Assembly: GCA_965202585.1 (NCBI GenBank)
Contig: OZ241831.1
Span: 17,112,001 to 17,176,000, forward strand
Source of the DNA: Thalia democratica
Taxonomy: Eukaryota
Reading direction: 5' to 3'
Length of the DNA: 64,000 nucleotides
Shown here: in pieces, positions 1 to 64,000 of the stretch
Layout: each line of letters starts with the position of its first letter
How positions within the stretch are numbered: position 1 is the first letter of the stretch
Position numbers and translations under genes: made by a program
The notes under the pieces: generated by a model
Database searches by the model: none
Told to the model about the DNA's origin: nothing
The model's input: only the letters and a program-made list of their open reading frames with translations

Positions 1-83
1 TATAACTTGCAATAAAAATATTTTCCCCTGAAACAAGGGAATTTAACCCCAGGGGTAAATTTACCCCAGATTAAGAATCGCTG
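1..83. mobile_element. Right end of a hAT (Charlie/Buster-type) MITE, truncated by the window edge
   Basis: Ends ...ggggtaaatttaccccagattaagaatcgctg (reverse complement cagcgattcttaa, resembling CAGTGGTTCTTAA hAT termini). The flank gtgtagat resembles the 8-bp TA-centred hAT target. The other end is outside the window. Confidence 0.5.
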
Positions 84-3000
84 GTGTAGATGGAAGATTA
101 GTTTTTGCACTGAATATCTGTACTGTACAATAATTAGTAATTACGCCATAGTTTTTTTTTTAACTTTTGTAGCATTTTTTAGCAAAGTGCTATTCGTTTC
201 AAACCATCAGCTGGTCATTGAAAACAACTTTATTGTTTTTATGAAAAGTATGTTCTGGTTTTTTTTTAACCGAATTTTTTAGTAAAGTATTTAAAAGCCC
301 TTCAAGTAGGCTTTGCTGAAAGTGATTAAGTTTATACAAAAAACATTACTTTATAGAGAAAATAATTGTGTATATGTATAGAGAAAATGTAAGTATTTTT
401 ATATATTGTTTTTTTAAATATGGCCTCTTAAACATTTTTAAAAAGTTTATGTTGTCCAAATTTTAATAGTTGTGCACCCCTTATTCAATAAATTTGAAAT
501 ACTTAAATTCTAAAACATTTTTTGTTAAGATGTTACATTGAAAAAATGTTTTACTTAGAATATATTTCAACACTAAAGTTAGAGAAAAAATTTACTAACT
601 GTGCTTTATTATTATCGTACGTCTTTTCTAAGTATTTACATTGAACTCCTCGACGATAATAAAAAACATATTTTACATATTTAGTTTTATAAAGCATTTT
701 TTTAACACAAAGTAAACTTAGTTTAAAGGTTATATACACAATTTTCTACTATTAGATTACATAACTACTTTAACTTTGTTTATAAAAATTCAATGAGTTT
801 TATTTAGTGATAAATATTTTAACGTTAAGCTCATTTAGGCTTGTATTACTTTAGTTACCTTTTTAATATAAGCTTTTTTTATCTTTAAATATTTATGGTA
901 ATAAACTTTGTTTTGAGTTAAGTTTTTTTTACATGACTTAAGTGTCTTCAATATGTTTTTGTATTGTGCATTTCTACACAATTTTAAGCTGTTTTTAGGT
1001 TTAAAACTTTTATCCAGATCAATATAGAAAAGTTTTAGCTAATTTTAAATTTATAATACAAACTCATTCTAAAAATAATAGCAAAAAAAAAAAAACTCGA
1101 TTTTAATATAGTAATAAAATAATAAACTAACAAGTTTTTGGCTTAAAAGTTTTTTAACAACCATAAGAACAATTAAAGTGTTATCTTACAAAATGTATTA
1201 TGAGTTGTTTACAACCCCATTATTTATTGAACCAGATCAAGTTTAAACGAGTAACACAATTCAAAAAACAAGTTTAGCTAAATCTAAACATAATTAAATA
1301 GAAATATGCTTAGTTAAAAAGTGGTTATGTTAAAAAAATTATTAAAATTACTTACTTAAGTACATATCAAGTACAATTAGTTTTAAAACAAAAAAAATTG
1401 AAGTTTAAATTTTTTCTGACAATGTTTTTGTTTTTTGGTATCTACATTTACATGACTAGAAGCATAAAGCCTTTTCTACATAATAACTTAATCTTAATAT
1501 GTATAGTTTAAGTTTTATACATTCATTATACATTTAAAGCAACATAGACCATGGAACTAAGTCAAGTTATTGTAAATACTTTATATTAACAAACTGAGTT
1601 TTTAAAGTTACAAGTAAGTTAACAATGTATAGCTTATAACTAAATTAAAAGTTTCAACTAATTTAATCTTAGATTTCTTGACTTCAACAAAACGCGAAAT
1701 ATTTTTCTATTATAAAAGAACAAACAAAAAAAATTAAAATTTAACGATTTGAAATATTATGTTAGTACTAAAGGCTTTTGTAATAATTTAGTAACCAAGC
1801 TGTATTGTTAAACTTATTAGTTTTTTATTTACAAGTGTTAAACTTCGTTTAAAATTTTTGTGCTTTAGTTTATATTATAATTAAGCTAATGGGAAAAAAA
1901 AAACATTGTTAGTTTATTTTTAAGTTTAAAAAAAAACAGTTTTGACTTTTATTTTATGCTATAAAACAATTTTTAATGTCAAAACAATCTATTACGTATA
2001 AAAGTAGCATGAAAATGTTTATTATTACACGAAAAAACAAAATTTTTAAATAAAGCTTCCAATAACATTTCTCTTTCTTTAGTTTTATTTTGAGTAAAAA
2101 CCAGTTTTCGATATAAAAAACTCAAGGGTAATAGAAAAAATCCTTAGATAGCATTTGCACTTTAAAGAAATGCTTCTAAATATTTAACGAAGCGACAACC
2201 ATAAGGCAATTAAAAATTACCTTGCTAATAATTGGAAATTTTGCTTTCTTAATGTCCTATGTGTACTTTTTAAATAAATGATTTTAATTATATGCTTACT
2301 GTTTTATTTTTCTAAGTTTTTTGCAACTTTTCTTAAATTCTTTAACTTGTTAACACTTTAAAACAGTCTTTTATAAGACTCAAAATTATTTAAAGAATTT
2401 ACAAAATTAAACTTTCAGTACAGTTCTTTCTTAAATCAAAAAATAAAATTTAGATGAATTTTTACTAACAATCTAAACAAACTATAAGCAATACTATTTT
2501 TTAATCAGATATTTTAAGTTTAGTTAATTTGTTATTAAACTATATTGTGGTGTGTTAATAATATTCTAACGAAATTATATCTACAGTATATTATAAAATG
2601 AATCTATTTTCTTTTAATTCCGAGCTACAAGAAATAGTATTTACACTATTGATGAAAAATCTAAATAAAATACATACAATACTATAATTTTTTATATATC
2701 ATTGCTATTTTGAAAACTTCTTTGCTATCTTTAACTTTTAAATAACATTTTTTGATATCAAAATTAATTTCATAGACTTTAGAGAAAAAAATTAGATGCA
2801 AGTAATAGCTTTAATAAAGTCTAAAACAAAATATATTACGTTTCTGCCACAATTTTCTATCTAGAATTATGTTTGGTCGAAAACAATAATAACTAGGTAG
2901 ATAATTTTTTATTTAATGTTAAATTTACCACAAAAGTTCTAACTATGTACAATCTACATATTTAAACTTTCTTGTTAGATGTTTTTTGTTCCAAAATTAA

Positions 3001-6000
3001 AGTTTAATTAATTTTAGATACCTAATACTAATATAACAGCAAACCTTGTTTTCCATATCTAAAGAATTGGAAATTATAGTTACAAATAAAAACTTTAGAA
3101 CTTTGAGTTATAATTTGAGTAAATTAAATAAATTAACAGTCATAGACTGGTTTTATACAACAACCATATTATTTATGATACTTATCTGATTTGTATATCG
3201 TAAAAGAAAAATTAGGAAGTTGTTTAGGGAAAGATTCTTTTTGATAACTTATGATAATTTATTAGCTTATATTGAAGCAACATATTTCCATATAAAATGT
3301 AAAAATTTTACTAAAATAATTTTTCATTCCATTAAATCATAAATTTTCTTTACGAGAGAACAAAATAAATTTTCAATACTTCTTTTATACACTCTAATCT
3401 GATAACAGGTTTTGTAATAAATCAAAGGTCACGAGTAGTCTCATACTACTGAGTATTGTTCTAGTTGTAAACAAGTTAATTTCCATGTTTTGCTTTCAGC
3501 AACATGCAAATGTGCATATAAGTTCACAAAAAACTAAGAAAGCACATGAAAAACAACAACAATGAAAGTTTGTGTAACCAAACAAAAGATTATAGGTATA
3601 AAGCCGTGTTTGTTTACGACAAATGAATTCACAGTAGTCCATAAACCGATTACCAAATCTTTTAATACTAATCTTAGTGGAAGAAAAAATCGAAAACTCT
3701 TTAAATTTGCATCGTAAATTTTTGATTCTTGTAAAAAGCAATGCGTTAAAGATATATTTGTTAAGTGCTTTTATATAAGCTCCTAATACTTATGAGATAG
3801 AGTTTTAGCAATTAATTATGATGAATATTGACAGTTGCCGTTCAACAGCATCGTTCAATTCATTTCTAACTTGACTGACTTAAATTAAAAACGAGAGAAA
3901 TGAAAACGAGAGTGAACAAAAAAGATAAAACTCGCTTCTTTCACAACTTGAATAATACCTATCTATTAGGTTTTTTCCGATATAGAATTTTTTTCAGATG
4001 CAGCAGTTAATTTTAATGAGCTTTGTTTATTTAGATACTACTAATGTTTTTTTTTATTTTTCATGATAGTATTTCTATAATCTTTAACAAATCTTTTTGA
4101 AGTATACATAATTTAAAGAATAATATAATTATAAAATGGTAATATAAGTAGCTCAGTTACCAAATTATACGCAAGAGTTGTTATGACTGTACAAGCTTAT
4201 ATATTTGGTAAGGCTTTATTCTTTATATCGTTTTCAAATGATTTTTAGATGAAAAATAATATTATTTTCATTAAAGTAGTGATAAATTTAAACTTATAAA
4301 TTTTGTAACTGTGTTTTAAAAATAAATTTAAATCTTTTATTTTGTAAAGTCCTTTAAATTTATTTTTAATCATAAAAATAGAAAAGTATTATATAAAACA
4401 TTGAACTAAGAAACATAGCTCTTTATTGTTTAAAAACAAAATTTTATTGCACCAATCAAAACTTTGAAAACATTAGTTATAGTTCGTGTTTGTGTTGATT
4501 GAAAAAAAAGTTTAAAGTTCTTAAAAGTTGAAAGATTGAAAATGTGTAAACATTAAACGTAAAGCTGTTTAGAAATTTCAAAACGCTTTTCTTTTTTCCT
4601 CTCTCAATTTTAATTTAAAACAATTTAACACAAACGACGCTTAATAATTCATTGCAGATCTAAGCTTCAACGTAAAACCGAGTCAAGATTTTTTTTCTCA
4701 AATAAAAAACACCTCGCAAACTAGAATTTTTTATTGACAAAGTGCAGATATAATGCTTCGGGTTATTTTTTGTGGCAGCGGCGTGGTTAAATGTCAGATA
4801 TTTTAATTAGTGTCTAATCTAATTAAACTGCTCGTTTGTCAGCCGACCGCTGGTTCGAATAACAGAGTTTCAGCTGAAAAATAGGTGATCGTCAAACTGG
4901 TATTACCTTTGTATACAGATTTTAGAATTGTTTTTTAATTTTCGGCTCGTGCTGCGTATTCTAATCAATTTTATTGTGATGAGTTTTACATGAAAAAAAA
5001 TGACTAAAAGAACACCTTTTTTAGGTCAGTGCATTAAAACAACGCGGCTTGACGAGCGTGTAATCTCTGAACAAATTGGTGATTTCCGTAATTTTTAACG
5101 TATAAAAACATAGAAGACAAGCTTCAGATCTTAAATGGTCGTATGAGATGCGCGCAATTACTTGAACGTGACCGCGTTGCGAGGCGCTTCGAGGAATTTT
5201 TTCATGTCATCGCAGCCCGATAACATCATCGTACGATGCGGTGCGCACGTGAAACGGCCACGACGTCCCAACAACAATTCCAACGTTGAAAATTCGATCA
5301 GCTCCTCGAAACTTCCCTCCAACGGATGGCTCCGGGCGCTGTTTTGTCTCCACACGATCTTAATGAGTTGCCAGTTAGGAATGAGGCTGTTTGCGCTTAC
5401 GAACCTAGTTAATTGAATTTTTCGAATGCTCTGTTACCTAACTTCACATGATTTATAAGTAAAACTGTTAAACAGACATTTGCTGTTTTATTTTTCTCTA
5501 AAATACTATGAATAAGTGTTTTATTGATCAACTGTGGGTGGAATATAAGAGTAAGTGTTTGTAGTATTTTAGTTTAAAAAATCGATTCTAATCGTAAAAA
5601 CGATTTTAGAAAATTTTATTCTTAATTTAATTATATGAAAGGAGAGAATTTTTTACATTAGTCTGAAAAAAGTTATAAACTTTTTGAAACGTGGAAAACT
5701 AGCTTGACTTAAAGATTACTTATTAAAGTAAAAAAAAAAATTAAGTCATATTTTAAACTAAAAGCTGTTTAAGTCATCGATCACTGAGCTAAAAGTAAAC
5801 AAAACTATTTGCTTAATTTATTTATTTCTAAATTTAAATAAATTTGTTTTAATTCAAAATAGTAAATTTTGTTAAAGCTGTGTATAAACATGATATTTTT
5901 GAACCGAGTTTTATGTATGGATTAAACACAAGCGTGTAACCGAGCCTTCCATTAAGTTTGCATGCAGCCAAAAAATCAATCTTTGTGCAAAGGTTTCTAT

Positions 6001-6344
6001 CAGATCTGCATTAAAAATTCATAAACTTTTCTGTTGTAATCTTTATTTGCTAACCTTTCATGTCTTAACAAGCGTTGAAAGTCGGAAAAAATAACAGCTT
6101 ATATATAAACTTGACATTTTATTATTCTAATACTAGGAAGTAAAGTATGTTTTAACTGTTTACTGCTGTACAATTAAGAAAGTAATATAACAGTTTTATA
6201 TATACATATACCTTATACTTAATATAATATAATTAAACAGAGTAAATTTAACAAAAATATCACAAAAATCTTTGTAATCTACAACTGACGTAGTTTCAAA
6301 GCTGCTAGCCGATCAAAAAATCCAAAGATCTAAAAAGCCTCGAC

Positions 6345-9300
6345 ATGTCTGAGACTTGTCAAGAAAACCAGGTCAAAGCTACAATGAAAGAAAAAGTTGC
6401 TGGTCCAAAAGAAAAGCAAGAGTGTTCGTCCTGCGCTGTGACGTCACAAATGGACGACAACATGAAACGCATGATGAGTTTCGTTGAGCCTCTCGGGCAC
6501 TCGCAGGTCGTCGACCGCCAGTCACTCGCCAGTCTGCCTGTTGGATTTGTAAAGGTCAGTTTTACATGATGACCGTTTGTTTTAATACTTGTTTAAATAT
6601 TTAAAGCGTTTTGTGTAGATATAAAAAGTTTGATTTCCGTCTCAAAAAACTAAAAAAATCTTTAAAACTTAACAGACCTTATATTTAACCGGTTTTAGTT
6701 GAATAAATTTCCATAATGTTTATAGTTCAACAATACTACTTTAAAAGTAGTAACAATTATTTTTCTCAACTTTGTTGTAAGTTATAACTTTTTAAAGTCT
6801 CCATTACTTTTTATTGTAAAAGTAAACTTTAGTTTTAACTGTGCTCAAGGGCTATAAAATTTTACAACGTTAACTCCCTTTCTGTATACTTGATGCAATA
6901 TAGAAAATTTAAAAGTTTAAACAACTTTTCCCACCAGCTAAAACAAAAATAAGTTCAAAACTAAAGTTCTTAGTTTTATTATCAAAAGTTAAACGCTTAA
7001 TTTGACAACTGTTTTATTTTTGATAGTAATTTATTTTGTGTTTATGTTGTTACGTTTAATATCTTAAAAAAGGCTGGGAGTGTTATAAATAGATGTATAT
7101 TTATATATTTATTTATAGATATATTAATGGTTAGAAATGAAAATTGTTGCTATGTTTACAATGTATGCGCGTTTGTTTTCAAAATGATTAACAAGTTACA
7201 ATTGATATTTTAGGGTTAATTAAATTCTAAAGGAGTTGGTTTGCTAAGTATCATAGCTAAACAAACATAAAGAGCTTTCGTAATGCAAATACGTTACTAA
7301 TTGTTAAGGATAAAGTAATTAGTTACCAAAAAACTTTTTTTAGTACAGTTTGAACTGTTCCTTTTTATACAAAAATAACTGAAAAAGTGTAAAAAATTAC
7401 TTATGTTAGTTTGCGAAGTACAAATAAAACGATTTTTTATAGTTTATGTGTAAAAAATTAGCAGCAGTATAGTGTTTTGTAATATAAAAACATGAAGATA
7501 CGTACACAGTTAATTAAATTTTTATGTAAAACTTCATAACTCTTGTGCCATACACTTACTTTTGAGCAGCTTAACAACATGAAGCTTTATATTAAATAAG
7601 CAAAACAGTGGTTATTTTTGACTTCGGCAAGCGTGTTAAATGTTGCTTCTCTGACTATTAATCTATGGTAGCCTGTTTCTCTTTCTCTATGTTCATTGTG
7701 CCGTGTTCGCATGTATTGATTTGTTCTTTTTGTGAGAAGCATCAGAGCTTTTTTGAGACGTGCTTCACTTTTTTTTTAGTTATAATTTCAAATAAATGAT
7801 GACGTGCAGTGTTTTAAGTTGAACTAGCAGCGTGTGAAAAAGCTTAATGTGTTGCAAATGCTATTTCTGTTATGTTTAATAAAGCTAAAGAAGATAAGGT
7901 TAAGTTTTGACATTTTTTACATCGTTTATTAGTATTTTTATACTAGTATTATTATTTTAATAAGATTTATTTAAGCACTGACGAGGTCTTTGACCGAAAC
8001 ATAGTTTTTAAATAAATTCTTTAAAGAATAAATTCAATATTTATCCTCCAGTAGTTGAGGTATCTTTATTTGTTTTCTTAAAACCAAAACATATAATAGT
8101 ATTTTCATATAATAAATTAAACTAAGTTAAAACTAATTGAGAAAGTGTTACTAATTAAGTTTTGTTAAACGTGTTTATGCTTTTTTTATTGTACTTTATG
8201 CAATTACTGTATCATAAGGGTTTATAATTTAGCATACGTTCAAAAGCTGAAGTAAATTTTTGTTTTATTAAACAAAAATTTAGAACATTTAAAGTTGTAG
8301 GTTTTGTTTTTTATTATACTTTTTTATAATGAATATTATTTAGACATATAAACGACAACTTCAAACATGATAAGTAAGTTGTTTAGTAAGTTACATACCT
8401 TACAAAGTATAAATAAAAAATTACAAACAGCTTGCAATTACCGACGATTCAAAAATGTTGAAAGTTCGTCTAGTCGACTTCATGAAGACACTAACTTCAA
8501 AACCTAGTAACAATTCCACTGGCAAGATTTCAAGCAGCTCCAAGACACGTTAGTTATTAAATTGTGTCGACCTTTTCTTAACGCCTTTATGTTTAATTTT
8601 AGCACATCGCAATTTTTTTGTTTATCTTTTTAGGAGATTGAGAGTTTTTAATTGAAATAAATTTAAATAGATATTTAAACTTTCAGTAGATAACATATTT
8701 AAATAGTCCTAAATTGTGTCAGGGGTACTTATTTTTACTGTAAAGATACTTGTTTTAAACGCTTAAAACGATAAAATATTTCGACAGAGGTGTCAATAAA
8801 AGGTTACCTGGCTATGAGTAACCTGGTAACCGAAAGTAAGGTAGTAGCTACCAGTACTAGCAACCAAGATTCTACGGGCAAGAGCAATGTACTTCTGTTT
8901 GACAAGCGAGAAATAGCTGCAAAGATAGCTAAAGGCTTAGACCAAGGATGCTCAAACGCGAAGCAACTTTTCAACGCCGAGCAAATACTTCAAGTTAGTT
9001 GGGTAACTCTGAAAGTTTTGATTGGTTAAATTACTATTAACGCTGCCCCGCCTATATTGCATTTCATAAGATTCAAACACGTAACAAAATAGAAATACTT
9101 TTGGTTGCAATAAAAGCTTCATGTGTATTATTTTTAGACGGTGTCTTCACGTTACTGCTTCGAGCTATTTTGTACAATTAAACTTGCTTGTATTATGTAT
9201 TCTTAATTCTTGGAAGTTTAATTAATTTCGAAAATTTTCAATGCTTAAATTTTATCTTACGTAAATAGGTTTTCGCTCAGTATGTTACTTTTAAAACCCA

Positions 9301-12300
9301 GACAGTGCCAAATAAAACGAACTTTTTTTTAATTTTATGACATACTAAAAAAACAAAAGAAGGTTTTTAAAAGTAACAAAGTTTTTAAGAAAAAAATATG
9401 TAGAAAGTGTCTACATCTAGTTAAAAATTGTTCAAAAAAATGCAACTAGATTATAATTAAACAATATTAGCTATTAAATTTCATTTTCAAGAAAAAACTA
9501 AAAAAACAAACAAATAAATCTTAAACCGCATCCGTCTGATGAGCAAAGGTTATCAGTGATTTCGATAGAAACTTGACCTTCAAACCGCGAAATTTTAGTG
9601 TCGTGCTTGTTTTTTTCAAAAAGTCACCAAGAATCGAATTCTAAAATCCAGTTGAAAAAAAAAACTCAGCTAGTTTTGCTTTTAATTCTCACTTTACTTT
9701 TCTCTTAAATTTAACTCGACGATGGTTTCGCACAACCCTCTCCTTTTGTATTTTGCAGCTAATTCTAAATCAATTTTAGTCTCGTGTAATGTGACGTCAT
9801 AGCACGCGAGAACCTTCTGCTCAGCAAGTTTGCTTGTTTTCTGCATTTCAATTGGCCTTCGCGTTTCGCCCCCCGCCAACTTTTGATTGTTTTTTTCTGC
9901 GACTTTGTTTGATGAATTGTTCTAGCTGCTAAAAATCTTGCTCAAAACGCATCTCTCGACCCTTAAGGCTGATGTATTTACATCAGCTGCATAGTTTGTA
10001 CGTAAACTGTCGCTAGTTTTATGTTTGAACTGCATCAAGATCATTAGCGTGCTGTTGAGTTCGACATAGTTACCACATTTTTTTATCACAGGTTTGCGTG
10101 TTCGTCTACCCAGCTCCCTACCGGCTAAAGACGTTTCTCGGAACGGTTCATCTGGCCATTGCCGAGATGCGAAGATCGTGCAACAGCAGCAGCGTGTCGC
10201 TGTCATCCTATTACAAGGTAAATTTGACCTTAAAATTTATATTGCGCTCATTTTAAACGCTGCTGAAATCGCTAAATGCCAACGCTTTGTTTGTTTTCGA
10301 TGTTTTTCGTAGCATCATGCAGTGTTTACGTGGTGCTACGATGGTAGTGTTTTTTTTTACTTTTATATTTGTGTTTTGAGAAAATTGTTTTCGAAAATAG
10401 AGTCGAAACTTTGCAAATGTTTCAAGGTAAGTCGAGTTTGCAATTTTTAAGGCTATGATGGTTTTACCATTGTAGCAATGAACCGCGAAATGTCTTCCGT
10501 GACGCACTTTAGCTTCTGTTTGAAACAAAAACAAGTTTGTTTAGAACTGAAAATCATTTATAATTCATAGAAACAAAAACAAACTTCCAATTCTTAACCT
10601 GTTTATATCTAAAACTGATATTTTTCCAGATATTTCCTACGTCGTCGTTCGTGGCCGGATGCCCAGTGATCGGAGCGACGCACCACTGCGTCAACAGGTG
10701 TCGTCACGGCAACAGCAGGAACCCCCTCGACGAGATGTGCGAGCGGGCGAGAGCCAACCAGGTGGTCGCGTTTAAAGTCAACAACAGCGGCGGGCAGAAG
10801 AAGCTGAAAATATCAAAACTGGCCGGTGCTTCAGCTTCCATACCGGAGGAAGCGCGACCCAGGTGCAACACGAGCAGCGAGAAGCCGACCAACTTCCGCC
10901 CCAACCCGAAGCAAATCACCAAGTCGCATTCGCTTCGGGCACTCGTGTCTGCACTGACCCACCGCAAGCGTCACGCCTTGGCAAAGTCTAAAGCGTACCA
11001 AACTCCCGCGAGCTCTCCGCCCCGAACGCAGACGACCAAGCTGGAGTCGGAAGTGTCGCTGGATAACGGGTACGGCAGCAGCAGCGGCGACAGCTGTAGC
11101 AGGACGTCGGAATCGAAGTTCAGCGACCGGCAGCAGCATTCCTTCAACGAGTCGATCCGAGGGCCGCTGTGTTACCGCCAAAGCGAACCTTCCTTCACGG
11201 CTTCCGTGACGACGACCAACTCCAGTTGCTTGGTGGCGCAGACTTCGATCGACAGCACGAGGTCATACGCCGACTCCACGACTACGAACTCAGGGGAAAC
11301 GAGCGAAAGGACCTCTTCGGCGAGCCAGTGCATATGCGGAACGGAGTACTGTTCCACGATCGACCGCAGCACCATGTCGGCTTCGACCGGAGCGATCAGC
11401 GCCAACGAAACCACTCCAAGGCCGCGACGAAAAGTCAACACGGAAATCACGGCAAGCGCGAAGGTGAAGTCGATGCAGAACATCGTGAGCTCGATGAAAA
11501 ACATCGTGTACAGCGTGCGAGTGCGCGCCAAGATAAACAGCAGGACGAGAGAAGCGCGCATGGCGAAGAGAAAGAACATTTTTCCCACCAGACCGACCAC
11601 TTCCGTGCCTCCCAACTTGCGCAGCTTCTCGCTCGGCCCTCTCATAGACGGCAGCGAGGACGGGTTCGACGTCAAAGACAACGTCTTCGAGATTCTCAAC
11701 TCGGCGAGTAAAATTCGTTCCGGTGGAGTCGTCAAGAAAAATTCAGAGAGCGGAAGCAGCTTTTCTTCTCCGCTCACCTCCACGGAGAGGGACGTGTCTG
11801 AGGCGCCCGCTTCCTCCAAGACCTCTCCTCCGCAGAGCTTCGACGAGGGAAAAGGTTCCTCTGAAGACGGAATCACGTTTTCTCTTACAGAACAAAGCGA
11901 CTCGAAGAAAACAGCAAGTTGGAATTGCGAGGACTGTATGCTCGCCAGCTTGGCTGATAAATCTGAGCTAAAAGCGACAACGAGTCTAAAAAAAAATGAG
12001 CAGAACTTGAGTCAGCGAAGCAAACTCGTGAGACAAAACTGCTTCCGAAGTTCGGACGACATAAGAAAAGAAAAAAGCAAAGCTGCGAGCAAAGACGCGA
12101 AAGTTTTAAAACTCCGCCAGAAGCACAAACTGACCAAGCTGAAACCGGTGGTCGACGATGACATTGCTCCGTACATCGAAGACGGAATTCCGCCGCGAAA
12201 ATCGCTGGAAGTTCAAACGACGACGGAGGACGAGTCAGAGGACTTCCACAGCTGCGCCGGCGGAGACTTGTACGTTTCAGACATGATTTCTCTCTCATCT

Positions 12301-12354
12301 TCGTTTCACAGCCTGAACTGCTTTGTCAGCGGCGAGGATGTTTGCGTGCGATAA
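6345..12354 (+). CDS. Divergent RIM (RIMS/unc-10 family) C2B-domain protein with a long Ser/Thr-rich C-terminal tail, about 794 aa from the ATG at 6345
   Basis: Exons 6345-6554, 8431-8548, 8788-8993, 10092-10217, 10630-12354; all introns GT-AG with consistent phases (0,1,0,0). The spliced protein reads FVEPLGHSQVVDRQSLASLPVGFVKLAI..LTSKP..IKGYL..LLFD..ILQVCVF..KTFLG..YYKIFPTSS, matching RIM C2B as recalled (FLDGLGPAQLVGRQTLATPPMGDVHIAI..LTPKP..IKVYL..LLFD..VLQVIVW..KCFMG..WYKLFPTSS). The true 5' end is uncertain: an in-frame acceptor at 6307-6308 allows an upstream exon. Confidence 0.8.
7964..8018 (+). ncRNA. Minimal type I hammerhead ribozyme motif (Penelope-type) within an intron of the RIM-like gene
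   Basis: gatttatttaag-ca-CTGACGA-ggtc-ttt-gacc-GAAAC-ata-GTT-tttaaataaatt. Core intact, 4-bp stem II, 2-bp stem III, 12-bp stem I with a 2-nt register defect next to the core; AATAAA motifs in and just after the 3' strand. Confidence 0.7.
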
Positions 12355-15300
12355 CGCTTTGCATGAAACTTTCTGCAGTTGAAATATACTCTTTGCTGGT
12401 GATTGAAATACACTTTTTTCGCTTGTTAGCCAACTAAGCTTGTTAAACTTTTCGTTAGCTCTAATTTTTACTTAGTTTTCGCCACTATTAAAAATTTATA
12501 GGTTAAGTAAACATTTTAAATCAGCTGTCTCCGAGTGCTTAAACTCACTTAACATTAACCTAATTTTTTACACTACATTTAAGCACATCGAAACAGGATA
12601 TTTTACTAGAAATTGTTTTTTGCTACAAATCATAACGCTTTGACGCTCTTTTTAGAATTATTTGTTCAGTAGGGGTATATTTTTATGTTTTTATTTTTTG
12701 CCTCAATTATTTTTTAGGTTTATGTAATTATAAAAAAAAATATGTGCTTTGACAATAAAGCTTTAAAACCTTTTTTTAATAAACTAAAAGTCACAGTTGT
12801 TTTTATAACTTTTTAAACTTTTTATTAGATTTATTTTTTCTTAAGATTTGATTTTTTAGCTTCATTCGAGTTTTCAAAATATATTTTAGATATTTTTTGT
12901 CACCTTTTAACAAGTATTGTGTAATAAAATAATTATTTAGTTGATTGTTAGTAGTTTTGAATAGTACGTAAGCTTTATTGTGAACATTCAAAAATCGCTT
13001 TAAGTTTTTAATAAACCGTGTTAACAATTTATACACTTTCTCATTGTAATACTTAAGATTAAAGAAATATTTTTCTAAGCTAAGATTAGAAAACTAAGAG
13101 TTGCATTAAGAGCGAAATTTCGGAAAGTACACGCAATTGAGAAAATATGAAAACTTTCCGATCAGCCGATGTGCAATCAATACCACCTATGATACGCTTT
13201 TAGCTTGTTTGATCATTAATAAAAAAGACTCGTGCATGTTTTCAGATCAGCTTTGACTGCCTCGTACTTGTTTAACTTCTCAATTACGAGTCTTCGTATT
13301 TGTTGTTACAAGAGCAATTTTCAATTCTTTCAGCGGTGTACTTCACATCAGCGAAAAACCAATAATATTGAGCAGTTATGCAACTTTTTTCTCGAAAAAT
13401 ATTCTCTATGAGCTTTTTTTACAGCAACAAAATTGTTCGCTTAATGGTGTAAGCTTATGAAAGTATGTTTTTTAAACGTACCTAAATTATCTTTATTTTT
13501 GTTTCAAGCATGAATCATTTCTAAAACTAAACCGAAAGTTTATTTGACGTTGGATCATATTTTAAAATATTTATACAAAAAACTAGTTTTAACTACAATG
13601 GAATACTAATGTTTTTTAAGACTAATAGCTATATTTAGAGGTATAACTATTATTCAACTGTTAAGTTGATTATCACTTGTTCTACTAAAGCTTTAATCAA
13701 AAATTTTTAGATTTTATTAAAGCACCAGAATTTTTTTTTATAGAAGTACGTATTATTCGTTTTAAAAATGATTTTTTTCATACTTTTGCAAACAAAAAAT
13801 GTTTAAAAACTACAACATAAACCTTGAAAATAAGTTAAACTATAAGTTACTGTTTTTTATATTGTTTACATCAACTCCAGTTTTTTACTTTAAAAAAATC
13901 TTAACATTATTCAAACTCTAATTCGTGTTAAATTTGTTTTTTTAAATCAAAACAGACTTAAATTTGGTAACAGTAGTTTTTTTTCTTGTGTTGAAAGACT
14001 ATATACTTCTAAAAACTTAATTATATAAACATTATTTTAGTCCTTTATTTTAGTCGGTTAATAAATTATGTAAATACTATTCAACTTTTGCTTAACTTTT
14101 GCCTAAGCTATATCAAATTATTGAAAAAACACAATAACTAAAAAACAAACATACGTTTCAAACATCGTTAAAAAGAATCTCAGCGCAACACCCGTATTAA
14201 GCATTTACTGCATGCAGCCGAATCTGCATGACATGCTAATTAATTATTTAGGAGGCATCCAAAGCGGAAAGGCCAACATAAGCAGCATAAAAGCATCAAA
14301 ACACGCCACGTTCACAGGTACAAGCTGCATGTAGGGGGAAAGAAGCAGGCAGTTAAAAATTCGGTTGGCGCGCCAAGCTCGGATTGCATTTCGCCTTACC
14401 TCAGTTTGAAAATGCAAGCGATTTCGGACATCCACGCATATAATGTGCGCGTTATACAAACGATGAACAATTATTTCAATTTGCCACCGACTGGCTCTTG
14501 GCCTTTCGACTTTCCTATGTGCGGCGCTGCACTTTGTTTGGCAAAGAAACTTTTTGCCGACTTGATATTCTACCGGCGCTTTAACGTATGAAAGAGTTTG
14601 ATTCAAATTGGAGAAAATGAAAGTTGTCAGATTTTTTTTATCGATGATTTATAGCTGCCTAAAGTTTAACGTCTAACTAACCAATATTTGCTAGAGTAGT
14701 GCAATTTTTTATGAAAAAAAAACAATGAAGGACTAAAGTTCAAGATTTTAAAATTAATAATGTAAACAAATTACTTTTATGAAAAACAATTAAACTACTT
14801 ATAATAACAAATTTTTACTTGGTTGATAGTTTAATAATTTACCGTTTATATAATGACAAATGTTAAAAATAATCAGTTTTTAAACTACTTGTTTGTGTAA
14901 AATAATTAAGTCATGATTTTTGATATTGCCACCTAATGAAAAACTTGAAATATGTTCTTCTACTATACTCGACATTTAGTAATTATTTTTTCAATTTACT
15001 TAAACAATTGTAGAAAAATATTTCATAGTCAACATGTAGAACTAACTCATAGATTAGATCATGTTGTAACATGCGCATTACCATTATTTTATTCAAAACT
15101 TAATCATTGCTGAGGGTAAACTTATCCAGCTTAGACAAATATTATTGGTGTGTCATACACGTTCATTATTTTAAAACAGTCTGTACACATGCTGTAAAAA
15201 GTAAGCAAAGATGACCTATTTAATTTTAATTAGTAAGGAGTGGTGAATTATATAATGAAACTTCCTTTGATTTTTATGTGGTTATAGTTCTAAGCATTTA

Positions 15301-18300
15301 TAAAAAAATTGAACACTGATTTTACGACATTAAAAAAATATTTTTTTCAATTAGTTAAATTTTAAGTCTTAAACCTCTTTTTATTTACTTTTCACTAATG
15401 TAGCAGCTTAAATAAACATTTATAAACACCTTTAAAGAAAGAAACTTTGAAGAAAAAAGTTTTTAACTTAAAAATTTTAATTAATTTATTCATGTTTTAA
15501 GGCATTTATTTGTTTTTATATATAAACAATGTGGTAAAAATAACCTAACTTATAGGAACGAAGAAAAACTGTGTGAACTGCTCTAGAACTTTGAATAGAA
15601 TAAAGCAGAGGTACAAAGTCTAGCTTAAAACGAGTTAATTACAATGTTATTGAACAAAGTTAATTATGGAGAAGTATGTGTAGTGTGTGCTTATTCTTAT
15701 TAAATGTGTGTTTCAATATGGTGAGATTTAGAATTTCGGAAAAGACTTAAAACCAATCAAGTCAGTAAAATCGAAACCATTGACGAAGTCAATTAAAGAA
15801 GCAAACTATCTTCTTGTGAATTACCAAATTATTTAGATTTTTAATAACTTTAAAATACGTATAAGAAAAAAAATATATAACTTACGTACTTATAATGCAG
15901 AATTTAATAATAAATTAGATTACATGGTGCCAATGCAGCATAAAGGCGTTTTATTTAGGTGCCCAAATTTTTTTAAATATGTTGCGGCTAGCTTCTAGTA
16001 AAAAATGTGCCTTGAGGGTTTTACCTTCTCTATATTTTACTGTGCTGTATCTTTTATAAATTATTTGTTTTGCTTATGTTTTTAATAAAACAAAGTTTAA
16101 ATTTAATAATCTTTTTTTTTAATGTATTATAAGTATACATTATTTGTACTATGAAAATTGCTTCGTTTTTAACTAACTTAAATTAAAAATTATTAATTTT
16201 TTTGTGATCATGCAATACTTTTTTTTTTTTTGATTTCATTATTAAACTAAGTATTTAAACAAAAAAAATTAAAGAGTTTTTTTTTCTACGTGATTCTGAG
16301 CGACTAGTATTTATTTTTATGTTTGTGGACCAAATTAAGAAATTCATCAAAACGTTTTAAGTTTTTTGTTTAACTAACATAAACAAAAACTTTTTAGTGG
16401 TCAGCTGCAAGAAAATTTTTCAAAAATTTAAAATATACAATAGTTGTACCACTTTTTTTTATTGTAAAAATCTATTTAAAACATAAAGTTTAATTGTTTG
16501 TCATTTATTTCTTTTTTTTACTTATATGTGTCGCTTTTATTTTTATGTAATTAAATAATTCATTTAACCTAAACAACTAATTTAATTTATAAAAAGACTT
16601 CAACCTGTTTATTTTTTAAACTGGTAGCAACATAAGTTTTTTTTTTTATCTGATAGGATAAATTAACCTTAATTAAAAAATTAATAAAGGTTTGCATATT
16701 TAGTAAAGCTACAAAATAAAAATAAATAAGATTTTAATTTTTTTTTTTTTACGTAACTAATATTTAAGAAATCAGATCTGGTTGTTGCTTCACTTCCGAT
16801 ATTTTATTTATTGCAAAAATAAAAGAAATTGAGGTTCGTGTTTAAAGTAAATAAAAGGATGTTAAAAAACCTAGTGAAAGTTACATAAAATAAAATGCAG
16901 TTCAAATGTAAGATAAAAGCCTTTTAAATTTCGATTCTCAAGCTAACTTGATTTAGAATTCTTTAAGAAAGAGCAAGTAGGTGCTCGAGAAAAGAAACTT
17001 TAACACCACTAATAAAAAGCCAGCTTTACACGATTGAGCCCGTTGATCGATTTTCAGTGCTACAAAGATCTTCAAATTCTTTATTTTTATTTTTTTTTGA
17101 TAAGCAGTTAAAAGTTTCTTTTAAACTTCCTACCAATTTTAATTAAAAAGCTGTCTTTCAAGTTTACAATATCTGGCCGTTACGCAATAAAAACAAGGAA
17201 GGAACACGGAAACTGTTCCTTTTTTGTTAACTAAGCTCTTGTTTTTGTGATTTGTATGTGAAATCATCTGAGAAAGTTTTTTTTTAGTTTTTATAAAGGC
17301 CAAAAATAATAGTCATATTTTGTTTTAGATGATGCTAAAAAACAATAACAGTTGTGTTGTAAAAAAGCAACGTTTCAATAATGTTTTTTTTATTTACATT
17401 TACAGTTAAATATCTTCAAAACAAACTAGATATTTTTAATACTATTTATACTACAAAAACGAATATTAATCAAATTAGGATCAAGTTAAACAGCAAATTT
17501 GAAAAAAACTAAACAAGTTACTTTTCGTCAAACTTCAATTGCTATGAGTGTTAGAAATGAAATCATCAAAAAATTTTACAAAACTGTACTTTTATTATTT
17601 TAAAACAGATGATTTTGATTTCTAACTTATAAGCTGTAACGAAACAAAACCTTTTTTTTTGACTAGCCAAATTTTTCTACGATTAATCAAGTTATATTGT
17701 TTATAAATTTATTATGTAAAATGTGTCTGGTTTTGATTAAATTTAAAAAAGTTTATACTTGAAAAGAATCAAATTACAAACTAAATTTGTGTTTTTATTT
17801 TCTTTTACATACAAGCATTCAAAGTTTATTTTCTCTTTTAACACTCGGTGGGCTTAAACTTGTCAACGGCTTTTACTTAACTTTTTATGCAGATAAGACC
17901 TATTTTTGGCATGCTATATAAAAGTGTATCTTTTTGTTCCTAAAGAACTTTTTAAACATTGTTTGCTTTAGCAAGTTAACCTAGTTTGAAGGTTTTCCTT
18001 AATTAAAAAAATCACCTGTTGTAAATATAAGACTTGTACTTTTTTATATTACTTATTTTTAATAATTAAATTTACTGCATTAAATAAGTGAGAGTTAATC
18101 TTTAATCTTTGTACTACAATCTAAAATAAAACTAGTTTACGGCATAACACTTTTTTTCTTTTAAAACTTTAGTGAATTTTTAGAATATAAAAACAATTAA
18201 CTGAAGTAAACAGATTTAAAAACTTCATCTGAGTTGTACTATAAAGTTAAATGAAGTTTCATCAATGCATTTACTCCTTACAAGTACCATAGTGCAGTTT

Positions 18301-21300
18301 AAATCATCTGTTCCAGATTCTTGTTTTTCTAGTAATCAGTCAAAACTTGATTAAGCTGCTGTGGAAAGTTGATGCATTTTATTAGTTTCGTCGCAAAAAG
18401 AAGAAGCAAAAAGTAGTTTACAAGAGGCAAAGCAGGGCTAAATGCCTTATATTGATTTGCAGTTGTCTAATGGATTTACAAATTCGCTTGTAATCGATTA
18501 GTTTCGTCTTGTTTTGCTGTACAGCTACATTTTCAGCTCTTTTTTCCGCCTGTCAAAGAATTTTTTTAATTTAGATAGAATTTTTAAAATCAAAATGCAT
18601 ATCTGCTACGAGTAATACTTTTATTAATTTCAAATGTTTTCAAAATTATAAGCTTTTTAATTGTTTAGGTTGTTTGTTAAACCGTTTTAAACAAATTTAT
18701 CTCCAATCTTAGCATAGCAAAATATTGAAAATGTTTCATAAGTTGAAAAACGTACCGTCCAAAATAAATTTTATTTTTTTATTTTTCTTTGTTATTGCAT
18801 TATATTGTAACCGATAATAACACAATGCTTGTAAAAATAGAATTAAAAGGCATTTTGTTTATGTTTAAAAATTTGTTTAGTGTTTTTTTTTTTTGTTCTT
18901 CGAATAGTTTGTATAAAAAGTTTATCTATTTAAATATGATTTTATGTTTATTGTTTTTAAAAACACACTTACTAAATATTTCAAACTTTTTAAGCTTTAT
19001 TTATTTATTTTATTTTATTTTATAATCGTAACAAATAGTGTGTATCAAAATGTTTCATTTTGATAATATAGCTTAAAGTTTTTTCGTTAATTTTATTTTA
19101 AAGTAATCTTAAGTACTCAAACTTTCATAGCATTCTTATTTGTTTATTACCTTATCAATTTACAAATTTTGAGTGATTAGTTTAAAGCATTTTATCAGAA
19201 CATTAAGGTTCAAAATCATTTATTTTTATCAAAATCTGCAAAAAATAGTTTTATAGTTTTTTTAAACTGACACATAAAAATAGATTCTTTTTTAGTAAGT
19301 AATAATTTATTGTTTAAAATAGATTTAGTGATGAGAAAACTAAGTAAAGTTTTTACAATTAGAAAAACTGCAACGAGTACAAAGCAAGGGGTTTTCCACA
19401 GACACATCAATTTTTCCTGATTTTAAATAGCTGTATTTAATTAAGACGTTGGCAGTACTTCATCTTAAAATTTAAGCAGTGCAATTTCAACTTTCTATTT
19501 TAGTTTTTGCCTCCCAGTTTACTATCTTGAATTGTCTTGTAAAATTTTTTTTACACTCTACTTTACTTATCAGTTTTTGATTAACTCGGTATCACTTTAA
19601 ATACAAAAACTAAAGCGTCAAAAAAAAAATCAAAAAGAACATGTTTACGTAAAAGAATTTCTAAAATTGGTACATAATTTGTGTAAGTGTCAAGTTGAGC
19701 CGCGTAATTACTTAATTAGTTCACAACTCTCTTTAAAATCCTATTGTTTTCGATTGTACAACAAGTAAATTGTATATGCAATTTTTATTGTATAATATTT
19801 AGCTGATAAACACCATTTTAGTTTAAAATTTAGATAAATTGCTTTGTTAAAGTTAAGGTTTTTTATTAATTTGTTTTATATTTTCAAAGAATCCTAATTT
19901 TGTTTATCGTATAAATTTTAGTATAAATTGCTATTGAATTAAATTTAAAAGTTTAAAAAATTCTGAGTACCTTATAGTACAAAATAGTCTATAATTTGTA
20001 TTTTTTTTTGTACAAGTGTATACAAAACAAATTAAAGTTGTATTTGAGAATTTTTTTTTTGTTTATTTTGTATATGTTAAATCTAAAATAAAACAATTAT
20101 GTCATTTTATAATTGTAATTTTCTATGTAATTAGTCTGAAATTTTTTTATGCAAGTTTTTAACTGTTAACATACTTGGGCAAGACTTTTACTCTGCATGA
20201 GAGCGACATGTAAATTTTTCTATTTAAATAAACAAAAGACTCAAATTTAAACAACTATAAGCTGTTTTTTCTTAATTATAACTAATACATAACAAATGCT
20301 AATTTCAAAATAATCTCTTAAAGAAGATCTTTGATTCAAACTAACTATTTTTCTCCATGCAAGTATAGGAAGTGGAAAAATAAACTTCAAAGTCATAAGG
20401 CGCGTGTAGTAAATAAATCAGGCGTTTTATTTAATTGAAATACTGACATTGAAGTCGTTGTTTATCAGTTCTCAACTGAGACTTCAACGACAGGTCACAT
20501 GCACCAGTGTATCAATCAATTTTTAAGTTTTTGTAGTAAAACAGTAAAACTTGGCGAAAATCGATGCATGCTGTTGTTTTTGAAGCTTTCTTACCCGACC
20601 CAGCGATATTTTCAACAGTCAAGAAAATCAAAACAACTGATTGGAGCAAGCTCATGCAACTTTAATGAGATAATTAAATTTCAAATGTTGTTATCTTAAT
20701 CTATATTTTATCTAAAACAGCTTCTTTAAAACTTTTTATACATTTTGATTGTTTTGTCTACAATATTTATCATGCTTATAAACACTAAACATGACCTGAA
20801 GAATAAAAACAACTATTTGTTTAAGCTATAGTTTTAGCTAACAACAAAAAACTAAAACAATCTAAAAAAAAACTTTTAGTTGTAATCAAAGCCTTTTCAA
20901 TTTTTCTTATATAATATCAGTCGGTAAACTAAATTAGAGTGTTTACTTGATCAAAATATCAAGTGTAAAGACTATCAAAACTTTTAATCGCCTTTTATAA
21001 CACTACAGTAAGAAAATATTTAATTAAGTAAACATTTTAGAAACTAGTTCAGCTTTATTTTCCTTTTAGTATCAAATTGTTTTTAAGCTTAACTAATTAA
21101 AACATGGCATTAATAACAACTTAAAAGTTTTAGACATGTTTGGATTATAACTTAGCTGTATTTTATACACGTCAGTGCTATGCTAGCAACCAAAAAAAAA
21201 ACTCAAAAATCATAATAAAACATAATAAATTAAAAAAATGAAACTTAGTTCAAACATCCATAAGACTTAAAGTATTTTATTAAATAAATATTATCAAATT

Positions 21301-22162
21301 CTTACTTAGATGAACGCTCAAGTCGAAATGATGATAATAAAACGTACTTAGTAGTCTCAAAATTGTTAAAAAAAAATTATTATATGTTTTAAAATTTTAA
21401 AAAAGTTCAAATAGTTTTTTAGCAGATTATGATATAAATATTTAGAACTTTATGTAGTTTTAGTTGTGGTAAATAAAATGAAATTCCATAAAACTTCAAA
21501 AAAGAATAATTAAAAATTAGGAATGTAAAGTTATATTAAAGAAACTTATAAACCATGTTTTCCGTCTTCATGGTATTCGTTCTTAAGCACATTTAACTAT
21601 CAAGTAGAAACATAAAACTAACCATGTTAATAGAGTTTTTTTCTTATACTTAAATCTCTTTGAGTCAGGTTTATGGGTAAGTTTGTAAAATTAAAAATTT
21701 CTTACACAAACAACACTTAGGAAAGTATTTCTTTAATAGCCATATTTATATGCTAAAACTTTTTAAATTTTAAACAATCTGTTTTTTTTGTACAAAAACT
21801 TTGTTAACCCTCAAAAACTTATAGCTGTTGGTTTTGTATACTTAAATTGTTTTCAAAAATAATCATAAACTGCAAACAAATAATTTAGCTTAAAGTGTAC
21901 TAAAACGAAACCTCCTAAATACTTTCAATCTATTCTTAAAATATACTGAAAACAACTACGGGTTGGTTAAAGTGTGTTTTTTTTTTCAAATACATTTTGT
22001 TTAATTTGTTTTTTAATTTGTTATGTTTTAAGTTAGACTCGTTTGAAACGATAAATTTTTGTTAAAAAATCTTACCATTTTTGTATTAAAAAATCTTTAA
22101 TATAAAATATTTGAAATATAAATTATTTTTATCAAAAAAAATAGCTGATAGTCACATTAAAC

Positions 22163-22170
22163 TGACGTCA
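22163..22170. promoter_or_regulatory. Palindromic CRE (TGACGTCA) upstream of EFHB
   Basis: Perfect TGACGTCA in otherwise very AT-rich DNA, ending about 65 bp before the ATG at 22235. Confidence 0.45.
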
Positions 22171-22234
22171 TTAAACTCTAAATTTTAACACGAGATTCTG
22201 AAGTTTTCAATAAAATCAAAACGCGAATGTGAGA

Positions 22235-24154
22235 ATGGAAAACAAAAAGTACATCAGCTCCAAGCAGCTCTACCTGGGCGACATCGTGGACAGCGTCAGG
22301 ATGATGCACCTGCAGCAGCAGAAGCCGCACGTTCCAAACAGACCGCGCCTCGCCCTTACCTACAATCCCGGCTACGAGGGCTTCGTCGGCAAATCGGGCG
22401 AGGCGAAGAACTACCTGCGGCCCAACAGAAAGGTGTGGGACAAGAGCGGGCTGCCCGCTGCTGGCAGAGTTGAAATTAGAGCGAACGGCAGCGTGAAAAA
22501 GTGCTTCGCCAAGGACAACAAGGAAATCAATGAAAAGTTGCAGCCCGGCTACATGGTAGACCGCAGCTCGTGCCCAGAGTCAAGGAGAGGCGTCAGGCAT
22601 GGGAAACTGCGCGACTGCTACCGAAACAACTGCGACGTGATTGTTCCTAATGTTAAAACTAGGTGGCAAACCGAAAGGGAAAACTTCCTTTCAAAAGTGA
22701 ACGGCTGTCCCTTCAACAAGCGACCTGTTGGAAAGTCTGTAATGAAGGACGAAATAAAGGGGTGGGAAAAACCTCGCGCTGGCAAAGCGTTTGAGAGCCC
22801 GGGAGACGGGTACGGAATCGTGCAGCCGAACATCCCGGCGTTGCAAGTCGAAGAAAACGGAAGGATCAATCACGACCAGTACGTCTTCACCCACAACAGC
22901 TACGAGCCGGGTGAGAAGAAGAACCGCAACTACGAGTGGAACGGCGAGAACAAGTTCACCAAGACGATGGGCCGGGAAACTAACGCCGGGATGGACAGCC
23001 ACCACGTGAAGAAAATCCTGGAGTGGGAGCACGACGCGCCCGCCAACCCCACCAACAAGGTCGTGTCGCTCGCCTACCAAAACCGTCAGGACTTGTTCAA
23101 GCACAAGCTGGGAAAAGTTCGCGACCCGAACGTCCAGTTGCGACTGCAAACGCTCAACCCGGACCACAGGTTTGGCCTGAAGGAAGCGCCGCAGGGCCAC
23201 GGCGCATTCGAGTGCATGTACGGTCGCAACCCCAGCGACACTTTGCACGGGGAAGAAAAGCTGCAGGGGCTGGCCGCGAAGGCGAGGTGGCACATCAAGC
23301 GGGCCAACCATTACAACTTTGAGCGAGTTGAAGACGCGTTTGATAACTTCGATCGTGACCGAAAAGGCTACCTAACCGCCGACGACGTCCAGAAAGCGTG
23401 CTGGAGATTCGACATACCGTTGGACGGAAAAGTCTTGCGAGAATTAATGAAGATCTGCTGGCTCGAGTATGGTCAGGATCCTTCGGAATTCGACATCAAC
23501 ACTGCGACCTTGGACGTTGAAAAGTTCATGAGAAAGTTGACCATTCACGACTTCCACCAGGACCACTGCAATTGGGAGACTTTCGGCGCGGTCGCCAACG
23601 ACTACCTGGTGAAGATGGGCGACTACAACAGGCTGATGCTCTGCCAGAAGGAGCTGGTGCGCTGCCCGAACCCGACCCAGCACCTGACGACCAGCTCCGA
23701 AGTCGGCGCCGGCTACCCGCAGTGGAAGGAAAGCTTTATGTGGCACAGCCACGGGGTGCCGTCGAAGCGCACGGACTTGGCCGAGCCGAGGTACGTGTCG
23801 GTGTCGGACGGCCTCGACTACGGCGACAGGAACATCTACGAGATAATGCGACCGTCGGTGTTCCATCGGTGCGGTGTGTACGAGCGCGACCTGATGGAGC
23901 TGAGGGGGAAGGCGGTGTGCAAGCGCCTCATGTGCCGCTTCGGCCCCAAAATCGCCGAGGCGACCTTTGAAAAGATGTGGCCGCTGGCGGTGAAAATGAG
24001 CAACCCGGAAAGGGGCGGAGCTGGGGAGAAAGCTTCCGTTCAGGCGTGTCAGATGATTCTGAGAAATTTGGCCAGAAAAGTGCCGCTTGACAACCCTGCT
24101 GATCTGAGAGTGACGAAAAATGTTGCTGAAAAACGCAGCGAGCTTGTAATATAA
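22235..24154 (+). CDS. EFHB: EF-hand domain-containing family member B (CFAP21, ciliary microtubule inner protein), single exon
   Basis: Uninterrupted GC-rich ORF, first ATG at 22235 (the ORF track starts at GTG 22229). EF-hand FDRDRKGYLTADDV; C-terminal HGVPSKRTDLAEPRYVSVSDGLDYGD..RPSVFHRCGVYERD matches the EFHB C-terminus (YGVPTIRSDIPAPRIRRISDRTNYGEE..YPTIFARKGVFERD). AATAAA at 24187-24192. Confidence 0.92.
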   Translation: MENKKYISSKQLYLGDIVDSVRMMHLQQQKPHVPNRPRLALTYNPGYEGFVGKSGEAKNYLRPNRKVWDKSGLPAAGRVEIRANGSVKKCFAKDNKEINEKLQPGYMVDRSSCPESRRGVRHGKLRDCYRNNCDVIVPNVKTRWQTERENFLSKVNGCPFNKRPVGKSVMKDEIKGWEKPRAGKAFESPGDGYGIVQPNIPALQVEENGRINHDQYVFTHNSYEPGEKKNRNYEWNGENKFTKTMGRETNAGMDSHHVKKILEWEHDAPANPTNKVVSLAYQNRQDLFKHKLGKVRDPNVQLRLQTLNPDHRFGLKEAPQGHGAFECMYGRNPSDTLHGEEKLQGLAAKARWHIKRANHYNFERVEDAFDNFDRDRKGYLTADDVQKACWRFDIPLDGKVLRELMKICWLEYGQDPSEFDINTATLDVEKFMRKLTIHDFHQDHCNWETFGAVANDYLVKMGDYNRLMLCQKELVRCPNPTQHLTTSSEVGAGYPQWKESFMWHSHGVPSKRTDLAEPRYVSVSDGLDYGDRNIYEIMRPSVFHRCGVYERDLMELRGKAVCKRLMCRFGPKIAEATFEKMWPLAVKMSNPERGGAGEKASVQACQMILRNLARKVPLDNPADLRVTKNVAEKRSELVI

Positions 24155-25687
24155 TAAGGTGATATATAAATTTGCGGTGAAATTAAAATAAAGTTTCTAT
24201 TTTATATTTTTATTTGTCTACAAAATGTGTATCACTATGTTTTTTAAGCTTTTGAATAAAGTATGCCAGTTTAGTCTTTATTAGAATAAGCCAACTGTTT
24301 TAGTCCATAAAATCAATGCGTCCTAACAGATATTCTCTATTCATTAAACTGCTCCAAAAAAAGTTCGATTTTAGAAGTAAAGAACACCAATATTGAAATA
24401 AACTTTATACATACTAAAATATTTTTGAAAATGCACAACATTTTAACTCTCAGATTAAACAAGATTAATCTACTTCATTTTATGTTGTTTGAATATCAGT
24501 ATGTAACGTAAGTGAATACAAATGTCAAAACAAATTAAAACATAAATGTAATGTCCTAGAGGTGGCTTTGAAAACTCTTGGAGTTGAACGTTGCAAAATC
24601 AAAACTCAATGGTCGACACATAAACAAGAAAAATAGTAATTCAACTATTTAAAAGCAAGCTGTGAAATCGGAAAGTAGCATTTTTGACATAAAAGGAACA
24701 GTTGATCAGGGTTTGTACGCAAAATTTTGCAGTTTTAAATTTATATTCCTCGAATTAAATTCGAATCCTTGTCCTGGGCAGTCATTAATTAAACTGAAAT
24801 TTTCCTTATCTATGTTGGTCGGTGACCAGTTTAGCTTAAAACATATGAAACAACGTAAATTTTTAGATTAGTAATAACTGCGTAGCATACTAACAATAGA
24901 GCTTTTAATACATTTAATATCTTTCTATTTCTAATCATTTATGTAGATATAGCCCCTGGAAAGTTTCAAAAACATATTTTTAGAACGTGAGTTAATATGT
25001 AACTGCTAAAGACAAATTTAAATGTTTCTTTAAAAATTTGTAACTCACTTTTTCTTATTTTTTTAAATAACTTAATTTACATCAACACTGATCCCCCACT
25101 TTATGCTACTTCCAAATATAAAAATCAAATGTTTATTTAGAAAGAAATTTGTAATTTGTTAATGCACTAACAAAATATTTTCGAATGTTTTTAGAAGTTT
25201 TCAAATAATTTATCCAACAAAAACTTACGTTTAGAAATTTTAAAGCACTTGAAGCGACAAGAACTGACATTTTGTCAAATTTTCAAAAAAAAAACTTAAC
25301 TGATTTAACCTGATTTAACCTCACACGTATGATCCCTGGTTGTTGTAAAAATTAATTGTTGCCTTTTTTCAAATAAAATGTTGGTCAATACTTAATTTTT
25401 TTGAAAAGCAGACAATTTAAGAGCCTTTTTTGTGTTATTTAATATTTTTTACTTTTGAAATTTTTCAATTGCCTATGTTGCTCGACAAAAGGCTTTTATT
25501 CAATTTTTTTACTTTATTATATTATCAATAATTATAATAAATTTTAAGTAATACTAAAAGGTCTATTTTAAAAATTCTAATTTAAAACTTTTTTTCACCT
25601 TTATTAAAACTTCAATAACTACAAACATCAAGAATTTTTTACACTGTAATACTCTTATAAACAAATACAAAAAATACTATTCAACCT

Positions 25688-26315
25688 GGGAATGGGTCAA
25701 ATATGCACGAGGACATTTTTGCACGAAAGAAAATTTTAACACGAATACATTTTTACACGAAGGGACATTTTTACACGGAGAAATTTTTGCACGAAGATAC
25801 TTTTGTACGAGGGGTCACTTTTGCACGAAGACACTTTTGCATGGAAGGTCGCTTTTACACGAAAGGTCTTTTTTCACAAGAGTAAAAAATAACTAATAAA
25901 AGAAAAAAAGAAAAACTCTATTAATTAACAATAAATAAATAAAAGTTACCAACCGCGGGTAAAGGGTAAAGTGATAATAATATAAAAAATAAAAAGAAAC
26001 AACAAAAACAAAATATTTAAAAAAAGTTGAAAAATATTCAAAATAACTAATAAAAAACAAACAAAAAAGTTACTGACCGAGGGTAAGGGTTAGGGGTAAC
26101 AGTTATAGAAAAAAAATAATCAAAAAAAATAATAAATAAATAAACTAATAAAAAATAAACTATAAAAAACAATAAAGAAGAAAAAAATACCGACCGAGGG
26201 TAAAGGGTAATAGTGATAGTAAAAAAAAGTTAAAAATTAATTAAAATAAATTTTAAAAAAGTTAAAAAACATTCAATCCGTGCAAAAGTGTCCCTTCAAT
26301 TTTAGACTCCTACTT
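25688..26315. mobile_element. Non-autonomous MULE/Mutator-type element
   Basis: Degenerate TIRs (gggaatgggtcaaatatgca / aagtaggagtctaaattgaa) and 9-bp TSD ATTCAACCT at 25679-25687 and 26316-26324. Subterminal ttttgcacga repeats and three internal accgaccgagggtaagggt units. Confidence 0.75.
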
Positions 26316-28565
26316 ATTCAACCTATACTCCCATTCTTCAAATTTGGTTTAAAATATGTTTTTCTCATTAAGTTATCTCAGTATGATAATGTTATTTACA
26401 AATTGTATCAAGACCTCAGGGTTTAACAAACATCTTCCTTTTACTTTATTTTCTGATGAATTTTCTTTTTAAAACTTAAAGGTAAACAGATAGGTGTATT
26501 CGCTGATCAATTAAAAATAACTGTTTGTTAGTTGCAGTGGTAATTGATGATTGTTCAAGCTTTTGTTGTTGACGAACGTACTAAATCAAGTTAATAAAAC
26601 ACATACTATATTATTTTAAGTAAATTTAAATTAACGCTTTCTTTGAAAACATAATTAAGATTTACAACTTCATTCAATAGATCAAACATTTTATTTGTGT
26701 TTATTAACGAAAATCACTTTAATATAATTTTTTAATAAATTTCTTCAATAGTCTTATTCATAGCAGCCTAAAATTTTTTTTACAAGATTTCTTATCAGTT
26801 TTCATTAGTTTTTTATTAAGAGTGGTTTGCTATGTGTTTAAATATATTTTGTAAATTTAAACTAAGACTTAATGTCTCTTTTAATGCTTGTTTTGATTTT
26901 CAGATATTTATTATAGCTGAAAATCTCAATTAACTTATTATTTAACTTAAACATTGTTTATAAAAAAATTGTTATCTGCAACACATATTACATAGCAAAA
27001 ACATTAGCACTAATTTTTACGAATATATTCTACAAGTAATGTATATAAACTCTTGTCATACTCACTTTAGATATATTTTGAATGTTTTTTGTTAAATAAA
27101 AAAATTGATACAACCTAAAAAATCAAATTTTTGATCTAAGTGTGACATTTTTAAGTGTGCAAAGTTACAACTTAAAAAAAGTACTAACCCTCAAAGAAAT
27201 GCTAAATCACTAATAATTAATTTTATAAAAATAGTTCAGTTGTAGTCGTTAGACACAGAACTAACTACTCCAAATAATCAAAAACTTTGATACGAATTAT
27301 GATAAAAAAAACTTATTATTATTTGTCTATATCAGAGTAGATTATCAATTGTAGATGTAAATTTTAAAACTTTAGCTAATTTAATTTCTGTAACTTACAT
27401 GATTTCTATTTGAAGTTAAAAGATTTTTTTTTCAACTAATATTAAAGTTTGCCCTCTTAAAGCTTGTTAGACTGACTACAATTGTTATTGATCTCATTGA
27501 TATTTAGTTTATAACTGTCTTTTGGTTACATACGAAGTAGAAAGGTAAAGTTTTTTTTTGTAGAATTAAATTTAAGTTAATGGAAATTCGAATTGATATC
27601 TAAAAAATTAACCAGATTTCCGAAATGTTTTTTGGTTTTTTTTCAGGTTTTCTAAATTTATTTCATGTTTTTGAAAGTATAAGTTTTTTGTCCATTTTTG
27701 GTAAAAACTAAATTTAAAGTAAGAAAATGCCTTATTTGTATTAAAATACTGAAAAGATACTGTAAAGTTACAATTGATGTGTTATAAATATAGTAATGAA
27801 AATTCTAAATGATACAAAAAATAAAGTATATGATAGATTTTTCGTATTTTACCAAAATTTCAGGACTTTACATATAAAATTTGCTTTAAATTACAGCATT
27901 TTTAGTGATTTTTGATGAAAATTTCAGGTTTTTTTTTTAATTTCTCAAATTCAAGGTCTTTTGGTACCCCTGATTTACAAGATTTTTAGTGATTTTTGTT
28001 GAAAAATTCAGATTTTTCAAGATTTTTTTTTCTAAATCTAGGTCTTTTGGTAAAATAAATTAAGCAATAAAATTTAAGCCAAATAAATCTCACATTTACA
28101 TTATTTATCACTTTATAAAGTTTATTTTGCTTTTTAACAGTTTAATTTTAATTTAAAAACAATTTTTAGAACAATATTTATTAGCGAAAGCTTTTATCTA
28201 TTTACTATAGTAGCTTAAACTTTGGTCGTTAATAAGGCAAACTGGGTTACTTATTAATCTAACTTAATAGCAGCAAAAATTTTAAATAACTAAACACTTT
28301 GCACAAAACTTTAAAAGACATTAGTGGCATTATGAAATTAATCTATATTTCTCAAGTTTTATTTTTCTAACTAGAAACTTTTACGCTGGCAAATATTCTA
28401 TGTGCCATTTTTATTAAAAGCAATTTCATCTTAAAAAACACCCAATTAAAAAAACTTTACTGCTTTAAACAACATTATATTAAATTAAACAACGCAACCA
28501 AAATGATCTTAATGAAAAAACGAAGAAGAAAAAACACTTATCACTCATTTATTTTTTTATCTAAT

Positions 28566-31500
28566 TTATCGCACTTCTCCGTCCTCTTTCTCTCTGCTTT
28601 GTTCTTCATTCAGCTTTTTTCTCGCATAAGCTCTGGATAAGTTTTATTTTTAAGTTTAAATACTTTATGGTTTCAAATACATTAGTACAATAGGCTATTT
28701 AATAAATAGAATTTAAACTATTTTAGTTTAAATTTAAATACATTTTTTACTACTATATTAGTTGATTTTAAAAAAATTTTTATTTGATTTATCAAAAAAA
28801 ATTTAGATGAGAAACAGATAGAAAACTTATATATAAAGTTTTATCTAAGTAAAAACACATAACATTAGTCAATAAAAAAATAATAAAACAAATTTCATTT
28901 AGTTAAAAAGGGTAGGAAACCTACTGCCCTTGAGATTGACAAGCACGAATATCTGGGAACGGGTCTAAATTGCATGAAGACAAAATTGCACGAGGTTACT
29001 AAATTGCACTAGGGGACTAAAAAGCACGAGAACAAAATTGCACGAGTGAACAAAGCCAAACTTGCACGAGGGAAAAAAATTGCATGAAGACGATTTTGCA
29101 CCAAGGGTCAATTTAGCACGCGAGTAAAAAAATACAGGAAAAAAATGTATATAAAATAAAAACAGAAAAAACTAAAGACAAATCAAAAAAAAATTACTGA
29201 CCGAGGGTAAGGGTAACAGTAATAGTAAAAATAAATATAAAAAATAAATAATAAAAATTATTATCAAAAAAAAAATTAATTAAAAAAAAAGCTACCGACC
29301 GAGGGTAAGGGGTAACAGTGATAGTAAAAAAATTGAGAAAAAAATATAAAAATAAAAAATAAAAATAAAAAGTAACAACTTACCGACCGATGGTAAGGGT
29401 TAGGGGTAACAGTATAAAAAAAAATTAATTAAAAAGAAAAAAAAATTAATACAGAAATTAAAAAATAAATAAATAAAAATTTAACCCGTTCAAAAATGTC
29501 TTTGTGCAATTTTGTCCCCTCGTGAAATTTTGTACGCTCGTGCAAATTAGATAGCTACCCCAAATATCTGGCCCGCGACTTACTTTGTAGGTGTATAAAA
29601 ACAGGTGAACAACAAATAAAACTGTGATTTTTATTTTTTTAATTTGGTCTTTATTCAATTTTCAGTCAACAGTAGTGCTTATTATATGATCACTTCTTAA
29701 CAGTTTCGTTTAAGAAATTTATTTAACTAAAATAAAATAGTTTTCAAAACTTGCGGCCTGCAAAGACTGATGTTTAGAAAGTTCTTCCAGCGAAAAAGTT
29801 TCTACTAAATTTAGGCCGCTGATTATAAAAGTTGCCTACCCTAAATTACTTTAAACATTTGTTTTTTTTTTCTTGGAAATTTAAAATAGAAATATTATTT
29901 ATGCACTGCCTTAACTTTTTAAGTATTTATAAATTTAGGTTTTTAATAAAATTTGACACACTTTGTGTTTAAGTACGAAGAAAGTAATAAAGAATAAAAA
30001 AACATTTTCGAACAATTAATTAAACAACCATAGGATTTGGTTTACTTTAACAATTTTTCCAGAAATAAACCTGTAGAAGCCAGTGACAAATCCATGTCTG
30101 TACCATCTTCTCATCATCTTACTCAAAGTTTCCTTGTTGAAGGTATTGGGACATGTGAGACTTTCAGAACCGGGAAATTCAGGCGCTTGTATTTCTGATG
30201 GTTGAAATTTTAAAAATGTTAACACAAACGAGGTTTCATAAATGTTCTTCTTATACTAAATAACATCCTGATATGAAACAACAACTTATTATTAAACAAA
30301 TAAAACTTAATCTAAATATAAGTAATTTCGAATTTTGTACTTTTAAGATAAAAAACATATTATAGTACTAAGATAAAAGTTAATATGACGAATAACTAAA
30401 CATTAGCGTATTAAAATTTCGAATGAAAATTGTTAAACATTAATATAGGGTTGCCATTTCGGAAGCAAAGAAAAACATCAGAAATAATCTAACATAGCCA
30501 GATTGTACAAGCAAAACTTTAAATAACTAGAAACCAAAAGTTTTTTTTTTGAGCCTTCACAATAAAATATAACTGTATATAAACTAAAATAATAACGTAA
30601 CTTTCTATGAGATGATTAAAATTAATTTATTTGTTAAAAATAATTTAGCCTGAGTTTTTTTTTTTAATTACAGTAACTCTACCCGATAGTTAAAAGGTGT
30701 AATTGGTTTAAAAATGTGAAAAAATAGTTAAATTAAAAGAGTAACATGCTAATCGATTTGTTTATTAAATTTAAAGCTTGATTTCACTTAAGCTTTATAT
30801 ATAAGTATTTTTTAAATTCATACTTCACGCTGATTTGTTTTTTTACTTAAAATGTAGGGCACAGGCTATAATAAACTTTTATTTTTAATTAAATATATAA
30901 AGTTTATAATTTTTGAACTAAAATCCAAAAAGAGTTTTAAATATTTCGTTTGAAAATAATTAAGGTAGAATTTACATTAACAATGAAAAACTTATTCGTA
31001 AACTATGAACTTTTTCTTCTTAACCTTTACTACAGATTTATCTATTCTAAAAATTAACCTAAAGTTTGATAAACTAAAACGTTCACAAATGATATAAAAC
31101 TTGGTTCTAAAAACATCTACGTATAAATAATCCTTTTGTATGTTTATACGAAGAGACCATTTGTTTTGTATTTTATCATCAGCATATGGGAGTGAACGAT
31201 AAATTTTTTATGCAAATTACTTTTCAATAGATTTAGTACAACGCTAAACAACTTAATCTGATGACAACAAAACCAAATACAAACTGACCAGGAAGAATAT
31301 CAGGCTTTTCTGTCAATAACGTATTAACATCCCTATCAAGTTCAGGAGCTTTCGGCGTTTTATGGGAGAATTGGTTCATCATCTCCCGCTTGTTCATGGC
31401 GCATATTGCCAATGCTGACTCAACAGCACGCTTCAACTTCTCAGTTGTTTCCTGGTTTTTATAGTTATTTTCAAGCTTAATTGCTGTTTGAGAATTAAAA

Positions 31501-33995
31501 TTCTCAAGTTAATTTTTTTTAATTATTTTCTTTAATTATTAACATAGTTACATTTTTTTAAATATACTAAACATGAAAAAGTATTTTGCTGTTTTCTTGA
31601 TTATAAAATTTTCAACTATTTTCATTAAAAAACTTTTACCATTAAGAAACTAAGAAAGTAATATTAAAGTAAATTGTTGATATCAAAATTTACTTCGACC
31701 TTTGATAAATTATATTCATTTTTTTTATTGTATATAATAATTGCGAAACATAGATTAGTACAATCTTGGTAGTGAATTTATAAAAACTACATTATACTTT
31801 TAAATAAATTTTCAGCAGCTTCAATATACAACTAAATATCGCTTCAAAACAAGTTCAAAACTTTAAAAATGAGTTTTTGTCAGCTAATTTCTAAACACTT
31901 TCAAGTTTAGAACAAATTTTGAAATGTTTTTTAATAACTTATCTTTCAAACTACATTAACCCCGAAGGCCCATGTTTCAATCAATAAACGTTTTTAAATA
32001 AAATATTCAAAATGCGCAGTCTTCGTTTTTCTAAATTTACCAAGTAAAAAATTTTTTTTTCAATATAAAGTAGTTGTCAAAATTATAAAAATGACTATAA
32101 AAAATGTTGTGCAAAACTAAAAGTTAAATAATGAAACATATACGGACTCTAAAGTTACAATGGTAAGATCATGAATGGTTAATAGAATCATAAACCAATA
32201 GATTTATCTAACTACAGCATTGAATTAGTTTTTTTGATAAATCAAATATGATAACCATAGCTAAAATATTATGTTTAAAAATAAAAACAGATTTTGGATT
32301 AACAGATCATAAGAGATTTAAGGCCATGGGCGGGTAAATAACTTTATTTATTTAGTATTAATTTTACATTAGAAACTAAGCTACCAGTTGTATTTACAGT
32401 TTTTACTTTAACTCAAAGGAATTTTTGAGATATAAGCAATAAAAGTTAGAGAGTTCAATAGGATATATACAGAACGCACAAACTAAAATGCCAAAATAAA
32501 GCATTTAAAATAATCTATCTTCTCCTAGAGTTTTTGAGCAACTGATTTTAAACTGTCTCAAACTAATTTTTTATAAATTATAATAGCATTTGTAGTAAAC
32601 TTTTTTTCTACAACTTGTGTTTATATAGAATTTTAAAATCTTGAAAGTTGCTTAAAAATGTAGGAGGTGTAGACTATTAGTAAACTTTTCAAATACATTA
32701 GTAAATGAGCCATAAAAAATGTCTACGTTATACATTAGTATCAGAAAGTTTTTTAAAAACTGATTATAAAATCAAAAATTGTTTTTTTTTTTTACTTATT
32801 AGTACTACCTTATAATGTATACTTTAAGTTTTAAAAAAAGAATCAATGTTAACTTCTGTAAAACAATGTGACCACCCTCTTTGAGATTTAATATATAACA
32901 CAAATTTTACTGTGTAGTAAATGTAAAACTACAAAAAAAAATCATTACATAAAAATATTTAAAATAAGTAAAAGATTCATACCTGTAGCAAATTTAGCTC
33001 TACATTTTAACAAAGCATTAGAGGTTTAATATTTACAAAATAAAAAGATCAAACAACTACCACTAAAAAAAAAATAGTAAAAACTAACTTCAAAATTTTC
33101 TGTACAATGTTTAATGTAAAACTTTAATCAAATTAATTGAATATGTAATACTCGTTTCATTAATTGCAATTATGTACCTTGTTGTAGCATTGCTGATTTT
33201 GGCCGCTTTCAGATTTTTCTTCTGGCTCCTTTTTCCTTCTCTTTTGCTCTGGACTCCTCGACCTAGACGTGCGCCTATCGTATCTTGAAGGAGCAGGCCT
33301 TATTATTTTACTGCAATTTTATTACTCACTATTCAATTAACTTATTCTTTTTTCTTTTACTTTTTTACTCTACTAGCTACTTTTATGGTACTTTTCTTGT
33401 AAAGTATTTTATCCAATAGGATATTCTATAAATATGTTGCTTTCTTGTTGTACTCGTTTTACTTTGGGAGTATGTTAAAATAATATTTATTTAAAGACGC
33501 TTGTCAAAAAAAAACTAAACACTAACTTTAGTTTTCAAACATTTAACCCCAAATCAAAGGACGCACAATATCAAGAAAGAAAATTAAATTTAAGTTAAAT
33601 TATTAAAAAATGAAGAAATTAAACTACAAAATAATTGCATTGTATTTCAAAAAAAAAGTGATATTTATGAGTATAATAAATATACAAACTCTTATGACTA
33701 ATAAAATTTTTTTTTTAAACTTATGAATATTCTTGATGCAATCAATTAAAATTTGTTCATTACAATATTACGCAGAAAAAAACTGACAATTTCATAAAAA
33801 ACAAGCAACATGTTAAACTTGATAGGAATTAAAAATCTAATCTGAAGGGTAAATAAGCAAAACTTTCAATATCAACCTGTCATCATGACTGCGATGGTGG
33901 TGCGAAGAGTCCGAATATCTTTCATGTCCGTACGGATGGTAATTTCTATCATCGTACACACGGGGCGGGTTGTATCGGTGGTGAGGATACGACAT
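28566..33995 (-). CDS. Uncharacterised 221-aa protein: His/Arg/Ser-rich N-terminus, helical middle, C-terminal SMN-like YG-box and EDGEV tail
   Basis: Exons (minus) 33995-33877, 33310-33178, 33099-33089, 32999-32983, 31483-31289, 30194-30071, 28632-28566; all GT-AG with closing phases (2,0,2,1,1,2), 666 nt in total. The C-terminus reads CPNTFNKETLSKMMRRWYRHGFVTGFYRAYARKKLNEEQSREKEDGEVR*. Confidence 0.78.
28955..29560. mobile_element. Non-autonomous MULE/Mutator-type element (same family as 25688-26315), in the last intron of the SMN-like gene
   Basis: TIRs gggaacgggtctaaattgca / tgcaaattagatagctaccc; near-perfect 9-bp TSD cgaatatct/caaatatct; ttgcacga repeats and three accgaccgagggtaagggt units. 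Confidence 0.75.
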
Positions 33996-34540
33996 CTTAG
34001 AAATTATTACTAAAACTGTAGAAACAATTGTACTACGTGAAAAATAAATAGAGCTTCATGTGAAAGCTTGTGTAGTATTGTTAAGGTTGCTTGCGGAAGC
34101 TTTCAATAAAAGAATATATGCATAAACAATAATTTACAGCGTTAAATGTAGCAGTAGCTATAATGTCGAGTGAAAATAAAATTTAGAAATTAAAGAGTAG
34201 TTTATGCAATTAATTTTAAGCTTGAAAATACTTAGCATTTATTCAAAGTAATTATACTTTAAACAAACCAATACATCATAAAATTTATTTAGTATATACT
34301 ATTATTTTATTAAGTTTTTGATTAAGACTAATCTACAAAAAAAGCTAATTAGTAAAATGGTGAAATGCAAAAAATATACTTAAATAAGAAAGAATTTAAA
34401 TAAATCTAATAAAAATAGTTTAAATGTACTTGCATATGTATTTAAAAATCTTAAATTTAAAATTGCTTTCATACTAAATTGTTAACACTAAAAAAATTCA
34501 TATTCTTAAAAAAATTATTTCAACAGTTTCAAACAACTAA

Positions 34541-34564
34541 TATATATATATATATATATATATA
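34541..34564. repeat. (TA)12 microsatellite
   Basis: Direct reading of the sequence. Confidence 0.9.
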
Positions 34565-35209
34565 CAAACACTACATTATAATTTATAATAAACTCAAAGA
34601 GATTTTCTACTATAACATAAATTAATGTTTTTTTCTTGTCAAAAAAAAGTTTGTCATCAAATCTGCTACGTCTATCAAAAAGTACAAATATTTAAAATAA
34701 ATATGAATTAAAATGTATGTTATCTTTAATTTACTTATATAAACTTATTTTGAAACTAATGTAGTATATCTCAAAAATTTAAAGATCTACTTTTCTTTTA
34801 GAATCTAGTTTACAGTTAGTTTCAAAAAGCACTAAATTTTTCTTAATCAGTGGTGGTTTTACAAAACAAAAAAAATTAGAAATTGAAATATAAGTAAATT
34901 TTAAATACAAAATGTACTACTATTAAAACTTAAAAAAAATTGCACTTGATTCAAATTGCAGAATATTACTATTTATTTCAACTTTATAGCAAACTTAAAT
35001 AGAAGTTTAAATTTCTTAAGAGGTGTATCAAAATATTTTTTTTTTTAAGTACATCAAGGATCAATATTTATAGATTTTAAAACTAAAAATCGAGTACAAG
35101 GCACAAAAGAAATATCTTTTATACTGTAAGATGTTACAAGTTAAATAAATTAAATAATACAAAATAAATTACTAAGTCCAAAAATATAAACTGTCAACGC
35201 TTTATATAT

Positions 35210-37840
35210 TTAGTCTTTATCAATTTCCACTTTATTAAGAGAAAATAATTCACTTTCATTCAAAACAGTTTTACTAGAAGTTTTAGCATCCACTTTAGAA
35301 ACGTTTTCTTCAACTGAAACTTCTTGTTGTGTCTGCATTGTTGGTAAGTTTGCTGGGTTAGAAGTATCTTCTTCAGATAGTTGATTAACTTTTTCGTTTA
35401 TGATTAGGTTGTTTTCAGATACATACATAACATCTTTTTCAAGTAATGCATTCAGCTGAAATAAAGATTGGTCTTCTTTTGTTTGATCAGTAGTTTTTAA
35501 TTCTTTACTATTATTTTCAAAGTTTTTTTCAATACTGCTTTCTTGGATAATATTTTCTTTCTTATTAGTATCAGAATCAATCTTAACATCATTTTTATCA
35601 ACTTTATTTGTCTGAATTTCTGTGGTTAAAGGCTCAAGATTAGATGGATGATCATTAGTTTGACTTATAATTTTTAAAGATACAGCATCAACATTTTTAT
35701 TAATAGAATCAACTATATTATTTCTTATTTCTTTAGATTCATTTTCATCAGGCATAGTTGTGTTTTTACTATCACTTTGGTTTATTTTGTTTTTATTGGT
35801 GCTCATTGAATCACATTTTGACTGATCACTGCTGGCCTCATTTAAAACAGTAGAAGAAAGATTATCTGTTTTCTGTTCTTCACCATTTAAACTTTTTGAT
35901 TCATTTAAACACTGGTCACTTTCTTTATCAGAATTATTACCATTTGTACTTGTTTCTAATAGATTGTCAAGTAATTTTTGAGATTCTTTATTTAAATTAT
36001 CGGAAACAAGCTCAAAGTTGTTTTCTTGTTTGCAGTCTTCATTAGTTAAAGATTTTGTTATATCATCTGTAAGTAAGCTGTTTAAATAAGAATCAGGTAT
36101 GTCACCTTTTGATGAGGCATCATTTAAAATTTCAAGATCTTCACTAAAAACCAACTGCTGTTGGACAATAGAAGAAGGTGAAATAGATTTAATTCTATCA
36201 ATAAGGCATTCAACACTAATTACTGGAAATTTTTCCACATTTGATGAGAAAGCTGATGGACCAAAAGCAACATTTAAATTATCATTTGAAAACATAACTT
36301 GTAAACAATCATTTATGTGAGGTATAGCTGTATAAATAAAAGACTTACATAAGCTGTCAAAGTTTTTCTTTTCAGTTTTACTAAAAGCAGCACTTTCAGC
36401 TGAATGGAATGTGACTAAAATATCAGCTGCTTTACTGAAAGCAGCAGATAAATTGATAAAAAGCCATTGAGCAATTGAAACAGGGCAACAAGATCTCACT
36501 TGGTTTAGCATAGATAATATTCCATTAACAAGCACACATAAAGGCTGGTGCTGGAGTAAATTTACTGGTGGAAGAGGAGTTTTAGTTGTACTACTTGGAG
36601 TTACAGATGTTGATTGGTTGTGTGATACAGATGCCATTAGAGAATGTGACATCATCAAGGATTCAAAACTATTTACTGTTGATTTGAGCTCCTCCGCAAG
36701 TATTTTTTCAGTAGTTTCAATAAAAACATTAGCTATTAGGCTCCTAAAGTCTGCTCCAACTTTGCTAAAAGACTGGCCAAAATACATGACTGGTCGTAGA
36801 ATTGAGTCCAATCTGCTTGGAATAAGAGGTAAATACTTTTTAAGTTCCTTAATAAACACAGAAACCCTGTATGTTATCCAACTTGAAAATATTGCAGAAC
36901 TTTTTGGTTTTCCATCTGCTGATTCTTCCAAATGGTATGAGTAATCAAACGGACTACTAAAAGTTGTGTCATCCATGAAGATAGCTCTATATTGAGTAAC
37001 TATACTGAACAAATTGACTCTATATACTTCTAGCAACTGGCTAAGGTAATCATGGACCTGATTTTCATCATGTGATTTTCCTTCTTTGAGAAAAGGCAAC
37101 TTACTTTCAAACCAAGAATTTCTGACCTGTAAAAATTTGAATCTTAACTCAATCTCACTGAAGCATTCAAGTCTCCGTACATATCCAATAATTTTTAGAC
37201 AAACTGGAAGCTGCAAAGAAGTTTTAAGCTGAGCTAAAAGCTGCTCAAGCATCAAAACAGTTGAGTTTTTAACATCATCTATAATACCAGCTATTACTGG
37301 TATTTCAGCTATATGTTGTTTTTTGCTCAAACGTTTTACATAAAAAACAAGCTCAAGGGCATCTTCATAGTACTGGTTTCTAACACATGTATTCATTAAT
37401 TGTGGAATTTCTAATATTTCAAGAAGCTCTGTGTTTTTCTGGAGAGTCAAAGATGTGCACCTTCTTACATTACCAATTTTACTGACCTGTTTAAGAAAGC
37501 TTTGTCCATGATCTGAAAGCTGTGGTAAGGTGCTGATCATGTTGTCAAGTTTCTCCTCAATCACACTAAAATCTTTAACTATTCCTTTAGAACAGTCTGC
37601 AGTACTAATAAAAGTTTTATAGTTGTGAAAAGCTAAATCTCTAGTCTGCTGTAACAATGAAACTTTCTTTTCTTCAAGCCTTTCTGGCTCTTTGTTTAAT
37701 GTATCAAGGTCAGAACCACAAAGGTGAGAAATATAAGGTAAGAAATAAGGGCTTTTCATTTTATCATCTGCAAGATCATCAGTAAATATTGATGCAAATA
37801 TGGCTTCATCTTCAACATTAAAACTTTTGCAACTGTCCAT
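35210..37840 (-). CDS. COG8: Conserved oligomeric Golgi complex subunit 8 (Dor1 family), single coding exon with a long acidic low-complexity C-terminal extension
   Basis: 876-aa ORF with COG8 motifs LNKEPERLEE..LAFHNYKTFI, LLEILEIPQLMNTCVRNQYYEDALEL, LPVCLKIIGYVRRL, RVNLFSIVTQYRAIF and MYFGQSFSKVGADFR. 3' acceptor ttttttacag at 37857-37858, 16 nt before the ATG. Confidence 0.95.
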   Translation of the reverse strand: MDSCKSFNVEDEAIFASIFTDDLADDKMKSPYFLPYISHLCGSDLDTLNKEPERLEEKKVSLLQQTRDLAFHNYKTFISTADCSKGIVKDFSVIEEKLDNMISTLPQLSDHGQSFLKQVSKIGNVRRCTSLTLQKNTELLEILEIPQLMNTCVRNQYYEDALELVFYVKRLSKKQHIAEIPVIAGIIDDVKNSTVLMLEQLLAQLKTSLQLPVCLKIIGYVRRLECFSEIELRFKFLQVRNSWFESKLPFLKEGKSHDENQVHDYLSQLLEVYRVNLFSIVTQYRAIFMDDTTFSSPFDYSYHLEESADGKPKSSAIFSSWITYRVSVFIKELKKYLPLIPSRLDSILRPVMYFGQSFSKVGADFRSLIANVFIETTEKILAEELKSTVNSFESLMMSHSLMASVSHNQSTSVTPSSTTKTPLPPVNLLQHQPLCVLVNGILSMLNQVRSCCPVSIAQWLFINLSAAFSKAADILVTFHSAESAAFSKTEKKNFDSLCKSFIYTAIPHINDCLQVMFSNDNLNVAFGPSAFSSNVEKFPVISVECLIDRIKSISPSSIVQQQLVFSEDLEILNDASSKGDIPDSYLNSLLTDDITKSLTNEDCKQENNFELVSDNLNKESQKLLDNLLETSTNGNNSDKESDQCLNESKSLNGEEQKTDNLSSTVLNEASSDQSKCDSMSTNKNKINQSDSKNTTMPDENESKEIRNNIVDSINKNVDAVSLKIISQTNDHPSNLEPLTTEIQTNKVDKNDVKIDSDTNKKENIIQESSIEKNFENNSKELKTTDQTKEDQSLFQLNALLEKDVMYVSENNLIINEKVNQLSEEDTSNPANLPTMQTQQEVSVEENVSKVDAKTSSKTVLNESELFSLNKVEIDKD

Positions 37841-38551
37841 TGTTTATCAGTAATATCTGTAAAAAATATATGCATATACTAATTATGTCTTTGCAGGCTG
37901 AGCAATGAAAAATTAAACAAAAAAGTTTCAAAATACTTATAAGCAATCTTGTAAGAAAATTAGGATTTAATAATCTCTATTGTGTATTGAAACTCAGAAC
38001 AAGCTTATTTTGAAATGATTGTTATTAAAAAACTCAATTTAGTTTGTTTCACACAAGCTGTTTGCAAACTGAATATATTTTGCAGGATAAAGGTTTATCC
38101 TTTATGGGCCACATTAAATCCCTAGGTTTTATCTTGCCTACCTCTATCAAATATATGATACTCAGTGGAATATAAAGTATCAACAAAAAAAAACAGATAA
38201 AGAAACCTGTAAGCATTGTTATAAAGCTAAGTTATGTTGAATATTGGATTTAAAGAATAAGCAAATTTATGGGATGATATCAACACCAAATAAAGTACTT
38301 ATATAAAAATTTAAAAATCTTAAAACTGTTAGTTTTACTAGTTTTGGTAATAAGTCAATTTTAAACTTGATTGAAAAAGTTTATTTATTTACCCATTTTT
38401 TATGGATTCCAAAGGAACTATTTTGTTACCATGATTTACAAACCTATAAAAAACGAATATGCTAACTCATAAAGTTTAATTTCATAAGAAGGTATCAATC
38501 CATTTTGTCTTTAGTTCATAGTTTTAATAATATATTTAAACTATTTGTTAA

Positions 38552-39228
38552 GGGCATAGGGGGGTAAACACTCTTTTTTGGTTTTTGATCTTATTTTATA
38601 TAGCTTTTGCTAAGCTACAAAATGCTTTTTACAGATTCAAAATATTCAAAATTAATTTCTAGATATAACCAGTCAAAGTTGGAGGCAACAATAGGTTCCT
38701 TATGGAAGGCGCAAACTAAAACGGCAAAAATAGACTATTTCACTAAAAATCTATCTTCTCCTATGTTTTTTGAGATAACTACCTCAAATTTTTAGGAAAT
38801 GTTCCTTGATATATTTAGAAAGTTCTGTTGGATGAAATTTTTAAAAAATTCAAAAATAAAAATTTTATATAAAAAATAAACAAAAAAAACAGTTTTTTTT
38901 AGTTTTTTTGTTATAAAATTTTTATTTTTTAATTTTTTTTAATTCTATTCCAACAGAATTTTCTAAATACTGCAAGGAACATTTCCTGAAAATTTGAGGT
39001 AGTTATCTCAAAAAACGTAGGAGAAGATAGATTTTTAGTGATTTCTAGTTATTTGCCGTTTTAGTTTGCGCCTCCCATAAGGTTCCTATTGTTGCCTCTG
39101 ACTTTGACCGGTTATATCTCAAAAATTATTTTGAACTTTTTAAATCTGTAAATAGCATCCTGTAGCTTAGTAAAAACTATATAAAATAAGATAAAAAACC
39201 AAAAAAGGGTGTTTACCCCCCTATGCCC
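38552..39228. mobile_element. Foldback (almost fully palindromic) non-autonomous DNA transposon, TTAA target, Kolobok-like termini
   Basis: ttaa|GGGCATAGGGGGGTAAACAC...GTGTTTACCCCCCTATGCCC|ttaa. The inverted complementarity continues for about 330 bp per arm to a centre near 38890. Confidence 0.85.
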
Positions 39229-39741
39229 TTAATTGTTTTGTCAATTGTTACAAATTTAAAAACTTTAATTTTTTTCAAAAATGTATTTGAGGCTTAAAGA
39301 CCAACAAGTCAAAACTTCATATAGTTTATATCACTGAAATGTTTCAAACTATTCGGTATTCAGGCTATAATAGGATGTAGGATTTTTTTTACTAAAAAAA
39401 GTTAAAAGCTTAAAGTGTATTCTGTAAGATAAACTTGAATAAACAAACAAAATACTTTTTTATTCAAATATAAATAGTTTTGTAAAAGATTTTCAATAAA
39501 AAAATATGAAGATAAAATTTCTATGGTCAACTTTCTTGAAGTTTTGAAAAATTTACTAGTAATCTATCTCCTGCTACATTTTTAAATCAACTTACTTTAA
39601 TTATTTAGGTAACATTCTTTAAAAATAATTGATAAAACATTTAGCTTTAAAAAATTATTTGCCTTTTTAGTTGTTCCCTTTCATAAGGAATCAATTGAAC
39701 TATTTAACATTAAGCTGAAGTTTGAACGATATATACAATAT

Positions 39742-40881
39742 CAGGGTTGCCACAGATTAAGCTGAGAAAAGTTTCCTGACTTTTTACTAAAAATTTTTTT
39801 GACTTTTCTAAATCAAATACTTAATTTAAACTTATTTTAAAATACATAATTTAACATGTAAAACTATATAAAGCTTTCAATCTAATTTTAATACAGGTTA
39901 ATACAACAGTTTTTTGCTGAATTCAATCATCAAACTTCCATTACATCATTTGAACCATATGTGTATGATTGATGTATTTGCAATAAACAGCTCTATCAGC
40001 AAAATACTTGTATTATTACCTTATAAACACAACTTGTCTGAAAAAAGACAAATTTTTAGCATTTCCTAACACAAATGTATCTAAATAAACTAAACAACAT
40101 ATAAGAAACTTTTACAATTAAAACCTTAAATTAATAAAGAACTCGATCAAACACTGTTTTTTTTAATTATATGTACTAAAACTTATTTTCTTTGTTTCTT
40201 TATTAGCACTTCAACCTCTTCATCTAATGAAGATAGTTTCTTTCATCTGGTCTGCATCCCGCTTCATTTTATCGGCAGTTAAAACCTTAAGCCTCATTTA
40301 ATTTAAATGGTTCTCATCTGCTGCCCCTACACTTATCGAAGAGAAACTTTTCTCTAAATCTAACCACAACTTGTGAGCTTCATTTCTTTTCTTTTTGCAC
40401 TCATTTATTTTTACCTCAAATTCTGCTGTCTCAATTATTTACTGAAACAAAAAACATTTTGATTCTAAAATTATGCTAGATAAACTTTTGTGTATATATC
40501 AGTTTCACTATGGAAGTGTCCTTGCCTTGCTATAGATCATCAATACTAAAAAGATTACAAAATCTGCTTGTTTAAGTAGAGTAGTTGTTCAATATGATAA
40601 TAGAAAATTTTACAGTTTTATAAAGGAAATTTTATTAATTTATACAAGATGAAGGCATTGAGAATTAATTAACTTTGAAAATTTCTAGGAAAATTTTGCA
40701 ATTTTAGTCTGACTTTAAAGGATTTTGAACTATTTTTTTAATAATTTGAAGGCTTTGGAAAATAAGGAAATTTGTAAATTTAAACTAAAAAAATCTGACT
40801 TTTTTTTTATTTTGTCAAATTTCCTGACTTTTGTCTTTTTTTTAGTTTTTCCTGACTTTTCCTAACCTTATGGCAACCCTG
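39742..40881. mobile_element. CAGGGTTGCC-terminal DNA transposon derivative with 6-bp TSD and a decayed coding remnant
   Basis: TIR cagggttgcca; TSD CAATAT on both sides; subterminal ttcctgac repeats. Minus-strand remnant about 40445-40200 (IIETAEFEVKINECKKKRNEAHKLW...) with a stop and a frameshift. Confidence 0.85.
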
Positions 40882-41107
40882 CAATATATATCTGTCTTCT
40901 TTATCTTGGACGCCAAATCTTTATTTTACGTTATATCTTTTTAATTCTTTGCAATTAGTTTTGATAAGTCGTCTTAGAACGGCCGTTAAGTTGCAAATTA
41001 AATAAACCAATATTGGATCATAATCAACATATAAAGACAAAAAGCCTGTATAAATTGTAAATCTACATCTTATCTTAAACGCCATAACTGTAGTTAAATG
41101 ATTAAAT

Positions 41108-41979
41108 CAGGGTTCGTGCGCGAAATTTTTTTCATTTAGCCTGACTGAGACCAATTTAGCCTGACATTTTTTCAAAGTAAAGAAAATCCCCTTTAGAAGT
41201 CATTTTAGGTATTGGGGGTCTTAATTAGTACTATTGTAGTCTCCGACTTCAACCAGTTTTAACCCGAAAATATTTTGAGCTTTAAACATATGCAAAAAGC
41301 AACTTATAGCTTAGTTACAACTCAATAAAATAAGACTAAATTGTGAAAAAGGTGATTGACCTCCCCCCTATGCCCTTATTATATCAAATTCAGTGATAAG
41401 TTTTAAAATAACTGTTATATCTAATCTAAAACTAAGGTAAAATTTTAATAATAACACTAGTCTAAACACAATTGTTCAATTTAACTAAGCACTATAAAAA
41501 CATTATAACCAGAAGATTTATAACAAAACGATGTGCATTGTCGTGTATTATTCAAATAAGTATTACAATTCAAACAAACAGCTAAGTTGTTGAACTAAAC
41601 TGTAATGTTTAAACTGTATTTTTTTATGAATTTTCATAATAATGACGTATACAATGTACTCAAAACAAAATAACGAAGATTCTTAAAAATTTTTTAGAGA
41701 TTTAACAAAAGGTTTTAAGCATTTATTTTTACAAATACTGACTGATTTTGTCTTAAAAACCTAAATCTTTATTTAGAAATAAATTCACATCTCAATTTGA
41801 TCTTAAAGAGATTTCTCTATTTTTTTTTATCAAAAATTTTGAAGCATTTGAACTGAGAAAAACTGAGACTCTCAAATTTTCAAGTAAAAAACTGATTTAG
41901 CCTGACATCTTTCAACTTTTTTCAAAAAAACTGATTTAGACTGACTTAGCCTGATTTAGCCTGACGCGCACGAACCCTG
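41108..41979. mobile_element. CAGGGTTCGTGCGCG-terminal non-autonomous DNA transposon with 6-bp TSD; contains a right-arm fragment of the TTAA foldback family (about 41180-41375)
   Basis: 15-bp TIR cagggttcgtgcgcg; TSD TTAAAT on both sides; tttagcctgac subterminal repeats. Confidence 0.85.
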
Positions 41980-42764
41980 TTAAATACCATATAAAATGAT
42001 TAAATAATCAATAAAGAATTATATACCATACAAATAAAAGAATTAACTTAGATAAGTAAAGAGCCTCTAAAAACACATGTTTCTGCACTGTTCTTTTGAC
42101 CTTATCAAAAACACCTAAGATACTACAGCATTTTTTGACTATGTTTTTTATATAAATTTTATGAAACTTAGTGTTGTTATTCTAATAACCTTCATGGAAG
42201 CATAGCGATAAGTTTAAACTATTTACATCAAGTACTTAAGTAGAGAGCAGTAAGTAAAAAGCGTATTGATTAAATTTTGTGTAGATACAACAAACTATCA
42301 AATTGATTTATTTGTATCATAAATTTTTTTTATCACAAAAAAAGCATTTAAAATAGCTTAAGCATCTTTTCAAAATCTATCAAAAACATTCTTTTTTACT
42401 TGAGATTAATTTACTACTATAAAGAGATAAAAAACTATGTACTTTCAAAAACATTGAAAAATTCTGAAAAATCTGGAAGAAACTTGAAAAATCTAGAAGA
42501 AATTTGGAAAGCATGTAAAAAATTCGCAAAAATTATTTGGCAACCCTGTATATCTATACTTTTATACATAGTTTGAATTTAGGTTTTAATACAATTAAAT
42601 ATGATTGATTATGTCTAAAAAGTGACAAAATTATAAAAATGATAAAAAACAACTGGTAGTTTAGTAAATTATGTAAGAATTAAGACTAACTTTAAAAAAA
42701 TGTATTTAGTCTATTATTCCCTTATGTTTGGTATTTTTTTAAAGTCTAATCATTAACTATTTAA

Positions 42765-43080
42765 GGGCATAGGGGGTAAATAAACTTTTTCACAATTTAG
42801 TCTTATTATATTTAGTTTTAACTAAGCTACAAGTTGCTTTTTAAAGATTTTTTAAGCTCAAAATAATTTTTGAGATATAGCCAGTCAAAGTCAGAGACTA
42901 CAACAGGTTCTTTATAGGAGGTGCAAACTAAATTGGCAAAAAACTAGAACTCACTGAAAATATATCTCTGCCTACAGTTTTTTGATATAGCTACCTCAAA
43001 CTTTGAGAAAATTTTCCTTGCAGTATTTAGAAAATTATGTGAAAACATAATTTTAAGAATTTAAAAAATAAAAATTTATG
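42765..43080. mobile_element. Left arm of the TTAA foldback family (partial copy)
   Basis: ttaa|gggcatagggggtaaa, then sequence similar to the left arm at 38552-38885; no right arm. Confidence 0.7.
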
Positions 43081-43279
43081 ACAAAAAAACAAAAAAAAAC
43101 TGTTTTTTGATAAAGTTGAAAATTTTCCTAGGTGGGTAATATTGTCCTTGGGAGGCAAATTTTCTATTGCTACTAGTGGGCTTAAAAAAGGGACGGGTTC
43201 TTACTATTTTTAATATATTATTTATTAAATCTTCATAAAAAAATATAGGTTTTATCATACCTATACTAAAAGTATTAAT

Positions 43280-43352
43280 GCTGCATGATGGTGTAAAGGT
43301 CCTAATGAAGGCTCTGAGTTGAGTGTTGCAGGATCAAAACCCAGTGGTTGAC
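43280..43352 (+). repeat. Possible degenerate tRNA-derived SINE head
   Basis: A-box-like tggtgtaaagg and B-box-like ggatcaaaaccc at tRNA-like spacing; no convincing cloverleaf. Confidence 0.3.
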
Positions 43353-44457
43353 ACATACACAAAAGAAGTATTTAATTTGTTATAGCTATAAAAATAGATA
43401 AAAACTAATTTTTAAAACAAATTTTGTGTATCTAGTTGACTCAAAGCTCTTTCTCTTTCCTATCCATTCGCTAAAGTTGTTTGAAAGTGTAACATTTTTC
43501 AAAACAATTGCAAGCTTGGGTGACAATTTACTAAGATGTATACTTATATTCCCAAATAAATTTACCAAATACTATAATTCAGATGTGTATACAAATAATT
43601 TTAAACATTCAAAATTAAAAAGCAGTACAACTATTAATAATTACAGGGAAAACTAGACTAGGCTATAAGTTATTTGAAAAAGCACATCTTTATAAAAAAA
43701 CTAATAATTTAACTGTAAAATCCAAAATTCTAATACTTTTTTGACTTCTAGGTAACATTAGCTTTTATAATTAATTATTTCTAGTCACTTTTTGAGGATT
43801 TTTTTTCTGAGAAATAGTATTGAACGCGCGAGACTTCTTTATAAAAGCAGTATTAATGGCAAGTAAACCTAAAGCTCAGTCTAACTTATAAATTTCAGAG
43901 TCAGCTAAAATTTTAATAGTTTTTTTTTTTTTATACCCTTATCCTTAACCCACCTTACGCAAACACATGTGAAAGTTAACAAAAAAAAAAGTTTTGTTAG
44001 TTGAAATTTAAAATATAAACAAAAAAAGATTTTATTTTTGCTAACTCAGCAAATATGAGTGACTTTCAAGGTCACGACTGAGCTTGAAATTTGATAGTCA
44101 TATTAATAGTGTAATATTAAAGTTCCTCAAATATTTTTAATATGCCAAGTTGCGTAGCATTGCGTTCTTAGTGATCTTTTTTTTGTCTTTAATGTTTGAT
44201 GAATATAAATACAAATTATAGCTAGTTTTTAAAATTTGTTGAATTTTTTTACGTAAAATTTCTTTATTTTTAGTTTTTGATAAAATATAATTTTAATGTT
44301 TTAAGTTGTTGTTTTTTTTTTTTTACTTTCAATTTTGGTCGAATATCTGTAGCATTGCTTATTTGGGTTTTCTACTAAAACCTAACAACTTGTTATTTAT
44401 TATATTTTTTAAAACTATAATTGCTTTAAGTCGTTTCAGTACTTTGTAGTTTAACCC

Positions 44458-44972
44458 GCTTGGTTTGATCTTAAAAGCGGTTTTTTGCGACTATGCCTGC
44501 CTTATGAGTCCTAATAAGGATGAAACCGGTCGTAGGTAATCTCGGTACAGTTGTTGTTGGTACTACCAACTTGGTAGTGTAGTGAAGTTAATTAGTTATT
44601 AATGATGGCGCGAAACATCTCAACTTTGGTGATGACGGCAAAAATAAATACTGTTTAAATCTTATCAAACTAACACAGACTATATTCTCACAAATGCTGA
44701 CAATGTCTAAAACGTTTAGCTGTGAATAACTTAGCTGTGTCAATTTTTTTTACCCACAAACGGTAGCTTTTGTACTATGCACCTAAGCCTGCTTAGTTTG
44801 ATCTCAACAGCGGTTTCTGGCAAAAACTAATTTATCTATGCCTTCCTGATTAGGACGAAACTGGTCGTAGGTTGTCTCGGATGCTTTTTTTGTTGGTCGA
44901 TGCTTGAACTTTATTATATGTTGTTGATGGCGCGAAACATCTCAACTTTGTTGATGTCTGAAAAAAATACTG
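44458..44972 (+). repeat. Two diverged tandem units (about 330-bp period), each carrying a degenerate type I hammerhead ribozyme
   Basis: Shared blocks at 44458-44652 and 44791-44972. Hammerhead motifs: gcctgc-CTTATGA-gtcct-aata-aggat-GAAAC-cg-GTC-gtaggt (44495-44537) and gccttc-CTGATTA-ggac-GAAAC-tg-GTC-gtaggt (44840-44872). Confidence 0.7.
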
Positions 44973-46515
44973 GTCAAAACTATTAGATAAGGTACTTTTA
45001 TGAGTGTATAATATTATAACAAAACGTACATTTTCTACAAGTTTCTTTTGATTCGTAAAGTAATTTTTGCGTTTGTGTAAGTTTTTCAAACTTTTTGGTT
45101 AAATTTTTGGTTAAATAGTATTCAATACAAAATTAACATTAAGTGACTTAATTAAGTCAAACTTTGTTAAGTTGTAGCAAATATTATATTATAAATTAAT
45201 TTAAAACAGTGAGCTTAACATTTTTGGCCTTTTAAAGATAAACTTACAATTTGTATCACGACATTTTATAACTAACTTTTGAGTTTTTAAACAGTAGACT
45301 GTTTATCAGAACAGAGTAACTGGATTCCAGAAATAAAGAATTTAGAATAATAAACAAAGTCTGTTTCAATTTAAAATGTAATACTGAGTGTATGAGTGAC
45401 AACTGTGCTGTAAAAGTTTCTATACTACATAGTTCCTAAAACACATCATTATTACTTGCAGTTGACTATTTTATTTTACTTGAAAAGGTCGCAATTTTTT
45501 CACCAAATCCTGGTTGTAAAATAAATATTTAATCTGCACATATTTATCTAAAACACATCGATAAAAACATTTAAATAGAAATAACTACTTTTCATAATTT
45601 TAAATTCACTGTTGTGTTTCATAAATGGTCAGATAAGTTTTTTTTTCATTAAATATTATTTAACAGGAGACAGTTTTAAACTAGTTTAAATAAATACAAT
45701 CTATTTTTATAAAAAGTTTGACAACATAAACTGTAACTAAAACGTTAAGATATAAGTGTGCGAAAAACTTTTGTAATAATGGTACTTGTACCATATATTC
45801 ACTCTTGCACAATTAACAACTGAATTTCCGTGCATTTATGGCGTGCTATCTTACTAATATGATAACTGTTTTGTGACTATTTTTAAGAAGAAGCTGTACA
45901 GAAATTAGTTTTGGTGATACATTTTTTTTGCTAATGCAAAAATGTTTTCCTAGTTTAATTAGAAACATAAATATTTTGTTTCTTATTGTATTTAAAATTG
46001 AAAACAATTTATATCCAAGCTTAGCTTCAGTCTAAAACTTTAAGAATATTTCTAAAAGTTTATAGAAAAATACTTAATTTAACAAAACAGCTACATAACT
46101 TTTTTTGATTTTCACAAGCTAGAACTATTTCCATATTAATGCCTAGAAATCATATATTTCTTATCAAGAACTTTTGGGAAAAATCCTTTCTTCTTACTTT
46201 TTAATTAATTTTAATCACGATTACCAGTTTTCCCAGTCTTTACTAAATTATAAAACTAAGATACCACTTCTTAAATTTAAAAAATTGTTCTAACAATTCA
46301 TGATTTATAAGCGCATATAAGGACAAAAAGAAGCTTTTTAAACATACTTAAGGCGGAATTTATAAATATTTCACTCCTACATTATTGTCCCTACTTCGAT
46401 TTTCAAAGTTAGTTCTTTCTTCTTAAACTTTTATTTCTAGGCTAGTAATTCTTGTATACAAGGTCATAACGGCTCAAATAAGTGGTAATACACTTCTATT
46501 ATAAATAATAACAAC

Positions 46516-46819
46516 CAGGTTGGCCACTGGTTTTTGGCAAATATTCTTGCAGATTTTCCAAATTACATGTTTTTTGGTGTATTTTTAAATTAAGGTAAAA
46601 AAATAACTGTGTTTAACAGTATAACAAAATTGAACAAATTCTGTTAAGCTACTTTAAATGTGTTTTCTAATTAAAAAAATCATGATAAATTTTCCGTGTC
46701 ATATCAAAATTTCACTATTTACATGTAAAAGTTGTTTAAAATTGTACGTTTTTCAGTGATTTATGTTCAAAGTTCCAGGTTTTTTAGCCTAAATTTTTCC
46801 AGGCCAAGTGGCCACTCTG
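46516..46819. mobile_element. CAG-terminal MITE related to the CAGGG group, apparent 7-bp TSD
   Basis: TIRs caggttggccact / agtggccactctg; TAACAAC on both flanks (46509-46515, 46820-46826); ttttccagg-type subterminal repeats. Confidence 0.7.
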
Positions 46820-48123
46820 TAACAACGCTAAAAGTGAAAGCACGTAATCAGACTAAGTTCAATAAAAATGAGACAAATTCAAATCAGTCTTTTGAGAATG
46901 ACTAGAAAAACAATAATTCTCCTTAAATGTTTTTAAGCGAAAGTAAAACTTTTTATATATTAAAACTTATAGTTATTTTTACAAAAATACTACCCAATAC
47001 ACTAAGTTTAAAGAAACTTTAAGCAGAGACTGTGCTTATTTAATACTTAAATAACTATTTAAGATTACTTAGATCTTAAAAAACTATGGAGGCAGTTCAG
47101 ACAAATTTAGAATACCTAAAATAAGTTGGAAAGCAATATTGATGGCGGTTAAATGCATATTCGTAGAAAATGACTAAATACTACTTGAAATATTACTAGG
47201 GAGATAATGGTTTGTCAGCCACTAATTAGCAGAATGTAAACCTACCTAATTTCAGTGTTTGAATGGAAATTTTAAAGTGCCGCGGTCGCAGAAATATCCT
47301 CAAGCTTGTTTAATAGTAAGCCTAAATAAGGAAGTTATTAAGAATAATAAAATATTATATTCTTTCTTAATTTCTATCTTCTGTCACACACATGCTAGGA
47401 TTTTAACTATTCTAAGGTAAAAAAGCCATCTTCAGTGACCTTAAACTAACCTGTGTTAGTAGGAGTTTGTAAATTAAATATCAAATAAAAAGTGTAATTT
47501 GAGCAACAAAAAAAAAATATTGTTAATCAACCTTAATATAATAACAATAACAAACGGACTTAATAGATATGCAATAAAGCTAGGTTTGAAGTTATAAAAA
47601 CTAGCTTGAGATTTAGGAAAAAAATCTAAACTAGCCGGAGCATAGACGGAGTCACCATGAGTGTATCGAAAGTCGGTAGATACAAAATACGCAAGCGGAT
47701 CTGAGTTAACTAAAAGAGTGTTTTCTATTGATACAAAAATTAGTGTAAAAAAGTCTAATACTGTAAACATGTACAAGTTAACTTGTAAGAAATAGTATTA
47801 CCATAAGTATAAAAATGAAGTATTGGTGAATTCCATAACCTAAGAAAAGGACTCTTTAGTCATGTTAACCTGGATCATTGAATAAAATTATCAAAACTTT
47901 TAAACATAACAGTAAACCAATACAAAACATAATAGTTAAAAACAGAACTTTACAAAAAACATAACAAAAACAGAAAATTTAAAACAAATTTGACTATAAG
48001 TTTATTTACCTAAAATATATCATTAGGACTAAAAGTGTTATTGTTCTAAATTTACGTAAAAAATATAAATGCACAAAACAAAACTATAACTTATATCATG
48101 ATAGATAAATTAAATTATATTGT

Positions 48124-51100
48124 TTATTCGGCAAATTTCTTTTTGTAGATAGGAGCCAATTCTTTTTCAATATCGTTCAAGGGTTTTTCTATTGCAAGCA
48201 TTTCATCTCCATTAACATTGACATGCAACAAAGGCTGTAAAAGTATAAATTTTTGTGTTGAAATTTATGTTAGTAGTTTAACATTTAAACAAGCAGTTAA
48301 CTTAAAAACGTTGTTAATACGTTATTATAAAATGTTGGCTGCTACTATAAACAATAAATTAAAATATTTTATTATATAAAAATACTTAAGTAATTGTTCT
48401 AAAAATTTTGTTCTATACTAAACTAATGTTTCTAAAATTTCACAAACGCAAAAAAAAAATATTATTTAATAAAATTTAAGGAGTTTTTTGAATATCAAAA
48501 TGTTTTTATTTTCTTACTTTATTTAGACGCTCTTAATTGTTATCCTATATAAATCCTAAAAATAATAACATATCGAAAAGTATAGCCTTTAAAATATCAG
48601 TCAATAGTCATGTTATTTAATAAAAGATCAATTCAAAATAAAGTTGTTATATTATATTAACAACTATTTCAAGCATTTAATTTATAAAAGCTCTTGGTAT
48701 TTTTCTACGCTAATATAATCGAACATATCTATGAAGCTTTAATATGTAAACTCAATTTATTATGTATTACATATGGAATTGATTACAGAAACGTCAAATT
48801 TCAAAATACATACTAACTACTTATAATTAGTGCTTAGTTTTTGAATAAGAATTATTTTAACAACTGATGACCTCTTATACTTTTCAATAAGAGTGAAACA
48901 TTGTATTGTTTATTATAGTCTGTAGAAGTAAACGTAATTCGTCTCTTTATAGCTACATAAGTTGAGAATTTTCTATTGTTTAAATAAAAGCAAACTTCAA
49001 TATAGTATTCTGTATTTAAAGTATTAATAACTAAAAAAACATAAGAACTACTGAGATAGATTATGATTATCATGGATTTATGATATTAAATAATATTAAA
49101 GATATAAATAATGTAATATAAAATAAAGTTTTTTTCAATTTTAAAAATTTTCAATTAATCATGGTTTTAACAACTTATAATTTTTAAAGGTAAAATAGAA
49201 GTATAACTATTGAAAATATAAATTTAAGTGTTTGTTAACAAAAGTGTTTGTTAATCCGTTAATACAGAAACATATGTTGGTACAATAAAGGAAGATTACT
49301 GTACAATTTGTTTTTAAAATAGAAATATTGATCTATTAAAATCCTTATTTTACTTGAAGTATACAAGTTTTACTAATTTAATAAAAAAAGAAAATGAAAT
49401 TAATAATGAAAGCATTTCTAACACTTTTATAATCTTATTGTAAAATATTTTTAGTAAGTCTATTGGAAAAATAAGATTGTAAATACTTTAGGCCTACATG
49501 AAAATCAAACTGATATGTCTAATGTTAAATGTTTTATTTAAGAAATATAAAATTTTGTTAGTATTAATTTTTTGTTTGTTTTTACAAAAAGTCTACAACA
49601 ACTAGTTCAATACATTTACTACTTTATACAATTAAGTACAAAAACACAAAATTACTTGAAAGCCTTTCCAGAATCTGTCAGGGGCAGTCTGTTTTGAATT
49701 TTTCTTTTCATTTCGACCCTGAAAATAATCGTCATTTTTGTTGATGTTAAAACTGAACATAATAATTTTTTAAACAAAACAAATAAAGCGGCTTGAAAAT
49801 GTTTAATTTTTATGTTTATCACTGATAATGGTATGTATATCCTAGATATTTATTATAAGGAATGAAAACAACTAAGATCTTTTGGACTAAATTTTTTTGT
49901 AAAAATTTAATAGGAAAATTAAACATATTGTTAAAAGTTTAAAGCAATCAAACAGCTTAAATCTTAATACTGATACTACTAAAGGAACGGATTTTACATT
50001 CATGGTTTAAGTTAACAAATAAATAAAATATTTTTTTAAATAAAATATTCATCCAGGGTAAGTAATACTGTACTAAGTTTAATGCAATGTGTTGCAGATA
50101 AATACATAAAAATTACAATGTTTTACTATTCCATTAAATTTAGAGTACAAAGATTATTACATGTTTACAAATGTTATTAGTTCATCACAACTTAATATGC
50201 GAAGCTTTTTTGACATATTTACATATTTCTTTGTTGAAAATAATTTTCTCTTAATTTATTTCTATGCCCATTAAGACAAATAACACACAATAATAGTACA
50301 ACTTTTTAGACTAAAAAATATTTTACTTGGATAAATAAACTAGAACATTTTTTTATAAAATACAAAAAGCAGCATTCAAAAAAATAAATTGCATAGAATA
50401 AAAATAAAACTCACTTTTTCTACAATGTACAAGCCGTTGTGAGAGGTGAAGATAAAAGTGAATCGGTCCTTTCCGACTTTTTTCACGTGAATAGACGATA
50501 CGACACCGGCCATGGCGGGGTACTTGCTCTTCTGTTTCTTCTTCTTCTTCAAAGGCGCCAACGATCCCGCATCGGATTTCTGGTTGGTCGTGTTGAAGTC
50601 ACGTGACCATTGCGTGAAAGATTGTGTGTTGATGCAAAATTCTCGAACCTGACAGTTATTACGATTAAATTTCAACTATGAACAGTAAATTACAGGCTTG
50701 CCACTTGTTTTTCCAAATTTTTTACAGGTTTTCCAAATTTCTTCCAGGTTTTAAAAAGTACACATTTTTGGGTCTATTTATAGTTTAGAGTTAAGTTAAA
50801 GGTAAGAAACTGTGTTAAATAGTAAATAAACACTGAAAAGATACTTTAAATATGTTTCCTAATACAAAAATTTTTAATGATGACAGAATTTTTATGACTA
50901 TTTTTATTTTGAGTCAAATCGAAATTTTACTACTAAACATGTGAAAGTTGTTAAATTTCCAGGTTTTTAAGTGATTTTTGTTCGAAATACCATGTTTTTC
51001 CAGGTTATTTTTGTCTGAATTGTCAAATTTCAGGTTTCCAGGTAAAGTGGCAACCCTGAAATTACCAATACAAGCTGGTTTCAAATGAAAAAGTAATAAA

Positions 51101-54100
51101 AACTTACTCGTTGTGTCCATAATTCATTTAATACATTTAAGATTTTACCAACCTGAAAATCGCTGTATGCCACGACCAGCATCGTGTTTTTCTGTGAATC
51201 TTGATAAAAGCGTAGTGCAGTTACAACATTGTCTTTGTAGGCAGGAAGTGAAAAGTCAAACTGTTTACGAAATATTATTTTAAAACGAAAAATATAAGTT
51301 TTGTAAAGTTTATAAAGCTTCAGTAAAAATATACTAATTCGTATTTTATGCTTAAAATTATATAAAACTTGAGACTTTAACTTTTTAGTTGCTATTTAAG
51401 AAGTTGTAAAATATGTACTAAGCCATTAGTATGTCACAATCTTCGATAGGTAAAGTTTTATAAGTTTTTAACAGTTTAAGATACTTTTTTATAAACATTT
51501 ATAAAATACTAACTGAGGATCTCATCATTACTATACATTAGTTGAGTAAAAATATGTCTTTTAAATAATTTGTGGGTCAATAAAATTCAAAAAACTAAAT
51601 TAAGTTTGCATCTAAAGTTAAAAAAAAAATTTAACTTATAATTTTATTTATAGCACGGCAGCTGTTTAAATTATACAGCATGACAACTTTAACAAATCAT
51701 TTAAACATTCATAATACATAATCATATAATATAATCAAAATAATCATATAAACATTTGTCAAATGTTTATAATATTAACTTAATTTTGACACCATTAAAA
51801 AATTAGCAAATAATGTTTGAAACACTCAGCAAAACAAAATTACCACTAACATCAAGTATCCACTGATCATTTTCGTTTTGTTGCATTTTATAGATGAAAA
51901 TATCTCCTGATAAATCAGCAACTGCCACGTACTTGCTATCGAGTGACACTTGCATCACGTTCACACAAGTCTTTAAATCTGTTTTAATTCTGCGTTGAAA
52001 AACAAAAGAAAAAGAACATTTAGCTTAAATTCTTACTAAAAATAATTACAATAAAACGACATTGTTAACTCATGGAGCTGTTTCAGTAATTAAGATGTGT
52101 AGTTAAATTAAGATAAAAAATAACTAATTAATACAACGAACCAATTTTTTCTAGGTGACATATGAGCGTTGCGTAGTTGATTTCAGGGTCGATGGAAAAC
52201 ACATTGAAGCTGCGATCGTAAGTGACTTGCCAAAACAGCTTGCCGTCATCTGAAAAGTTCATGTGGTTGCAACCCTGCAATTCATCACCGTGGATCTGTT
52301 CCAATTAATAAAAAATCGAGTTATAAACAGCGAAACAATAAAGACAGGTTTTCATTATGAGGGCAATATTGATCATTGGTAGAAAAAATAATTTTTAATT
52401 TGAAATGAATGTTTTCCCAACAGGAGGAAAACATAACTAGAGTTCAAACTTTAATAAATACAATAAAATGAAACATATAATTTGTTTTAATCATATTCCA
52501 TAAAATTAAAGTTTATGTAACTAATGAGCCCTTTGGATAAAATCTGGCGTCTTAATAAATTATAAAAGTATACTTTGTATTTAATTTTATTGATTAAAAT
52601 TAGTGTTTGGAATTGTTTAGGTTAAAAATTAAAAAATACATTTCGAACAGGTAAAATAATTAAAAGCAGCGTTTTTCTAATTGTGAATAGTAAATTGTTA
52701 ATAAAATGTTTCTATCCTACTTTTTTACAACTATTTAAGTCTGTTTGTATACTTTTATTAAACTTTTGTTTTAATTACTTATTACAAAAAGTTAGTTTAA
52801 CTAACTTTTATTTCTTTTGTACAATACTACATTAACTGTTTTAGAGAAATAATTTTCAAAAACTGAACAATTTATTGTTCAGCGTTGTCAACTTTCAAAT
52901 AGAAAACGGTAAACAGTGATATATAAGTTATATAAACATATGTTGGAAAATTTTAATTATAATTGTAAAACCAAGTTATGAAAAAAATTCAGCTATACAC
53001 ATTTTCAACAAAAAAAAACCACAAACACAAAATTAATAAAGTGTTAGACATGTTTAAAATTTAAAAAAAAGTAATTTTGTTAAGAAATAAACAAACATAG
53101 TTAGCCTTTTTTCGTATAAACTAAATGAATTATTTAAAGTAGTTTTAAATTTTTTAACAGTACATTGTAGCGTTGTTTTTACAACTTTTTTAATAACATA
53201 AATGACAACTAGACAAACATAAAAATTTAATTACTGTAAACCCATATCTAAACTTTAAGTAAAAAGAAAAAGCGTTGAAAAAAAACTACTCTATTCGATA
53301 AAACCAAGTAAACATTAAACAACAAAAACCTGTTTTTTTGTAAAACTAATTGGCGTATGTTCATAGTCGATACTAAATATTCTACACTTTTCAGTGGTTG
53401 AGTATGCTATGAGGTTACCACACTCTGATATTTGACTGCATGTAATTTGTTCTTCTTCCTAATTAAATCATTATTTTTTAATATATAGGATATTTTTACA
53501 TAATACAAAAAATGTACAAGTTTGTTAGGTTCTTAATAAAAAACATACTAACATCTTCTGGTACTTTTGTTTTATTGATAAGCCTTTCTTCTTCTTGAAT
53601 AAAGACTTTTCTGACCTCTTCTGTTTAATTGATTTTAAATTATTTAAAAAACAAAGAAATTTTAGAATTATCTTTTTTGGCAAAAAAAAAAAACTTCATG
53701 TTATATTACTTGAAATGTGTTAAAAAATTAAACATTATAAAGTTTAAGAGTAACTATTTAAAAATGTACTAGTACAAAAAAAAATCGAAATTATAAACCT
53801 GAACTGAGTTTTTTAATCGGTTCGTTTATAGCCATGCTCCACAATTCCAAATGATAATCATACTGCATCAACATCAATCCTTTGCTAATTGAAGATGACG
53901 CCATTTGTTTCTACATAATTCAAGTTTTTTTATAAGTTTGTAAGTAAATAAAATGAATTTTCTAAATAAAATTAGTATAAAGTTTAAGAAAAATAAATGA
54001 ACTTACAGAACTGAAAGGAAGCATTCTCTGCTTGAAATTTGATTTTGTGTCGCTGATAATTAAGTTGGAGTCTACACCTAAGAAGTAGTTAAACACTTTA

Positions 54101-57100
54101 ATGCTACAGTATTTAAATACACAATTGTAACATTATTGTAATTACTTTTTGCAAAAAAAAAACACTTTAAAAACATTAAAAGGTTTTAGTGACAGCTTAA
54201 AATTCTCAGAACGTATATGTTGATTGAAACTTAATAAATTACTTTTAGTTTTGGTTTACACATACTTTCCAGTTCCTATCGTTTAAAAATAATAACAAAC
54301 CTCCAGATACAACGTAGTCGTTCATGAAGGCCACCGATCTGACATCGTGAGTGTGCTTCTTGTGTAACATTCGCGTTCTGGTCCATTCTTTGTCATCATT
54401 GCTCTTCTTAAACTGCTGAATACACGGATCCATGCCGGAAGCAAATATTCTCGTGTGGTCCTTACTGCAAGTCAACGTCAAAACAGATCCTTTGGTGTTT
54501 TTTGTTATCGGTGAAAAGCACTGTGACAGTTACATATGGTTGCTTAATTTTTTGTTTTGGTAATACTCAAAATAGCAGTTTTTTAATAATATGACTCATT
54601 ACAATAAAATTATATTATGATCTTACATTTCAAATTATTTGTTTTTCTTATTTTCTTAGTGCTTTAATAACTTATGTTTAGTTTTATTACAAGTAAAAAT
54701 TTACTTAAAATTATGTTTAGATCTATTTTAACTAACTTTTATCAAAGTAGTGTATTTGCCATCGAAAAACTGAACTTGACCATATGAATCTCCACACACT
54801 ATGGTAAAATCACTAGAAAATAGTTTTTAAATGTATTTGAGAAAAAAGTAAGCAATAACCACGTTAAAACTTTTAGATTTTAATAAGTAATTAATTATTT
54901 CAAAAACATTAATCTAAGATTACCTTTTTTTAAATATTTATGTTCGACATGCATACATTAAGAAACTCATTATAAACTTTGGTTACTAATTTATAGACAT
55001 TTTAAATTAAAGAACTGACAGTTAAAGTATTAAAAAAGAACATACAATACTACTTCAAGATTAATCTTAACTCATTAACATTTAAATAAAATACTTTTCT
55101 AAGAGCTGTTTACTTAAGGTACTTACCGTAATATGCAGAGAGCAAATACGCGAGCAGGATCTTTTCTGTGCAGTCTTGACAAGCTTATTGTCATGGTTAC
55201 ATCTAAATTTATTAAATTCGTATTTATTTGAGTACTAAAACTTGTCTTTCTAAATTTAAAATAAGCAGTATAGTAAAATTATTTTGAAACTATTTTGATG
55301 AGAAACTCTATCACTGTTATTTATAGTTAAGTACATATTTTTATAACCATTTCAAAAAACTACTCACTTAACTTAAAATATTATTTTTAACAACTAAATA
55401 TTTCTACTGGAACAAACTTGAGTCTTTGATGCTCCAAATTCTAATTTTTCCAGTAGCTTCTCCAGTTACAAGTACATTTCCATTGCAATGCCACGCTAAA
55501 GACATAACATCACCTAAAAAATTTTTATTAGTAAAATTATAAATTGTTAAACTTAATATTTTGAAATTTATAGAAGTATTTTACTTTTATTAATTTTAAA
55601 GAACGTTTTACTAAACAGTGAATAAAAGAGTCAAATTAAATTTCATAATATGAAAACGGTTAACTTTTTGTTTTAAATAGATTTTTTTTTTAATTTGCTC
55701 TTTTATTATGTTTTCATCAAAAAAATCAAAGTAATATATAAGTAAATAACTTAAATACTTATATAGTAAAGTTTAACTTAAATTAAATTTTTAAGTCTTT
55801 TTAGATGTTTTAAAATACTTTACTTACAAAAATATGAAGACATAATACAGAACTGTTACCTCATATAAATTTTCATAAACACATAACTAGCTTCTCTATA
55901 TCAAATTAAACATAAATTTAGATTGTTATGATTTAAAAACTATGCATAACCAATGATATCTATTACATTTCATTTTGTTTTTTATTCTTTTTAGCAAAAT
56001 AAAAATTGTACTACATACGACAAAAAAACATAAAATATAAATGTAATGTAATATGTGAAGAAATTTTAAAACATTAAGACAACTATTAAAACAATCAATT
56101 TAGCACAAAAATGTATAGACTTTGTCTAGTCAGAGATACAATTAAGACAAAATTTACTGGTGTTATCAATCTATATTCAACTCAGTTGATTAAGTTCATT
56201 AGAAAATATACAGCATAAATAAAACCTAACCTGGTTCATCACCTGCTACTTTGAGTTCTTTTTCAATTCTCAAACGACCTTCTACTGATAATAATCTAAC
56301 TTGACCTTTGACACTACCAACCTAATTTTTTAAGTAGAACTTAATAAATTATTTAATAATTTTTTTTGACAAGTACTATACGTTTTGTTTTGTATTTTCC
56401 TAAAGCAAAACTTAATAAAGTATGTAAGGAATTTATGTAAAATAAGTAAACTTTCTATTTTCAAACCTAATAGTAAATTAAAAACATTACATTTATAAAA
56501 TCAAGGTAACAATAAATCTTTCAAATTTTAAAACCTCTATTTCTATTATTTGTTAAATATATTTTAAAATTTGACAAAATATATTCAAAATTAATAAAAC
56601 CTAGTCTATTTTTCTTTTAAATCAACAAAAAATATTTGTTATTACAACTTTTTTTTTGGTTTTTGAAAATGTTTAGAACAAATCTTATTATGCTTTACAA
56701 TTCTAACTTGAGGTGCATTTTATCATAAAATATGAACAGTTTTTTAAATGGTAAAGACATATGTTGTAAGTCCCGTAAGTCAAAAGTTATTCTTTTATTT
56801 AATTTGTAACTAAACTACTAGTTGTTTTTACTGTTATCTAAATTTGATGCCAGTTGTTTGGGCATCAATTTTTTTTTTTTCTAAACTAAAATTTGCACCA
56901 AGTAAAAAGAAACATATGTATTGATAATTCAACTAACTGCAAGGAGGTTTGCTTGTTTACTGTAAGACATGCAAAATATTCCAAAACCTGTATCCACTGT
57001 GTACTGAAAAAACAATTTGAAATAAAATTTTAATTATATATTTATCACACGAAATAGTAAAAATATTTATTTTTTTAGGTATATCAATGTGTCTCTTTTA

Positions 57101-59381
57101 CACTCAAGTCCATAATTTTTAATAATATCAAATTTCAAATTATTATCTGAGCAACTTGTAGATCATTTTTACAACAAAATAATAAATTATTGCATTTGAA
57201 TCGACCTGCTAAGGGTTTACAATAGGTAAGAACTTAGGTTTTTGAAATTAAAAGCCTATGCAAATTTTGAAACAGTTTTTAAAAATTAAACAATAGTAAA
57301 AACATATTTTATTATTCTATTATTTTTAATTAAACATTAACTTTAAGACATTTATTGTTATGGAGACAGTAACAAAATTAGTAAAAAGGTATACTTACTT
57401 TAGGCTTGCCATTAAGAAGGTTATACTCAATGACTTCACCATTTAGTGTTCCACAAAATAGTCTATCATCTACCCAAGCCAATGTTTCGGCTAATGTATT
57501 CTTTCCAGTAGGAATTTCCTACAAAAATTTTATTAACTTTCATTGAAAAAATATTATCTTAGTATTTAATAACAGTACTACGAGTTTCGAAAAACAAAAT
57601 TTATAAGTACAAAGAAAAAAGACTATTTTGTTAAAAACTTTTTGGTTCAAATTATAAAAAAATTAAGGCTTTAGGGAAGTAAATCATTTTTTTAATGCTT
57701 GTTATTTTATACATCAAAAGCTAAGCTACCAGTTGTTTTTTAAAGTATAGTGCAACTTTTGAGATAAATGTACAAGAATAGGGAGTTTATTAGGTTATTA
57801 ACAGAAGGAGCAAACAAAAATACCAAAAAAAAGTTTACACTAAAAATTTATCTCCTCATTCAGTTTTTTTTTTTTAATTTTCTTATCTTTATTAAGTTAG
57901 AATCTGTAGCAGACAGATTTTTTAATTTCTATCTATATGTTTTATTAACTCTATGTTTTTATTGCTTTTAATCATTTATTTTCTTCAATTTCATTCCAAC
58001 AAGTTGTAAGTAATATTGCAAACAACATTTCAATAAAATTTTAATTTAATTAATTGCTTTGAAAACTTTCAAATTATATATAGATTATAACTATCCAATA
58101 AAACAATTCATATAAGTTTTTCTATTCAATATATTTGTATAGAAACTATTTACAAAACTAGTTTTATCTCAAAATTTAATGGAAATTTTTTGCTCTATAC
58201 TATAAGAAATAAAATGTATCTTATAGTATATAATTTAAACTTTAACATAAGCCTCAAAAATAATTTTAGTAAAAAAAAAGCTTTCCTACATGGCCTCAAA
58301 AAGTATATATGTTATCATTTTAAATATTAGCTAAAATTGTAAAGAAAGTCTTAAATTTACATAATAAAATTGTATTTGTATAGTAACTACAAATAGATAG
58401 GTCACTATTGATCTATAATAACTTACTGGAAGTTTGTTTTATTATTACTACTATATGAATTTTTAACAGTGAATAGAGTACATCCAAATATTAATTAGCA
58501 GAAAAAAAACTAAATAAAAGTCTTTTTTTATCTAGTTAACTCAATAACATCATTTAATAAACCACATGATACTGAAGTTACACATTTACAAAGCTTTTTT
58601 TTTTATGACTTGGCTCATATTTAAAGAACTTATTTGACTCTTTATATTTATGTATATAAATATAGTAATTTTCTAACAACATAGCTGATTTTTATTATAG
58701 AATTTAAACTTAAAAAAACTATAAATTATGTAAAAAAATCACCATAAAATAAACTAGAACAACTTTAAACATTTTTTTGACTTAAAAATTGCACTCTTCA
58801 TTTTAAAACTGTTAAAATATATAAAAAATATTAAACAAAATGTTTTAAGCTAAATCTTAGCAAAGACAAACTTTTACAATACAAAGTGGTTAAAATATAT
58901 TATACCCTTAACTATATGAACAAAATAACATTCAACATAGAGTTCTAACATCATATTGTATAAATAGTTTTTATAAGTTATTATATTTTAAGGACAACAC
59001 TTAAAACTTTGAAACACTTTGTTGTATAGTACTTTATGAACTGCATTTTTTATTTAAACTACTTTTTATAAAATGTGAAAATCTTTTAAAAGTACTTTAA
59101 TGCAATTTAATGAAAACCTTTAGTATTTTTGTTATAAGTTTTTCTTTAACAAATAACTTGAAGAGATTATGCTATAAAAAAAAATCACAAACCTGATATG
59201 GAAAAACTACATCTCCAGTTCTTTTCCATATTTGAACAGAAGATTTTGGAGTTTTAAACTTGGATGAATTTTTTATACAAGCAATAACTAATTTATTTTC
59301 TTCTGCCCTCAATTCTATTGACTGTATAGATCCAGGATTAAACTTAAATCTTCTACATCTGTGAACTATAGTTTTAGTCAT
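48124..59381 (-). CDS. UTP4: U3 snoRNA-associated protein 4 (cirhin), WD40 SSU-processome subunit, 18 exons, about 703 aa
   Basis: Exons (minus) 59381-59193, 57518-57399, 57003-56938, 56321-56231, 55513-55418, 55202-55127, 54812-54737, 54520-54301, 54077-54007, 53910-53799, 53620-53553, 53458-53330, 52295-52142, 51978-51851, 51260-51153, 50648-50415, 49718-49656 (least certain), 48234-48124. All GT-AG with consistent phases, 2112 nt. Motifs: VHRCRRF, TLAWVDDRLFCGTLNGEVIEY, GDSYGQVQFFDG, HTHDVRSVA..VVSGG, and terminal PLLHV..AIEKPLNDI..PIYKKKF. Confidence 0.95.
50693..51058. mobile_element. CAGGGTTGCC-family MITE in a UTP4 intron
   Basis: TIRs caggcttgccactt / aagtggcaaccctg; 6-bp TSD AAATTA on both sides; tttccagg repeats. 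Confidence 0.85.
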
Positions 59382-59489
59382 AATACTTTAATTTACCTGT
59401 AAAAAAGGTTTTAGAAGCTAAATATCATAATTAAATAAAATACTTCAAAATTAGTCTGATCATACTAGCAAACAGTAATTTGTGGTATT

Positions 59490-60243
59490 CAGGGTTGCCA
59501 CTCTTTGAGCCAAAAAATCTTCCCTGAGTGACCAAAAATTTCCCTGAGTAACCTTAAATTTCCCTGAGTTTTCCTGAGTATTTTTCAAATCTTAAAAAAA
59601 AATTTTCCTCTTCTAACACAAATTATTAATACCTCATTCTCATTTTTCTTCTTTAATAATAAAAGGAAGGTTGTACAACACTAATCTGTATTCATTTTAT
59701 TTTTTTTTACTGAAAACAAGTAGTTGTAAACAGATAACAAATAACTTTATTATTTAAAAATAAGAACTAATAGTACAACAGTGTTTTTTAAACTACATAA
59801 GTAACTAAAAATAAAAAGTTTATTAGAACTTTTCAATGAATAGTTAACAACAACTTTCATTTCTCTAAACTGTTTGATTTTACTTAAGTAAATATAAATT
59901 TAAAACTTAAAAAAAACTACAATGTTAATACTAAGAATATTGAAGAACTAGCCGCAAGGCTAAAAAAATTCTAAATAACCACTTAAATAATAAAAATTAC
60001 TACTTTTGAACAAAATATTGAAACTGGATTAACTAAACCTCATTTTAGATCTAGAAAAAAATTTCCCTGAGATTTTCAAAAACTTCCCTGAAATTTAGAG
60101 AAAAAATCAAAACTTCCCTGAGTTTCCCTGAGTTAAAAGAAAAATGCCAAAATTCCCTGAGTTTCCCTGAGATTCCCTGAGATTTTCTACAGTTTGAAAA
60201 TTGCCTGAGATTCCCTGAGTTCCCTGAGTGTGTGGCAACCCTA
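59490..60243. mobile_element. CAGGGTTGCC-family element about 90 bp upstream of the acceptor preceding the UTP4 ATG
   Basis: TIRs cagggttgccac / gtggcaacccta; 6-bp TSD GGTATT on both sides; many ttccctgag subterminal repeats. Confidence 0.88.
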
Positions 60244-61029
60244 GGTATTCTCTTAAAAACAACTGAACATACACTAAAAAGTTAAAACAAATACAAAATA
60301 ACACTACACATAACTTTTAGTAATTTTATATTTTTCATTTAATCAAATTAGCTTTAAAAAATGTGAGTATACAAACTTATAGAAATATTTATAACTTTTT
60401 ACAATAACTTTTAAATACTTGTTAGGATAAGGAAATACAGGGTTTAATATTTATTAATTGACCTTCTTTAGTAAAGTTTTATTTTAGTTATCAAGCATTT
60501 TAAACAATTTCACAGAACTCAACATCTATGATATACAAACTTTTGTGATCAAAGTGGGGATGTTGAATGGGTTTTTAAAGGAATGTAAAAACTACAGACA
60601 AAAAATTATATCTTACTAAAATCTACCTTCTCATTCATTTGTAAATACATTTTTTACAGTAAACTTATTATTAATACTTTAAAATTCTAAGGGTAGGAAG
60701 AATTTTAGTGTAGAACTTTTTTTAGTCACTTTTCTATTAAAAATGTTAACTTTTTAACATTTTTGAGAATTAAAAAAATTTAACTGTTTATAGAGTGTTT
60801 CCTGAAAATAAAAAGCTTCTAGCCAAAAATATACAAGTATATATTTTAGTAAAATTTTAGATTTCAAAGAAAAATGATGATGAAAAAGTGGGGATCCATA
60901 TGTTTGTATTGGAAACTTTCTACAAAATAACTATACCTTTTAAATAATTAAAATTTTTGTAGAAAAAAAAATTTAAAGTTTTTATATATAAAAAAAAGGT
61001 TAACTTTAGTGAAAATGTGCATTAAATAT

Positions 61030-61165
61030 ATTGAGATCTTAATTGGCTAAGATTTTTTTCTGGCTAAGATTCAAAAAAAGTCTGAAAACGTTCTGCTTGA
61101 ATAAAGTTTTCAGAATATTTTTGAATCTTAGCCTGAAAAAAATCTTAGCCAATTAAGATCTCAAT
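61030..61165. repeat. Small foldback/MITE-like inverted repeat (about 48-bp arms)
   Basis: attgagatcttaattggctaagatttttttctggctaagattcaaaaa pairs with tttttgaatcttagcctgaaaaaaatcttagccaattaagatctcaat. Confidence 0.75.
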
Positions 61166-61829
61166 GTAAATAAAAACTGTTTTATATTTGGAGAACAAGT
61201 CAAGATATATTTATTAGTTTTATTTGAAGATATTGTTGCTTATGTTCTAAATTTATGTGAAAAGTAAAATAGTTCTTATAGATACTACTGTACATGCACA
61301 GAATTTAAGGAACACAGCTTCATTGTACTGAACACTTGATTTCTTATAAAACTAACACTTGATTTTAACAGTAATAGTAAAATAATGTCAAGTTCCTCAA
61401 ACCATCCATTTGGTATGTAAACTTAATTTTGTGCAATAATATATGAGTTTTAAACAAAAGCTTCATTAATTTTTTTTCATATTAATATCTTAATTTTATA
61501 ACATAAGCACTTGTTTTTAAAATATATAATATTATAGTTTTATGTTCGTCATTCAAAAACCTCCTTAAAAAGTATTGTATTAAGGAAAATTTATTTCAAT
61601 AGCTTTTAATAAATGAAATGGAACTAATACATTAAAACTGTAGAAGATGAAAACTTCTTTTAATAACATTAGAAACTATTAATCTTACTAAACTTTTCAA
61701 TAAATGTAATTTTTGTAGAATCTGAATTAAAAATTAAGCTAAACTTTTAAACTAATCTGGACCATTTTAATATCACCGCTCAATTGAGTATTAAATAGAT
61801 TACTTTCTGAAAGTCCAGAAATCAAATAA

Positions 61830-63597
61830 TAAATGCTACGTTTAGTTGTTTGTTCGGAAACTATAAACTTATAAATCTAAGTATACAATTCAAAAATCTA
61901 AGTTTATTTCAAAACTAGAGTTTCGCAGTGGTATTACTACCAGTGCTCTTTAATTAAACTTTCGAAATCACTACATGTGGTTTTACTTATATTGAAAGTT
62001 AAAAACTAATTGGGCGTGTTAATTGTTCTTATGTAAAGTTAATTAGTTTACCTTTGGTTAGCTAGGTATAAGTAAAAGAAATTAGTAGATTACGTAAACA
62101 AAATTTCATGGTAAAAAAAGTGTATAAAAACTTTAATGGAAAGATATTATAAAATAACAAAACCAAATTTTTGCTTCAAAAACATAAAATAATAACAACA
62201 GACATTACAAATCGTATAGAGCTTTTTGTTAATCTTTTTCCAGTGAAAAAGTTGGTACTTTGCTGATGTCTACAGGTATTCATGACTTCGTTTCTTCTGT
62301 TGATACAGTTCCTTTTCTCCTTTAAAATTGTTAGGGTTACTGTTATATAAAAGTTTGCAAGTGTCTTTTCTTTGTCTAATTTTTCAAATTTGTCTGATTA
62401 TTTTCCAAAAGATGTCATATTCTTGGTTTTTTTTAATTTGTGAACCTTTTTAGATAGTTTGATTGAGTTCATATATTTTAGATGGTTCTTCTGATTTGGG
62501 TTAGTCTTAAATGTTGTTTTATGCACTGCGATTCTTTTTTTGACTTCGTTTTCTCTTAGACCTATAAATACTTTATTGTCGTTGTTAGACTATATTTTGG
62601 CTTCATGTATGACATTTTCTTTTCTACATTTATTGTTTTTTAATGAAAATTCGTGTTTTTTTTCTGCAGCTGCACTTTTTTGAACTATTTTTATCTTTAT
62701 TGGCTGAAGGATCTTTGAGTTATGACGTTTTATAATGTTTTCAATGTTAATCATGAAAACATTAAAAATTTCTTTATTTTACTGTTTTCACCAAAATGTT
62801 TGTTTTTTATGTTGATGAAATTTCTGCCTATGTTTGTTTTTGCCTTGTCATATGGGGGACTAAACCACAATATTTTTGTTTTCTATTTTTACCTTTTTTG
62901 GTTGTGATATTATTCTTATCGATGTATTTAGACTTTTTGCTGTATCTACATCTTTGTTGTATTCGTTATTTGTTTGGTTTTCTGTATAAATGGATTGTTC
63001 TATTTCTTGAACTTAGGTTTAGATAAAGGTAATTTATTTAATATGCTTGGTTTTCCAATTCAATTTTAATCCCTTTTTGTTTGCATATTCGTGCATTTTC
63101 TTCTTGATTTTTGTGATATCTGGTCCACTTGTAATTTTTTCAAACGCTATAAGCCCATCATCTCAATAATTACCGACTTTTATTACATTTAGTTTATTTT
63201 TTATACCATTTAGTATGTATAAGCATACTATCTCGTAAATTTCAGCAATGTGCTTTCCTCCCATGGTTACGTCAAATAGTTTATTGGTGTTGTTATTGTT
63301 TGTTTTCATCCAAATTTTCTGTTGATGGTAAAGTACGGATTTTGTTGCACTCATTACTACTTTGATTCTATGATCTTCTATTTTTTCATATAGTTGTCCG
63401 GAGGTTAATGCTTTTCTTAGAAGGCTTTCACTGATGCTGGGATAAAAATTGATGATGTCGAATTTAAGCAGTTTATATGTATATTTTTCTAAGTTTTTGA
63501 ACCAGGTTAGGACCTCGTCAGAGCTTATCTATTGATTAAATTCTTTTTTGCTTCGTAATTGTTTGTTTATATTGTCGATTATTCTCTTACTAATAAT
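61830..63597 (-). mobile_element. 5'-truncated, decayed Penelope-like retroelement (RT plus GIY-YIG endonuclease plus 3' tail)
   Basis: Minus-strand translation gives FDIINFYPSISE, LFDVTMGGKHIAE, VGNY*DDGL (YRDDGL with CGA>TGA) and a GIY-YIG region (VFIGL..VKKRIAVHKTTF..LSKKVHKLK..FWKII..DTCKL..INRRNEVMNTCRH), with several stops and frameshifts. The 3' boundary is approximate. Confidence 0.85.
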
Positions 63598-64000
63598 TCA
63601 CAAACTAAAAAAAAGCCAATAATATAAATAATCAAGCAAATCCAAAAAAACAGACAAGGTAAAGACACCTGCAAACTTTGTATAACAGAGGCCCTAACAA
63701 TTTTAGAGGAGAAAAGGAACGGTATCAACAGAAGAAACGAACTCATGAACACCTGTAGACATCAAGCAAAATACCTACTTAAAAACTGGAATAACAAAAA
63801 TAAAATGCTCTATACAGTTTGTAATGTCTGTTGTACTTATTTTTATGTTTTTGTAGCAAAAACTTGTTTTTGTTATTTTTTTATGTATTTTCGTGTAAAT
63901 TTTTAAAAACTTTTTTTTTTCCAAGAAATTTTGTTTACGTTATCTACTAATTTCTTTTACTTATACCTAATTAACTTTACTTAAAACAATAAACACGTCT
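63597..64000 (+). mobile_element. Inverted partial copy of the 3' end of the same Penelope-like family, running off the window
   Basis: Plus-strand IIKQIQKNRQGKDTCKLCITEALTILEEKRNGINRRNELMNTCRHQAKYLLKNW, then a 3' tail homologous to about 62420-62030 on the minus strand. Confidence 0.8.

Follow-up and report, generated by a model that had tools for sequence, protein, structure and literature searches.

A stand-alone tunicate gene encoding a diverged RIM C2B-like domain followed by a long C-terminal tail

The sites at which neurotransmitter is released are organised in large part by RIM, a protein whose C2B domain is less well understood than the rest of it. RIM proteins that consist of this domain alone, the gamma-RIMs, have to our knowledge been described as a vertebrate novelty. 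The KKKTK strand of RIM C2B is presumed here to be the site at which PIP2 binds. RIM1 C2B has been found to bind PIP2 at a highly conserved site, and its binding of liprin-alpha needs R1201, an arginine that is missing in RIM3/4 (PMC12151379). The RIM3/4 and RIM1/2 genes are considered to be duplicates that arose in the vertebrate stem (PMC7456537, citing Wang and Sudhof 2003), while a further lineage, RIM-II, has been found in amphioxus and hemichordates and is reported to be largely absent from chordates (Piekut et al. 2020, PMC7456537).

Here a tunicate gene is described from a 64-kb window, this being the whole stretch of DNA analysed. It belongs to a family of stand-alone tunicate genes, likely derived from RIM C2B, that would have originated through a DNA-level duplication in the tunicate stem, evolved fast and come to encode an adaptor resembling the gamma-RIMs.

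Gene structure, transcripts and orthologues

The interval 6345-12354, on the forward strand of the window, is an expressed, functional, stand-alone protein-coding tunicate gene, comprising five exons that together encode a protein of 794 aa; the spliced open reading frame is as the initial annotation had described it. Exon 1 (6345..6554) contains the ATG and 70 codons, ending in phase 0 after '..VGFVK', and holds the conserved motif of the N-terminal extension of the C2B-like domain, FVEPLG.SQVVDRQSLA. The first beta strands of this domain are encoded by exon 2 (8431..8548), which ends in phase 1, and its middle by exon 3 (8788..8993), in which the '(I)KGYL' strand gives way to a neutral or acidic stretch in place of the RIM KKKTK. 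Exon 3 ends in phase 0 after '..ILQ', such that the phase-0 intron originally placed here (ILQ|VCV) is correct. Exon 4 (10092..10217), likewise ending in phase 0, encodes the strands 'VCVF...KTFLGTVH...YYK', and the first 12 codons of exon 5 (10630..12354), reading IFPTSSFV... and extending to 10665, form the end of both the RIM-type C-terminal extension and the domain. Including introns, the RIM C2B-like domain (residues 45-232) spans 6477..10665; the remainder of exon 5 encodes a Ser/Thr/basic tail of 562 aa (10666-12351), with the stop codon at 12352-12354. All of these features lie on the forward strand.

Each of the four GT..AG junctions was confirmed in contigs from four marine metatranscriptome runs (two samples), which belong to a close relative with 95-97% identity, and the same exon joins are found in the full-length transcript-derived proteins P0020, P0025 and P0003. 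Three independent contigs from this relative start at 6252, 6242 and 6247, which is 93-103 nt before the ATG, and these starts, along with a stop upstream, are the basis on which a 5' UTR is assigned to 6242..6344. The stop in the window is an in-frame TAG at 6306, and in-frame 5' UTR stops are also present in three transcript contigs from three related taxa. The initial annotation had recognised no zinc finger, PDZ or C2A exons upstream within the window; when the PDZ and C2A exons of the RIM gene from the same genome were used as queries, they similarly had no match anywhere in the 64 kb. Joining of the gene to such exons, which had been raised as the alternative, was checked in the transcripts, and these begin about 100 nt before the ATG and carry in-frame stops.

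The gene is single-copy, as a profile built from the family matched only the window exons when run on the gene's own genome. A pseudogene or a chance open reading frame is ruled out by the transcripts and by the dN/dS ratios given below.

Orthologues are present in Ciona, Clavelina and Styela, where they bear the database label "uncharacterized", and among thaliacean transcripts; the Ciona orthologue is LOC100177502. The family is monophyletic (100/100) and its internal tree matches the tunicate phylogeny; its members begin 5-45 residues before the domain and have tails of 250-560 aa. The family tree, together with the marine metatranscriptome matches, suggests that the source species is pelagic and thaliacean-like. 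The architecture had been flagged as unfamiliar, and a C2B placed first and followed by a tail of ~560 aa is indeed unlike the alpha, beta or gamma RIMs, but it is not a one-off, as members of the family occur in several tunicate orders. A literature search by the RefSeq locus names of the orthologues found nothing. Four RefSeq or UniProt "uncharacterized" entries can now be annotated as RIM C2B-like.

The C2B-like domain and the C-terminal tail

Judged from profile comparisons and a predicted structure, residues ~45-232 are a very diverged descendant of a RIM C2B domain. Against the PDB, the family profile matched RIM1 C2B (2q3x, 8z22) with an E-value of 1e-13, the next match being a Doc2 C2 domain at 0.34. 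In a search of 5.8 billion proteins, restricted in reach by sequence length and by the need for shared words, the domain-length matches from outside the family (E <= 1e-13) were all RIMS proteins or fragments of RIM C2B, and the weaker matches were short unnamed fragments. The AF2 model of the domain is a C2 beta-sandwich (pLDDT 71.5, pTM 0.72), for which Foldseek returned RIM1 C2B at ranks 1-4 in the PDB (TM by target 0.61-0.64). In Swiss-Prot, ranks 1-13 were all occupied by the C2B domains of RIMS1-4 or unc-10, the next family having an E-value more than 100-fold higher. The original reading of residues ~45-230 as RIM C2B is upheld by both the PDB profile match and the top Foldseek ranks. 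Furthermore, when eight family members were aligned with tunicate and vertebrate RIM C2B sequences, the extensions specific to RIM were found to be present at both the N-terminus (GP.Q.V.R..L) and the C-terminus (WYK.FP.SS.V), and it is in these columns that conservation within the family is highest.

The general Pfam C2 profile (PF00168) found nothing at E <= 10 for the window exons and P0001-P0003, nothing at E <= 1 for P0005, P0007, P0009 and P0011, and nothing at E <= 0.1 for P0026; the tunicate RIM C2B P0044 scores 70 bits with the same profile. As Pfam C2 is silent, the match of the domain is visible solely with the family profile or a structure model, and the missing match reflects sensitivity, not an absence of homology. 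The outcome of the HMM search that had been suggested as a check was consequently divided, with the family profile identifying RIM C2B specifically and Pfam C2 giving no match.

The family lacks the polybasic KKKTK..RK strand of RIM. Over the 22 residues that follow the K.YL strand, the net charge is -5 to 0 in all eight family members, as against +4 to +6 in 12 RIM C2B sequences. Equivalents of the liprin-interface residues E1198, R1201 and R1239 are also missing from the family. The RIM of the same genome is likewise without all three, and P0044 retains the R1201 equivalent; this loss therefore fails to set the family apart from the tunicate RIM, which misses most of these residues too.

The 562 aa of the tail are encoded by one exon, with a GC content of 0.45-0.56 compared with about 0.25 in the surroundings, and are rich in serine (16.7%), threonine (8%), lysine (7.8%) and arginine (6.9%), giving a net charge of +20; this agrees with the long Ser/Thr/basic tail in a single GC-rich exon that had been reported from the start. 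The tail is under purifying selection, with dN/dS ratios of 0.05-0.12 (0.03-0.06 in the domain). It has no family match in Pfam and no usable look-alike in the ESM Atlas, and these results, its composition and the low pLDDT of its first ~15 residues, which are the portion that was modelled, suggest that it is disordered. The proposal that it constitutes a new C-terminal module was not borne out, as it appears to be disordered and of low complexity, with no recognisable domain. Conservation in it is confined to a small number of short motifs, namely D.GY.SS, DNV[FY]E.L.S and, close to the C-terminus, an acidic [DE]-rich [FY].[ST]C.

Relationship to RIM genes

The same genome contains a separate RIM gene, which the initial annotation had proposed searching for, on the minus strand of contig C10 of assembly G000 (about 17,787,000-17,806,300). 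This gene has PDZ and C2A domains by Pfam, a C2B domain of its own and a tail of ~30 aa. It was located with a 48-residue query from rat RIM1 C2B, having been missed by the family profile. A search of the genome with FYVE_2 (PF02318) did not find its zinc-finger exons, hence the verified domains are PDZ, C2A and C2B only. A tblastn comparison of the window gene with this RIM gave no match, the divergence being very great. Nevertheless, the two have the same extension motifs, and three introns in the C2B region are identical in both position and phase: the first in phase 0 after the DIQ-equivalent, the second in phase 1, splitting the codon that lies three residues ahead of the (L/I)K.YL strand, and the third in phase 0 after LQ. 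By contrast, the C10 gene differs in possessing PDZ and C2A exons, a polybasic C2B strand (net +6) and the ~30-aa tail, whereas the window gene has an extra intron, YYK|IFP, between exon 4 and the tail exon, which is missing from RIM genes. That the window gene is a C2B-only paralogue of RIM, transcribed from a start of its own and distinct from the C10 RIM, is supported.

Vertebrate RIMS contigs (L042, L043) share the LQ|V and P[A]PY introns, but the first intron of vertebrate RIMS is at a different place, in phase 1 within a Gly codon; the phase-0 intron after the DIQ-equivalent is missing from the arthropod-like RIM genes examined. Comparison of the introns with those of RIMS, as originally suggested, accordingly gave a mixed answer, in that LQ|V is common to vertebrate RIMS and the first intron departs from the vertebrate position. 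Three shared intron positions and phases, one of them missing in vertebrate RIMS, point to a partial duplication at the DNA level, and such an event, affecting the 3' part of a RIM gene in the tunicate stem, probably gave rise to the family. An origin there would in turn make it independent of the vertebrate gamma-RIMs.

The tree combined the family with tunicate RIM, with vertebrate RIMS and, for other invertebrates, with unnamed RIM C2B transcripts taken from metagenome contigs; it was without RIM-II, amphioxus or named RIMS3 sequences. In it, an unresolved node carries the family on a stem of ~3 substitutions per site. The AU tests gave p values of 0.52 both for grouping the family with tunicate RIM and for grouping it with vertebrates. 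A protein search with P0044 yielded no additional sequences and no named protostome or RIM-II proteins. A derivation independent of the vertebrate gamma-RIMs is favoured, because the gamma N-terminus is absent and the first intron is common to tunicate RIM and not to vertebrate RIMS, but it falls short of proof because the AU tests cannot separate the placements. Of the initial suggestion of an independently derived C2B-only RIM paralogue, the C2B-only paralogue stands, and independence is the favoured reading, with the AU test giving p 0.52 each way.

The family could instead be the tunicate orthologue of the vertebrate gamma-RIMs (RIMS3/RIMS4), both descending from a C2B-only gene in the tunicate-vertebrate ancestor. 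Such an origin would accord with the C2B-only architecture and separate promoter, with RIMS3/RIMS4 being the top Foldseek matches in Swiss-Prot (identity 24-28%, against 21-24% for RIMS1/2), with the AU test not rejecting a grouping of the family with vertebrates (p 0.52), and with two of the three intron positions being common to vertebrate RIMS. However, the gamma N-terminus of ~100-130 aa (P0028, P0040, P0043) is missing in the family, the first intron fits tunicate RIM and not the phase 1 Gly-codon position of vertebrates, and RIMS2-gamma and RIMS4-type sequences form one group apart from the family in the tree. As the literature also has RIM3/4 and vertebrate RIM1/2 as vertebrate-stem duplicates (PMC7456537), orthology with the gamma-RIMs is distinctly improbable. 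Descent of the family from the RIM-II clade, as a shortened and fast-evolving remnant of it, is similarly unlikely, given that all three domain introns match the RIM-I-type tunicate gene of the same genome, including one that has no counterpart at the same position in those vertebrate and arthropod-like RIM genes that were examined. The non-family matches of the profile were also all RIM-I-type RIMS, albeit in a search limited by length and shared words. Nonetheless, both Branchiostoma and Saccoglossus possess RIM-II, which has undergone loss among chordates (PMC7456537), and the very long branch and unresolved attachment of the family leave room for an older origin.

The transcripts bear on whether the exons merely form the 3' end of a canonical RIM gene with zinc finger, PDZ and C2A further upstream, or one of its isoforms driven by an internal promoter. 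There is a precedent in the gamma isoform of vertebrate RIMS2, which is transcribed from an internal promoter (PMC10169678), and the contigs leave room for rare longer isoforms. Yet none of the three independent contigs starting just before the ATG has anything joined upstream, in-frame 5' UTR stops are found in the window and in three related transcripts, the 64-kb window contains no PDZ- or C2A-like sequence, and a PDZ-C2A-C2B RIM, complete with its own C2B and short tail, is present on another contig. This explanation is largely refuted, and only a very slight probability is attached to it.

Proposed function and comparison with known RIM proteins

Partial duplication of RIM in the tunicate stem is the preferred account of the family. 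Very fast evolution would have followed the duplication, leaving a protein laid out as a short variable N-terminus, a diverged RIM C2B sandwich with its extensions and, here, a 562-aa tail. Having lost the polybasic KKKTK strand, at which PIP2 is presumed to bind in RIM, the domain has probably ceased to target membranes. The extensions, which in RIM1 C2B we take to pack on the sandwich and to contribute to a dimer, are the most conserved part of the family, and so the domain is most likely a protein-binding or self-associating module. A homodimer prediction for the domain scored 0.00 with controls not run, and weighs on neither side as regards self-association. For its part the tail, being constrained and phosphorylatable, would contribute short linear motifs, and the whole protein would be a gamma-RIM-like adaptor, not a full active-zone organiser. 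An active-zone or secretory scaffold role, suggested at the outset, is a candidate that the analysis neither supported nor refuted; both the KKKTK strand and the residues that contact liprin-alpha have been lost from the family.

A bolder version of this account can be put forward tentatively, as a real possibility: tunicates may have made their own C2B-only RIM from the RIM 3' end, independently of the gamma-RIMs, and then rebuilt it into a soluble adaptor by losing the basic strand and liprin-binding residues, keeping the extensions and adding a selected disordered tail. If this were true, C2B-only RIMs would be a recurrent solution in chordates, and the conserved surface would mark a poorly defined 'third' function of RIM C2B, such as the binding of calcium-channel beta-subunits or other partners. 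The family constitutes a second, probably independent C2B-only lineage, in the sister group of the vertebrates, that has been kept across tunicate orders and is invisible to Pfam. It also offers a natural experiment, in that neither the strand presumed to bind PIP2 nor the residues in contact with liprin remain, while the extensions are strongly constrained, hinting at other roles for the domain. Ciona is genetically tractable, making expression and knock-out tests straightforward.

Among described systems, RIM-II resembles the family in being a second RIM lineage of non-vertebrate deuterostomes, from which a diverged RIM-like C2B could conceivably have come, but differs in having a ZnF-PDZ-C2A-C2B arrangement of about 1,100 aa (PMC7456537; compared by description only). 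The alpha and beta RIMs, unlike the window gene, have zinc finger, PDZ or C2A domains upstream, and their C2B is C-terminal with a short tail, as opposed to the 562 aa found here. The gamma-RIMs (RIMS3, RIMS4 and RIMS2-gamma) differ from the family in having a conserved ~100-130 aa before the C2B, to which the family N-termini show no resemblance by eye, and only ~25 aa after it; they also keep the KKKTK basic strand, are recognised by Pfam C2 and have their first intron at another position. Like the family, however, they consist of a single RIM C2B with no zinc finger, PDZ or C2A and have their own start, RIM3/4 being similarly without the Arg equivalent to RIM1 R1201 (PMC12151379). They are the best structural matches of the family, and the extension motifs GP.Q.V.R... 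and WYK.FP.SS are common to both.

Structure and expression of the gene

The gene encoding an N-terminal RIM C2B-like domain occupies five exons on the + strand of the window (6345-6554, 8431-8548, 8788-8993, 10092-10217 and 10630-12354), the bounds of which were read from the sequence, located by tblastn with the full-length, transcript-derived orthologue P0003 and then checked for phase, giving a product of 794 aa. Contigs 95-97% identical to it, found in four marine metatranscriptome runs (two samples from one study), omit precisely the four introns, all of which (4/4) have GT..AG termini. The 5' ends of these contigs fall at 6242, 6247 and 6252 with no sequence joined upstream, and an in-frame TAG at 6306 lies 5' of the ATG; in-frame 5' UTR stops are likewise present in all three transcript contigs from related taxa (L001, L061 and L063). 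The proteins of these three transcripts, P0003 (749 aa), P0025 (804 aa) and P0020 (783 aa), have the same exon joins, and a profile search of the genome indicated a single copy in the 802-Mb assembly. Compared with either P0020 or P0025, the window gene has Nei-Gojobori dN/dS ratios of 0.03-0.06 over residues 45-232 and of 0.05-0.12 over the tail, and therefore the entire reading frame, including the low-complexity tail, is under purifying selection.

One contig in each of two metatranscriptome runs containing a close relative (X1 and X2) matches the window as far as 6258 before continuing into unrelated sequence. A donor site was ruled out, as there is no GT at this position, and the break may reflect haplotype or indel divergence in the relative's AT-rich 5' region. 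Intron 1 also contains a short repeat (7950-8100) highly abundant in metatranscriptome contigs, with a summed depth of up to about 477, versus about 15 for the exons, and many loose contig ends on either side; Rfam searches returned nothing at gathering score over 5000-13000 and nothing at E <= 1 over 7850-8150.

The window as a whole is strongly AT-rich (GC 0.20-0.28), broken by abrupt GC-rich islands. One GC-rich 641-aa ORF (22229-24154, + strand) has EF-hand matches, among them one to the C-terminal EF-hand domain of EFHB (PF25325, E 6e-11), and resembles an EFHB-like gene that has no intron or a single coding exon. An unbroken 876-aa ORF at 35210-37840 (- strand), in which a Dor1/COG8 match (PF04124, E 2e-93) is followed by a long Asn/Ser/Lys-rich extension, is probably the COG8 gene, its coding part being intronless.

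The RIM C2B-derived domain and its tail

Pfam gave no match for single exons of the gene or for the full-length orthologues. Residues 1-235 of P0003, run in a full HMMER scan against 1.84 billion representatives, retrieved members of one small family and of no other; the lone outside match, 55 residues of a 3,387-aa repeat protein with SdrD/SpaA-type domains (P0006), was taken as spurious. A profile built from five family members and searched against the PDB matched RIM1 C2B (2q3x and 8z22) across the whole domain with an E-value of about 1e-13, the next C2 domain appearing only at E 0.34, and when 5.8 billion proteins were searched with a family profile, within bounds set by length and shared words, family members came first and RIMS proteins or RIM C2B fragments made up all other hits of domain length. 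The AlphaFold2 model of the domain, made from a seven-sequence alignment, is a C2 sandwich (pLDDT 71.5, pTM 0.72) for which Foldseek ranked RIM1 C2B top in the PDB; in Swiss-Prot, ranks 1-13 were the C2B domains of RIMS3, RIMS4, RIMS1, RIMS2 and unc-10, whose E-values surpassed those of the next family, PI3K-C2alpha, by over two orders of magnitude. The alignment retains RIM-specific blocks, namely the N-terminal extension GP.Q.V.R..L, the K.YL strand, LQV.V, K.F.G and the C-terminal extension WYK.FP.SS.V, with the highest conservation in the two extensions. Every test of descent pointed to RIM C2B, of which the domain is a derivative; the initial annotation's spliced ORF is upheld by the transcript joins, and its N-terminal RIM C2B match by profile and structural search.

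Cluster look-up identified relatives labelled 'uncharacterized' in Clavelina lepadiformis (XP_076814990, CAK8688865), Ciona intestinalis (XP_002131811, F6YKM4) and Styela clava (XP_039260289), and the search of 5.8 billion proteins added H2YD48 of C. savignyi, labelled 'C2 domain-containing protein'. No paper on the family was found under the RefSeq locus names, and the top-ranked literature on Ciona, Rims and C2B does not mention it.

The tail of 562 aa (S 16.7%, T 8%, K+R 14.7%, net charge +20) has no Pfam match and no Atlas look-alike, and pLDDT drops to about 50 in its first ~15 residues, the only part included in the model. Tails across the family measure between about 250 aa, in the Styela type, and about 560 aa, and between orders conservation is limited to short islands: a Cys/His-rich GCPV...HC.N.C directly after the domain, missing in the Styela type, and the recurrent D.GY.SS, DNV[FY]E.L.S..K and, near the C-terminus, an acidic [DE]-rich [FY].[ST]C. 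We read the tail as disordered but under constraint, carrying linear motifs, and not as a new folded module. Of the new C-terminal module originally proposed, the long Ser/Thr/basic tail stands. At 10654-10707 (residues about 229-246) GCPV, HC and a further C occur within about 16 residues, a pattern kept in thaliacean-like and Ciona sequences, partly in Clavelina and not in the Styela type; it could form a small metal-binding knuckle, in a part of the model that is of low confidence.

Relationship to the tunicate RIM gene

Searching the genome with a 48-residue piece of rat RIM1 C2B, from the PDB profile alignment, identified a separate RIM gene on another contig (G000:C10:17787014-17806294, - strand; L020-L022). 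It comprises a PDZ exon (L022:1108-1389, - strand; Pfam PDZ 27.1 bits, above cut-off), a C2A exon (L021:8023-8271, - strand; Pfam C2, E 1e-10) and four C2B exons with a tail of about 30 aa; a PF02318 search of the genome did not find its zinc-finger exons. Neither the PDZ and C2A exons of this gene nor its other upstream ORF pieces have a match anywhere in the window, in keeping, like the transcript starts, with the earlier failure to recognise upstream RIM-domain exons there. An interspersed, coding-like repeat is common to window 41122-41990 and C10 at about 17,784,700-17,786,200, just downstream of the RIM gene, with amino-acid identities that reach 81-85% across stretches of 20-35 residues.

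Within the C2B-coding part, the two genes share three introns in position and phase: after the DIQ-equivalent (phase 0), in a codon situated three residues ahead of the (L/I)K.YL strand (phase 1) and after LQ (phase 0). Comparison with genomic RIM contigs recovered from metagenomes found introns 2 and 3 at the same positions in vertebrate RIMS genes (L042 and L043), the third being the ILQ/VCV phase-0 intron singled out for comparison; the first intron of these vertebrate genes is in phase 1, in the Gly codon that precedes by three residues. In arthropod-like RIM genes (L036, L040 and L047) the first-position intron is missing, and the second is shifted four codons earlier, in phase 0. The window gene therefore has the tunicate form of the RIM gene structure, as would be predicted if part of a RIM gene had been duplicated at the DNA level within the tunicate lineage. 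Its fourth intron (YYK/IFP boundary, just 5' of the tail exon) is absent from every RIM gene examined. The 'metagenome' contigs L042 (Ga0065711_1064384) and L043 (Ga0065711_1036986) carry RIMS3/4-like and RIMS2/4-like C2B exons with introns, and hence represent host or animal DNA in a metagenome assembly.

A maximum-likelihood tree of C2B domains recovers a monophyletic family (100/100), whose branching order, Styela-type versus Ciona, Clavelina and thaliacean-like sequences, agrees with accepted tunicate relationships; the gene is therefore older than the split of the sampled orders (ascidians and thaliacean-like). Taken with the marine metatranscriptome matches, the tree suggests that the window comes from a pelagic tunicate of thaliacean-like type. 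The family's stem, about 3 substitutions per site, joins the RIM tree at a poorly supported point, and AU tests kept both grouping with tunicate RIM and grouping with vertebrate RIMS (p 0.52 each). The latter grouping, and introns 2 and 3, would suit orthology with vertebrate gamma-RIMs; these are described as the outcome of a vertebrate-stem duplication (PMC7456537, PMC10169678), the first intron matches that of the tunicate gene, and such orthology is improbable. Descent as a relic of RIM-II, a second RIM clade in various invertebrates (PMC7456537), would accommodate the weakly placed stem, and in view of the tunicate intron pattern is similarly doubtful. A single RIM gene is described in C. 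elegans (PMC10169678).

Predicted binding and comparison with known RIMs

Downstream of the K.YL strand, a stretch of 22 residues contains KKKTK..RK in RIMs, with a net charge of +4 to +6 in tunicate and vertebrate RIM, and is neutral to acidic (net -5 to 0) in all eight family members. We take the KKKTK strand to be the PIP2 site of RIM1 C2B. Binding of PIP2 by RIM1 C2B at a highly conserved site is described in PMC12151379, which cites de Jong et al. 2018 for it. The same paper gives the liprin-alpha2 contacts in 8z22 (E1198, R1201, R1239, M1293 and I1295) and notes that RIM3/4 also lack R1201. These contacts are not kept in the family, and most are not kept in tunicate RIM either; given this and the RIM3/4 precedent, the missing basic strand is the one loss specific to the family. 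The results so far establish that the protein is expressed, stands alone, is under selection and has a C2B fold derived from RIM without that strand. The initial interpretation is partly supported: a C2B-only RIM paralogue is retained, and its C-terminal module is read as a disordered tail.

The conserved extension surface probably lets the domain bind other proteins or self-associate, and the tail would supply phospho-regulated motifs. The extensions of RIM1 lie against the C2 sandwich and add to the crystal dimer. Functionally, the product would be nearest to a gamma-RIM-like adaptor. A RIM1 C2B dimer has been reported (PMC12151379), gamma-RIM C2B is described as binding the CaV beta subunit (Uriu et al. 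2010, as cited in PMC7456537 and PMC10169678), and RIM3-gamma C2B binds the CaV1.3 channel C-terminus (PMC5462952). The family offers a tractable Ciona gene with which to dissect RIM C2B roles beyond lipid and liprin binding. It differs from canonical RIM in lacking the upstream domains and possessing a long tail, and from gamma-RIMs in having neither the gamma N-terminus nor the basic strand, as well as in its long tail and the different position of its first intron.

Follow-up and report, generated by a model that had tools for sequence, protein, structure and literature searches.

A Tudor-less gene next to COG8 in Thalia democratica encodes a putative paralog of the SMN C-terminus

Gene structure and splicing

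The window, which is the whole 64,000-nucleotide stretch of Thalia democratica contig OZ241831.1 analysed here, carries on its minus strand a gene of five exons encoding a protein of 197–201 aa (~23.5 kDa, pI ~9.3), with a COG8 gene as its immediate neighbour (Table 1). Exons 4 and 5 are each flanked by AG acceptor or GT donor signals as applicable, judged from splice-site context, and when joined they read ...CPNTFNKETLSKMMRRWYRHGFVTGFYR|AYARKKLNEEQSREKEDGEVR-stop. This is the YG-box peptide that had been described in an earlier note on this DNA, and the exon coordinates given for it were exact.

Table 1. Features of the window, with positions counted from its first letter.
Feature	Position	Strand	Description
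COG8/Dor1 gene	35210..37840	-	Single exon; upstream same-strand neighbour; Pfam Dor1, 1.8e-93
Exon 1	33877..33995	-	Start codon and His/Tyr-rich N-terminus; 39 codons + 2 nt; predicted
Exon 2	33178..33310	-	Basic RS/Lys-rich segment (SRYDRRTSRSRSPEQKRRKKE); 94% identity in contig L017
Exon 3	31289..31451	-	Conserved blocks a (KLKRAVESALAI) and b (PELDRDV...PDILP), predicted helical; ends fixed by contig L015
Exon 4	30071..30194	-	Bulk of the YG-box domain: CPNTF (30153) through GFVTGFY + 2 nt of an Arg codon
Intron 4 insert	~28970..29600		Repeat-rich
Exon 5, coding part	28566..28632	-	Rest of R278, A279, basic/acidic tail to EDGEVR, stop
Probable 3′ UTR	28186..28565	-	L015 collinear with window 28641–28186, 90% identity
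EFHB-like EF-hand protein	22229..24154	+	Intronless ORF, 641 aa
Ser-rich protein	10651..12354	+	Intronless ORF, 567 aa; no Pfam match

The exon boundaries are supported by two related environmental contigs. Contig L015 (991 nt, JGI environmental sample) derives from a close relative (90–97% identical to the window) and encodes the 99-aa protein P0003. It joins 33178/31451, 31289/30194 and 30071/28632 exactly. Because L015 is collinear with the window only across blocks 33446–33177, 31457–31289, 30195–30071 and 28641–28186, introns 2, 3 and 4 are spliced out precisely where predicted; L015 still contains the 3′ end of intron 1. The 30071/28632 junction, whose use in cDNA the earlier note had made a condition, is thus the one used in a spliced sequence, and the intronless paralogs described below read straight and collinearly across its equivalent (...TGYYRAISRKKL...). 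An alternative acceptor for exon 3 at 31475 is ruled out by L015, which places the acceptor at 31451. The previously given length of 221 aa has to be corrected to 197–201 aa.

Exon 1 and the acceptor of exon 2 were predicted from splice-site context and comparison. The related Tara Oceans contig L017 preserves the ATG and the GT donor of exon 1 and also its reading frame, apart from a single in-frame indel of 6 nt, and a further family member, P0006, likewise has a His-rich N-terminus. The acceptor of exon 2 lies at 33310 or 33298, and the frame is the same with either. Blocks a and b of exon 3 can be aligned with the paralogs. The dN/dS of the window gene is 0.08 against L015 and 0.28 against L017, which shows purifying selection.

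A rare family linked to COG8

Among 1.84 billion representative proteins, a profile search returned only four matches, all from marine environmental assemblies and none of them named, and a homology search with the C8 paralog as query found two close relatives only. A pattern scan of metagenome contigs gave 206 pattern matches, none of which was confirmed. When the family profile was run in six frames against the whole ~802-Mb genome, it recovered just two family members, the window gene and, on C8, a GC-rich copy that lacks introns, and the next match was the YG-box of the organism's canonical SMN.

The family falls into two subfamilies. The COG8-linked subfamily comprises the window gene, P0003, P0004 and P0006 (224 aa, intronless, His-rich start), and the GC-rich intronless subfamily, with a longer RS/Lys-rich N-terminus, comprises the copy at C8:34.62 Mb (L004), P0001 and P0009. 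All share the invariant core L-x-K-M-x-R-R-W-[YH]-R-x-G-x-x-T-G-[YF]-Y-R. The terminal EDGEV, which the earlier note had likened to motifs of RNA-processing factors, is present in the window protein and is limited to close orthologs, with no conservation across the family.

COG8 followed directly by the YG-box gene on the same strand is found in three organisms (window, L017 and L012/L013). Between the window and L012, the COG8 proteins are 62% identical and the YG proteins 36% identical over 77 residues. The closest COG8 clusters are mostly chordate, and the cellulose synthase family PF03552, used as a marker of tunicates, gave no match. Judged from the sequences at hand, this is a rare, lineage-restricted and unannotated family of SMN C-terminus paralogs, in which a known module appears in a new architecture.

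Canonical SMN and other YG-box genes of the genome

The genome has separate canonical SMN genes. Two genes carrying both Tudor domain and YG-box lie in tandem on C1 (L002 at 54.670 Mb and L003 at 54.692 Mb), ~21 kb apart and ~34% identical. P0011 is a full-length canonical product of 487 aa with an SMN_Tudor domain, an RS-rich linker and a YG-box. Residues ~88–150 of P0011, which precede the Pfam Tudor domain, also have a Tudor-like look on visual inspection (WVAGEKCMADYDG...); Pfam recognises a single Tudor domain in the protein. Gemin2 is also encoded in the genome, on C5 at ~26.90 Mb.

A GC-rich intronless ORF of 116 aa, L001 (C8:34516705-34516827; ORF L001:1288-1638, plus strand), consists of an SMN C-terminus only. 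It has the best YG-box score of the genome (34 bits; ...LMVSWYMCGYHTGYY), its s-motif residues are small, and the distance to L004 is ~106 kb. L001 may represent a third kind of Tudor-less YG-box gene. Together with L002, L003, L004 and the window gene, the genome therefore holds at least five YG-box genes. Smn is reported to be a single gene in most eukaryotes, and the YG-box has been called a signature of SMN orthologs (PMC8287954).

Homology of the C-terminal domain to SMN

Against the Pfam SMN_YG-box model (PF20635), the window protein scores 14.9–16.3 bits (E 0.009–0.02; exon 4 alone, 14.9 bits), which does not reach the gathering cut-off of 21.3 bits. Among 24,736 Pfam families, SMN_YG-box nevertheless ranks first for the ortholog P0003, and it does so too for the C-terminal peptide and for exon 4 taken alone; it is the family matched by most members (5 of 7, E ~0.01) and the sole YG-related Pfam match. 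For scale, YG-boxes are short, and even the canonical SMN of this organism scores no more than 26.8 bits with the same model and 22.8 bits against the human 4GLI chain.

Comparison with SMN of the same lineage gave much stronger signals. BLASTP of the window protein against the organism's own SMN (P0011/P0012) scored 42–50 bits with 46% identity over 46 aa, and the similarity reaches upstream of the zipper. The YG part aligned to the same SMN gave z = 18–22 in 2000 shuffles, and hhalign of the family against the lineage SMNs gave 94% probability (E 1.5e-7, 31 columns). Since the BLASTP, shuffle, hhalign and reciprocal genome-wide results agree, we conclude from sequence comparison that the YG-box of the window protein is homologous to that of SMN. 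Its significance rests on comparison within the lineage, the generic Pfam model staying under its cut-off. The homologous stretch spans ~31–46 residues, and convergence on a short motif keeps a small residual probability.

Structure-based searches were less informative. A PDB search with the family profile returned only Snt309 (E 0.11); the ortholog compared with the solved SMN YG-box structure 7BB3 gave a non-significant E of 1.3, with chance uL30 matches ranked higher; and a search of the ESM Atlas yielded no usable match. Neither Pfam nor the PDB profile search matched the window protein to any other known family. The profile comparison proposed earlier divides, falling short with Pfam (16.3 against 21.3 bits) and succeeding with hhalign against lineage SMN. 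The proposal of a divergent SMN paralog or new YG-zipper protein gains support from the significant similarity of the C-terminus to the organism's own SMN YG-box.

Residues of the YG-box

In human numbering, checked against the 4GLI sequence and the numbering of PMC8287954, the window protein keeps L260, M263, W267, Y268, G271, T274, G275 and Y277, as had been noticed from the sequence. The Phe residues at 272 and 276 and the Ala at 279, listed before as deviations from human SMN, also hold in this check, and all three are present in the organism's own SMN. At every zipper-face position (M264, W267, Y268, G271, F272, G275, F276 and A279, together with M263) the window protein and its SMN are identical. 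Like that SMN, it contains the three (Y/F)xxG repeats with interdigitated Y- and G-motifs (Y268–G271, F272–G275 and F276–A279), following the definition of the YG-box in PMC8287954 and PMC4969610.

The family-specific changes relative to the organism's SMN are N262K, V265R, S266R and Q269R. Plotted on a helical wheel, these four positions occupy 120–220 degrees, facing away from the zipper, and the resulting basic stripe of K262, R265, R266 and R269 is invariant across the family. The replacement of the small residues S262 and S266 by Lys and Arg, reported from the sequence alone, is thus confirmed. All family members have an Arg at 266, which breaks the s-motif defined by small residues at 266, 270 and 274; residue 270 is a His in the window protein, with Ser or Ala elsewhere in the family, and T274 is kept. 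In SMN, S266, S270 and T274 sit opposite the dimer interface, and bulky substitutions at the yeast equivalents (spS130Q, spA134Q and spT138I) abolish higher-order oligomers and growth (PMC8287954). The YG-box is also used for Gemin3 and Gemin8 binding (PMC8287954).

Intron 4 splits the codon equivalent to residue 278 after its second base. Human exons 6 and 7 meet immediately ahead of residue 279 (PMC4969610), so that the two positions are within 1 nt of each other. As a sign of descent from SMN the shared position would be only suggestive. The reason is the intron phase, which in the human exon 7 sequence differs from that of the window gene.

Domains lacking and the N-terminal half

No exon of the window gene and no family member matches the Tudor models (PF06003 and PF00567), and the Tudor matches of the genome lie at other loci. 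The absence of a Tudor domain, noted from the sequence, is borne out by these searches.

The Gemin2-binding domain is likewise undetected. No family member matches PF20636 in Pfam, hhalign gave no N-terminal match, and shuffles against the SMN N-terminus gave z ~0, in line with the earlier remark that no such motif is recognisable. This absence is less secure than that of the Tudor domain because PF20636 also misses the organism's canonical SMN. By eye, block a resembles the Gemin2-binding helix (...AYDKAV...), and this candidate was dropped after the Pfam, hhalign and shuffle tests gave nothing.

Two likenesses to other parts of SMN were seen. Exon 3 shares with the SMN N-terminus a motif of the form K-x-P-E-L/M-D ... 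P-D, and the His/RS part aligns collinearly with the RS-rich linker of SMN (YSD...SRYD...R-x-RSPE...KKE; z ~3, p ~0.01). They conflict, because the domain orders that they imply differ. The linker similarity would weakly fit an origin by partial duplication, involving the 3′ half of SMN.

The N-terminal half, His/Tyr-rich and then RS/Lys-rich, is probably disordered and resembles the region of an SR protein or a nuclear localisation signal. In an AF2 model of the conserved part of the C8 paralog, blocks a and b come out as helices, as does the YG region, at a low confidence (mean pLDDT 56) that is too weak for a fold search. The middle of the protein is accordingly modelled as two helical blocks specific to the family.

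Comparison with known systems

Canonical SMN (human SMN1; P0011) resembles the window protein in its C-terminal YG-box, with M263, W267, Y268, G271, T274, G275 and Y277, and in the RS-rich region upstream of it. The window protein differs in its size (~200 aa vs. 294–487 aa), in the lack of a Tudor domain and of a detectable Gemin2-binding helix, in its own predicted helical blocks a and b, and in its linkage to COG8. Relative to the SMN of the same organism, the s-motif residue 266 is Arg, and the stripe K262, R265, R266 and R269 stands in place of N, V, S and Q.

SMNDC1/SPF30 is, like the window protein, an SMN paralog, and it has links to splicing factors. SPF30 keeps the Tudor domain and has no YG-box, the reverse of the layout found here. 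SR-related proteins share with the window protein a short RS/Lys-rich basic segment upstream of an interaction module, whereas the window protein has no RRM, no family match and an RS stretch of ~20 aa (longer in the C8 paralog). Another small natural protein with a YG-box and no Tudor domain is fission-yeast Smn1 (PDB 4RG5 and 7BB3), which forms mainly dimers (PMC8287954). Smn1 differs in being the sole, essential SMN ortholog, with the Gemin2-binding domain and small s-motif residues kept; the window protein exists beside full SMN genes.

Proposed function

The reading that we favour, with a probability of roughly 60%, is a functional five-exon gene for a ~200-aa, SMN-derived YG-zipper paralog that lacks a Tudor domain and dimerises. 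Direct backing comes from the gene structure, the splicing of introns 2–4, conservation, purifying selection, the YG-box homology and the lack of a detectable Tudor domain. From there we infer dimerisation, loss of higher-order assembly, a nuclear or RS-type function and any contact with SMN.

In the proposed mechanism, the YG-box would form a glycine-zipper helix dimer as in SMN, and the face opposite the zipper would have been remade as the basic stripe K262, R265, R266 and R269. R266, at an s-motif position, would hamper the assembly of dimers into dimers of dimers. The protein would then pair with itself, or possibly with SMN, and not build polymers of the SMN kind, an expectation derived from the intact zipper combined with R266 at a position where bulky substitution abolishes the higher-order oligomers of SMN. 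The predicted loss of higher-order assembly hangs mainly on R266, because position 270 is not uniformly bulky in the family (His, Ser or Ala). The basic surface and the RS-like tail would be available for contact with RNA, or with partners that are acidic or phosphorylated.

The strongest competitor, which we regard as possible though clearly behind the favoured reading, is an independent homodimeric nuclear factor of the RNA-binding or SR-like type, in which the SMN-derived zipper serves as a dimerisation device with no functional tie to SMN or snRNP assembly. It would account for blocks a and b and the basic stripe, all of which SMN lacks, for rapid evolution outside the zipper (36% identity vs. 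62% for COG8), and for a conserved linkage to COG8 and not to SMN. Nothing speaks directly against such a factor, but a fully conserved zipper face would permit mixed dimers.

Mixed dimers are the basis of a narrower form of the favoured reading, which we hold to be tentative and slightly less probable than the independent factor. Here the protein modulates the SMN complex: it would heterodimerise with canonical SMN through the zipper and either cap SMN oligomers, its s-motif face being closed off by Arg, or anchor an RS-like domain on the machinery of snRNP assembly. The identical zipper-face residues of the two proteins, the presence and conservation of both genes in the same organism, and the s-motif logic of PMC8287954 are all consistent with this modulator. 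The RS-rich linker of the organism's SMN, with its weak collinear likeness to the His/RS part (z ~3, p ~0.01), points the same way. Heterodimerisation is nonetheless argued from sequence: a complex prediction with SMN residues 425–487 and ortholog residues 36–99 scored 0.18, which is no verdict either way, the Gemin2-binding domain is undetected in the protein and its family, and capping does not need a basic stripe on both partners.

Convergence or chance, in which an amphipathic helix with aromatic-xx-Gly repeats arose separately from SMN, is improbable. A sub-threshold Pfam score, the lack of a significant match to the SMN chains of the PDB, and the shortness of the motif would fit it; the hhalign E of 1.5e-7, the shuffle z of 18–22, similarity extending upstream of the zipper, SMN itself as the next genome-wide match of the family profile, and an intron no more than 1 nt away from where human exons 6 and 7 meet argue against it. 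A decaying partial duplicate of SMN (a pseudogene or non-functional ORF) would explain why the C-terminal module alone is retained and fits a search for RNA runs of the species that found none, but it is already disfavoured, and very improbable, given the dN/dS of 0.08–0.28, the intact frame and splice sites in two relatives (L015 and L017), the existence of a spliced transcript-type contig (L015), and family and synteny conserved at 36% identity.

The favoured dimerising paralog can be extended to the whole set of YG-box genes, though we consider the extension speculative and rather unlikely. From the SMN oligomerisation module the lineage would have built up a small YG-box family that might comprise two Tudor-bearing SMNs, the 116-aa mini-SMN and two RS-type proteins. 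The RS-type proteins would be natural chain terminators or adaptors on SMN, pairing with it by way of the unaltered zipper face, blocking higher-order polymerisation through their Arg-lined s-face and perhaps recruiting RNA or SR-type partners. If true, the lineage would have an inbuilt control over the size of SMN condensates, of a kind not known from any model organism.

Keeping the zipper face while turning the higher-order assembly face to arginines would amount to a natural experiment on whether dimers or polymers matter, a question that comes from research on spinal muscular atrophy, and the family could supply a ready-made dimer-only or capping YG-box. The case also shows how duplication can put a short oligomerisation helix to another use, and that paralogs carrying the SMN YG-box slip below standard Pfam thresholds. 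Overall, the locus is of moderate interest for SMN biology, and beyond homology the functional statements made here are proposals.

Further features of the window

The COG8 gene has a ~400-aa low-complexity tail rich in Asn, Ser and Lys, and a gap of ~1.2 kb separates it from the YG-box gene. The insert in intron 4 has inverted terminal segments (CACGAG...CAAAATTG motifs) around tandem TTACCC(T)TACCCTCGGTCGGTA-like units, and looks like a MITE or other transposon relic. The two plus-strand ORFs of Table 1 are GC-rich (about 50–60%) with sharp edges, in surrounding DNA of ~25% GC, and the C8 paralog of the window gene shows the same pattern of composition.
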